Counted from the first letter of the stretch, positions 1 through 64,000 are shown. The stretch: DNA of 64,000 bases from Octopus sinensis (GCF_006345805.1 NC_043007.1:56730001-56794000), one strand, 5' to 3'. A program made the numbers and translations. Notes: a model not told the origin generated them from the sequence alone.

Positions 1-139
1 TCAGACAAAAACCAATACTGTACGTAGTCTGATAAACGGTCTTAGCTGGAATGTTGATTGAGGATACACCTCTGATTTATAAATATCTTTTTATCTGACA
101 CACACACACACGCACACACATATATGATTACTGCTATAA

Positions 140-200
<61 letters not shown>

Positions 201-252
201 ATATAATACATTTATACATATTCCGACTAAGTTACACATTTATACACAGATA

Positions 253-299
<47 letters not shown>

Positions 300-1270
300 T
301 CACCTTACAACCATAGTGTAATCAATTTTAATCATAAAATAATTTTCTAGCAGAATTAATGGCTGATCATTTGCGCAATTGATACAATCCTTTTGTCCGG
401 CTTCTTCGCATTTTCCATCTAATGTTTGTCATAAACTTGCATTAATCTTTGGCTGTGATAAAAGACATTTGGTCAAGTTTTCAAGCTGTGAGATCGAACC
501 TAGGACATCATGGTTATGAAACGAACTTCATCAACTGGGCATGTCTACGCCCTCTGCATTGTGAATAGTCATATTCACTACACACACAGATACATACATT
601 CATACATACATACATACATACATACATACATACATACATACATACATACATACAAACATACATACATACATACACACTGCAGTGCAAAAGATGTGACAGC
701 GATAATATATGATATGACACACACAAAGAAATGCACATACACATACATACGCACCAACACAATGAACACCTTCACACGTGCAGTAAATAGCTTATAAAGT
801 AAAACTTAGTAACACGCGCTCGCGCGCGCAAACGCACCATAACACAAGCTAAATATACATACGCACGCTTGAACACCCAGACGAAACATATACAGGCAGA
901 CATACACAATAATACTTATAACCTTTGTAAAAGATTACTAAATATATACAAATAAACAATGTCTTGAAATGCCACACAGAATTCTAGAAATTTTGACCTC
1001 TGACACCTTAAAACGTCTGCTAACCTACAACAGAATAAAATTCACTTGCTAGCTAAAAATGTATTTCTAACTTCATTCTTGTTTTCTTTTGTTCTCATCC
1101 AAAATACTAAAATGGCGGAAAACATTTTTGGAGTTCGAAAGTAACTTTTAGTTTTGTTTTTTTTTTCTGCTATGAAATTAGTTGTTAGATATTTGAAGAT
1201 TATCAAACCTGTGGTTGGAGATTAAATATTATTTAGCATGATTAGAAAAGAGGGAAAGAAGGAAGGAAGG

Positions 1271-1392
<122 letters not shown>

Positions 1393-2261
1393 TATTTTGA
1401 GAGGCGAAAAATATAATGACTACAGACACGGCAATCAGCTGATGACGATCGTAGCTATTTGCATGAGACAAAAACGCATTTGCTTTTGATAACCAAAAGC
1501 TGATTACATGTACAACATACATCTACAGGTGGAAGGCTAGGAAGCATCGTTAGTGCTGTATCTTAGTGTTTCTTGGTGTTTCGAGTCTTACAACGTAAAC
1601 CCTTAACAGGGACCCAGACCTAGACTAATCAAGCGAAGGCCTGTGCCCACAGACAAGCGGAAAAACCGCCCTCTGAGTGGTTTTCAAGTTCCTGGCTTAT
1701 TTATAAATTTGATTCCCAATTTGAGTAATTTTTCTACGTCACATTAATTTTCGTTTGTATCCTTTATTCATCTAATAGTACTAACTCACTCAACAAATAT
1801 TTCTGTGCTTATTTTATTTTACTCTCTCGCTTTTAGTCCATCATCTACGTGGTCATTTATTATACTAGATGTAGCAGGGATCACGTGGATATATCCTAAG
1901 GCACATAACGTATCAGATAGTCACACCAACAATTTCTCCTCTGATATTCTTTTATTGTTTGCAAATTATGCTGGTATCTCTGAAAAGTTTCATTTTATTA
2001 AAGGTATTCATTTAACAAATTCCAAGAAAGCAGTTTTCAGCTAGTCACTGAATAATATTTACACAGATGGTTCCTTATTTGTGTACTTTTTCTGATATAT
2101 CTAATTTCTCTTTGTGCTCTGTATTCGTCTAATACCATTCATTTTCTCAATAAATGAATTTGGATTAATTGCAATAAAAACAGTGTTAGAATTTATAAAG
2201 AATTAGGCATTATCGTGACCTAACTCATCCATATAAAAGTCCTCAGTTTATTACATATATA

Positions 2262-3010
2262 CAGCGCCGTGCAAAAGTCTAGTCTTCGACCACTTTAAAC
2301 TATTGTAAATTTCTATCAATTGCCAACTTATAAGTGAATGTTTTGCATTGTGTTTTTACAGATGAAGTATTGGCCCTGTTAGAGTCATTTCAATACCTAA
2401 CTGTTACAATTTGTAGTATGGGTTCTGAATGAGAGGGGAAGATGCGAGACGACCACCAAAAATGGCCGTGCAAACGTTTTCGGCCACCTCACATTAAGAA
2501 GTTACTGTACATGGTTAATATTTTGTGTGGCTTCCCTTAGCTTCAATAATTGCTTCAATGCATCTGGGAAGTGCACAAATCCTTTCACATGTATGAGATA
2601 CCATTCTCTGTGACTGAGCTCCCACATTCTTCAAGATTGCGTGGGTTCTTCTGACGAACTCTTCTTTTTAGCTCTGTCCACATTTGCTCGATGATATTTA
2701 AGTCAGGACTCTGAGCTGGCCAATTTTTCAATACAGTAACACCGTCATCAACCAGACTCTGTGACATGGAGCTCCGTCATGCTACAAAATCTCACCTTCA
2801 TCCAAGTCTGGTATCAAATTGTCCTTCAGCAACTGGATGTATTTGGCACTATTCAGATTACTGTCAATTTTTAACCAATTTTCTTGAACCTTCACTTTTT
2901 ATGTCTCCCCAAAGCATCAGATTCTTAACCCCAAACTTCACTATCATCATCATGTTACGTGGGTCGTTTCGCTTTTCTGCATGCCTTCTGACAAATCCTC
3001 GCTTATTGGA
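2262..3010 (-). mobile_element. Tc1-family DNA transposon remnant (3' half of transposase plus one TIR)
   Basis: Minus-strand peptides [27 protein letters not shown] and C-terminal LPRCIEAIIEAKGSHTKY* (stop 2515-2517). TA followed by CAGCGCCGTGCAAAAGT at 2262 resembles a Tc1 TIR end. Frameshifted and cut off by a (TACA)n tract. Confidence 0.88.
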
Positions 3011-3212
3011 AAGAGAGAGAGAAGCATACATACATACATACATACATACATACATACATACATACATACATACATACATACATACATACATACATACATG
3101 TTTATCGTTATTTGGGTTAAGTGTGAAACTACTGAAAATATGTGTTGTGTTACATATAAACTCATATACACATATATCCAAACACACAATATATATAATA
3201 TTATATATATAT

Positions 3213-3248
<36 letters not shown>

Positions 3249-3318
3249 ACATATACATATATATATACATATATATATACATACATACATACATACATAT
3301 ATGTATGTATGTATATAT

Positions 3319-3720
3319 GGAGTGGCTGTGTGGTAAGTAGCTTGCTAACCAACCACATGGTTCCGGGTTCAGTCCCACTGCGTGGCATCTTGGGCAAGTG
3401 TCTTCTGCTACAGCCTCGGGCCGAACAAAGCCTTGTGAGTGGATTTGGTAGACGGAAACTGAAAGAAGCCTGTCGTATATATGTATATATATGTATATGT
3501 ATGTATGTGTTTGTGTGTCTGTGTTTGTACCCATAGAATTGCTTGACAACCGATGCTGGTGTGTTTACGTCCCCGTCACTTAGCGGTTCGGCAAAAGAGA
3601 CCGATTGAATAAATACTGGGCTTACAAAGAATAAGTCCCGGGGTCGATTTGCTCGACTAAAGGCGGTGCTTCAGCATGGCCGCAGTCAAATGACTGAAAC
3701 ATGTAAAAGAGAGTAAAAGG
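3319..3720 (+). mobile_element. tRNA-derived SINE family A with CORE-like motif
   Basis: Box A-like TGGCTGTGTGG, box B-like GGTTCAGTCCC, CTTGGGCAAGT CORE-like motif, internal microsatellite, shared 3' tail. Near-identical copies at 9146, 46140, 46610 and 47570. Confidence 0.85.
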
Positions 3721-3824
3721 TAAATATATATTTGTATATATATGGTGTATATATACTATATATATATATTATATATATATATATAATATATATATATTAA
3801 TATATATATATATATATTATATAT

Positions 3825-3869
<45 letters not shown>

Positions 3870-5613
3870 ATGTATGTATATATATATATGTATATATTAT
3901 ATATTACATATATGTATGTATATATATAATATATATGTGTGTGTGTATATATATATGTGTGTGCGTGTGTATAGTTTATATATATATTTACTGATATATA
4001 CACTGAGAAAAAAGTGGCAATGAGCTATCTTTTTTTATTTGTTCAATCCTCTTATTCCTTGCTTATATGGAATTTTCTTATTCTTTCTATTTGTGCATAC
4101 ACATTCTGAGACCCATTGTATCATTTCTCGTTTACGTTTCAAGGTCATGAAGCTCTTTCATCAATGTGATATATCTAACCACGATAGTGAATATATAATC
4201 CTGCGCGTATCAGTGTGTATACGCGTATGCTGTATTATAGTCCTTGTGTATGAGGATGTATGTGTGTATGTGTGCCTGGAGTTTTTTTTTTCGTTCTTTT
4301 TTTCTGTCCTTCTTGAGTATAGAAATTCATTTGTTAAATGTGGGGTGGACTAAATGCGTTCAGGCGTCCATCAATGAGAATTCGGTGTCTGGGTGTGTTT
4401 TAATGTAGTAATAAGCCAAGCCATGGAATAGAGTAATAAGAGCAGAGAAAGTGTGGAAGGGGAATGTGAAAGAAAAATACATATGTTGTGAATGATGGAT
4501 GGTTGAGTGTGGTGGTGGGGGTCTTGTAATGAAATTTATCAGCCATTTAAACTCATTGCAATCTCAAATTTCAGTTATCTTTAGATAATTACTGAATTTC
4601 ATAGATGTGTTAATGGAAACAAAGTGAAGATAACTAGAGGAAAGTGGAAGGCTATGGGGCATCAGATTTCCAAAATAATTCTTTGATTTGATTGCATTTT
4701 TTTTTTTTGTCATTACTTTTACACAGTAATAACAATGAAGAACAGCAACAACACCAACAACATCAGCAAGGCCTCAAAGGAGGAAATGTATTTGGTTGAA
4801 TTAACAATACGTAGCTGCTGTCTGTTGCATCAAATTTGGAAGTATCAAATGCGAAATTGACCACCTCCGGATTTGAGCTCAGAACGTAAAGAAACGTTAC
4901 TAAACTCCGCAATCCATGTTTAATGTAGTTCTGCCGTTTCTGCAAATCCATATAAAACTAAAATTCCGAAGGGAGAAGTTTAGTCGATTTCATAAATGTC
5001 AGTACTTATCTCTGACTTATTTTAATCGACTCCGAAGCGATAGAAAATATAATCGACACCAACTGCAATTTAACTCAGGACGTTAAAGAAGTACGCCTAT
5101 CTGAATATAACTAAGGCATTTTGTCCGGCTCGGTAGTGTTTCTGCCAATGTTTACACTGTTTGATCCCAATAAGATTACGTCGCTGGATTCGCATCTCCA
5201 GAATTCCTCGCGAATAATCTCTGTTTCCTTTAAATCTTCCTTGGTTTGAATGTGTCACGAAGTCCCAAGTGCAGAGATTATGCCAGCTCCCTAACGTCAT
5301 TATCGAACTTTGCACTGAAATCCCTCATCACTACGGTGTAAGTTGATTTGAGAGCTATCAAAACGGCCTTGCAGCCTCCAACCCGTAAGCAGTTGGAAGC
5401 TAGCTAAACTAACGAAGTAATCAAGGCCGGCCGGTTTAGACATTGGGGTGGCTTCATTTGAAACCTACAACGACCGGAATGCCCCGTCTAATAGGGGGAA
5501 AAAAGATCAACTGCAATGTGCTGCGGCTCTGCCGAACACGCCGAGGAAAAGAAATAAATGCAACATAGAAAGATGGAAGTATCGTAGGACTGGGATATAT
5601 TCCTACATCATAT

Positions 5614-5705
<92 letters not shown>

Positions 5706-7097
5706 AGAGACAACATCAATTTCTTCCATCTTCTTGGTCTGTTAAAGTATTTGATAAAATTATATTAATGTGTTCATCTTGTTAAAATTCTATTTATTTG
5801 TGCAACTGATGATGGCATTAAAATTGATGTAATGATTGCATTCTTCAATTAAATGGGGCCGCTTCAAACAGTCGTACTGCATCACTTCTTGATATCCTGT
5901 TGCTTATTTTGATTTATATATATGAATATGTACATATTATTTATATACGTTTGTATGTATGTACGTGAGTGTGTATATACTTGTTGATATACGCACAAGC
6001 GTATATATACACCACGACGATACACTTACACAACATGGATACACAGGCGCATACACGTAGACTCATCCAAGAATACTGAACAACAGGTTTAATGAGAAAG
6101 AGGATAGAAAATCTTGTCGATTTCGTTTGATAACAGTCATATGCAAACAAATTGATTATAGAACTATGTGTGTATGTGTCTATGCGTGAGTAACCCAAGG
6201 ATCAAGAAGAATACCGTTGATACCTAAATAACAAAATGAATAAAACATGAATCACATAAAAGCCTAACAAAACTACAGAGATATCTGAGTCCACAAAATA
6301 CAAACATGCTAAGAAAACATCTATGAACCATTGATATAGAACTTGCAAATCCCGCACCCAAAATATACTTTCAGCTTTGTATCTTTTATTACTGATAAGT
6401 CAGGTTATGTTGAAACACGTCTGAATCAAAGTTTGGCAGAATTGGAAGTCTTGGCGAAAGAACGGTTACCACACTTCATAACCTACATATGAACACCATA
6501 TCTGGGGCAATAAAAATCTACAAGTCCCTCATAAAATTTAATGGATGCAATGTGTGTGTGTGTGGTGTGTGTGTGTGTGTGTGGTGTGTGTGTGTGTGTG
6601 TGTGTGTGTGTGCCCAATTGAAATTAAACTTTAGGCAGGGAGAGAGAACAGAAAATGTAGAATCATAAACGTAATATATAGTCATTAGTAAATACGTGCG
6701 CGTGTGTATAAATCCTTAGAACTCCCCCACACATGCACACACATCTCACTCATGCACGCGCGCACAAATGTAGCCACACATGTAAGCTCACACACATACA
6801 CTACCATACATATATGTATGTATCGTCACATGTTCTGATAATATGCATATACATACGTACACAAATACAAGTATTTGTATGCATGTGCAAGTACTTGCAT
6901 ATAAATGCGACTGTATGCTATATACATAGATGAAATCATTAATAATAATACATTCTCGATACAAACAGCTACCACAAATGCATGCCTATATATATATAAA
7001 TGTATATGAATGTGAATATGCATTATATAAATATGTGTGTGTGTATATATATATGCATACACACACACACATATATATATATATATGTGTGTGTATG

Positions 7098-7178
<81 letters not shown>

Positions 7179-9145
7179 TGTGTTGTGTGTGTGTGTGTGC
7201 ATAAATATGCATATGATATATTTGTTTGTATGTATGTGTGTATATTGATGTATGCGCGTATATTGGCATATATGTATAAACGAATGTATATGTGACTTGT
7301 TTAAAGTTTGATGAAGATGGTGTTTAGCCATCTGGATATCAGTGTATGTAGAAACTTATAAAAAAACTAAACCAATGTTTCGTCTTGAATTCTTTCAAGT
7401 ATTTTGTGAACAATATGGAAACTAAGATATAAAAAGAAAACCAAATTTTGAAAGAAAAGTCAAACAAAAACTAGAGACAAAATAAAATACGAACAAAATA
7501 AAACTTCTTTTGTTGGGGATTGTGGCGAGTTTCGTCCAAGTAATTAAATTTTAATTCTTCAATTTATTTTTGTATTTTGTATGTGAGTTTAAAGCCTTAT
7601 AGGATAAATTTCGAGTCAATACATTTTCTGTGGGACAGACAGATAAACAGACGGACGGCGGACAGACGGGCGGACGGACGACGGACGAATAGATGAGTGT
7701 GTGTGTGTGTGTACATGTGTGTGTGTGGGTGTGTGCATGTGCGTTCGTGCGTGTATAATTTGTGCCAATGGTCGACAGGTACTTGAAATGGGTATGTATG
7801 ACTATCTAATTGCCTCCAAAGACCATTGGGGCATTCCGCAGCTGTGTACAATCATGGGTCCGCAAAAAAAGCAACGAAATTGGTTATTAATGCCCACTTT
7901 CTGCCTTGAGGGGCTGAGAAGGCAGAGAGAGAAGAGTTGCGAACAGCATAAGAGCTAGCAAGACCAGGTTCTAGAAGCCGCTCTCCTTAGGGCGCAGCCA
8001 GTTCGTTCGTCGTTTCCAGTTCTGCAGAGAGCGAAAGAAACCCTCTCGGTGAAGAAACCCTCTGTGGTGAAGTGACAATCAGAGATCCCTTAACTCGGTC
8101 ACAAATTGTAATACATTTCATCAGAGTCTTGCGACGATAAGTAGAATATGGAGAACGAAGAGGAGTAGCATTCTGTTGGGAAATTAAAAAGAAAAAAGAA
8201 AGGCGGCTTGCAAGGGCGAGCAGAATGAATGTTATAGTCAGCGAGGATTTGAGGAATGTTTTTAACGTAGTGCAGGATGAAAGAAAATACGGAGTGAACG
8301 AAGAGGACGATTATATAACAAATTCGTTTGTTATGTATGATTATACAGACGTACCAGGAACCTTCGTGTTCTTCCTGACCCACTCCATCACATGTGTTGC
8401 TCAAGGATAACCTAGATCTAAAAGACATGGACGATATATAAGAATGTGCACCCTTGCTAGAGTCTAATACTATTCTTTCTATTTTTTTGTTAAATACATC
8501 TTTACGTTAAATTTGTTGGTATTATATATATATTATAATATATTATTATTATAATATATATATTATAATATATTATTATTAATATCAGGAAATCAATATG
8601 AGAAAACTCTTCAGAAAAATATATATACGTGTGTGAAATAATTGTTGCATTAAAAATATAAATATGTATTAAAATATATGTAAATATGTATAATCATAAA
8701 TATATAATGTATATGACAGTTTAGAAGTTTTGAATTAAGTTTTTAAAGCATCTTACGATCGTTTTACAGAAGTGCTATCCCTATAATGAAATCCTATACT
8801 GATAAGCATTTATAAAAACTTTTTTGCTCTTCAGAGATATAAAATTTGAATTTTGCATAATATATCGAATGGTAGTATTTTTTTAAATTTGAAGTAATAC
8901 TATAAAATGGTGTTTGTTTGAAATATAAATTAAAAATTAGAAATTACTGCTTTTGATGAGAGTCTTTTAATCCATATTCATTTCCTTTTTTAGTCTTCTG
9001 TAATAATCCATAATATTCATATGCAAAATCCGTTATATTGTCTTGTATTCCAAACATAGTTCATATACTTAAATAATATAGAATATATATATATATATTC
9101 ACACGTTAAATCTTCTTCCTCATACATGAAAGCTTTTTCCTTATT

Positions 9146-9505
9146 GGTGCAGGCATGGCCGTGTGGCAAGAAGCTTGCGTTCCAACCAAATGGTTCTGGG
9201 TTCTACTATAACCTTGGGCTGACAAAGCCTTGTGAATGGATTTTGTAAGCGAAAACTGAAAGCCCGTCGTATATATATTTATATTTGTGTGTGTGTGTGT
9301 GTGTCTTTGTTTCTGTGTTTGTTCCCCAGCACCGCTTGACAAGATTCCTGTAACTTAGCGGTGCGGCAAAAAGAAAACGTTAGAATAAGTACCGGACTTT
9401 TAAAAAAAGTAGTACTGGGTTCGATTCATTTGGCTAAAAGTTCTTCAAGGCGATGTCCCTCCATGGCCGCATTCTAATGACTGAAACAAATAAAAGATAA
9501 AAGAT
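9146..9505 (+). mobile_element. SINE family A copy in the presumed gremlin intron
   Basis: Same head (GGTGCAGGCATGGCCGTGTGGCAAGAAGCTTG) and tail (ATGGCCGCATTCTAATGACTGAAAC) as the 3319 copy, with internal deletions. Confidence 0.8.
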
Positions 9506-9817
9506 ATTTATTCATTTTTATTTTCTAATAAAATGTTACTATGTCATACATTGCATGATGTCTGGTTCGCTGATCGTTATATAATTTTGTATATCCTCAA
9601 ATGACTTTCTAACAACATTGTTAACTGTTTTTTATATGCATGAATGTGTTGTACAGTGAATTACAATAAGGAATTATTATTGCGCTGTGATGATGGACTG
9701 GTAGGTTCGTTGAAGCAGCAAAAAACATACTAAGTGGCAGTACCAGTTGCATACTGGTGTCGATATAATCCACAAACCCACCCCCAAATTTTCAGGCTTT
9801 GTGTCTATAGTAGAAAG

Positions 9818-9912
9818 TATTATCATCATCATCATCATCATCATTGTTATTATTATTATTATTATCATTATTATTAGTATTATTATTATTATCATTATTA
9901 TTATTATTATTA

Positions 9913-9974
<62 letters not shown>

Positions 9975-10019
9975 TTGTTGTTGTTGTTGTTATTGTTGTT
10001 GTTGTTGTTGTTGTTATTA
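9818..10019. repeat. Compound (ATC)/(ATT)/(GTT) microsatellite directly upstream of the gremlin splice acceptor
   Basis: Direct inspection. Confidence 0.95.
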
Positions 10020-10025
10020 TAATTG

Positions 10026-10056
10026 TTCTAATTTATTTTATTTTTACATTTTCAGG
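10026..10056 (+). other. 3' splice site of the gremlin coding exon (branch point, polypyrimidine tract, CAG)
   Basis: TTCTAAT branch-like motif at 10026-10032, T-rich tract, TTTTCAG ending at 10055, then G-ATG. Implies an upstream non-coding exon. Confidence 0.8.
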
Positions 10057-10689
10057 ATGCATGCTTGTGACCTGTCAGTGAGCATCGTACTGCTGCTCTA
10101 CGTAACCCTACCTTGCAATGGCTGGGACTTCCCACCTCCTGGCAGGAAAATACGAATTCCGCTGCGTGTTTCAAACCGCACTTCAGTGTTCTATCAGAGA
10201 GCCAAACTACCGCTGCGGGAGGAGTCCAGTATGATAATTACACCAAAATTGAAGAAAGAGGATGATAGCTTTAATATCGGCTTACCTCATCATCGACGAC
10301 AGGAATCCTCTGGATCGAGACATGACAAATTACCAATTAAAGGAAGCAAAACTGCTTTCACTGTAACAAGAAAGAGTTACCTGCGTAAAGAATGGTGTAA
10401 GACTGAACTATTGAAACAGGTGATACGAGAGGAAGGCTGCTTGCGACAAACTGTTTTGAATCGCTTTTGCTACGGGCAATGTAATTCGTTCTTTATACCA
10501 CGAAGTGGTAAACATGATGGTGGGGGAGCAGCATTCATGGCGTGCGGCTACTGTAAGCCGAGGCGTTACACTTGGATTAGGGTGACACTACGTTGTCAAG
10601 GCGCAAAACATATGCGGTTCAAACGCAGGAAAGTACAAAGGATTAAACAATGCAAATGTATGGCACAGAAAGTAGATGGACTTTCATAG
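10057..10689 (+). CDS. Grem: Gremlin-like secreted BMP antagonist (DAN/CAN family cystine-knot protein), 210 aa, single coding exon
   Basis: ATG at 10057 to TAG at 10687-10689. Hydrophobic signal peptide (MHACDLSVSIVLLLYVTLPCNG). C-terminal domain VTRKSYLRKEWCKTELLKQVIREEGC...NRFCYGQCNSFFIPR...CGYCKP...VTLRC...KQCKC has the nine-cysteine spacing and the RFCYGQCNSF-IPR motif of vertebrate GREM1/GREM2. GREM1 versus GREM2 orthology cannot be assigned. Confidence 0.96.
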   Translation: MHACDLSVSIVLLLYVTLPCNGWDFPPPGRKIRIPLRVSNRTSVFYQRAKLPLREESSMIITPKLKKEDDSFNIGLPHHRRQESSGSRHDKLPIKGSKTAFTVTRKSYLRKEWCKTELLKQVIREEGCLRQTVLNRFCYGQCNSFFIPRSGKHDGGGAAFMACGYCKPRRYTWIRVTLRCQGAKHMRFKRRKVQRIKQCKCMAQKVDGLS

Positions 10690-10717
10690 AATTCAACCAC
10701 AGTACTACAGGGAACAC

Positions 10718-10783
<66 letters not shown>

Positions 10784-11321
10784 TATATATATATATTATT
10801 ATATATATATATATGCATAACTGAACTTTATAGCTTTACATAATTATTATTATTATAATTATTATTTGAACACGACTGGCATTAAACGAGAGACAAAACC
10901 TACAATACACACTACAATTAGTATTGTAAAGAGACTGCTAATATATATATATATAATATATATATAGATATATATATATATATAGATATATATATATATA
11001 CATATACATATACATATATATATATTTACGCATACATATCTATATACATATAGATATATACACACATATGTACACATGCACACTCATAATATATGCATAT
11101 GCATATATATTTTGTAATAACTTGGCCAGATGGGCAGTGCCCTTAAATAACATATGTAGTATTTTTACGAGAAAAACAATAACGAACAAATCGACCTGAA
11201 TCGAACATGCATCGACAGGTTAACGTGCAAACATGCTCACTACTACGCTACAGAAACATTGTTATCTACAAAGTCGTATTTATTTTTGTTCACGAGGTAT
11301 ATATATATATATATATATATA

Positions 11322-11363
<42 letters not shown>

Positions 11364-11759
11364 GGTGTGTGTGTTGTGTGTGTGTGTGTATGTATATATA
11401 TATATATATATTGTATCTGTATATGCATTTATATGTATGTATGCATGCATGTATGTGTGTATGTATTATGTATGTATGAATATATAACTATGTATGTACA
11501 TATGTACCTACGTATGTATGTATGTATGTATGTACGTACGTGTGTGAGTATGCATGTATTTATGTATTTTAGAATCTATGTATTTGTAAATGTTTTTAGT
11601 AAAAATTGATGAGGAGGCAATATATGCAAAACAGATATTGTAAATTAAGGAATTTTAATTATTTCAAAAATACCTTAAAAGTAAAGGACACAAACGGAGA
11701 CCACCTGGAAGAAAGATGTTGTCTAAGCACTTTTCGATCATTTTCAAATATATATAATA

Positions 11760-11812
<53 letters not shown>

Positions 11813-11816
11813 TATA

Positions 11817-11868
<52 letters not shown>

Positions 11869-11870
<2 letters not shown>

Positions 11871-12054
11871 GGTCCCGGGTTGAGTCGGGGTTAACCACAG
11901 TAAATAAGGTACTCAATACATAGCAGAGTAAATTAATTTATTTTATAGAAGGAGCTTCTACAGGACTAGAACTGTTTCATTCAAAAGAAATCCTGATGAT
12001 TTCTTTTGAATGAAACAGTTCTAGTCCTGTAGAAGCTCCTTCTATAAAATAAAT
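11869..12054. repeat. Perfect 57-bp inverted repeat with a 5-nt loop, made from a PLE-like terminal repeat fragment
   Basis: 11936-11992 is the exact reverse complement of 11998-12054; the loop is CTGAT. The arm sequence matches 40002-40060. Confidence 0.92.
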
Positions 12055-12761
12055 ATATATATATATGTGTGTGTGTGTGTGTATATGTATGTGTCTACCT
12101 ATCTATCTATATATATATATATATGTGTGTGTGTATGTGTGTGTGTGTTTGTGTGTGTATGAATATATATATATATATATATGCACATATATATATATAT
12201 ATATGGTTCTATCTATCTATATACAGGCTAACCCCCAGATTAACTGACTATTTCAATGAAATCAGGCGAATTTTAAAATAAATGACTGAATTTTATGTGT
12301 ATCACTTAATTATGATACTAGAACAAATACATTTAGAAATCTTGCGTCAAAAATTTATGGAAAACTTTCAACATGCGCTCCGTCTTTATCCCTGCAAATT
12401 TCAAACACCCTTAGCGTTGCTAAACACATTTTGAAGTATTTCAGGAGTCATCTCCTGCACTGCTAATTGAATGCGTTAAGTTCAGTCAAACTATTGTTCT
12501 ATCCTGGGATGGAAGTAGGGAAAATGATTGCAGCGAAATTGAAAAAGGTGTCGTGGACACATAAACAGGTTCTAACAGGAATAAGAATTTTTTTTTTTAA
12601 TTGTAAAATATATTAAGATATAAACAAAATTAAAAGCTATACACTTTTAACACATATTAAACATGGTAGACACAAGAAAAGTGAGTTTTTAAAAATATTT
12701 TCCGTTCATACTGAAATAGATGGTCAATCCTAGAAGACGTTGTATTTTTATATATATCTCA

Positions 12762-12792
<31 letters not shown>

Positions 12793-12826
12793 GATCTATC
12801 TACCTATCTATCTATCTATATATATA

Positions 12827-12902
<76 letters not shown>

Positions 12903-13615
12903 ATATGTATGTATGTATGTACGTATGTATATATGTGAGTATACAAACACATACAGAAGGTGATATTATTATTGCGTTTATTTCACTATCATGATTACTT
13001 GGAGTTCGACTCAAAATATTCCAAGTGCAAGTGATCGGTTAACCTGAACCGATCATCAAGGAACACTTTATTGCATTAATTTACAATGAACTAATGGAGG
13101 GTCCTGAGCAACCATAATAGTGAAACATATGTAGGAACTACTAATATAAACTTGCGTTTATCGTAATTTCTCCTGAAGTTACTGGAAATATTATAAAAAG
13201 AAGACTGGACTATGATAATGTACGTGGAGATGTACACTTAACAGTAGCATAAAAACATCTATTTTACACACAAAGCGCACTATGTATATGTGTGTGTGTA
13301 TGTGTATACACAGATATAAACATATATATAGATATACGTATACATATAAAATACATGCTTATATATAAACATATATAAATATGTAGGTAGGTAGGTAGGT
13401 AGGGATAAGTGTGCATGATCGTACGTTAACAATTGTTTATGTTGTATGCGAATAATATGAGTCTAAAATGCAACACCCCTGCATTATAGCAACGTAAATA
13501 CAATACATATGTAAATACATACATACATATTTATAAACATATACATATAAACACACATACACACATACACACATACACACACATATGTACACATGTGTAT
13601 ATATATTTATATATG

Positions 13616-13646
<31 letters not shown>

Positions 13647-14069
13647 ACATACATGCATAGACATTCATAAATATGCATACATACATATATAAACCTGTGT
13701 GTTATGTATATGCATGCCTGCGCATGTGATTCCGTATGTGCGCGTGTGAGAAGGTATCTGAGTGAATGAGTGTGTGCACACGCGCGTGCTTTTGTGTGTA
13801 TGTGTGTATGTATGAATAACTGAATGTAGACATATATGTAAATACATGACTATACATAAATATATACCTACACGCGCACACACATATGTACATGAATATA
13901 TATATATATGCATATATACATTTGTATCATACATGTATATAATATATATAGAGATAATATATAAAATATGTGTATATATATCTATATGTACATATGTGTG
14001 TGTATATATATGTATGAAAATATACATATATATACGTGTATGTATAGACACACACACATATACACACAC

Positions 14070-14127
<58 letters not shown>

Positions 14128-14342
14128 ATACATTTAAGCTTGTATGTATTTCTGTATTTTTTTAGGTAGGTAACTTGGCAGGAAAATATATGTATGCCAA
14201 TGTTGTTATATTTATATATATTGAAATACGTATATATTTACTCTCTTGTACATCATATGTATCTTTGCTTATATATGTAGTTATATATAGATATACATAG
14301 ATACACATATGTATATATATATATATATCCACATGCATATAA

Positions 14343-14385
<43 letters not shown>

Positions 14386-16511
14386 ACTTACGTACACTTA
14401 TATATATTTATACACACACACACACATATATATATGTATATATATTTATTTATACATACATACATATATACTTATATATATATATTATATATATATATTA
14501 TATATATATATAATATATATATTATATATATATATACATGTATGTATGTATGTATGTATGTATGTATGCATGTATTGATATGCATGTACATTGTATGAAT
14601 GTATACACGGAAAATTTTGTTCACTGCTATATCGAAAATTAAATATTAGTGTGTATATGTTTGTATCTATAAAATATATTATTCCAATGAGTTTAACTGA
14701 ATTCTTCATGCTTACATTTTACAAATATCCTAATGTATACATGTGTTGGTGTTAGACACATGTGTTCATGGTATTTGCTGGCGTCGTATTTGTCATCATA
14801 TGTATTTCTGCTTGTGTATATACTTGTGTTTGTTTCAGGAAGAACCTGTGACCATGCTCTGTTGCCACGATCATATGTTTGAGTTTACAATTCTACCAAC
14901 ATTTAAAAATATATTTCTGTTCATAGGTGCCTTTGGACATTAATAATCTACTGACTGATCTTCTCCAAATACCTGAATTACGATCACATTACAACTGATT
15001 ATATATGTATGTGTGCGCGTGTTTATATGTGTGTATGTATGTATGTATGTATGTATGCATGTATGTATGTATGTATGTATGTATGTATGCATGCATGCAC
15101 GTGCGCATGTATGTATGAATTTAGGTCGCGGGCGGATTGAATTTTTAAGCTCCATCTTCTTAACATTTCACGGATGAATTGACTAGAAGAAAGACAAAGT
15201 TCCAGCGGATAACAAAAACGAAAAACGGGCAACCAATAATATGTGCAAGGGATGCATTTATATGAGATCATAATATATTTACAAGATATACATAGATCTT
15301 CACCGTTCAATGGCAGTTGATGTTGCATATCTTATATAGCAGTGTTACTCAAATCATTTAAACAAACCTCCATGCGAGAAGCACAGAATAATCTCTACAG
15401 AACGATGATTGAATGTTCTATTTGCCCTTCATTCTTCCAGTGTTGGACGATAAATAGAATTCCAGTGAGAACTGAGGTCGAGCTAATCGACTGCATCCTT
15501 CAACTAGGATTGTACCTATGTGTGAAATCAATGTATTTCAATGAACAGTTAAAACATCGATTACTCATTCTTACCAAATTGCTAAGCCTGTCTCATTTAA
15601 TGTTCAACTTGCATTCTGCTGGTTGAAACCTTCAGTAAAAATGTGGGATGTTGTGAGCAATCAAAACGTTGTATTTCTGAGAAAGAAGTATTAAGTGAAG
15701 TGTTTATTGCAAATTTTGTGCACTGAGATAAAATATGGATGCCGAGAAGACAAAAAAATCGGTGAATTGTTTGGGCTTATTAGAAAGTACAGTAACCATG
15801 TTATTTGCAGTCGAACAAAGTGGATGCAGCACGTCGGTGAGATAGGGATTATAGCCTATGAGTCAGTTTGATTAGAGAATCGTTTGAAAGATCGTTTTTT
15901 GTACTTTTCCTTTATCATACATGGTTTAGCTTCTCTGTACTGAATATATAATTCCTCGATGTGTGCAACATTTACGTATTGAAGAGTTCCATGTTTGATT
16001 ATTGGGTTGTGAGATAAAAAAAATAGAAAAACAAAAATGTACAGATATGGACAGATAGACATGCAAACTATAAATACATATCCAAAATTTAAACTAAATT
16101 CTACAACTACATAAAGCGTCCTTTACTTATTACGTTTCTTATTTGTTAACTAAACCGTGACATATCGTTTGGTTTTGTAACAGATAAATTCTCAGTTTAT
16201 GCTGGAAATGATCTGCTAATCCTTTACCACTCATCGATGAACTTAGATTTCTTCGAATAAACATTACAATATGAGTTAGTGTGATGGCTAAGCGAGAGTT
16301 CAAATGGGCGAGACGTTAGGATACATGGTGCCCAGTCAATGAGTTGACGACACACATTTTGTCATTACGCTAGTTTGTACTAGCTTTCAACATCTGATTT
16401 CAACTTTCTTAAGGTAGGTGCAATATATTTTTCTCACAGATAGAACGGCGACACAGTGAAACTAGGTGATGTTCCATTTAACTTACAGAAATGACGACGA
16501 CGACGACGATA

Positions 16512-16548
<37 letters not shown>

Positions 16549-17209
16549 CGACGACGTACAGTACCACTCGAAAGAAAAACTATTGACAATAAAACACTGT
16601 CAAATGTAAGACGCTGTTTTATCGCAAATAACATTTCTTTCGAGATTTGACACTCAACAGCATAGCACCTTGAAAACTAAAGATATAATCCCTAATCACA
16701 CAGATCTTTGTTATTTAGTTAGCAGGGTTGTTGTCAGTGGAAGCATCATCGTCTAGTAGTAAGGTTTTACTCATGTCTATGTATAGACAAAATATCTTAA
16801 AGATTTTCAAGAAATAATTCATCGGTGTGATGCCTTGACTCTTAAGGAAAACCCTATGAATTATATTGTTCCCTTACTTGGAGCCTGGACTGAGCTATGT
16901 ATAATAAGCTATGTATAATGGTTATGCTGGGAATGTAGCTTTTATGCATTTCCGATTACACCAAAATATACTATTTTCTCTGTTGCTATTATATCCAAGC
17001 TGTTTCCTACTTACACAGAGTGTCTCTCATTTATCAGTTCTGGTGGTCGGCGTATGAGTTGGCAGTAGTCGAGCGTCGCAGGATCTGTACATTGTTTGTG
17101 GTACCATATTTACGGCTAAACTAAAGTGTAACATGGTAAAATAAAATAATCACTTTTGTAGCTGCAGTCATTCCAGGGGCAAATTAATGGTTTTCAAAGT
17201 ATAGCACAA

Positions 17210-17407
17210 CACCAGCAATTTTAATGGCCGGAATAAGTTGATTATACATCGACCCCAGGATTCAAATAGCTCTTATTTCATCGACCCCGAAAACATGAAA
17301 AACAAAGTCGACCCTCGGCAGAATTCGAACCTAGAACATCAATAACAGGAAGAAATACTACTAAGCATGTTGTTCAACTTACTAACGATTCTTCCAACCC
17401 ACCACCT
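17210..17407 (-). mobile_element. SINE family B copy (diverged)
   Basis: ATCGACCCC..AAAGTCGAC..CTCGGCAGAATTCGAAC is the reverse complement of the family B core. Confidence 0.7.
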
Positions 17408-19299
17408 TTTTCAAATAGCAAAATAATATCTCACAACGCTACCTAGAAATTTATTGCTACGATACACTCCGAATATTATTAATCTTTGGTCCCTCGTAGT
17501 AAACAACAGTATTGGTTAACGAAGAACTGCAGTACACTGTCCTTTGTTCATGTTATGTACGTGAATGTTTGTCTTATTTGCGTTAGCCGCAGTCCACTTA
17601 ACTGTAAGCGGACCTCATAGACATTTGTTTCATAATTTACTGTAGTCCTAAATAAATATATTTGCACCCAATGTTGATATCTTGTGTGGAATACTGAGGC
17701 AGAACAAATATATTACATGTGTGACTGTAGACAAGTTCTTTGAAATATAAGAGAACAAGAGAACTTACACCTGATACCCACTTTAGATTCTGTCACAAAG
17801 AGATTTCATTTAATCAATTTTACATTTTGTTTATAGTCTTACAGCGACTCTTATCAAGCAAACCAATGATCAAAATAGCATTCGAGCCGTACACATTTTG
17901 GCATTTCAGTTAATCCTTTTTCTCAGAGGGCTGGTCGTGATTTGCGACATTTAACTGCTATTTACTTCGAATATGCAGAAAGTCCCAGGCTGACTTTCCA
18001 TTTAAGAGACATTCCCCTGCTATTTCTAACAGGTCGTGCGACCACGAAGAGATCCACACTTGTTATTGTCCATTGACCCAGTTCAACTCTGATTAAAGGT
18101 TTCTTTGTTCCATTCTTTTTTGTCTGTTTGTTTGTAGGTGTCACAACCAATCTCTTCTTTTTCAGACATAGGACATTTTGGACAAAGTTATCTAATGTGT
18201 CCTTTCTAATTTAAGATGGTAACATATAATTTGATTGATATTTGACTGATATTTCTAGAAGGCTAGATCACAAATTTTGTTAAATGTGTAGCTCTTATTT
18301 TTATAGAGTAAATGTTGATTTGTATCACAAATACATCAACAAGAGTGTGGCAGATAAATATGTTTATTTTGCTGCAAAATTGAGGCTTCTTGTTGTTCGT
18401 AATAGAAACATGTTAGTAGTTGACATCGTTAATTTCACAAGCAGGTTGTTCCGTTGATCGGTTCAACTGGAACCCTCGTCGTCGTAGCCAATATTTCTAT
18501 TTTACAACAACCTACACTGAAGATAAAAAGTACTATGACAATATTCTTGTATAAAATCTGGAAGGAAAATAGCATAGCCCGGGCTTATGTTAAATTCATT
18601 TAGATTAGCTGACTTAAGATACATTAAGCTAAAATAAGTATCGGTAGTGAGACGAGCTGTTAAAAGAAAAGAAAAACACCTAACATGAAAACAAAACAAA
18701 TAACATTGAGAGTATACATCACAAATATAGACCAAACAGGTGCCAAACATAGGAAATATCAAAGAGCAACAAAGAAATGACAAACAAAAACCTGACCAGA
18801 ACAATACAAACAAAAATTATTAATATGAATATGAAGAATAGAAAATTCTAGAGGTGGAAGTCAAGAAAATGGTAATCTAAAAGCGGGAAAAGTTAAATAA
18901 TTAACATCAGTGGAAACTCTTCCCTACGAACCAACGAAAGTATCTCTCAGCGATAAAACTCAATAAAATGGCAACAACGACAAAAACACAAACTTAGCCA
19001 GGACAAACTTTATGAAAATGAGTACGAGTGTGAATAGCACAAGGTTAAGCAAAATACAATGCGGCAGCCACTGCAAACTGCGATGGAAAGAGAATTAGAA
19101 AGTCAGAGAAAATAGAAAACTATAAAAATAGAAAGTAGGAAACCATAAAAATAGTAAACAAAAATAGGAAGTGTCAGGAAATAAGAAAAATATCTTTGAA
19201 TCTTTAATGAAATAAATAACGAAACAATACAAATAAAAGAGATGAGACTAATACAACAGAAATATATCATAACAAAAAATGGAAAGATTCGTAATCAAA

Positions 19300-20760
19300 G
19301 AACTCCTGAACAAATGATTCTCACTAAATGGCAAAAACACCGTCGAAGAAATGTTTTAGCAAACAAAAACTATTTAACTTCAATCCGCACCTACTTTGCG
19401 GAAATAGTTCTCCCAAAGACAAAGCCTTCACCTCTGCTGCCCTTTTGCATCCAATTCGACTTTATTCACCCTTGGCCAATTTACACCTCTTCTTTTCCAC
19501 CAATCACCCCACCTATTATACACATACTCCAAATGCAGAAAAATATCTGGCTGCTTCAAACCACCAAGATCACCAGCTCTAATAACATCTCTTCCATCAC
19601 ACGCAAACGCCTCAGAATTTGCTCAAATGCTCATCGAACTCTTTAATCTCTCACTCTTCACGAAGATATTCTCTGACATTTAAAAGCATTCCTCAGTGTG
19701 CCCCATTCCAAAGAAAGGTATTCATTTTAACACCAGCCAAGTATCGTTAATATCCCTCCCAAATGATTTATCTCTTTAGAAAAGTTTTGTGATGCTATTC
19801 TAGACATTAGCAAAGATTTTGACCGTATTAGAATGCACATTTCCAGTCAAAACTTCTTGTTTGTGAGCTCCTCCATTCACTTATCACTTGTATTGATATC
19901 CTTCTGTCAAATCATACCTCCATTGCAGTATGGTTTCACGAAGATCTTTCTAGAGCACTATCAGTCAATTCTGATGTCCTCCGGTGTTTGGTTTTTTTTC
20001 TACCGCCCTCTCTTTTTTATATACTTTAATAACTTGCCACCATTCTGACATTGCCCAACCATACATCACTCACACGCTAGTAAGACACCACACACCAATC
20101 TTAAATTGATTTCATAAATAGAGACCTTGAGAACATCTACCAATGTAGCCATACTAACCTTGTCGCTTTTATCAGCGACAGAAAAACAAGAGAAAATCCA
20201 CAAACACTATTCTAAACATGAACATCAAGCCAGAGCTCTCATGATCCCTTCAAATGTTAGGTGCTGCAATCGCCGAAGATCTCTTCCAGAGAAAGTACAC
20301 CTTAACATAGCTATGGCACATCACAAAGATTTGCCCTTCTCTTTAGGCCAGAAAATATTTCAGTCCCTAACAATTGTGGATAATCTACAAGGTTTAAATA
20401 AAACCCACTTTGGAGTGTTACTCCAGCATCTGGCATAGTACTGCTGATATTCACACTAACATCCTTATCCAAAAGGGAACCACTTGACTGACTCTTATAA
20501 AGTCATTCACAGACACGCTTCAGCCTCTTTTCTACAAGCATGCTGTCTCTTCTGACATTTCTGCTGGATGGTCTCATATCATTCAGGCACCCTAACTCAC
20601 TTGTCTGTCTCAACTACCGTCACCCTGCTGCACATCGCGTTAATCATTGTTTTCAGTCCTTTCTTCTCAGAACTTTGTCTCTCCGGAATCTTTTCACGAT
20701 CATATCTTTCCTACAGTTGTTAATCTGAAACAGTCTCAACATCAGGTTCACTCGTCTCGG
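19300..20760 (+). mobile_element. Highly decayed CR1/L2-group LINE reverse transcriptase
   Basis: Ordered remnant motifs VCPIPKKG (~19695), LDISKDFDRI (~19800) and LFFIYFNNL (~20010), with many stops and frameshifts. Confidence 0.6.
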
Positions 20761-20872
20761 AGGTCCTACAATGGTTAAGAGGTTCTTTCCTCCAGACTTA
20801 GCAATTTAAAAAGCAGAAAATAGCTTCAGCGTAATTTTCTATGGGAATGTTTCAACGAAAAGAAACTATTTT

Positions 20873-21137
20873 AACAATGGCAGCGTGGAAGATGTTTATA
20901 CACCATTTAAGAACACACAAACACAAAAACCTTTAGATTCCCTTCAACATTTAAATTTAATTTGTGTTAAAATATTTTCGTCGTTTGTGAGCGACGAAAC
21001 CTCTGACGAAACTTCGTGCTGCACGAAGTTTTGATGCAGTACGAAGTTTTATCCGTGAACAGGTCGCGGTTTCAAAGCGACGAAAATATTTTGACACAAA
21101 TTAAATTTAAATCTTGAAATGAATCTAAAGGTTTTTT

Positions 21138-21191
<54 letters not shown>

Positions 21192-21201
21192 GTGTGTGTG
21201 T

Positions 21202-21237
<36 letters not shown>

Positions 21238-21277
21238 TCTTAAATGGTGTATAAATATCTTCAACGCTGCAATTGTT
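20873..21277. mobile_element. Foldback/MITE-like element with ~120-bp imperfect arms and a central palindrome
   Basis: Left arm ...CAGCGTGGAAGATGTTTATACACCATTTAAGAA...TTTAAATTTAATTTGTGTTAAAATATTTTCGTCG mirrors the right arm, which has a (GT)n expansion. Central AAACTTCGTGC-T-GCACGAAGTTT at 21009-21031. Confidence 0.75.
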
Positions 21278-23772
21278 TTTGTTCCAGCACACTATCTCAG
21301 ATAAAATGACTTGCTATGCAAGTACATCTCCGTAAAAAAAACCTATTTTAAATTAGTTGAGAAATGACGCATCAGTATCAAAAATCGATTACGGAATTTC
21401 CCAATACGAACCAAGAACTGAGAATTGAAGAAAATAAATATGGAACGAATCGACTTGTTTAATAAAGTAAATAATAAGATTTCGTTCATCAAGATTGAAG
21501 CGTTAAAATGATCGAAGACAAATGGTAAGTTAAGGAATTTAACTTTAATCTATTACAGTTAAAGAAGCGAAATTTTTAAATTGTCTTCCACACACCTCGT
21601 AGACTACGAGCATATTTCACCGTTCACTAAAGTCACTATTAACAAACAAGAAAATAAGATGACTCTATATCAGTGTGCTTCGTCGCAATGTGATAATGGG
21701 CATGTGAGGTTTGAAAAGGTGAGGGGAGCGGACAAAATTCCACGTTTAAGATGGTTTCGAACCCATTTAAAACTTGTCCAACACCATGGTGAATATAGAA
21801 GAATTATATGAACGTAGATATTAGCACGCATCAGTAAATAATTTGTTTGCTAATTTATTAACAGGAGCCACAGAATCTTGTGAGATTCCTTAATCCGAGG
21901 AGGCTTTGGCTGAGAAAACACAGTAATGTCGAAACATGGGTATCCCAAAGTCCACCTTCCGCTATTGAATCGGGTGAGTTATGAACACGCATTCGTCTGA
22001 AAAGAGAGCTTTTCTCCAAGGACGAAATACAACAATGATTAGCATCTTCACTTTCGAATATACCGGGACGTATTAAGAATGGTTATATATGTCATAGAAA
22101 CTGTCTTCTGTTTCTCATTAACACAGTGGAAAAGGAAGGGAGAAAACATCCCTAATATTTTGGGGGAATATAGCTTGTATTTGTTTGTCTTAGAACAACT
22201 GCGCTATAGCTCAACTATTATATATGATACATTAGAGAAGAAGTGGTTCAGAGACGCATTTTGCGTGATAAAACAATACTTCATTTAACAGATTTAAGGT
22301 TGAGAGTATTAATAAAACCAGCGAGAAATAAGTAATCGGCGAGGCAAAATTATATCAGCAAATAACTAACATTTTTCCAAACTGTTCGACATAAGCAAGG
22401 AACTATTCCAGGATTGTAGTTTTGCCTAAAGTTAAAGACATTTAAAGTGAGATAGATTTTCCTGAATAACCTTTTATTCGGTTATTCTAACTGTATGGTT
22501 AATTTAAACATTAAAAATTAGACACTGGTTTAGAAAACACAAATTTAATGATATGATCGCTGTCAGATATCACTCAGAAGATTAACAATGTCTGTCGAAT
22601 TAGTTGGCCCTTTATTTTGATATACTAAGCTAGTTTGTAGCCTTATGGACCGTTGATGATACTATCAATCTGAAGTGCAAATATGTTGTTCACTGCGTTC
22701 AAGATTATGATCTTAGTCCCTAAAAGAATATGCTCTCTTTGACGAATAAATGTTAGACAATATAAACACTAACTTGAAACAGAAAAGAGCATCATACCAA
22801 ATATGGGACTCGAAAACGATAGCTTTCTCTGTAATCATCTTACAGATTACACTGAGGGATCATTTGCCGTCTTTTCAAAATTATGTAATATTGAATTTTT
22901 TTAATATTTGAACTATACTGTTATCTCTACAAGATAATTCATCAGCCACTTAGCGATAGTAGGATATGTCCAGCATAACAAGGTATTCTGTCATAGTTTG
23001 CTGACAACTACGAAGAATAAACCAACGAATCAACCAAAAGATGCTGAAGCCAACTCTACAAACACTCTTTGATCTAATACATTTTTTATTACAGCTTCTC
23101 TGTTATTTGGGCTATCATGGGGGAAATAAATAAAATATATACCATCTCCGATAACATATAGGTCTACTGCATTCTATTACCTAGACCTAGACCCGTTACA
23201 CTACTGAAGCGACCAGTTTTGTAATCTCTTTTTGAATCTTATTTGAAGCCATTCCACTTTACTTATGTGGCTACTATTCTTGCCGCAGATATGAATTGCA
23301 ACGATACAATTAATTTGAGGCATTGCTCTTCAGTATAAATTAAAAAGAAAACATGTGAATTATGAAGTGTTTGTATAAATCATGTCTTTGCTATGATAAA
23401 GTGGTAGAGCAAAGTTGTTATAGCAAACTACTGTGTAACAGAGAGGGAAAGAGAGGAGAGAGAGAAAGACAAGAGAGAAAAAGAGAGCTAGAGAGAAAGG
23501 GAGTGTGTACGTGTGTGTGTGTGCGTGTGTGTATGTGTTTGTGTATTGTTTATGATATGAGTAACTTCTTTTGTGCATAAGTTGTACACAAAATCAGTGT
23601 ACTTGTGTATATCTGTATTTGTATGGGTGCAAGTAGCTGTGGGCGTGTGTATGTGTGTGTATATTGTGTTTATCACTATCTATGCCTTAATAATGGGGGA
23701 CTTAATTTCGCATAAGTGCTTACGTTTAATTCTGTATTTGTTCGATTAGCGACAGAGAGAATATGAGTTAAA

Positions 23773-23847
23773 TTGTTGTTGTTGTTGTTGTTGTTGTTGG
23801 CGACGGCGGCGGCGGCGGCGGCGGCAACAGCAGCGGCGGCAACAGCA

Positions 23848-23886
<39 letters not shown>

Positions 23887-23913
23887 GTGGTGGTGGTGGT
23901 GATGGTAGTAGTG
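23773..23913. repeat. Compound (GTT)n-(GGC)n-(AGC)-(GGT)n trinucleotide repeat
   Basis: Direct inspection. The only long GC-rich microsatellite in the window. Confidence 0.95.
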
Positions 23914-24921
23914 TTGGCAGCTTTGTGTTTCGTTATTGTTATTTTGTGATTAAGTTGGTATGAATGCGAATGTTTTTTTCAACCTTGCATATTTCTTAAT
24001 TCAGTTCTAGTATTAATATATCGATTAGAAGTTCAATAAGGAACGTAACCTGGCTGTAGATAGTGCTGAGGTGCATTTGGCAACATTTTTATTGACAGTT
24101 TAGAGTACATTTTCATGGCTTTGTGTGTGCACATGTGCATGTGTGCGTCTGTATGAGTGTGCGATGGGGTGTACGCAGGTCTATAAATATGTCTTAAATT
24201 ACACGTGAAGAATGTTTATGACAAGCAAAACAGCAGACTTATTATTGATTTCATAGAGGCACCAACCTCCTCAGGCAGCAGATTTATAGACAAATGTAAG
24301 TAGTTTGAGATACAGTTTTTATGTCTCTCCCAAGGACACTAATTATATCAATGTTGCTAACTGGTTTCAATTTAGGATCGAAACCGGTTCACGGAATTAG
24401 TTCATTGAAGCTTTCTTCATACTCCAGAGAAGTTGTTATCTTAAATAAGCCAAGAAACATTGTTTCTTATTCTGTGACAAGAAGAGTTTTAGAAGGGAAG
24501 TAATATGGGAATTTATGGCGTTCATGCATTCTTAATCATTTTTATATTATGGCAGAAATTATGATAAAGTATTGCACTTCTTTTTTTTTAATAAACGCTC
24601 TACAACGTTAGAAATTATAGATTACCGGATAAAACGCTTTAGTTTCGCCTGCCAGAGTTCTCGTGGCTTTCATTACTTTCCTCACAATATTGTTCAAAGA
24701 ATATCTCTCGAGCGATCCTTTTGACTCAATTTGTTTTCCCTTTACAAACTTTGGGGACTTTGCCAAAATGAAAAATTCTAGTGTGAAGTATAAATGATTT
24801 CTAACATTGGCACATTGGCACTAGGGAAATATTTAAAGGCTAGCTATAGACGATTAAATTGAGCCCAATCATTGACTAGTACTTTATTTTATCAATCTCA
24901 GATGGTTGAAACGCAAAGTTG

Positions 24922-24981
<60 letters not shown>

Positions 24982-25178
24982 AGAGATGAATAAAATATGT
25001 GAAGCTATACAAAGCAATAATGGTGGATATACTGTATAATAAATTGTAAAGAATATACTAAAAGTTTTGTTGCTTCACTTTAGTGTTTCCATAATTATGT
25101 TTTGTTACATACCGACACCGAATAAGTTGAAAAGATGTTACATTACTTGCGCAAGATTTAAATTAATGTTTTGGCAAC

Positions 25179-25375
25179 CATGTTCTCTCGTGTAGTTACA
25201 CGGAACGACCTAGAAGTTTTGTTGCATCACCTGGATAAATTGTAATCTAGTTGTTTTTGGTAAGCATGTTCACTTATGTAGCTATACCGGACGACCTGGA
25301 CAATTTGTTGGACTACCTGGGTACAATTTAATTTGTTTGGGTAAATATGTTCTTCTGTAGTTTCACACTGACTGA
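25179..25375. repeat. Degenerate ~81-86 bp tandem repeat, about 2.4 copies
   Basis: Units start CATGTTC/TATGTTC at 25179, 25265 and 25346, and share GTAG.T..AC.G.ACGACCT.GA and ACCTGG.TA.A.TT. Confidence 0.6.
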
Positions 25376-26141
25376 GGAAGGATTTTTAAACACCTGTGAA
25401 AATATTGACTTGTAATATAAGTTGTATCGCAAAGCCAAAGATTTATTAAGGAATTCGACAGCATGTTGTGAAGTTCATGCCTTTCTCCAGAGAATTAGAA
25501 GTTTGATTAAACTGGAATTATTACAAAATGGAATACGAAGTCAGGATGTACATCTAACCAGGAACCGAATTTTACACAGTGATGTTAATGTGAAGATATA
25601 TTAAATATTAATTTGTAAATAGGCATATTAATGCTTATTTCTGGAAGGCAAATTTGGCTACCGAGACATCCATATCATTATAGCGCATCGGTAACGAAAG
25701 TTATATAAAATGGCTACAAGCATCAAGTGAAAGCAGGTCACGAACTCAGGTCTGCAGGAGTAAAGCTCTTACACGGTTGCTCGCCTTACACCTGTGAAAA
25801 TATTACTCAGGTACCCAAGAGCTATGATTATATATTTAATACCTTAATAGTTTTATGAAGCTACAGGGTGTCTAAAATATTTTCGTTATACTTTAGAAGT
25901 ATCGCTACAGTAATCGTAAACTAGTTTTCTCCTATAACTTGTCTAAATCGTCAGCGTACTAATTGAGCTCAGTTTGCCTAATAAATCCCAGTGGTGCAAA
26001 TTTTAAGATGAAAGTATCAGCGAAATTGTATTATGTCTCCCGTAGACAGATAGCAGACAAGAAGATAGACAGACAGACAAACTGGCACACACACACGCAT
26101 GTGCACATACACATACATACATACATACATACATACATACA

Positions 26142-26172
<31 letters not shown>

Positions 26173-27359
26173 CAGCAGATCAAACATTTGAAAAAGTTTA
26201 ATATAGTGTCTTATATAAACAAAATTGTTGAGCTTAAACTGAAAGCAAACTGAACTTACATTTTGGTTGAAGCCACTTAGCCACTAATTCCTTGAATGCC
26301 ACCCAATCTCATATCTTTTCCAGTATAACATTCCGATAATGAGCCTGATTAAAATAAAATAATAATTAATACGCTTGTGTCATAATTATTATTTTAATTT
26401 ATTATCTGCATTATTACCGGTCACGTGTCGCTGGAAATTAATGTTGCAATGATTTGCTTTATACAAAAAAACAGTAAGAAGTCAGTGAAATGGCTGGCAA
26501 GATGGGTAAAACAGCGGGTAAAAGCATGCGAGCAGTGAATAAAAGCATTGCGTTCCAATCGCACCGAAGCGACATTACACTTCTTTATCCCACGGTATCG
26601 AGAAGACATATAACCGCAAGAAATGGAGTCTAATAGTTAACTTTATTGCTCTCCTAGAATGTAGGGACCATCTTACCCTTTCCCAATATATGGGGGTATA
26701 CATTGACAGTTCCCAAAATGCGGGGCTCGCATTAAACTGCTCCAAGAATGGTTCAGAGTGTCAATATTAGAAAGCAATTGCAATAGAAGAGACATCAACA
26801 TCATCTACAACAACCACAATAATTTACGTGTACATACCACTTCGGGCATAAACATGAATAACGAAAAGCTATCTATCAGAAATGTTCTTTCAAACAAAAA
26901 CCTCTTGATACGAAACATGTTGCTGAAAGATCAAACGCTTCAAGGTATTTTGTGCAGACATTTGACAACCATAATCAATCGAGGAGGAAGGGCAGCAATA
27001 TGACGAAGGCAACATACTTTTTCCTTGAGAAGAATACAAACGGCTTTCTAATTCTGTTCAAGTAAGAGCTAGAGTAGCCCTTATAGATATATCAATCCCC
27101 AATATTTGAGAAAAAGGAACACAGAGGTCACTATGAAATGGTAATGTCGGTACCTGGTTTAGTCGCCACCTTTGTGATACAATAAAGCCAGTTTGTCAGG
27201 TCCTTAATCCAGGAGACGTGAACTTATACATGTTCCCTCTAATACAAAAGCTCCACGGAAAATTTTCGAATCTGAAGCACTAGATAATACAAGTAAGAAG
27301 TAGCACGCAGATGTAATCAGGGAAGTTGGTTTCTTTGAACAACACAAGAGGAGGTTCTA

Positions 27360-30000
27360 ATTCTTATATAAATACCTTGTTTTAATTATTTTGTTTTATC
27401 GTGTATTTTTATCTTATTCCGAATAAATTTTTGTCGTTAATAAATTTTTAAATCGTCCTGTTATATATTGCACGATGTCTTTCACCTTTTTTATAACTTA
27501 CTGTTCTCACCCAACAAATCTTTGTAATCTCTCTGTTACCATCACCACCACCACTGTTACAACCAGTGCCGATCGAAACCACAACAGCAATATCAACAGC
27601 AGTAACAAAAATAAAAGCCAACATATAAACGAAAATTTAACTTGTCCTCCCAACATGCCAACACATTCTAGCACAACGAAACAAGATACATCGTGCATTT
27701 CTTCCACGTCGCCGCCTTCGTTAATGCTGCTTGCTGAATGCAAGAAGGAATTACAATCTCGGTAGATGTATTGAAAACACACAAAAAAATATTCTTAAAA
27801 TGCACAACCAGAACACCACATTGAATTCCCCGAGCCTATCCAACAGCAACCAGAATTAAAAATTGTTATATAGAAAACTGTAGGAATAAAAGCTAAGAAA
27901 ATAGAGCAGGTGACACAAGAAATAGAAAAATACTTCAGACCTATTTTGACGACCAATTTATATGCCTCCAGAAGGAAAATCTGGCTCTTTTGAGATGAGA
28001 TCTTCAACAGGCGTGGAGGCCAGAAAGCACTTCACTACAACGTTAAAGAGTAAGTAGCTTAGCCGTAGGGTTTCGGAATAAAAGGAGTCAACGTGCCACG
28101 AGAAATAAATATTTTCTGGCTGGTGGTGGAGGTGCTCTTCGACATAGGGTAGGAAATCAATATTCTTTAGGTCCAGAGCCTGTAGACTCAATATTAGTTG
28201 TGCCAAGGGATGGAGCTACTGATTTTTAACGGAACACCAAAGTATAGAGTCCAAAGTATAGAATCAACCAGTTGGTTCACAACAGCATGTGGCTGTTGAA
28301 GGCAGAAAGCCGAGATGTCATTGTGTGGTGATACAATCCAGCTGAAGACATTCTCATCACAACAAAAGAAGAAAGAATCAATACATTCATTTTCACCAAC
28401 ACAGTATCACAGCAGCAACAACACCAAAAGGAAATCAGAAGGACCATCCACAGATGAGCACGACCATAACAATCACAACAATTGCAACATCAAAGTTGCA
28501 GCAACAGTTACAAAAACAAAAAAGAAACGCTGTCCTTAAGAACTACCACATCACAAACAACAACAGAAAATCCCCTTACAAAATCAACAACAGAACAGAA
28601 AGACAATGACCTTCAAAATATGCCCATCCCCGCTTGGAATCACTCATATATGTGGTGTTGTGAAGGAGACAGGAAAGAAGGCAAATGGAAATATGTAACG
28701 AACAAGGAAAAAGGGAAAGGGAGAAAAACACGCCAACAAAAGTGCAGGGCGGTTCAAAGAGATAGAACCTCCCATCAACAACAACACGAACACTAACAGC
28801 ACTATTATCTCCATCGCTATCACCAACGTTACATTACAACCATCATCACCACAAACACACCTAAAAGTACAAACACCAGCAAATCTTATGGCCACAAACC
28901 AAAAGCAACCACAACAGAGAAACATCAGAAATTTTACTGCCATAAACACTAATGGAACTCATGTACAACCATACAAACATCACGCAGAGCAATTTCATCA
29001 CACCAACACCCATGAAAAATCGTCCAGAAACCCAAAACACATACAACTCCATACAAAATACAAATAGTCCGATGGAATAGGAGACATAAAGAACATCAAT
29101 AAGTCTTTATAAGAAACTGCTTGTGGAGATGCTTAAGTTTAACTAGAGATACGGAACATCTGTCCACTCTCCCCAACAAAATTACTGTAATTAGCTCCTC
29201 GTTTCATTCTTTCTCGCTGTCTAACATAGCATTGCTCAGAAGTAATGCTCGTGGCCCACATTCGCCTTAGAATGAGGGCTATCTACTCAGAGACCTCAGA
29301 TTGTTAAATATAAATGTGATGGCCATCAGTGAGGCCACAGTTTCCGATCCACAAGTCCCCATGCCCATTTTCAGTGGATATGAAATTTACTTATCTCCAT
29401 GTTGACCAGGGATGGGATACAGGTCTGCAGTTTTCTTTGCCAAAAGTATGGGTCGCAAGATACGGACCATCGCCTTGAACCCAGAAGTTAAGTTGATGGT
29501 CCTGTGCGTGAACAATACAGAAGAGGTTGCTTCGGTAGTATTTGTTTTTGCTTCTTCCGATGTTTGGAGGTTTTCCAGGGAAAGTTCCGCTTCCTAATAT
29601 TAGTGGACTGTTGTACACCTTCATGGATGCACTCTTGGATTGAGTGGGGCTAGCTGGTAGGAGAGGGATGCAAAAGCCTGAAGGATGCAAAAGGTGTCGA
29701 CTTGATTTCCCGAGCGTGAGAAACAGTATCGAGTCATCAAGGTTATATCTATATAGAGTATCCTGTTGACTAGTAGATAAGAATAGCATAGGCTCCTAAC
29801 ATTTTAACATCGTCGGTTACACAGACCACAAATTTGCGATCTGCATCACAAATGTGTGGTTTGTGTATAGGCTTCGTATACAGGAACCCGGGTACTGGAT
29901 ATTGAACGCGTCATTCCCGGCGCGCCAAGCTTACAGCGACCGGATAACTGAATTAGTTAAGCGGGCAATGATGAGGGCAATTGTCAACAACAAATGGAAG
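27360..30000 (+). mobile_element. Decayed Tx1/L1-type LINE, 5' part (ORF1 plus AP endonuclease)
   Basis: Broken zinc knuckle VEGRKPRCH/LCGDTIQLKTF at ~28290-28355. Endonuclease remnants GYLLRDLRLLNINVMAISE, PIFSGYEIYLSP, VGYTDH and PGYWILNAS..AYSDRITELVKRA are collinear with the element at 59863-64000. The 5' boundary is approximate. Confidence 0.7.
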
Positions 30001-32569
30001 TTGACCTGAAAAGGGCGTTTACAGTTAGGTTAAGTAAGACTGTAGTGATAAAAATATAGAACAGAGAGAAAGTTAGAGACTTGGAGGAGGCGCTTTACAC
30101 GCCTGCATTTAACCCCATCATATCATGTCATGTTTTGTAGTGTTTCGTCTTGTATCATCCTTGATTTGTTTGTAAACCGTTAATGGTTAATGAAGACATC
30201 ATCATTATCATCATCATCATCTTCTTCTTCTTCTTCTTCTTCTTCTTCTTCTTCTTCTCTTCTTCTTCTTCTTCTTCTTCTTCTTCTTCTTCTTCTTCTT
30301 CTTCTTCTTCTACTACATCGTTTTTCTGCTTGTCGAAGCATTTCACTCTTCAATTTTACTTTACAACTTTTATTGAGCACTGTTGTTCCTTCGAATTTCG
30401 TTTTAAGGTTATAGAAAAAAAATAAACTGAGAAAAATGACAATGAAAAGACCAATTTATAAACAACTAAAGTTAGATAAGCAAAAGCCCGAACTTGAACG
30501 AGATAAACAGAAGTTCTGGAAGCAACTGCGACTCATATTTTTGCTAGTGTTGCAAGCCAAAAGGAAACATATTGATATGGATCGACTGTAGGTAAAAGAA
30601 GAAACGTGGAAGAGGTGGGTCACAAAAGAGCATATTTTCGTTGTCTGAGGAATTCATCGATAAGGTGGCGAAGAATATGACATGACTGTTTTTCAAAAAA
30701 GGTGTGTCTTAGATATCTCAAATGGGGATTTCGTGGAAACTCAAACTGATGTATTGTAGGTAGGTTGCGTAATCCATTATCCTGGAAAAGCTGCATGGAA
30801 GCATGTACATCGTCTTCAAAACCGAAGATAAGGTGAGCAGATAAATGGGGCTAATGAGCCTGATAGCTATCCACAAACTGGATAGGTAGAGAGAACAAGT
30901 GTGAGTGAAATATAAGGGTGACAGCTCGAGATATTGGTAGTGACATTGACTCTTCGTTTATTGTTATCTCTGTGATACAATGTAGATGGATGTTGTACAG
31001 TGGCTCCCAATATGAAGTGGTCGGTGGATGGGTATATGGACATTGTTCCGATTATCCCTAACACCATAAGCCTATCCCAGAACTGTTCACCTTTGATGAA
31101 ATAGTATTAGAGTTAATCAGACTAATGTGGCAAAGCAGAAGATCCAGTAACTGTATGCTTAGTAGCAAAAGTCACTCGAAGCATTCTGTCCAGCGGTGGA
31201 AATAAAGGTAAATGGTGAACGGCAATGGCAGACAGCAGCAGATGCAGCAACAACAACAAACGCAGCATGCGGACTCTGAGACGAAGACGATGGTCATTGT
31301 AGCTGCCACTATTTCGGTCGCTGCTCTAAAGATGGCTAGAGCAAAGAGAAATGGAACTGTCACAAAATGAGTGTTACCAGAAAGAGAAGCCCACGAAATA
31401 GGGCACCGAGAAGCCGTTATGTCGCTTTCTCTAGGATAATACTAACCAGGAGCTCTAAACAGAAGTTGGGTAAGATTATAGACTGGAGAAAGGAATGGAA
31501 CCGTCAAGGATTGTAAGGGACAATAAGAAGACAGAAAATAATAAAGAGTCTAGGCTAAAGACAAAAATCCGGCTGGAAATCCCACTCAAAGAGACTTCCT
31601 CTTCCCTGGAATGCATGAATTTCAATGTTAACCGAAAAAAAGTAATAACTTAGGGAAACTGCTGAAAGACTGAGAAAAAGAAATGATTTGTTGCCTGACG
31701 AAGAAATAAAGAATACCAATGAGCTCAAATGACACTGCTTATGAAAACTATACTAATAATTTTTATATTCTTATATTATTTGGGATATTTTATACTTTGG
31801 ATAATTATGATATTTAACTAAATTCGGGAGGTCCAGATTGCAGCTAGTGTGGAAAATTCTAGAACTCATAACGTACCGAGTTCTCAACTAGGGGCGGCTT
31901 CTCATCACTTGTGTCCTTACGAGATTTTCTAAAGTTTAAACCTGTTTAATATATAGCGTTATGTTTCTGTCGCAGCCTCCGCTTATTTTACATGTTTTGT
32001 AACACTTTTCTTCAATGTGCTTTTTTTTATTTTATGTTTGGACACTTACAGCCAATAAAAGCGATAATAATTATGATGATGGTGGTCCATGGAAGAATCG
32101 GTAGACCCGTCGACAAAGTGTTATGTGGTGTTAAATTATGCTTCTTTATATTCTGACTTCATAACCTAGCAATGCCAACCTTGCCTTTCATCTTTCTAGG
32201 ATCGGTAATGCTGGCATAGACCTAATTGATCAGATCTAACATAAAATATATGGCTTTGCGCTAATGTTAGAAAACATTATCATTATTATTATATGCAATA
32301 CCCCGACTATGTGTGAGTCTTGTTTGTTTAGTTTTTGTAATGTCTCTCATCCGCTGTCCTTATGACAAATAAAGAAACAGGCCTAAGTAGACTTTGGGTC
32401 AACAAAATAAGACAATAAAATTCTCGATCGATTTCATTATCAATTCCCTGCCTCATAATGTACATTATTATCAAACATCATCTTTGTTGTTGTGGTTGTT
32501 GTTGTTGTTGTTGCTGTTGTTGTTGTTGCCGTGGTGATGGTGGGGGTGCTGCTGCTGGTGGTATTACTT

Positions 32570-33310
32570 TTGTAATTTAGCACCAGGTCAGCCCTGATCG
32601 AGAGTTATGATTATTACAGCCATGACTGTCTTTTTGTTTTCAGACAATGTTTTTAGACGTAGGGAGAGAGAAATCGATGGAGATTTGGTTGCTATTTCTA
32701 GCAGATCATGCACTGACTTTCCGACTCACTTGTACGCATCAGTGTTATTATTATTATTGCTCTTAAGGCGGTGAGCTTGACAGGCTCGTAAGCACGCTGG
32801 GCGAAATGCTTAGCGGTGTTTCGTTCGTTTTCACATTCTGAGTTCAAATTCCGCCGAGGTCCACTTTACCTTTTATCTTTTGGGGTCGATAAAATAAGCA
32901 CCAGCTGAATACTGGGGTCGATGTAATCGACTTATTCCGCTCTCCCAAATTCCAGGCCTTGTGCTTATAGTAGAAAGGATTATTATTTTTATTGGTGTTA
33001 TTACTCCTGCTATGCTGTTGTTCTTATTCTATTTTTTCTCATCTTTGTTGTTCTCTGTCATCAACATCGTTGTTGCTGCTGTCAGATTCCTTTGTACATG
33101 TTCTTATTCCTGGTGCTGAACCCTAGGTCAGCCCGAATCAAACAGCGCTAGGACTAATGTTGTTCCAACACTGACCATCTTGTTTTTGGTATGTCAGAGA
33201 CTATAACCATTATCCATTGCATCTTCCTTTATTTATAACGGTGGAGTGTGATTTGAGTGTTATTTGGCTTCTACTTCTACCAGGTTGAACGGTCGTTTAG
33301 AAACTTCCTA
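32570..33310 (+). mobile_element. Two copies of a further interspersed repeat (CCAGGTCAGCCCTGATC ... GATTTGG.TGCTATTTCTAGC)
   Basis: Copies at about 32570-32720 and 33110-33310, with related fragments at about 18160-18270 and 55780-55850. Confidence 0.5.
32767..32985 (+). mobile_element. tRNA-derived SINE family B
   Basis: Head GGCGGTGAGCTTGACAGG, box B-like GAGTTCAAATTCC, central CGAGGTC..CTTT..CTTTTATC..GGGGTCGATAAAATAAG. Many similar copies in the window. Confidence 0.8.
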
Positions 33311-33821
33311 GCTGACTTGTTGCTAATCTTCTTACCGTTACCAATGTTGTTATTGTTATTGTCAGCTGGGAATATCAAATAAAGCAAAGGAAAAACAAAA
33401 CATTTTTTTTTAAACGGAACGAAATAAACACTCAAAACAGAACAAAAAACTATGAAAAAATACACAAAAAGCCAGAAACTCCTAAAAGCAAATACAGAAC
33501 GTACAGATGACAAAAATAAACTATATTTCACGTTAAAAATATAAAAAAAAAGGTGGTGGGAGGGACGAAAGATGAAACGAAGACTACAATGTAACTTCAA
33601 TTTATGTATTTATTTTTTTGGGGTAAATGTAGAAGTGATGTGTCTAAGGCAGAGGGAGGGTGTCGAAGAGATTAATTAACCCGACCATTATTCTATTATT
33701 TTTAGTTTATTTTGTTTAACCTACAGCTGTAGATCAAATTTAACAGATTCGAAATAGTTACCAACAAAGAATTACAATTTGATGTATCTTTTTAAACATT
33801 TATTTGTACCATTTGCGTTTC

Positions 33822-33872
<51 letters not shown>

Positions 33873-33897
33873 TGTGTGTATGAATAAATATATATTT

Positions 33898-33956
<59 letters not shown>

Positions 33957-34531
33957 TTGTATTTATTTATTAAAAACAATGTTGTTTTTTCGTTTTTTAT
34001 ATATATGCTCTATTCTTTCTCATTTGAGTGTGCATATATGCTTTGTGCGCGCGCGCGTGTATGTGTGTGTGTGTGTATGAATTTGTATATATGTGTATAT
34101 ATGTGTTTCCACTTTGTTTTATCTTTTTATCTTTCGACAGTTTTCGTGAATCAGTTTTATTCGTATTTCATTACGCTGTTTTCTTATATTTATATTTGCT
34201 TTGCCTCGTGTTTTTTACTTCATTTATTTAAATATTTTTTTCCTTATGTTTCGATTTTTATTATTTTTTGCATGATTCAGAATTTTTTTATTTCTTTCAT
34301 CTAGTAATTTTTTCTGCGTGTGTGTGTGTATGAACGCGTGTGTGTGTGCGTGCGTGCGCACCGCGCATTCTTTCATGTTATTTTTTCTCGTATTTTTATT
34401 TTATATTATTTTTCGAATTTTCCTCGTTCTGTTCTTTTAGGGATCTTTTTGGTAAGTAGACGTTTTTAATGAAGAGCAGGAAGCCTTTTTTTTTTTAAGA
34501 AAAAGTGTCTCTATATTTTATATTGACGTAA

Positions 34532-34600
<69 letters not shown>

Positions 34601-34624
34601 GTTATTGTTATTATTATTATCATC

Positions 34625-34687
<63 letters not shown>

Positions 34688-34690
<3 letters not shown>

Positions 34691-35789
34691 TAGTCTTATT
34701 TTTATTACGCGCTTTCATTGCACTACCGAGCGCAGTTCTGTGTGTCTTGAGTATTTGCTGTGGTTTGTTGTAGTGCTCTTATTTTCGCTGTATTGAAAGT
34801 GCTTTACGTAGGATGTGTGCGGTACCAAGTAGTACTATTTCCTGTATGTTACATATACTTGTAAGTCCTGTTGTTTTTGTTATGTATTTGTCTGAATGTT
34901 TTTTTTTATTATACATAATGCGCCTACTATAATAGAAATTGTTTCTGTTTTTAGGCTCCATATTCGAGGTACCGCATTTCCAGATCTTTGAATTTTGAAA
35001 GTTTCTCCGTTTGTTTTTGAAAGTGCTAGGACAATTCGTCCCCGGTTATTTCGTCTTCCATTAATCTGTAATAATATGTAATAATGCAAACCTTAAAATA
35101 AACGGTTTTTTTTTTAAATTCAGATATTTGTTCTTCCATTTTCCCTATGATCTCGACGAATTGACTGACGACGAATTGATCTGGGGACAAATTAAACGAC
35201 GACAAATTACTGTCGACGAATTGACTGGACACCCTTTTAGAGAAACGTTGTCATCTGTTGGTATTGATACATCGATTAGAAAGCATTTTTTCTTGGTTAT
35301 CTCTGACAGCTATACCCGGCCTATAAGCCTTCATTTCTCTGCCTGTGTTAGCATATCCTAGAGTATGGTTGCTTTCTCATTTTCAATGACCTTTTCTAGG
35401 ATGTGCTTTTACCATCTTTTTTCTGTTGTTATTCCATAATGTTTGCATGACTTCCAGTGTATATAGATCCCAATTCTGTCATGTCAGTGAATATATTCCT
35501 TCTTAGCCAGGACTGGGCAGCCAGAGACAATATGATTTATTATTTCTTCTCCATCATCACATATTCTGCAGTTACTTGTGTTTTCTTTTCCGTGTAGTTT
35601 TTGGTAATTTCTGGTGGGAAGGTTTTGATCTTGTGCTGCGATTAAAAATCCTCCAGTCTCTGCTTTGAGTCCTAAGCTTCTCGGCCATTGTTAAGATATT
35701 GCTTTGTCTACTAGCTTAACCTAATATAGCTTAACCTATATAGCTTAACCTAATATTTGCCTTGTAGGGGCTTTTCTTGCCATCGTTTT
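34688..35789 (-). mobile_element. 5'-truncated R4/Dong-type RLE non-LTR retrotransposon in (AAT)n, with an internal MITE
   Basis: Minus strand encodes GFLIAAQDQNLPTRNY, CRIC...INHIVSGC, LIDVSIP and IVLLGTAHILRKALS. The 3' UTR ends ACTACTG-(AAT)n, and both flanks are (ATT)n on the plus strand. Confidence 0.88.
35023..35232. mobile_element. ~210-bp MITE-like insertion with imperfect 18-bp TIRs and subterminal GACGAATTGA repeats (duplicate at 36352-36560)
   Basis: Absent from the related copy at 54017-54482. Ends GTGCTAGGACAATTCGTC and GACGAATTGACTGGACAC match at 13/18 positions. Confidence 0.72.
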
Positions 35790-35853
35790 ATTATTATTAT
35801 TATTATTATTATATTATTATTATTATTATTATATTATTATTATATTATTATTA

Positions 35854-35925
<72 letters not shown>

Positions 35926-35949
35926 GTTATTGTTATTATTATTATCATC

Positions 35950-35998
<49 letters not shown>

Positions 35999-36016
35999 TA
36001 TATTATTATTATTATT

Positions 36017-37132
36017 CAGTAGTCTTATTTTTATTACGCGCTTTCATTGCACTACCGAGCGCAGTTCTGTGTGTCTTGAGTATTTGCTGTGGTTTGTTGT
36101 AGTGCTCTTATTTTCGCTGTATTGAAAGTGCTTTACGTAGGATGTGTGCGGTACCAAGTAGTACTATTTCCTGTATGTTACATATACTTGTAAGTCCTGT
36201 TGTTTTTGTTATGTATTTGTCTGAATGTTTTTTTTTATTATACATAATGCGCCTACTATAATAGAAATTGTTTCTGTTTTTAGGCTCCATATTCGAGGTA
36301 CCGCATTTCCAGATCTTTGAATTTTGAAAGTTTCTCCGTTTGTTTTTGAAAGTGCTAGGACAATTCGTCCCCGGTTATTTCGTCTTCCATTAATCTGTAA
36401 TAATATGTAATAATGCAAACCTAAAATAAACGGTTTTTTTTTTAAATTCAGATATTTGTTCTTCCATTTTCCCTATGATCTCGACGAATTGACTGACGAC
36501 GAATTGATCTGGGGACAAATTAAACGACGACAAATTACTGTCGACGAATTGACTGGACACCCTTTTAGAGAAACGTTGTCATCTGTTGGTATTGATACAT
36601 CGATTAGAAAGCATTTTTTCTTGGTTATCTCTGACAGCTATACCCGGCCTATAAGCCTTCATTTCTCTGCCTGTGTTAGCATATCCTAGAGTATGGTTGC
36701 TTTCTCATTTTCAATGACCTTTTCTAGGATGTGCTTTTACCATCTTTTTTCTGTTGTTATTCCATAATGTTTGCATGACTTCCAGTGTATATAGATCCCA
36801 ATTCTGTCATGTCAGTGAATATATTCCTTCTTAGCCAGGACTGGGCAGCCAGAGACAATATGATTTATTATTTCTTCTCCATCATCACATATTCTGCAGT
36901 TACTTGTGTTTTCTTTTCCGTGTAGTTTTTGGTAATTTCTGGTGGGAAGGTTTTGATCTTGTGCTGCGATTAAAAATCCTCCAGTCTCTGCTTTGAGTCC
37001 TAAGCTTCTCGGCCATTGTTAAGATATTGCTTTGTCTACTAGCTTAACCTAATATAGCTTAACCTAATATAGCTTAACCTATATAGCTTAACCTAATATT
37101 TGCCTTGTAGGGGCTTTTCTTGCCATCGTTTT
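36017..37132 (-). mobile_element. Near-identical tandem duplicate of 34688-35789
   Basis: Offset 1329 nt. Differs only by homopolymer lengths and one extra 15-bp TAGCTTAACCTAATA unit. Confidence 0.9.
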
Positions 37133-37174
37133 ATTATTATTATTTATTATTATTATTATTATTATTTATTATTA

Positions 37175-37252
<78 letters not shown>

Positions 37253-37296
37253 CACCATCATCATTATCGTTATTATTATTATTAAATTATTATTGA

Positions 37297-37515
37297 GGCG
37301 ATGAACTGGCTGAATCGTTAGCGTGCCGGGCGAAATACTGAGCGGTATTTCCTCTGTCGCTGCGTTCTGAGCTCAAGTTCCACTGTGGTTGACTTCCCCA
37401 TTCATCCGTTCGGGGACGATAAAATAAGTACCGTACCAGTTGAACACTGGGGTCGATGTAATCGGCTAAGCCCCCGCCCCCAAAATTACTGCCCTTGTGG
37501 TAAAATTTTAAACCG
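37297..37515 (+). mobile_element. SINE family B copy
   Basis: Same head, box B and GGGGTCGATGTAATCG segment. Confidence 0.78.
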
Positions 37516-37685
37516 TTATTTTTATCATTATCGATAATATTAATAGGCCAGTTAGTGGCGTCAAAGATGAATTAATATATCATCGCTCTAATCATAATAA
37601 AAATATTACTAATAGATCTAATGGCATAAAAAATAAAGTATTACATAACCACTCTACTATTAAGCAGGATAATAAGAAACCTATG

Positions 37686-37820
37686 AATAAGCCTAGGAAA
37701 ATTATTTGGTTCGCTCCTCCCTTTTTCTTAATATAAAAACTAATATTGGTAAAAGATTCCTGTCACTTATCGGGCAACCACTTTCCAGCCACTAACAGAT
37801 ACAGGAAAATATTTAATAGG
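37686..37820 (+). pseudogene. Penelope-like element ORF fragment (linker between RT and GIY-YIG)
   Basis: Across two frameshifts it reads KPRKIIWFAPPF / NIKTNIGKRFLSLI / NHFPATNRYRKIFNR, matching the IIWFNPPFS..VKTNIG..FL.LI..HFP.....KIFNR motif of PLEs. Confidence 0.78.
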
Positions 37821-37985
37821 CGTTGATTGGCTCCAAGAGGCCATCTCCTCAAGCTTGCTATGTAACACACAAATCTGTATCCATTACAACCTTCGTACAG
37901 GGGAGGTCAGCAGCTTCCCCTTGCTGGTTCAACATCTACAGACTAGATTCGGAGTTGGGCGATGGCCTCTTGGAGCCAACAAACG
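37821..37985. repeat. Short element with 19-bp perfect inverted repeats (possible MITE)
   Basis: TTGGCTCCAAGAGGCCATC (37827-37845) versus GATGGCCTCTTGGAGCCAA (37961-37979), 115-nt spacer. Confidence 0.65.
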
Positions 37986-38100
37986 GCAGCATTCGTCCTA
38001 TTTTCCAGGACTGCCATGTTAGCTAGGCGATAACTATTAATATCCATAACTATTGCCCTGTTGCCGTAGTCTCCTTTAGAGAGATTTAGAAATATTAATA

Positions 38101-39369
38101 TCAGGTCATCCCGTAAGTTCTGTCCGAATTTTGAATAAAGAAAACAAGTGATCAAATGTTATATTTAATTCAAATTTAATCATTAACGTACTTTCCCTGA
38201 TTATCTATGACTTCCTTCCATCTATTTACAAACTTTTTAATCCCATCAATGTAAAACTCTTTTGGTTTCAAAGCGATGAACTCTGAAATGTCAGTTCCTA
38301 CCTCCTGGCTTGCGAAAGTTATGTTCCCCAATTGATTCTGTAAACTACGAAGCAACTTGTAGTCTGAAGGAGCAAGGTCTGGAGAATAATGTGGATGAGG
38401 AATTTTTTCCCAATCAAGCTCTTCGATCTTCTGTGATGTGATCTTTGCAGTGTGGGGTCGCGCATTGTCCTGATGAAACATCACTCCTTTTCGATTCACT
38501 AAAGCGGGTCTTTTTTTTCTTCAAAGTTTGGTTCAAACGCTCTAATTGCTGACTTGAGCATTGATTGTTGCATTAGGTGGTAACAATTCAAAGTGAATTA
38601 CTCCTTTGCAATCTCACCAGATAGAGAAAAGAACCTTTTTTCCATGAAGTTCCCTTCTCGGTTGTGGTTGAGCTTTTTCCCTTTTACCAAACCACTGTTT
38701 ACGACTGTTTCTATAGAAGATCCATTATTCGTCGCCAGTCACAAGTCTATTCAAAAAAGGTGAAATTAGTTCGCGAGAATGGAGAGAAGAGGAAATGTCA
38801 ACTTGGGAATTGCGATTGCTTTCGAACAATTCATGTGGCACCTATTTTCCGAGTTTAGGAACCTTTCCAAGTTGTTGAAGATGACGATGAACAGTTGTAT
38901 GGTTTCCTCTAAGCTTTATTGCCAATTCTTCAACTGATAATGCAGGATTTTCTTCAGCTAATGCCTCAAGGATCTTATCATCAAACTCAACTGGACGTCC
39001 TGTTCGATCTTCATCTTCAAGACTGAAATCTCCACTTCTGAATTTTGCAAACCGTCTTCTGCAAGTTCTTTCATGCAAGCATTCTTTCCCATAACCTGAG
39101 TTTATGTTCCGAGTCTCTTCGGCTGCAGAGTTTCCTTTTTTTGTACTCATAAAGCATTATGTGCCTCAAATGCTCTTTGGATACTTCCATGTTAGAAAGG
39201 GTTTTAATCAAATAAATTTTAATTCTATTATTCTGTAAAATAATATTCAATTAGTTTAAATATATACAAATGCATAAAAATAATTTTTAATTTCATTAGA
39301 CGTTCTAAAATACTATCAAATTTCTTTCAACTTTAAAAAAGGTAAAATCGGCCAGAACTTACGGAATGA

Positions 39370-39373
<4 letters not shown>
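38101..39373 (-). mobile_element. Full-length inactive mariner (DD34D) transposon, about 1.27 kb
   Basis: About 28-bp imperfect TIRs (TCAGGTCATCCCGTAAGTTCTGTCCGA and the reverse complement of TCGGCCAGAACTTACGGAATGACCTA) flanked by TA. Transposase 39190 to 38176 starts MEVSKEHLRHIMLYEY and has HQDNARPH and YSPDLAPSDY motifs. The WVPHE and TGDEKW motifs carry stop codons and there are frameshifts. Confidence 0.93.
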
Positions 39374-39462
<89 letters not shown>

Positions 39463-39550
39463 GGAGATGTACTCGCATAGCAAGTGATTTGATCTGAGAT
39501 CGTGTGCTGAGATCGTGTGCTGGAACGAAAACAATTGCACGCTGTAATTG

Positions 39551-39603
<53 letters not shown>

Positions 39604-39616
39604 TGTGTATATAAAG

Positions 39617-39660
<44 letters not shown>

Positions 39661-39719
39661 GTGTATGTATATGTATATATGTTTGTATGTGTGTGTATGT
39701 ATGTATACATGTGTGCATA

Positions 39720-40057
39720 GGTATAAGTGAGAATCTCCTTATTTACCTAAAACTCTATTCCCCCTTTTTTTTATATATAGGTTTTTTTATATATGGGTTT
39801 TTTTATTTTTTTATTTTATTTTCTTATTTTTTTATTTTTTTATTTATTCTTCTATCTAATTTAACACTGACTCCTTGACCACTCCCCCAAGTATGATATT
39901 TTGCGCTATGCCTACCCCCCAAAAAGTCCCCCACCAACACCCCGTTAAACCTGCCTAAATGTATAAATGCCAATACAATTCTTGTTAACTAGCTTCCTGA
40001 AGATTTCTCTTGAATGAAACAGTTCTAGTCCTGTAGAAGCTCCTTCTATATAATAAA

Positions 40058-40062
<5 letters not shown>
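39720..40062 (+). mobile_element. Probable Penelope-like element 3' end (pseudo-LTR) carrying a hammerhead
   Basis: Contains the hammerhead fold below, shares about 60 bp with the 11936-12054 element, and lies between (TA)n tracts. PLE assignment is inferred from the known association of minimal hammerheads with PLE terminal repeats. Confidence 0.6.
39991..40041 (+). ncRNA. Type I hammerhead ribozyme motif
   Basis: AGCTTC-CTGAAGA-T-TTC(TCTT)GAA-T-GAAA-CAG(TTCTAGTC)CTG-TA-GAAGCT. Stem I is 6 bp, core is CUGAAGA/GAAA, stem II is 3 bp above a U-U pair, stem III is 4 bp, and the GUA triplet predicts cleavage after 40035. Confidence 0.78.
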
Positions 40063-40112
<50 letters not shown>

Positions 40113-41347
40113 ACATCAACTGGGCTCATTGTAAGATCCTCTTGTACTTTTATGGTATGTTCACCAATAATGTTTGTATCCAATTTGACTTATCTGTATT
40201 CTCAGTTTGTTCTTTTTCTCATAGCATCAGCTCCTTGTTAGATAGACTTTCTTTCTGCAACACTAACAACCCAATAACATCATTTCCTATGTTAGACAGT
40301 CTATTCCTTACAGAAATTAAACTTATTCGTCATTGATTTTCAATTATTGTAGCTAAAACTGGCCCTAAGTAGGTTTTTCGTGCTCACTGAAGTGACGTTC
40401 GTCATGAGGCCAAACATTAAGGCTCCAATTTAATCGACTCCTCTACTTGACTGGTAACCTATAGCATAGATTACAGAAAGATAAAAGGCAAAAGTTGTTA
40501 ACTAAATACCATATATTATAAAGTGGTCTGCTAGTTTCAAGATATCTAAATACTTACTATAACTATATTCTCTGCCACTTCCAGACTGCTATCCTGTCGA
40601 AAGAGATACAAAAATATGTAAACTACGAGTGAAGACCAAGAGAGAAGTTTAACACGGAGTACTAAGAGAGAAGACTAAGAGAGAAGTGGAGAATTTCAAC
40701 ACTTTAATGTCTTTTTAAAATTATCACCGAATGCTGTTTTCAATTAATTGTCAAGTTTGTTTCTTTTTATTTTTAACCTAGTGGAACCCACAATTCTATA
40801 TTACATAGACTTCAAATCATAGACTTCGAGAAATTACGGTGAGAAATAGTTGCGACCAATATTCAAATCTATATTACAACCTTCCGGCTTGTTTTGACTC
40901 ATCCGATAATACTCAGAACTGGCAGAGTAAATAAGAGAAATTATCACAAAATGTTATATAATTCATACTTAATGTTTCATAATTCGAACAGAAAAACATT
41001 TAGATTCCAATCAGAATGTTCACTTCTAAGGTAAACGCACTTGACTGGCGCCACCAGTCATTAAGTCATCAGCGAATTCTTCGTTTTGCCTTGAGGAGAT
41101 CTGCTTATTCTTGGCAGTAACCAATTCCTTTCTTTTGGCAACAATAACACTTAGAAGGTGTAGACTGAGTGGAGTGGGGGAAACTGTGGTGTACCAACCT
41201 GTACGTATGTCCTTCTATGTTTCAAGTTCAGATTTCAGCAGGGTTGATTATGCGTTTGATTTCACTGAATTCCAATACATAACAAGCAGGCAAGCACTGC
41301 AGTTAATTCAGTCGACCGTCCCAAACTAAAATCTAATAATAATAATA

Positions 41348-41398
<51 letters not shown>

Positions 41399-41400
<2 letters not shown>

Positions 41401-41919
41401 GCCCCGATGCAGTACCAGACAGTGGCTCTCATGGCTTCTGATCTTAACTGATTGGAAGTGTTATCATGTACATTATTTTGTCTTGGTATAAAAGATGGGC
41501 TACAGCAAATATTCTGCTCAATACCACAGATTTGCTTGTCAGTTGGTTGACCTTAACCAGTTGAGCATGTCCCTTAGTGGCTGACGTTATGTGCATCTCT
41601 GATCATGAGTAGAAGTAGTGGGGGGAGCATCATAGCTGTGTGTTGAAAGGAATTCTTAGAGGTTTGGATAATTCACCTTTTGAAACATGGGTGATTCGTT
41701 CAACATCGTTGAACAATCCTTATTTTGGGCGGGATGGCTCGAAAATTCTAACTGCAATTCTAACTGTTTATCTTGATATGAGATCACTATGTCATGCACA
41801 TATGGTTGTGATGCATGTGCCTGGTGTACCCTTATCAGACGGGTAGTCATGGTGGGTATACTGTGTTTCGTATATTTTATCCCAGTGTCACTTTGATGGC
41901 ATGTACTGCTCTCTCATTC
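41399..41919 (+). mobile_element. ~520-bp non-coding interspersed element inserted in (AAT)n
   Basis: Starts ATGCCCCGATGCAGTACCAG and ends CTGCTCTCTCATTC. Reverse-complement copies with the same two ends at 52364-52766 and 53386-53940. Confidence 0.85.
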
Positions 41920-41923
41920 AATG

Positions 41924-41990
<67 letters not shown>

Positions 41991-41991
<1 letters not shown>

Positions 41992-43803
41992 CTGCTCAAT
42001 GACGCGCAGTACGGATATAAAATGTTTGATAAAAATATAAATCATCTCATTTACATGGATGATTTAAAGCTTTTTGAAAAAAATGACCAACAACTCAAGG
42101 GCTTACTAGCGATTGTCAAACAATTCAGTGACGACATCAGAATGCAATTTGGCCTCGATAAATGTGCAAAAGCTACCTTTATCAAAGGAAAAATGACAGA
42201 AACATCTAACGTTAACCTTCACCAGCAGAATGCCATAAAAGAATTAGACCCAGCGGAGAGCTACAAGTACCTAGGGGTAATTGAAGGGGACGGAATAAGG
42301 CATTCAGAGATGAAGGAAAGGATCAGGAGAGAATGTTATCGAAGAGTGAGAGCAATACTCAAGTCAGAGCTGAATGCAAGAAACAGGATCGAAGCGATCA
42401 ATGCATTAGCCATACCAGTCGTGACTTACAGTTTCAATATCGTTAACTGGTCAATTACTGAAATATGTCAGCTTGACAGAAAAATACGAAAACTGTTGAC
42501 AATGCATAGAATGCACCACCCTAAGGCAGATACCGAACGACTTTATCTGCCAAGAAAATAGGGAGGCCGTGGTCTTTTACAACTGGCAATAACAATGAAG
42601 ATTGCTACAATTGGCCTAGACACCTACCTGAAAAAGTCTGAGGACTGAATGTTAAAACTTGTCTCAAAACATGAAAAAAAGAAAGCATCATACTCAGTAA
42701 CAAAACAGGCAAAGGAATATCTAAGTGAATTCCGAATACAACAAATTTCGGAATTAGAGATAGACATACAAGAAACAAGCACAGAAAAAGCTAAGCGCAT
42801 GACAATCCGTGCTAAAACTGCGGCCTTAGATATTCTGAATGATAAATGGCAAGAAAAACCTCTCTAAGGCAAATACCCAAAGAGAGCGAATAATGCAGAT
42901 ATTGGCAAAGCCCTGACCCATCAATGGCTAATGGCCTCTGGCTTAAAATCTGAAACAGAAGGGTTTATCATAGCAGCTCAAGATCAATGCCTACCAACAA
43001 GAAACTACCAGGCCAACATATTAAAGAACGGCAGTAGCCCAACATGTCGTGTATGTCGACAACAAAATGAAACCATTGATCATGTTGTCTCCAAGTGCAG
43101 TCTTCTAGCGCCTACAGAGTATCTCAACAAGCATGATGGAGCTGCACAATATATTCACTGGGTAATTTGCAAAAACCTGGATTTGCCACATGAAAGAAAC
43201 TGGTGGGAACACAAACTACCTCCAGTGCTTGAAAAGGACCTCATCTCACTCCTCTGGAACTTCACCATTCAAACTGACAGAAAGATAGATGCAAATAGGC
43301 CAGACATAATATTGAAAGACTTCAGACAAAGAACAAGCCACCTCATTGATATGACTGTCCTAATCGACATAAACGTATCTGTCAAGACCTACCAGAAACT
43401 GAGCAAATATAAAGATCTTGAAATAGAAATCAGCAAAATGTGGAACCTGAAGACTAAAACAATACCTGCTGTCATAGGTGCCCTGGAAATGATAGCGAAA
43501 GGGGCTGATTGCTACCTAACTCAGATACCAGGAAACCCCAAAATGGCAGAAATTCAAAAGATAGTGCCCATGGGAACTGCTCATGTCCTACGCAAAATAC
43601 TTTCTATGTCATCTCAAGGTTTAAAACAAACAATTTTTTAAAAATTTATTTATTAGGCATTCACTAGTACAACACCCAAAAAGACCCGAATATATGGCAC
43701 ACTAGGCATAACAACAACGTGAACTTCCAACCTGTTGTCTCTTGAAGTCTCTGGGTGAGACTTGGAGCCAACTTGTACAAACATAAAGCAAAAGTCAAAC
43801 ATA

Positions 43804-43804
<1 letters not shown>
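41991..43804 (+). mobile_element. 5'-truncated R4/Dong-type retrotransposon (RT C-terminus, zinc knuckle, RLE endonuclease, 3' UTR) in (AAT)n
   Basis: One reading frame of ~550 codons broken only by three stops. Motifs YMDDLKLF, FGLDKCA, PRK*GGRGL, CRVC-X7-H-X4-C, RPDIILKD, KYKDL and GTAHVLRK. Flanked on both sides by (AAT)n. Confidence 0.93.
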
Positions 43805-43887
<83 letters not shown>

Positions 43888-44260
43888 CAACAACAACAAC
43901 AATAATAACAAGTAAGTTTACAGCGACGTGTCCAAATATTGAATCTAATTCACTCTAATGATGCTGCTAATGCTGCACCCTTATTACACCAGAAGTAAAT
44001 TGCACTCCAAATCTATCACAAAAGTCTTGAATATATCTGCTTCGTGTTTCGTAACTAGAATTAGTTATTTAGATAATGGGTATTTTCATCACTGAAGACG
44101 TACTTTAACTAAACTTTTTTTCGCTCCTTCATTAAGTACCCTAGTGCCTATCTGAACCAAGAGATATTTCAGAAACAACCACCATCTTCTATTATTCACA
44201 ATATAAATATATATTAAACTATGGTTGCAGAACAAACAAATATAAGGTCATCCACGTAAC

Positions 44261-44298
<38 letters not shown>

Positions 44299-44429
44299 CG
44301 ACGATTATAAAATACAGTATTATAGATTCATTTCATCCGATTTAACCAATCGCTTTCACACACGAGAGTGTGGAAAAACCAATACTAACACTCGTTAGAA
44401 CTGCTGGAAGGAAGAGTATGATGATGGCT

Positions 44430-45310
44430 GTTTACCATGGGGGGTTAGGAAATGTCAGATCCAGTTTGTAGGTTTTGTGAAAAAAATTAAAGGATAAATG
44501 CTCAGAGGGAAATTTCTTCTAGAAAGGATCGGAGTGCCTTCACGATATAAGGGTAAATACCTACAGAGTGGGGTTGGGGCTGGGGTAAGAGCGAGATGGA
44601 GTTGATCTGTGTGCAAGGTGGGGTGGAAAGTTGGTATACAATCTGCACATATCTAAATACGTGTTTCTCATGATGATGGTAGGATCGGAAAAATTCACTT
44701 TTAGGATTTAGGTAGGTATCCGATGGAAGAGTGTTCTATTGTATAAGTCTCCGTCAAGCAAAGCCTGCAAGTCTTATTGCTATTGAAGTATGGCTTGCAC
44801 CTCTCTAGCACTCTCCACTTGATGTTGTCACCCTTGCCACTTTCTGTCAACGACCATATATACCTAGTTAAAAGCATTTAGCTTCTCCTGGATATTAAAG
44901 AAGGTCCTGAAAGACGCTTCTGTCGGCGTCCTCATATTTCCACATGCCTATCTATTTGCTGAGATCTTTTGACAGATGATACAGCAAGAAATCATAATCG
45001 ATCTGGTCATATGTATGAAATAGAAACCCTTTTTCTCGACACCACCCGCGGAGTCGAGCACTTCTGTCTTAGGAATTTCCCCCATCGGATCAAGGCACTA
45101 GAATCCTTTCACAACTACCTCTTGCTAAGGGGACACAATACTAACAACACCGGGTTCTTGGACATATACATATACACACGCACATACATATACATACACA
45201 CAGATATACACACGCACTCATTTGTACTTACTGTAAGCCACTGGTATTGTTGAATCCGAGGTTGCAGTAGAAATGGCCTTCCCCTGGGTAATTCAGAGCA
45301 CAAACACTCG
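44430..45310 (-). pseudogene. Possible very decayed PLE reverse transcriptase fragment
   Basis: Minus-strand LDMCRLYTNFP resembles MDVxSLYTNIP, and PGEGHFYCNLGF resembles PGxFYxLPKIHK. Weak, by-eye similarity. A similar trace is at about 4100-4480. Confidence 0.4.
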
Positions 45311-45385
45311 AAAACACAGGGCTACGTTTTACCCTGTGTGTATGTCTACATATGTATGTGTGTGTGCGTGTGTGTGTGTGTGTGT

Positions 45386-45430
<45 letters not shown>

Positions 45431-46007
45431 TGTGTGTGCGTGCGTGCGTAAGTGAGTTTGTGTGTTTAAACGCTTTTAGAATATTGCGGGATTGAGAATA
45501 TGTAGATTTCGTTATACCTGTCAGTATTTGTTTATATTTTTGGTTTTGAAGTGTAAGCCTGTTGCCTTTGACAAATGAAGTAAGTGATACTTGATGAAAG
45601 ACGAAAATGAGGTATGCTATACTGAATGATGGACGAAACAAGCTAGTTCGATCAACGCTCCAGCCCTCGAAGCTTCTGCAACTTATCCGCAATGTTTATT
45701 TTCACAGCATAACTAAATTTATGGCAGTTAAACATATTGCATATGACTTCTCTATGCATAATTACATAATCACACACACACACACATATATATACATACG
45801 TATGTATGTATGTATGTATGTATGTATGTTTTTCTAATTCATAATACTAAATTTTAACCATTGATATTTTAAAAATATTGTTGAAACATTGGTATATATG
45901 TAAATAAATTTATTTTAAACAATAATAAGTTTTTCAAATTTAGGTGCATTTTCAACAACTTTGCCTATATTTATTCCTGCAATGAAATACACTCCCATAT
46001 TTAGTTT

Positions 46008-46094
<87 letters not shown>

Positions 46095-46139
46095 GCGTGT
46101 GTATGTATATATATATATATATGTATGTATGTATGTAAA

Positions 46140-46520
46140 GGCGCAGTGTGGTTGTGTGGTAAGAAGCTTGCTTACCAATTACAAGGTTCTGGGCTCAGTC
46201 TCAATTTGTGGCATCTACTGCAAGTGTCTTCTACTACAGCCTCGGGCCGACCAAAGCCTTGTAAGTGGATTTGGTAGACGGAAACTGAAAGAGGCCTGTT
46301 GTATATATGTATTTATGTGTATGTGTCATTGTGTCTGTGTTTGTCCCCCACCATCTCTCGATAACCGATGTTGGTGTGTTTATGTCCCCGTATCCAGCGG
46401 TTGGGAAAAAAGAGACCGATAGAATAAGTACTAGGCTTGCAAAGAATAAGTCCCGGGGTCGATTTCTCCGACTGAAACCGTTTGAGGTGTTACTCCAGCA
46501 TGGCCACAGTCAAATGGCTG
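46140..46520 (+). mobile_element. SINE family A copy
   Basis: Full head, CORE-like segment and tail alignable by eye to 3319-3720. Confidence 0.85.
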
Positions 46521-46609
46521 AAACGCGTAAAAGAGTACTAGAGTATATATGTGTGTGTGTGTGTCTATATGTACATATATATATATATATATATATAATT
46601 CTTTTTTCA

Positions 46610-46834
46610 TTAATTCTTTTGTTTTAAACATCTGACTGCGGCCATACTGTAGCACCGCCTTTAGTCGAACAAATTGCCCCCAAGACTTATTCTTTGTAAG
46701 CCTAGTACTTATTCTATTCTTCTCTTTTGCCGAACCGATAAGTTACGGGGGCGTAAACACACCAGCATCGGTTGTCAAGCGATGGCGGTGGGAAAAGACA
46801 GACACACAAACATATACATATATAAACATATATA

Positions 46835-46884
<50 letters not shown>

Positions 46885-47093
46885 TGCATATGTTTGTGTC
46901 TGTTTCCCAACCACCATATATATATATATACAACAGCCTTCTTTCAGTTTCCGTCTACCAAATCCACTCACAAGGCTTTGGTCGGCCCGTGGCTATAGGA
47001 GAAGATACCTGCCCAAGGTCCCACATAGTGGGACTAAACCTAGAAACATGTGGTTGGTAAGCAAGCTTCTTACCACACATCCACTCCTGCGCC
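46610..47093 (-). mobile_element. SINE family A copy, inverted relative to 46140-46520
   Basis: Reverse complement of head (CCACACATCCACTCCTGCGCC ending at 47093) and of tail. Confidence 0.85.
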
Positions 47094-47131
47094 TATGTAT
47101 ATATGTGTGTATGTGTGTGTGTGTGTGTGTG

Positions 47132-47196
<65 letters not shown>

Positions 47197-47569
47197 TGTG
47201 TGTGTGTGTGTGTGTGTGTGCTTGTTTTCACTGTACTGCTTTTGTTACCAACTTTGTCCCTCCGCAAATCCCAAATGTTATTTTGCATTGCGGGAGCAAA
47301 TGTTTCCTCGAAGACACATCTTGTCGTAATTGCACGAAATGCTGAGTAGATAAACAGCCGACAACTCATGAAGGGACGTTCTGTATGTTACTTGTCTTGT
47401 TTTCCACTTGTTTCCTTCGCTGTTCGCAAAAAATTCGTATTCCAGGTTTTCGTATTTCGTATTTCATGTTGTTTACAGGTTATGACGTCCTGTACCCATA
47501 TATGCATAGTATATACATATATATGTAAGTTTGTACATATATGTATGTATATATGCATGTATTTTTTTA

Positions 47570-47779
47570 TTCTTTCATTGTTTCAGTCATTTGACTGCAG
47601 CCATGATGGAGCACCGCCTTGGAGTGTTTGTGTCGAATAAGTTGAACCCAGAAATTATTTTAAAGCATAGTACATATTCTATCGGTCTCTTTGTTGAAGC
47701 GCTAAGTTGCTGGGGCACACTAAACGCGGACCCATGTGTTTGGGAAGCAAGCTTCTTACCACACAGCCACGCCTGCGCC
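47570..47779 (-). mobile_element. SINE family A copy, internally deleted
   Basis: Reverse-complement head ending at 47779 joined to the tail segment. Confidence 0.75.
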
Positions 47780-49387
47780 TATATACACACACACACACAC
47801 ATATATATATATATTATATATATATATGTGTTTATATTTATATAAAATATATACTTATATATATAATTGGGAAAAATATATATATGCATATAAATACACA
47901 CACACATATATACACGTATATACATATATTTTATGTATATATATACACATGTGTGTGTGTCTATACACACACACACACACACGCACACACATATTACATT
48001 TATACATACGTGCGTGTTTTGATGTGTGCATGTGTGTCTGTGTTTAAGTATGCTAATGTGTGTGCGCGTGTATGCGTGTGTGTTCGTGTGTGTGCGTGTG
48101 CATGTGTGTATGCGCGCGCGCGCGTGTTTGTGTGTTTGCAGACATATGTACAAGAAGTTTTTAAGTGTTATGCTCGGTTTGCACACTTCTTCGGATTAAT
48201 AGTTTATTCGGAATTTAAGCGTAGCTTAATATCTGTAAAAACAGGCTGGTGTGAAGCTAGCCGACACTGCGGCGTCAGAGTATGTTTTAATGCCTGTTAA
48301 GAGAACTCATCAAAACCTTTTTTTTTTCATCCTGTAAGCAAATAATAATAATAATTTATAATGGCAACTATTTACATATGAGATTCGGGTAGACAGCTTA
48401 AATGATGAAAGTTGAGGTTAATCATCTCCCACATAACAACATTTTATGCGATAAATACCAGTTTAAACGATGCATTAATATAACATCTAATTGATGGTAC
48501 TACAGTGTTTATTTATTTATACTTGTTGATGGTGGGGAAGCCTCATTGCTCAGAAACCCACACAGATACAGACATACGCGCGCACACACACTGCTTTCTG
48601 CATTGATGTAGGTCTCCTTCGATCAAGAAGATCTTGATTTTTGGAAATCGGTTCTTGTTGATCTTGATTTCATTCGGATTTGTGTTTTTATATATCTATA
48701 GTAGATATTACGTAAGATTTATTTAATAGAAATTTATGAATAATTTAGAGGACAAACAATGTACAGAATATGTTTCCTAAGTAAATAACTGTCGGCTAAG
48801 TAAAAATAATTATTATATCTGACTTTCAGAGGGAGATATGGTTTTAGTGAGCAGTACTTACCTCCGGTTTTATGGTGGTTAAATGGGTAGGAGATAAATC
48901 CGCACCTGCTGGCTGAGATGCTGATGTTCTTCAGGTGATAACATTCACAGAAAATAAGGTACCTATTCCGGACAGGTAGATAAAGTGAAGCTACATAGAA
49001 TTAAAACGTGCTGTTCAGATATCTAAGAAAAGAACTATAGTAAATTAGGTATACACAATTTAATTTAAATCCTGCATACGATTTTTCTACAAATTATTTA
49101 TGGGACCTTCAATATGTATATTTGATTATTTGTACTCTATCTTGTAGTAACCGTTTAAAAAGGCAAGCAGTAACATGGATATTTTGCGTAATGTTATGGA
49201 TATAAGTGTTTAAAATGATTTGCTCATTGCATCACTGACTTAGCACAGCTGGACAAAATAACAATAAGTTCATCACCAGTTAACGATAACACAAAATTAT
49301 TTTGTTCTTGTTGTTGCCTCCAACTCTACTGCAAATTCTATAATAATATTAACAATGACAACAATAATAATAATGTTTTCACAAGGG

Positions 49388-49725
49388 CAGCCATTTGGGG
49401 AGAGGGGATAAGTCTATCACATGGACCCCAGTGGTGCATCGATACTCAATTTATCGACCGCGAAATGATGAAAGGCAAAGTCGACCTCGGCAGAATTTGA
49501 ACTCAGAACATAAAGACAGACGAAATACCGCTAAGCATTTCGCCAGGTGTTCTAGCTATTCTGCCAATTTGCCACCTTAAATAATAATAGTAATAATCAT
49601 GGTTTTAAATTTTCGCACAGTGCCAACAGTATTTTGAGGGGAAGGGTAAGTCGAATACATCCAGTTCTTGATGTGGTACTTATTTTATCGACCCCGAGAG
49701 AACGAACGGCAAAGTTGACCTCACT
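49388..49725 (-). mobile_element. Two adjacent SINE family B copies
   Basis: GGCAAAGTCGACCTCGGCAGAATTTGAACTCAGAAC and a second partial core at about 49600-49725. Confidence 0.75.
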
Positions 49726-51423
49726 GAGATGATGATCATGATAACGATGATTATGACGAGGACGATGACGATGATGATGACGACGACGACGACAACAACG
49801 ATGACGACAACAACGACGACGATGAGGATGATTTCTGACAATTCTACATTAGAGGCTTTTATTTTTGTTGGAAATTTGACTGCTATATCATGTCATCGAT
49901 CCGGGTGGAAATAAGAATAAAAGATAACCTCATCTAAACACACACAATAGAAAAAGAACATTAAATGTGCTGGTGATGTAAACCATTTGGGCTTATATAG
50001 TCGCATCTCAGTCTTACTTATCCGGATTGTTATTTTATTTTCATGCCATAAACGATGTGCTTAGGCTCCTCTAATAGACTCCCATTCTAAAATACTCTCT
50101 AAGTTGATTGATTAATTCACACATTTGTGGTCTGTGTAGTATTCTAGCCAACATTCTAGACATTCTGCTTTCTTCCTTTTACGTAGTACGACCGGGATGA
50201 GCTACTCTAATTTGTCCAAGACCGCACATATATTCGAGATAGCATTTCGATATTTGCCAAATAATTGCCGGTTTCAATAAATTTATGAAAGCCGTTTCAT
50301 TCTGCAGCTCTCATACAATTTCAGAGTGTATGTATTATAACATTGCAAATCCTTCACTGATATCTATCTGTCATTCTATCTATCTAGCTAGCTAGCTATT
50401 TTATGTACGTATGTATGCATGCATGTGTCTATATATACACACAAATACATATATGTTGTTGTGTGTGTGTATGTGTATATATATATATATATATATAATA
50501 TATTAATAAATAAAATAAAACATATGCATATATATAAACATATATGTACGTACCTACCTCTACATGTACATATACACGCATATATGAGTACAGGACACCA
50601 AAAGGACGTCGAACACAATGAGAAACGAAAACATAGACACAAACCAAAGGAACTGGACATTTATTTAAAAACAGCAAAAAATAGAATACAGGACAATTAA
50701 CACAAAGAAAAAGCCCCTTCTTCAGTCGCTAAAGCTTTCATCTACTCTACGTTTCGAAGAGATCTCTGCGAAAAGATCTCAGAATTTTAATTGATTTGCT
50801 TTTCGCAGGAAGGAAAGTTTTCTCGTCGAAGATACGTCTCGCTTTTATATATATAAGGCATCCACCATGTGTTTGAACAGCAGAAGAGATATCGTTTTCA
50901 GCAAGAGATTGAATAAAATTTGCAGCGCACTGTAGATCTGTTGTTCTGCTGATATGAATGAATACTACAGCAAAGGTCTGTGACAAAGAAAACATCAATA
51001 TTCACATGTTATAAAACTCCGATAAAATCTTAATTTAACTGGTATTTAGTGACGTTGATGCATTGTTGTTGTTGTTGTTGTTGTTGAGGCCAGGGTCAGC
51101 ATATCATAATTATTTAAAATAATTTTTATAATTGGTTAGCTACATTTTTTTCAACCAGACCAGTCATTAGTTTACTGCATTTTTCTTGATAGCATGATCA
51201 AGTAATGTTTCGAACACTTGAACGTTTACCGACGATTCTGACGGAAGATGCATCATCATCATCATCATGACTATGATGCTCCTCCAACACATGACTATAA
51301 TGCTGCCCCACTACCTCTGCTCGTGATCAGAGATTCACATATCGTCAGCCATCAAGGGACATGCTCAACTGGTTATGGTCAAACAACTGACAAGCAAATC
51401 TGTGGTACTGAGCAGAATATTTG

Positions 51424-51870
51424 TTAGGACAGATACATTCCCCTTTGGTAGAGCTTTCATTGACTTCTTCAAGTTTCCCTTGAAAAGGAAATTGAAAATG
51501 GAGAGGGAAGTGATGTTCTCGAGTCAGTTTATTGAAATTGGGTAAAAGTTGCGAAAATGGCAAGAGCGGATGGTACCTCCCTAAGTGTAGATCTGTGAGT
51601 CGGAGAAAAGGAATTGGAGAGGGCACTTGCTCCTAGGGTTTCAGGGAAATCTTGGACAGTAGGATTCTTCGATTATCCCTAGAGACCTTCCTGCATCAGG
51701 AGGGTCACTTCTCTCTTTTTAAACCTTTGTATGCTATGCATACGTCCTTTCTTTTTCAGTGTATACCGCGTATACTTCCTTTTTTTATCATTTCATTACA
51801 TGTAAACCCCTACACGTTATGTCTGTCTTTGTATTGTCACACTCATCTTTCGCCCTCGTGGCAAATCAAT
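51424..51870 (+). mobile_element. Probable 3' end of a Tx1/L1-type LINE inserted into a copy of the ~520-bp element
   Basis: KRKLKMEREVMFSSQFIEIG/VKVAKMARADG-like C-terminus followed by a pyrimidine-rich UTR. It interrupts the host repeat after GCAGAATATTTG. Confidence 0.5.
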
Positions 51871-51924
51871 GAAATTATTATTATTATCATTATTATTATT
51901 ATTATTGTTATTATCATTATCATT

Positions 51925-52007
<83 letters not shown>

Positions 52008-52009
52008 CA

Positions 52010-52077
<68 letters not shown>

Positions 52078-52337
52078 GCCTTTGCACAGCTTCTAACGCT
52101 GGAGATGTACTACGGTGTCAGCTGTTCACTACCAGTTTGTTTCCTTTCTCAATCAACAGTATGTCTGGCTTCCTATTCTCTATCTCATGGTCGCACTGAA
52201 TCATATAAACAATCTTTGCATTATAATTTTCAGTGATGCCTTCGGGTTTATATTCGTACCACATTTTGCTCTGTCAAGTCCATACTTGTTGCAAAGTGTC
52301 CAATGGACAATCCTTGCTACATTGCCATGACGTCTCG
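52078..52337 (-). mobile_element. Third R4/Dong-type subfamily fragment (RLE region plus short 3' end) abutting (AAT)n
   Basis: Minus strand reads RRHGNVARIVHWTLCNKYGLDRAK..YEYKPEG...IQCDHEIEN/KPDILLIEK, then a 3' tail ending GCTGTGCAAAGGC-(AAT)n. Confidence 0.8.
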
Positions 52338-52363
52338 TATATTATTTCTATATTATTATTATT

Positions 52364-52764
52364 GAGTGAGAGATCAGTGCATGCTATCAAAGTGACATTG
52401 AAGTAAAATATACGAAGCCCAGTATACCCATCATGACTACTCGTCTGATAATGTTTCGAACACTTGAACGTTTACCGAGGATACTGACGGAAGACGCATC
52501 ATCATCATCATCATCATGACTATGATGCTACTCCAGCACATGACTATAATTCCCCCCACTACTTCTGCTCGTGATCAGAGATGCACACATTGTCAGCCAC
52601 TAAGGGGCATGGTCAAACAACTGACAAGCAAATCTGTGGTATTGAGCAGAATATTTGCTTTTATACCCATCTTTTGTATCAAGACAAAACTATGTACATG
52701 ATAACACTTCCAATCAGTTAAGATCAGAAGCCATGAGAGCCACTGCCTGGTACTGCATCGGGGC

Positions 52765-52766
<2 letters not shown>
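52364..52766 (-). mobile_element. Internally rearranged copy of the ~520-bp (AAT)n-associated element
   Basis: Both termini match 53386-53940. About 250 bp of the interior is replaced by a ~70-bp segment that is also present at 51203. Confidence 0.82.
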
Positions 52767-52833
<67 letters not shown>

Positions 52834-52851
52834 CATTATTATCATAGTGAG

Positions 52852-53100
52852 GGCGCATAGCTTAGTGGTTAAGGCGTTGCACTCACCATCGCTAGACCTT
52901 GGTTTAAATTCCTATACCTGCTGGTGCATTGTGTTCTTGAGCAAAACACTTCATTTCGCGTTGCTCTGTGATCACTCCGATAGCTGACGCATGGTGTACA
53001 GTGCACCTTTTGAAACAACGTTGATTTGATGGAGAGAGTGAGCTAATGTGAGGCACAAACATTTGTATGCAGGTCGTTCGGCATAAGCTGAACGCTCATA
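52852..53100 (+). mobile_element. tRNA-derived SINE, a distinct family
   Basis: GGCGCATAGCTTAGTGGTTAAGG (box A) and GGTTTAAATTCC (box B-like), followed by TGTGTTCTTGAGCAAAACACTT. No tRNA acceptor stem closure, so not a tRNA gene. Confidence 0.7.
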
Positions 53101-53349
53101 CATCATGTTCGACAGGAGAGTCCATCATTATTATTAAGGTATCAAGCTGGCAGAATCGTTAGCACGCTGGATGAAATGCTTAGCGGTATTTCGCCCGTCG
53201 CGACGTTCTGAGTTCAAATTCCGCTGAGGTGGACTTTGCCTTTCATCCCTTCGGGGTCGATGAAATAAGTACCAGTTGAGCACTGGGATCAATGTAATCC
53301 ACTAGTCCCCCTCCCACCAATTTCAGGCCTTGTGTCTATAACAGAAAGG

Positions 53350-53385
<36 letters not shown>

Positions 53386-53938
53386 GAGTGAGAGAGCAGT
53401 GCATGCCATCAAAGTGACACTGGGGTAAAATATACGAAGCCCAATATACCCATCATGATTACCCGTCTGATAAGGGTACACCAGGCACATGCATCACAAC
53501 CATATGTGCGCGACATGGTGATCTCATATCAAGATAAACAGCACATGACCTTGCGGGTGGGTCCCATTTAGAATTTTATTCAGGTTGAGTAGCCCATCCC
53601 GCTCAAAAGGTCCCTGAATAAGGGTTGTTTAAGGATGTTGAAAGAACCACCCATGTTTCCAGAGGTGAATTATTCAAACCCCAAAGAATCCCTCTCAACA
53701 CATGGCTATGATGCTCCTCCACTACATCTGCTCGTGATCAGAGATGCACATATCATCAGCCACTAAAGGACATGCTCAACTGGTTAAGGTCAAACAACTG
53801 ACAAGCAAATCTGTGGTATTGAGCAGAATATTTGCTGTAGCCCATCTTTTATACCAAGACAACACAATGTACATGATAACACTTCCAATCAGTTAAGATC
53901 AGAAGCCATGAGAGCAACTGCCGGTACTGCATCAGGGC

Positions 53939-53940
<2 letters not shown>
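53386..53940 (-). mobile_element. Full-length (~555 bp) copy of the (AAT)n-associated non-coding element
   Basis: Reverse complement of 41399-41919, flanked by (ATT)n on both sides. Confidence 0.87.
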
Positions 53941-54016
<76 letters not shown>

Positions 54017-54019
<3 letters not shown>

Positions 54020-54482
54020 TAGTTTTATTTTTATAGCGTGCTTTCACTTCACTACCGAGCACAGCTCTGTGTGCCTTGGGTATGTGCTGTGATTTGTTGT
54101 GATGCTCTGATGGTTATTATATGGAAAGTGTTCTGCGTAGGATGTATGCAGTGCCTAGTAGTGAAATTTTCTGTATGTTATATGTGTTTGTAAGTCCTGG
54201 TGTTTTTGTTATGTATTTGTCTGAATATTTTTTTATCATGCCTAATGCACCTACTATGATAGGAATTGTTTCTGTTTTCAGATTCCACATTCTAGTTACC
54301 TCTATTTCCAGGTCTTTGTATTTTGAGAGTTTCTCCATTTCTTTTAGAGACACGTTGTCATCAGCCGGTATTGATACATCAATTAGAAAGCATTTTTTTT
54401 CTTCATGATCTCTGACAACTATATCTGGTCTGTTGGCCTTAATTTCTCTATCTGTGTGTATTCGCATATCCCAGAGTATGGT
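54017..54482 (-). mobile_element. 5'-truncated R4/Dong-type RLE fragment in (AAT)n
   Basis: TILWDMRIHTDREIKANRPDIVVRD...LIDVSIP...KYKDLEIE...LGTAYILRRTLSI. Same 3' UTR family as 34688. Confidence 0.9.
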
Positions 54483-54619
54483 TATTATTATTATTATTAT
54501 TGTTATTATTATTGTTATTATTATTATCATCATCATCATCATCATCATCGTTATTGCTGTTGTTGTTGTTGTTGTTATTATTATTATTATTATTATTATC
54601 ATCATCATCATCATCATCA

Positions 54620-54671
<52 letters not shown>

Positions 54672-57600
54672 TATTATTATTATCATCATCATCATCATCA
54701 TTATTATCATTATTATTTGTCTTTTCTTACGGCTTTACATTCTGAGTTCAAATGCCGCTGAAGTCGACTTTGCCTTTCATTCTTCCAAGGTAGATGAAAA
54801 CAAAATACCAATTGCGAACTGGGATCGATGAAATCGATTACCTTGCTCCCCCAAATTTTAAGCTTTGCGCTTATATTAGAGAGATTATCATTATTATCTA
54901 TTTTCCAAAGGCCACAGGCCTTAGGGCATCGGAAAAAAAGAACACTTTGCAGTATTTCTTCAAACTCTTTATGAGTTCAAACCCCAGCGATGTCCCCCTT
55001 CCGGAATTGGTAAAATAAAGTACCTGTCAAATAATGGGATCGGTGGTATTTTTAACGTCAAGCCCAAATAAGGAACCATTTAAAGGGGCAAGGAACTGGC
55101 AGAGTAGTTAGGGCGTCGCCTAATATGCTATACTGTTTTGTTCATCGTTTCAGGGTCGATGAAAAAAAGTACCAGTTTGGGATTCAATGTTGGGATTCAT
55201 TTAAGCGTCTTTGCTCTAAATTACTGGCATTGCGATAAATCAGAAACAAGTATTATTTCCTACTTCCAGCTGAGCAGGTTTCCTTCGGAAGCAGCTAGTT
55301 CGTTTTTTAAAGGCGGTGTCGAAGATTACAGACTTCATCATCATCACCATCACCATCATCACCAACAATATCAACAACTATACATCAACAGAACTACCAG
55401 CGCCACTTCCATTCGCCAAAACAATTTCGTAAACAATTTTTTTATTCCTTTCCATTTAGGTTAATCAATATAAAAAAGAGAGAGAGAGAGATTATGTTCT
55501 TATTGAGAGTTTTTACTATTTTCTTTTAATATTTTGTTGTCTATGATGCATACTTTGTTTATATTTCAATATTCTCCACGTTGTTCGTGTTGTTGCTGCT
55601 TTTGCTGTTGCTTGGGTTATTTATGCTAGCGATGTTGTTTTTGCTGTAATTGACTGTCATCTGTTATTGTTGTTGTCTCTGTTTTTGTTGTTGCTTCGCC
55701 TCACGTCAGCAGTAATATGGCAGATCTATGGTCAAAGTTTTCCAGTCTTGAGTAGAAGCACATAGTTCAGTGTGTCCTTCTTTTTAAGGCAGTAGCGTGT
55801 GATCTGAAGGAAATTCATGAGTTATTTCTTGCAGGGAGATACATTGAGGTTCCTTCGTTGACTTCTTGTTGTTGTTGTTGTTGTGTTGTTGTTGTTGTTG
55901 TTGTCGTCGTCGTCGTCGTCGTCGTCGTCATCTTTGTTGTTGTTGTTGAACTCCAGTGCCGCCTTGATACAACATGCCAATTATCAAATGCATTGCATAT
56001 GACCATACCGTCTGATTTGTTCTTTTTTGATAGTTGGATATGATTTGAGGAAATGTTGCTACTATTTTAGCAAAATGAGAAACAATGAAGAGCCTCCTTC
56101 GTTGTTCGTATTAATAGCTCTTGCAGTATTATTGTTGTTGTTACTGTGGTCGAACAACATTATTGTTGTTGTTATTGTTTCGGTTGGATTAATTCTTAAT
56201 CTATGCTGCAATCATTTCTTTTGTTAGTACTGATATAAGGAAGTCGGTGAACTGGCAGAATCTTTAGCAGCATTTTGTTCATCTTTATGTTCTGTGTTCA
56301 AATTTCGGCGAGGTCGACTTTGCCTTTTATCCTTTCGCATTCGATAAAATAAGTACCAGTTGAGTACTGGTGTCATCGTAATCGACTTACCCCTCCCATA
56401 AAATTGCTGGCCTTATGCCAAAATTTGAAACTATTATCGACATAGGGACATACACTGGAGTAGGTGGGGAAATATAGTTGATTGGTAATAATTTTAACCA
56501 ATCCGGAATGTTAAAAGGCAATAAAGTCAACATAGATAGAGTTTGTCTGGTGCATTAAAACTTTTACACAATACCCGCCTTCAGTTATATTCTTTCAAAT
56601 TTTGTCACAAAGTCAGCAATTTTAGCGGTAAGAGTCAAGTAGATTACAGTGACCCCAATACCTGACTGGTACTTTATTTTATCGCCTGCAAAAGATGAAA
56701 AATAAAGTTAACATCAGCGGTTTTTTAAATCAAAACGTAAAGAGCCGGAAGATACATCGCTAATAATAATTCTTCCTGCAATAAGCATAAAGCCTGAAAT
56801 TGCCTTCAATAATAATTATTATTATTGTAATGACTACGGCGGCGAGCAGGCAGAAGCGTTAGCACGCTGGCGAAATGCCTAGCGGTATTTTGCCCATCGT
56901 TACGTTCTAAGTTCAAATTCTGCCGAGGTCTACTTTGCCTTTCGTCCTTTCGGGGTCGATAAAATAAGTACTAGCTGAACACTGGGATCGATGTAATCGA
57001 CTCATCCCCCATCTCCTCCAAGCTGCCCTTGTGGCAAAAATGTGAAATAAGTATTATTACAATGACAAAGGTGACGAGCTGGCAGAATCGTTAGGACACC
57101 GGGCGAAATGCTTAGCGGTATAGAACATAAAATGTTCTGAGTTCAAATTCTGCCGAGGTCGACTTTGCCTTTCATCCTTTCGGGGTCGATTAAATAAGTA
57201 CCAGTTACGCACTGGGGTCGATATAATCGACTTAATCCGTTTGTCTGTCCTTGTTTGTCCTCTCTATGTTTATTCCAGGGTGGGCAATAAAGAAATTAGA
57301 ATCGTTAGCATTTCGTCTATCTGTACGTTCTGAGTTCAAATTCCTCCGAGGTGGACTTTACCTTTCCTCCTACTGGTATCGATGTGTACATTTGAGTACT
57401 GGAGTAGATGTAATCGACTAGCCCCTCTCCCAAATTTCAAGCCTTAAGCTTATTGTAGAATGGGTTATTATTGTAATGACAGTAAGAGCAGCAGAAACAA
57501 TAATAATAATGCTTCTACTATAGGCCTGAAATATGGTGGAGGGGACTAGTCGATTACATCTGCTCCAGTGTTTCCCTGGTACTTAATTTATCGACACTGA

Positions 57601-57759
57601 AAGGATGAAAGGCAAAGTTAACCTCGACGAAATACCACTAAGTGTTTCGTACCACAGCTAACAATAGCTAAAGAAAAAGGCAAAAAAAAACCCATAAAAC
57701 TCTTCTCTAAAACAGTATCATTTGCTCAAATAATAGGGTCATGGAAAAGATTCCTTGAA

Positions 57760-57880
57760 CAATCGAAAGCCGAGTGCAGAAAAATGCACAGATGAATATC
57801 GTGGGACCAGGCATGATATCCCGTCTAGAGCAACAGTTGCACGGCGCTGAAGACCGGCCAACTGGAAGGTTGGATGAGAC
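57760..57880 (+). pseudogene. Possible RTE-type LINE C-terminal fragment
   Basis: RLEQQLHGAEDRPTGR resembles the RLPKQLLYGEL..GxRPxGRP motif. Short match. Confidence 0.35.
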
Positions 57881-59828
57881 ATCAAAGAACTCACCAACCA
57901 CTTACCTTTGCCCAACCACATTGTCAAATTCATGTTGAGAATAACGTACTAGTCAAATCCTGAAACAGATATAATCGGTTAACCCCTCCCTTCAATTTTC
58001 TGGTTTTATTCAATTGACAGTGGATAAACGGAACGAAATGCATTGCGGTATTTGTTTCGGTTCTTAATGATCGACGTTCAGTTTTGCCGAAGCCAACATT
58101 ACCTTTTATCCTTTCGGGCTCTATGGAATAAAGCAGCCAGAACTGGCTTATCAGTTTCGACCAATCCAGCCTCTTAAAACCACGGGTTTTGGACCAAATT
58201 TAGAAACCGTTATTCACTTCAAATTTTGACACAAAGCCAGCAATTTCGAGGCGGGGTTAAGTCGATTATACCGACCACAGTGCTCAACTGGTACTTATTT
58301 TATTGACGCCTAGAAAGATGGAAAGCAAAGTCGAGCTCGGCGGAATTTGAACTCAAATTGTGAAGACAGACGAAATGCCGCTAAGGATCTTGTCCGGTGC
58401 GCTAACGATTTTTTCAAGCTCGACGCTTTAATTTACAACACCATTACTATTTTAAATATTCATAATAATGTTTTGTTTTTGCTATTTATATATTTATCAA
58501 TTATATACTTTATTATTTAGTTTTATAGGGCGTCAAGCTGGCAGAATCATTAGCGCGCCAGACGAAATGCTTAGTGGAATTTCGCCCGTCGGTACGTTCT
58601 GAGTTCAAATTCCGCCGAGGTCGACTTTATCTTTCGGGGTTGATAAATTAAGTACCAGTGAAACCCTGGGGGTCGATGTAATGGACTAGTCCCCTCCCAC
58701 TGAATTTCAGGCCTTGTTCTTTTAGTAGAAATAATTATTTAGTTTTGTGTTTCTTTTTTTATTTCTTTATATCATTTACATTTAAAATTTTATGTTTTTC
58801 TTCTATCATATAATTATGACAACGATAACAAACATTGATTAAATGAATTATGACGACAGTGAGCAGCAGCAGCGGCGGCGGCAGTAGCAGCCTTATTACA
58901 ATGAACACATGAATAACAACATCAATACCAAAAGCAGCGCCAGCAAATGCATTGATGGAATACCTATAATTGTATCGAGGATATAATACCGTATTTCCTG
59001 TTTGTAACACATGTAACGAAAGGAGTGTAAAGAGTTATTTCCCTGTGATTGTTTAAGGGGAAGACAAATGAGGTGGAGGATGAGATGTGTCGGAAACAGA
59101 GCGGTAGGTTGAGACAGGTGGAGAGAGGAAGAGAAATAGCAGAAGACTGAAATAAGAGAATAAAAAACGGAATCTAAGCAGAAAAAGGGAACGAAGTAAA
59201 AGCAAATGCTTTAATTCCTATTTTCTTTCATTAAACTTGCTTGTTGCATTGATTGATGTACTCAACTAACGTTTAAATGCATATATGTATGTACATAAAT
59301 ACCTATTATATTATATAGTCATAGGCTCTCAACACCTTGAAAATCGTAGGAGTACCATCGTGACATACGGCGTGTCTTGGTCAATTTTTGATCTGGCAGA
59401 GCTCATCCCCCTCAACGTCCGATCACAGCTGATTTCTTCCAGAAGAGAATAAGTCAGACAGAAATAGTGAAGTAAAAGAAAGAGAAGGATCGGTCCTGGT
59501 ACTTGACTGGTACTTTATTTATGAATCCTAAAAGGATGAAAGGTATAGTTTACCTCAGCGGGATTTGAACTCTGAGTAATTTTAACTGTTTCCTTCGATG
59601 TAATGACTCTGCCAAATGGTCGAATTGTATATATATGTACGTGTATGCGTATGTCAGAGCTACATGTATATATACACACTACTAAAGTAATTCACTTAGT
59701 TAAGATCAATACATAAGTCTTCATCATTTCTTCGGTAACATAAACCCTACCACACTTTTTCCTCCGAATGACTATGCATCTACAATCCAATATATTACAC
59801 AAGACAAAGAAAAAGAAGAATGTTGATA

Positions 59829-59862
59829 ACAGGCATGGCTGTGTAGTAAGAAGCTTGCTTCC
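59829..59862 (+). mobile_element. Isolated 5' head of SINE family A, cut off by the LINE that follows
   Basis: ACAGGCATGGCTGTGTAGTAAGAAGCTTGCTTCC, then an abrupt switch to unrelated sequence. Confidence 0.75.
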
Positions 59863-62800
59863 GCTCGTTGACTGAGGTCAGTGTTGTTTTGCACCGAAAG
59901 GAATTTTATCGTTTAATATTGGATTTGTTACTGTTGGACTTGTTATGGTATTTTGGGCTTTTTATTATTGTTGAACTTCGTGCTGTTGCCCGGTATACCG
60001 AGTAATATAAATTGTTTTTTTCTTTTTGTAGCCATTGTGGCAATTTTTAAACAAAATACTGCAAAAAAATTGGACTTGTTAAAGTCGTGTTAGACTTTAT
60101 TTTTGTGCACCGCCCTTTATAAGCTGTTTTTGCGAAAAATTATTTTGTGATTTTTGTGTTATATTTTCTTGTGTAATTAGTTTCGGCCGAGTATGTCGGT
60201 CGATATTATACACGAAAAATGCACTCTCGAAGAGAGTAATGTTAATCCCGTAAAAACTTTTCGGCGGTTGCCGCTGTTGCAACCGAAAACATTGATATTC
60301 CTGTTGAGAAGCTACAGGAATATTTCAAGAGAATGAAAGAGGAGGATGGGGATATAAAAATATCACCCTCCTCCAAGACGGTTGAAACGGACCGAAAAAC
60401 AATAATATCTAAATCGTTCTGTCCGAAAAACAGACGATTTAAACATTTCGTAAAAGAGAAAATTGAAAAATGTCTTGCTCGGATTTGGAAAGACGTAACG
60501 TATATTGCAAGGAGCTGGACATATGGCACCGTTGAGGTGCGTTTCGCTCTGTGGGCCTCCTGAAAACAGATGTTGTGCTTCTACCAACTTACATGGGAAG
60601 GCGGACTTCTCGTGTAAAGGTGACAGAAGTGCCACCAGAAGTAGACCCGAGAGAAGTGATGGCTGCCCTGTTGTTTAACAGGGCGGACAAGATCCAATTC
60701 CTCCAGATTACATGCTCTGCCTCCCAGAATCGGCTCGGACAGAACATCTCGGCAATTATTCAGGGGACCCAGGAAGACATTGAAATGCTTCCAGACGGGG
60801 TACTCGTGGGTGAGAATATTGTATTGAGAATCTCTATTGAAGGTAAAAAAAACCCACCTGCTTCGATTGTAGCAAAAAGGGCCACATTCGGGCAGATTGT
60901 GAATTTTAAAAAAGGAAAAAACGCAGACACCAGACCCTTCAAACTCAAAAATACCCCCACTCCCACACATGCACCATCCCCACAAAGACAAAAACTCCCA
61001 TCCACCCATGCAGCGGTGTCAATACCCAAACGGAACATTGGAAATAAAAACTCCCAACCCCTATACACACAAGCCCCTACAGAAATAAAATTACCCATAC
61101 CCCTGAAATCTAAGCCACCTGAAAACACAAACGCAACTCACCCAGACGATACCATAGAGATATCGGAGGGGAAGTTTACTATGGTACGCAAGCGTACATT
61201 GACACCATCCCAACAGACACAACGCCACAGAAATTTTTTTAAAAGACCCCGGCCAACTGTCACCGCAGAGAAAAGAATACTAGTGGAATTTAACACTAGG
61301 CACGATTATACCCGTGATATCCTAGAGTCACATCACACTATACCCTGTACATAAGGATTTGAAAAAACAATGTGCCTGGATAGGGGAAACCCTATACAGG
61401 CAACTGAAGTACAGGAATCCAACAGCCATCTGGAGGATTGTGGGTGGACCTGCCCGGCTATCTGAAGAAGGAGAAGGAAGGGGCAGCTATACGCGTGGTG
61501 AAATCGACTCCAACCTCTCCAGTAAAGAGTAAGTACGGCCCTTACTTTTTATACAATGGCCTTACTTAACCTTGGTTGATTGAATTGCGTGGTCTGAGTT
61601 CAAGTGGAAGCCGGCTTGTTTCCTCGACGACCTCAGATCACACGATATACATATGATAGTTGCTACAGAGACCAAGTTAGGCAGTCTACAAATCTTCTCG
61701 CCACTCCTGAATGGCTATGAAAAAATCATGTCTCCTGGCCAGACCAGAGGACAAGTAGTGGTACTGATCCGTAAAGATTTGTGTTGACTCGACTGGTATA
61801 AAAGTAAACTCACGTCTCGTGGATCTGCTTAAGCGTTTTCAGCTGGCAGACCGTTACAAGCTTGACCATCCGAGCGTCCCAGCGTGGACCTGGATTAGTG
61901 GCAACAGAAAGCTCAAATCTTACTTAGAAGGGATAGTGATAAGAACTAGAAATAAGGCTAGTTTTAGCTGTCCACAGCTTGTTCAAGCATCCTACACTGA
62001 CCATAGAATGGTTAAGTGTAGGCTGAACACAGATAGCATAGTTAAGCGAGGATCTGACTACTGGAAGCTGAACAAGTCTATTTTGACTTGCGAGGCATAC
62101 GGTAGCGGGATTAAGGAACTAGTACAGAGGGCGTTAGCTGGAGCCGTGGTTATCAACCGGTGGTGGTTCGCCCTCAAGAGAGCCATTCGTTTTGAGTCAA
62201 TTAAGTTTAGCCATCAGCTAAAACTAGATCAGCCCAGAATAGAAGGGCAATTAGTTAAGGACTTAGAGGAGACGTTGAGGTTGGGCTCTGCATCCAGGAC
62301 GGCCTTGGACCGTCACCTCAAAGCCAAACACGAGGGGTGCAGAGTTCGGGCTAAAGTGTGAGCATTGTGCCGTGAGGGGATTAATGTTGCCGGATGGGCC
62401 CGTACGGTAGAAACCCAGCGTGGCAATGATACCACAATTAGGTCTCTGGTGCATGACAGTGGGTGTTCGGTCGAAGGACAGAACGAGATGTGTGAGGCGC
62501 TTCACAAGCACTTTGCCGAGTTGTTCGGGGGAGCGGGTCGCTGGATCATGGTGAAGCCCTTAGGGACTTCATGTCTGACGGCCCGCGTCTCTCTGCACAG
62601 CTGAGTGCTGTGAGGGGATAATCACAGCCGAAGAGGTGATTAAGGTACTGGCCGAGTGCCCCGGTGAGAGGTCGCTGGGTCTCGATTGTCTACCTTATGA
62701 ATTTTATAAAAGCATGCCAGACTTGTTCGGGCACCTGCTGGCCAGCGTTTGTGCCAATTGGCAAATTCCCAAGTCTGCAAGCCGACAGGTAGTGATGCTG

Positions 62801-64000
62801 ATCAGCAAGGACCCGAGCAAGCGGGACGAGATAAGTAATTTCAGGCCCATAACTCTGCTGACAGAATTAAAGATTTTGGCCAATGTGCTAGCGAAAAGGT
62901 TGGCGCGAGTCGTGGGCAGACTTGTTGGGGAGACGCAAACCTGCGCCATCCCAGGCAGGTCGATCCACAATCTCCACCTTATACGCTACTCCTTAGAGAA
63001 GGTAGGGAAACTTTCTGGCGTAGAGGGGCACTGGTACATTTAGACCAGTCTAAATCCGCTGTTGGATTGCTGTTTTGTACAGCGACATCGAGTCTGTCGT
63101 AAAAGTGAATGGTTTCTTCTCGAAACCATTCAGGATCAAACGCTCAGTGTGTCATGTGTGTCCCCTGTCCGCGCTTCTGAATTTGTTGGCTCTTGAGCCA
63201 TTGCTGCGGAAGTTGGAGGCACTAAGGTGCGCGCCAAAGGATCTGTGGTGTGGAAAAGGAGCTACTGCGTATGCGGATGACATCTCCATCATCGTGGCGG
63301 ATGAGGGCCAGCTTTCCGTGGTGGAAGAGGCCATCAAAAGTTACGAGGCGGTGACAGAGCAAAAGTTAACAAGAATAAGTCAGTCGTTTTGCAACTCGGC
63401 ACCTGGAGGGACAAGCCGACGTGCAATAACGTCGTGGAACGTTAGACGGAGGGTCCTGTGAAGCTGCTTGGGTCTAGTTTGGTCCAGACCTCCAGATCGA
63501 GAAAAATTGGAGTGAGGTAACCAGCAGGGGGACTGCTGTAACACAGCCCTGGTCTGGGCGGGCGGTATCTTTGCCAGGGAAGGCGGAGGTGGTGCAGATG
63601 TTTATAGCATCAGTTATCACCTACCGTCTGACCATGGTAACCTACCCCGATTTGTGGCTGAACAAGTTGGAGAGAATCATTTTCTGCTATTTGTGGAAGG
63701 GAGGAAAGCCACTTGTGAAGCGCTGTCTGCTGCCAGAAACCGCTAAAAGGTGGATTAGGGAAGTCTTGGCTGAAGATGCGAAAACTCGCGTTAAGGTTGA
63801 GGCACCTCTGGCTTTACCTGGATTAGGAGCAGGTGTGGTAACCGCACGTCCGGTTCCACCTTCTGTGTTTAACGTCATTAAGGGACATTGAAGCATGGAT
63901 CAAGCAGAAACCTAGGCTGGCTGACTGGTAATTGGTATATGGATAATTACCAGAAATCCTGGTTTGGCAGTGCTTCTGTGCGGCGTTACCTCTTCGAGAT
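59863..64000 (+). mobile_element. Tx1/L1-clade LINE (5' UTR, ORF1 with CCHC knuckle, ORF2 AP endonuclease and RT), frameshifted, runs off the window
   Basis: CFDCSKKGHIRADC at 60859-60900. Endonuclease remnants VATET, SYTDH and YWKLNKSIL. RT remnants GLDCLPYEFY, FRPITLL, KILANVLAKRL, QTCAIPGRSI, CPLS.LL and AYADDISI. Confidence 0.92.

What the first reader, a model, noticed from the sequence alone, without database searches (positions are those of the whole stretch)
41399..41919. Fixed-end, non-coding ~520-555 bp element that always sits in (AAT)n in one orientation: candidate non-autonomous partner of Dong-type retrotransposons
Three copies (41399+, 52364-, 53386-) share exact 5' (ATGCCC.GATGCAGTACC) and 3' (CTCTCA.TC) ends. 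Each has (AAT)n on its sense strand on both sides, the same polarity as every R4/Dong copy here. I see no TIRs, Pol III boxes, poly(A) or credible ORF. It lies upstream of a Dong copy at 41.9 kb but downstream of one at 54.0 kb, so it is not simply that element's 5' UTR. Inference: it is mobilised in trans by a microsatellite-specific RLE endonuclease/RT, like the short internally deleted elements of R2. Its 3' end does not visibly match the three Dong 3' UTRs in this window, so the partner is unidentified.
Basis: partly seen in the sequence, partly recalled or inferred. Interest (0 to 1): 0.75.

Follow-up and report, generated by a model that had tools for sequence, protein, structure and literature searches.

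The report
Short repeat living inside octopus (TAA)n microsatellites
A non-coding repeat of about 400-555 bp in an octopus genome always sits inside AAT/TAA microsatellites in one orientation, next to Dong-type jumping genes, and is probably a hitch-hiker copied by their enzyme, but its partner and even its transcribed strand are not yet shown.

Summary
Three full-length copies (41399-41919 +, 53386-53940 -, 52364-52766 -) share exact ends, carry no ORF, TIRs, Pol III boxes, poly(A) or Rfam match, and are embedded in (AAT)n in one polarity. That is the polarity of all five Dong-type (R2-superfamily, RLE) fragments in the window.

New points:
- There are two subfamilies with conserved ends and a swapped middle.
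- A fourth, end-less core fragment lies at 51203-51425.
- The host is an Octopus.
- The repeat's "sense" strand was assumed, not shown.

The Dong-partner reading is plausible but unproven (about 0.45). Both junctions are exact in every copy. The 3' junction has the Dong phase (N|AAT). The abundant tRNA-SINEs here, which carry (ATT)n tails in the opposite polarity, have ragged 5' junctions.

Against it:
- No similarity to any Dong UTR in the window.
- Base composition opposite to Dong's.
- No ribozyme found, though that test failed on a control too.
- The context of the fourth fragment.

The main rival (about 0.25) is an (ATT)n-tailed retroposon read on the other strand. A genome-wide census of truncated copies would decide. 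I found no description of a Dong-dependent non-autonomous element. Interest is moderate.

The parts
41399..41919 (+). Copy c1 of the repeat (subfamily A, 521 bp), full length
41399..41626 (+). 5' module shared by both subfamilies (positions 1-228; the core fragment c4 shares about 106-247)
   Evidence: 92-95% identity between copies
41434..41459 (+). 10-bp hairpin (positions 36-61, three G.U pairs), identical in all three copies so no covariation
   Evidence: MFE folds
41487..41494 (+). TATAAAAG motif present in all three copies (shifted 13 nt in c3); function unknown
41627..41831 (+). Middle module specific to subfamily A. It is bracketed by a 17-nt inverted repeat (41627-41643 / 41798-41814) that pairs better as RNA of this strand (G.U pairs)
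41832..41919 (+). 3' module shared by both subfamilies (last 88 nt, ends CTCTCAYTC)
   Evidence: 86-91% identity
53386..53940 (-). Copy c2 (subfamily A, 555 bp; 10- and 24-nt insertions relative to c1)
52364..52766 (-). Copy c3 (subfamily B, 403 bp; middle replaced by an about 85-nt module with (GAT)n)
51203..51425 (-). Fragment c4: core only (about positions 106-315 of subfamily B). Both ends are missing. It lies 448 nt from the (AAT)68 array, with no array on the other side
41334..41398 (+). (TAA)n array 5' of c1: 16 units, a 1-nt phase slip, then 5 units, then unique DNA
41920..41990 (+). (AAT)24 between c1 and the 5'-truncated Dong copy, in phase throughout
41991..43804 (+). Dong-type element, 5'-truncated (RT C-terminal half, CCHC finger, RLE, about 195-nt 3' UTR), with in-frame stops
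43805..43908 (+). (AAT)35 3' of that Dong copy
53941..54016 (-). (AAT)25 between the 3' end of a Dong copy and c2; 1-nt phase slip 12 units from c2
54017..54481 (-). Dong-type element, last about 121 codons plus about 100-nt 3' UTR
53350..53385 (-). (AAT)12 3' of c2. On the + strand this is the (ATT)12 tail of the tRNA-SINE at 53136-53349
52767..52842 (-). (AAT)n 5' of c3 (22 pure units, then TGA variants), bounded by the head of a second tRNA-SINE
52085..52351 (-). Dong-type fragment (about residues 790-883 of a 960-aa relative), truncated at both ends. It lies 4 AAT units after c3 and is flush with (AAT)68 on its 3' side
51874..52077 (-). (AAT)68 array between the Dong fragment and the unit that contains c4

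Best explanation
The repeat is a non-autonomous, non-coding retroposon specialised for (TAA)n.(TTA)n microsatellites. It is copied in trans by the reverse transcriptase/restriction-like endonuclease of the Dong-type (R4/R2-superfamily) LINEs that occupy the same arrays.

**Proposed cycle (inferred, not shown).**
1. An RNA is made by read-through from flanking DNA. It runs from repeat units upstream of ATGCCC... to (AAU)n downstream of ...CUCUCAYUC.
2. The Dong protein nicks the TTA strand of another array.
3. The freed 3' end pairs with the (AAU)n tail and primes cDNA synthesis through the short element to its 5' end. Hence there is no 5' truncation.
4. [quoted passage not shown]

Because the body of the repeat is unlike Dong in sequence and composition, it is not a plain internal-deletion derivative. 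Recognition would rest on the microsatellite tail and/or an unrecognised structure in the conserved 228-nt 5' and 88-nt 3' modules.

**Shown:** anatomy, location, polarity, exact junctions, conserved ends with a swapped middle.
**Inferred:** an RNA intermediate, the strand, the partner.
For: - Three of three full copies, plus the 5' side of a fourth copy in an O. bimaculoides gene model, lie within (AAT)n in one polarity. That is the polarity of all five Dong fragments.
- The Dong-type family is (TAA)n-specific in this polarity in another animal too. Dong is the described (TAA)n-targeting LINE (PMC3812793).
- Dong-R4 elements are numerous and recently active in Octopus vulgaris: 5 families, 1129 recent insertions (PMC13282606).
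- Both junctions are exact in every copy. The 3' junction is N|AAT, as in the two unambiguous Dong 3' junctions here.
- The (ATT)n-tailed tRNA-SINEs of the opposite polarity have 5' junctions with variable spacers of 0-25 nt.
- Ends are conserved (86-95%) while the middle is exchanged between subfamilies. This is the pattern expected when only the ends are needed in cis.
- All repeat copies are full length, while all Dong copies are 5'-truncated.
- No ORF, TIR, Pol III box or Rfam family offers another means of movement.
- Precedent: R2 SIDEs, and R2 cDNA pairing with upstream target sequence at the 5' junction (PMC3414825, PMC3774820).
Against: - No similarity of either end to the Dong 3' UTRs in the window. 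No shared 3' fold.
- No full-length octopus Dong was available, so the 5' end could not be compared.
- The assumed sense strand is T/G-rich (AT skew -0.10 to -0.18). Dong sense strands, UTRs included, are A-rich (+0.2 to +0.5).
- No HDV-like ribozyme was found, although B. mori Dong has an active one (PMC3774820). The detectors were not validated.
- The conserved end modules show no significant folding signal on either strand.
- The arrays on the assumed 5' side are similar in length (22, 25, 26 units). Two carry the same kind of 1-nt phase slip, as tails copied with the element would.
- Fragment c4 lies 448 nt from a long array with no array on the other side. That fits a 5'-truncated element of the opposite polarity.
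- Only 3.5 copies were available.
Confidence: 0.45

Rival explanations
1. Opposite polarity. The true sense strand is the reverse complement (5'-GAGTGAGAG...GGGGCAT-3' followed by an (ATT)n tail). The repeat would then be one more member of the guild of (ATT)n-tailed non-autonomous retroposons in this genome. These are moved by the LINE, perhaps RTE-like, that moves the tRNA-SINEs and prefers ATT runs as targets. Dong elements would share the arrays only because those tails create their targets.
For: - Two unrelated tRNA-SINE families here end in (ATT)n on their sense strand. Almost all copies have (ATT)2-5, sometimes 25-79 units, just upstream.
- RTE-type LINEs carry microsatellite tails, including (ATT)n (PMC2887409). 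An active octopus LINE has a 3' UTR made mostly of microsatellite (PMC9115989).
- On this reading the "tails" are 22, 25 and 26 units, and two share a 1-nt slip.
- The upstream runs (24, 12, 4 units) look like targets.
- The strand is A-rich, as retroposon sense strands often are.
- Fragment c4 lies upstream of (ATT)68 in this orientation. That array is flush with a 3'-truncated Dong fragment, as if an (ATT)n-tailed element had inserted into it.
Against: - The would-be 5' junction is exact and in one phase (ATT|GAGTGAG) in 3 of 3 copies. SINE 5' junctions here carry variable spacers in about two thirds of copies.
- No Pol III head, tRNA, 5S or snRNA similarity on this strand. It contains T4 runs.
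- No significant similarity of its 3' end to the SINE 3' ends.
- No APE-type LINE is seen in the window.
- The other half of the Dong fragment that the c4-bearing unit would have split was not found.
Confidence: 0.25
2. No reverse transcription. The unit spreads between (AAT)n arrays by homology-driven DNA events, such as ectopic gene conversion or unequal or inverted-repeat recombination. The flanking microsatellite serves as the homology. This automatically preserves polarity, both exact ends and full length.
For: - All four copies lie within 12.5 kb of a 64-kb window. Other long arrays (9.8 kb, 34.5-37.3 kb) have none.
- A 1.3-kb array-bounded unit at 34.5-37.3 kb has duplicated locally at 97% identity.
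- c1 and c2 share a phase slip in the flanking array.
- No mobility feature is found in the repeat.
Against: - Copies differ by 5-14% and fall into two subfamilies with different middles. Their outer flanks are unrelated.
- At least two further copies sit in other loci of O. bimaculoides gene models.
- Conserved ends with a variable middle are not expected from passive conversion.
Confidence: 0.1
3. A true SIDE. The repeat is the fused 5' and 3' UTRs of an octopus Dong family that is not represented in this window. This is a special case of the best explanation, with a stringent, UTR-specific partner.
For: - It fits the R2 precedent (PMC3414825).
- Five active Dong-R4 families exist in O. vulgaris, and only about three families are sampled here.
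- Dong 3' UTRs differ completely between families.
Against: - Composition is opposite to every Dong UTR examined, including a full 5' UTR from another species.
- No residual coding similarity to Dong proteins by profile search.
- The core is shared with fragment c4, which sits in a non-Dong context.
Confidence: 0.1

Closest known systems
SIDEs (short internally deleted elements) of R2 and R2/R1 in Drosophila (Eickbush and Eickbush 2012, PMC3414825)
   Same: Short and non-coding. Found only at the target site of a site-specific RLE-type LINE, in that LINE's orientation, with fixed ends. Presumed to borrow the partner's protein.
   Different: SIDEs are recognisably the parent's 5' ribozyme joined to the parent's 3' UTR. 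This repeat matches neither end of any Dong seen and has the opposite base composition. No ribozyme was detected. The target is a dispersed microsatellite rather than rDNA.
Dong (Bombyx mori) and Dong-like R4-clade LINEs, including DongBg of a snail (PMC3812793, PMC3774820)
   Same: Same target, (TAA)n. Same polarity as assumed, and the same 3' junction phase. The two are physically interleaved in the same arrays.
   Different: Dong is an autonomous element of 3.5-5 kb with RT, CCHC finger and RLE. It is A-rich and usually 5'-truncated. B. mori Dong has a proven HDV-like ribozyme at its 5' end. The repeat is 0.4-0.55 kb, has no ORF, and is always full length here.
Octopus tRNA-derived SINEs with (ATT)n tails (copies in this window, e.g. 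53136-53349 and 52850-53125)
   Same: Non-autonomous, a few hundred bp, attached to the same trinucleotide repeat, often beside ATT runs on both sides.
RTE-associated microsatellite families of Lepidoptera (PMC2887409)
   Same: Repeated sequence families that flank simple-sequence repeats because a LINE or its derivative carries the repeat as a tail.
   Different: Those are recognisable 3' ends of RTE elements with coding similarity, and usually have the repeat on one side only.

Membership tests
R2-type SIDE (non-autonomous internal-deletion derivative of an RLE LINE) | Inserted at the partner's specific target, in the partner's orientation | tested here: met
   3 of 3 copies in (AAT)n with the polarity of 5 of 5 Dong fragments. 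Caveat: the repeat's own strand is assumed.
R2-type SIDE (non-autonomous internal-deletion derivative of an RLE LINE) | 5' end is the partner's self-cleaving HDV-like ribozyme | tested here: inconclusive
   No Rfam ribozyme at E<=10 and no conserved double-pseudoknot by my descriptor. The same tests were also negative on a genuine Dong-like 5' end, so the test has no proven power.
R2-type SIDE (non-autonomous internal-deletion derivative of an RLE LINE) | 3' end identical or similar to the partner's 3' UTR | tested here: not met
   No similarity to the 3' UTRs of the Dong families in the window, and no common fold. Other octopus Dong families could not be examined.
R2-type SIDE (non-autonomous internal-deletion derivative of an RLE LINE) | No protein-coding capacity | tested here: met
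   Longest ORF is 68 aa and is not conserved between copies. No Dong-profile match in six frames.
Dong / R4-clade LINE (for the neighbouring elements) | Single ORF with RT followed by a CCHC finger and a PD-(D/E)XK restriction-like endonuclease | tested here: met
   Translation of 41995-43608 shows YMDD, C..C..H..C and RPDI...D...K motifs. Pfam gives RVT_1 and zf-RVT, both below Pfam's curated score cut-offs. The closest solved structures are R2 proteins, E about 1e-30.
Dong / R4-clade LINE (for the neighbouring elements) | Insertion in (TAA)n in a fixed orientation | tested here: met
   Five fragments here, and a full-length 56%-identical relative elsewhere.
Dong / R4-clade LINE (for the neighbouring elements) | Phylogenetic placement with Dong/R4 rather than R2, NeSL or HERO | not tested
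SINE (Pol III-transcribed, LINE-dependent) | Head derived from tRNA, 5S, 7SL or snRNA, with an internal Pol III promoter and no internal T4+ terminator | tested here: not met
   No A/B boxes with 2 or fewer mismatches in a coherent arrangement. T4 runs on both strands. No Rfam match on either strand.
SINE (Pol III-transcribed, LINE-dependent) | 3' end shared with a partner LINE | not testable with these tools
   No octopus LINE library or genome could be reached.
MITE of PIF/Harbinger type (TAA/TTA target duplication) | Terminal inverted repeats | tested here: not met
   No terminal inverted repeat, only internal ones.

The most novel reading that the evidence does not exclude
An RLE-type, site-specific LINE (Dong) supports a parasite that shares none of its sequence. 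The repeat would be copied only because its RNA begins and ends in the target microsatellite. Tail-to-nick pairing would start reverse transcription, and repeat-to-repeat pairing would finish the 5' junction. No ribozyme and no partner UTR would be needed. That would show relaxed template choice in the R2 superfamily in vivo. It would also reveal a three-layer ecology in octopus genomes: SINE tails make the arrays, Dong colonises them, and this repeat rides on Dong.
Probability: 0.2. Interest if true: 0.6.

Novelty: new variant of a known kind. Interest (0 to 1): 0.4.

Why it matters
Non-autonomous partners of site-specific, restriction-like-endonuclease LINEs are known only as rare R2 and R2/R1 SIDEs in Drosophila. 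I found no description of one for the R4/Dong clade or for a microsatellite target in the literature I could search.

If the Dong link holds, it bears on what R2-superfamily enzymes need in a template. These enzymes are now being explored as gene-insertion tools. It would also help explain why Dong-R4 elements and (AAT)n arrays are so prominent in octopus genomes.

If the opposite polarity holds, the repeat is an ordinary tailed retroposon. The point of interest then shifts to two retroelement guilds using the same microsatellite on opposite strands.

Tried and rejected
1. **More copies.** A search of 5.8 billion proteins with a concatenate of eight peptides from both strands found only two O. 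bimaculoides gene models. Neither has a contig on record. Exact-pattern scans of metagenome and prokaryote genome collections gave nothing or 20-nt chance hits in GC-rich contigs. Full-text search for four sequence strings found nothing. A 400-kb sample of the O. vulgaris transcriptome held as a supplement has no copy.
2. **Octopus Dong with UTRs.** The best protein hits are 58% identical and none is from octopus.
3. **Ribozymes.** Nothing by Rfam at gathering score or at E<=10, and nothing by a hand-written HDV-like descriptor. Helices conserved in all copies (1-6 with GGGUAU near the 3' end; 8-13 with UGCAUC at about 194) do not assemble into a double pseudoknot. The same tests were negative on a real Dong-like 5' end.
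4. **Coding remnant.** BLASTX showed a 9/19 match of the subfamily-B middle to the RLE catalytic stretch. The profile score is negative, so I rejected it. Weak antisense hits are not colinear. The apparent Dong similarity in P0001 is not supported by the profile.
5. **tRNA or SINE origin.** A shared TGGTTAAGG 9-mer and a 17/22 match to a SINE core are at chance level. ARAGORN at lax settings gives only noise.
6. **RNA folding to assign the strand.** The whole element has z = -1.1 and -2.7 on the assumed sense strand against about 0 on the antisense. The conserved end modules are not significant on either strand.
7. **GGTAGTG motif.** It is shared by several Dong 3' regions and is close to GGTAGTC in the repeat. 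In one Dong it lies in coding sequence, so I dropped it.
8. **Other LINEs in the window.** None by Pfam on the long ORFs.

Full report
**1. What is there**

The window is AT-rich (36% G+C) and packed with microsatellites and tRNA-derived SINEs. Peptides translated from the repeat hit only two Octopus bimaculoides gene models among 5.8 billion proteins. The source is therefore an Octopus genome.

BLASTN and a profile search with 41399-41919 find two more end-to-end copies: 53940-53386 and 52766-52364, both on the minus strand. The 5' motif ATGCCCYGATGCAGTACC and the 3' motif ending CTCTCAYTC each occur exactly three times, against zero expected.

The alignment shows two subfamilies.
- c1 and c2 are 521 and 555 bp, 91% identical over aligned positions apart from two insertions in c2.
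- c3 is 403 bp. It shares the first about 228 nt (92-95% identity) and the last 88 nt (86-91%), but has a different, shorter middle containing (GAT)n.
- The partial copy c4 has only the core (about positions 106-315 of the c3 type) and neither end.

Conserved ends with an exchangeable middle is the usual signature of a non-autonomous element whose ends act in cis.

**2. Flanks and neighbours**

- Arrays on the first side: 22, 25 and 26 units.
- Arrays on the second side: 24, 12 and 4 units.

A further copy swallowed by gene model P0001 shows the same first junction followed by about 8 units.

The window holds five fragments of one kind of LINE. They lie at 41995-43608 (+), 54476-54120, 52341-52136, 37039-36120 and 35711-34791 (all -). 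Their translation shows the RT YMDD box, a C..C..H..C finger and an RPDI...D...K nuclease motif. Pfam finds RVT_1 and zf-RVT, both below Pfam's curated score cut-offs. The nearest solved structures are R2 proteins.

All five are flanked by (AAT)n on their coding strand and all are 5'-truncated. A full-length relative, 56% identical and from another animal, lies in (AAT)n in the same way, followed by a second truncated copy. Calling these Dong-type is therefore justified by architecture and target. Phylogenetic placement was not tested.

**3.

- No ORF longer than 68 aa, and none conserved between copies.
- No terminal inverted repeats.
- No coherent A/B boxes, and T4 runs on both strands.
- No poly(A).
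- No Rfam family at gathering score or at E<=10.
- No similarity to the Dong 3' UTRs present, and no shared fold.

**4.

Nothing in the repeat defines a sense strand. "Same polarity as Dong" therefore means only that the repeat has a fixed orientation relative to the array.

This matters because the abundant tRNA-SINEs here carry (ATT)n tails on their own sense strand, the opposite polarity. Examples are 53136-53349 with its (ATT)12 tail, and 52850-53125. Nearly all have short ATT runs, sometimes long arrays, just upstream. Read on the other strand, the repeat would look like another member of that guild.

Evidence for the opposite-strand reading:
- The arrays on that side are alike in length.
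- Two of them carry the same kind of 1-nt phase slip, at 16 and 12 units from the element.
- That strand is A-rich, whereas the assumed sense strand is T/G-rich. The assumed strand is unlike Dong, UTRs included.
- Fragment c4 lies 448 nt from an (AAT)68 array with nothing comparable on its other side. That array is flush with a Dong fragment that has lost its 3' end. This is what insertion of an (ATT)n-tailed element on the plus strand would give. The other half of that Dong fragment was not found, however.

- The CTCTCAYTC|AAT junction is exact and in one phase in all copies. It is the phase of the two unambiguous Dong 3' junctions.
- If this were instead a 5' junction of a tailed retroposon, it should look like the SINE 5' junctions. 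About two thirds of those carry variable spacers of 6-25 nt.
- The repeat has no Pol III head on either strand.
- Two of three copies have long arrays on both sides, as Dong copies do. None of about 16 SINE copies has a TRF-detectable array on both sides.

Weighing these, I put the Dong reading at about 0.45 and the opposite-polarity reading at about 0.25.

**5. Ribozyme question**

B. mori Dong has an HDV-like ribozyme that cleaves exactly at the (TAA)n|Dong junction (PMC3774820). R2 SIDEs keep the parent's ribozyme (PMC3414825). I found none in the repeat by Rfam or by a descriptor search. The 5'-end helices conserved in all copies do not build a double pseudoknot.

The same tests were also negative on the 5' end of the genuine Dong-like element L001. 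The negative therefore has no proven power.

A ribozyme may not be needed. R2 elements that cleave upstream in the 28S gene use the carried target sequence to pair the cDNA with the target. An RNA that starts within the upstream (UAA)n would get an exact 5' junction in the same way. This is an inference.

**6. Other tests**

- Folding energies favour the assumed sense strand for the whole element (z = -1.1 and -2.7, against about 0). This rests on a 17-bp G.U-containing helix that brackets the subfamily-A middle. The conserved end modules are not significant on either strand.
- A possible coding remnant in the subfamily-B middle, and possible tRNA-like pieces, are at chance level.
- A DNA-level rival cannot be excluded: spread between arrays by gene conversion, using the microsatellite as homology. 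It is suggested by the clustering of all copies within 12.5 kb and by a local 97% duplication of an array-bounded unit at 34.5-37.3 kb. It does not explain the subfamily structure, the 5-14% divergence, the unrelated outer flanks, or the copies at other loci.

**7. Comparison with what is known**

The closest analogue by mode of life is the R2 SIDE. The repeat meets the target-site and non-coding criteria. It fails the "3' end of the partner" criterion for the Dong families in view. The ribozyme criterion is inconclusive. It should not be filed as a SIDE.

It is not a canonical SINE, MITE or Helitron. Octopus repeat papers report active Dong-R4 families but no non-autonomous partner. The held literature on Dong, R4 and microsatellite-specific LINEs mentions none. 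Repbase and Dfam could not be consulted, so it may already be catalogued as an unclassified repeat.

**8. Verdict**

The finding is a moderately interesting candidate, and its status can be settled by a simple genome-wide census of truncated copies and a comparison with octopus LINE consensus ends.

Noticed in passing
window 53136-53385 (+), 52850-53134 (+), 9739-10024 (+), and copies listed: Two families of tRNA-derived SINEs carry (ATT)n tails on their sense strand, the opposite polarity to Dong. Nearly every copy has (ATT)2-5 plus a variable spacer just upstream of its head. SINE tails seem to supply the arrays that Dong and the repeat then occupy, so two retroelement guilds use the same microsatellite on opposite strands.
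   Followed up: partly
window 34531-35941 and 35855-37284: A 1.3-1.4-kb unit made of a Dong 3' part plus its (TTA)n array is duplicated in tandem at 97% identity. This Dong copy also carries a 216-bp insertion with a 15-mer tandem repeat (35154-35227) relative to its relative at 54.0-54.5 kb.
   Followed up: partly
window 52085-52351 (-) and 51874-52077: A Dong fragment covering only about residues 790-883 is truncated at its 3' end and sits flush against an (AAT)68 array. Plain target-primed reverse transcription does not produce this. Its missing 3' part was not found within 8 kb.
   Followed up: partly
window 51426-51873 (-): An unexplained 448-nt sequence lies between (AAT)68 and the core fragment c4. 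It has no second copy in the window, no Pfam match and no ORF. It may be the end of a second family that shares the core of the repeat.
   Followed up: partly
window 41815-42561 (+): A 248-aa ORF starts in the last 105 nt of copy c1. It reads the (AAT)24 array as poly-Asn and continues in frame into the truncated Dong RT. This is probably chance (one in three), but two of three copies are followed by a 5'-truncated Dong after a short in-phase array. Template jumping from Dong RNA to this RNA would give that arrangement.
   Followed up: no
proteins P0001 and P0002 (UniRef A0A0L8HEN8 and A0A0L8H821, Octopus bimaculoides): Two annotated 'uncharacterized proteins' are partly translations of the antisense strand of this repeat and of (ATT)n read as poly-Ile. 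They are likely spurious gene models.
   Followed up: partly
PMC9115989: The octopus LINE named RTE-2_OV is described with an N-terminal C2H2 finger, an RT, a C-terminal endonuclease, and a 3' UTR made mostly of microsatellite. That layout is typical of R2/Dong-type elements rather than RTE, so its classification may deserve a second look.
   Followed up: no
window 41487-41494, 53845-53852 (-), 52657-52664 (-): A TATAAAAG motif is kept in all three copies. In c3 the original site is mutated and an identical motif appears 13 nt downstream.
   Followed up: no
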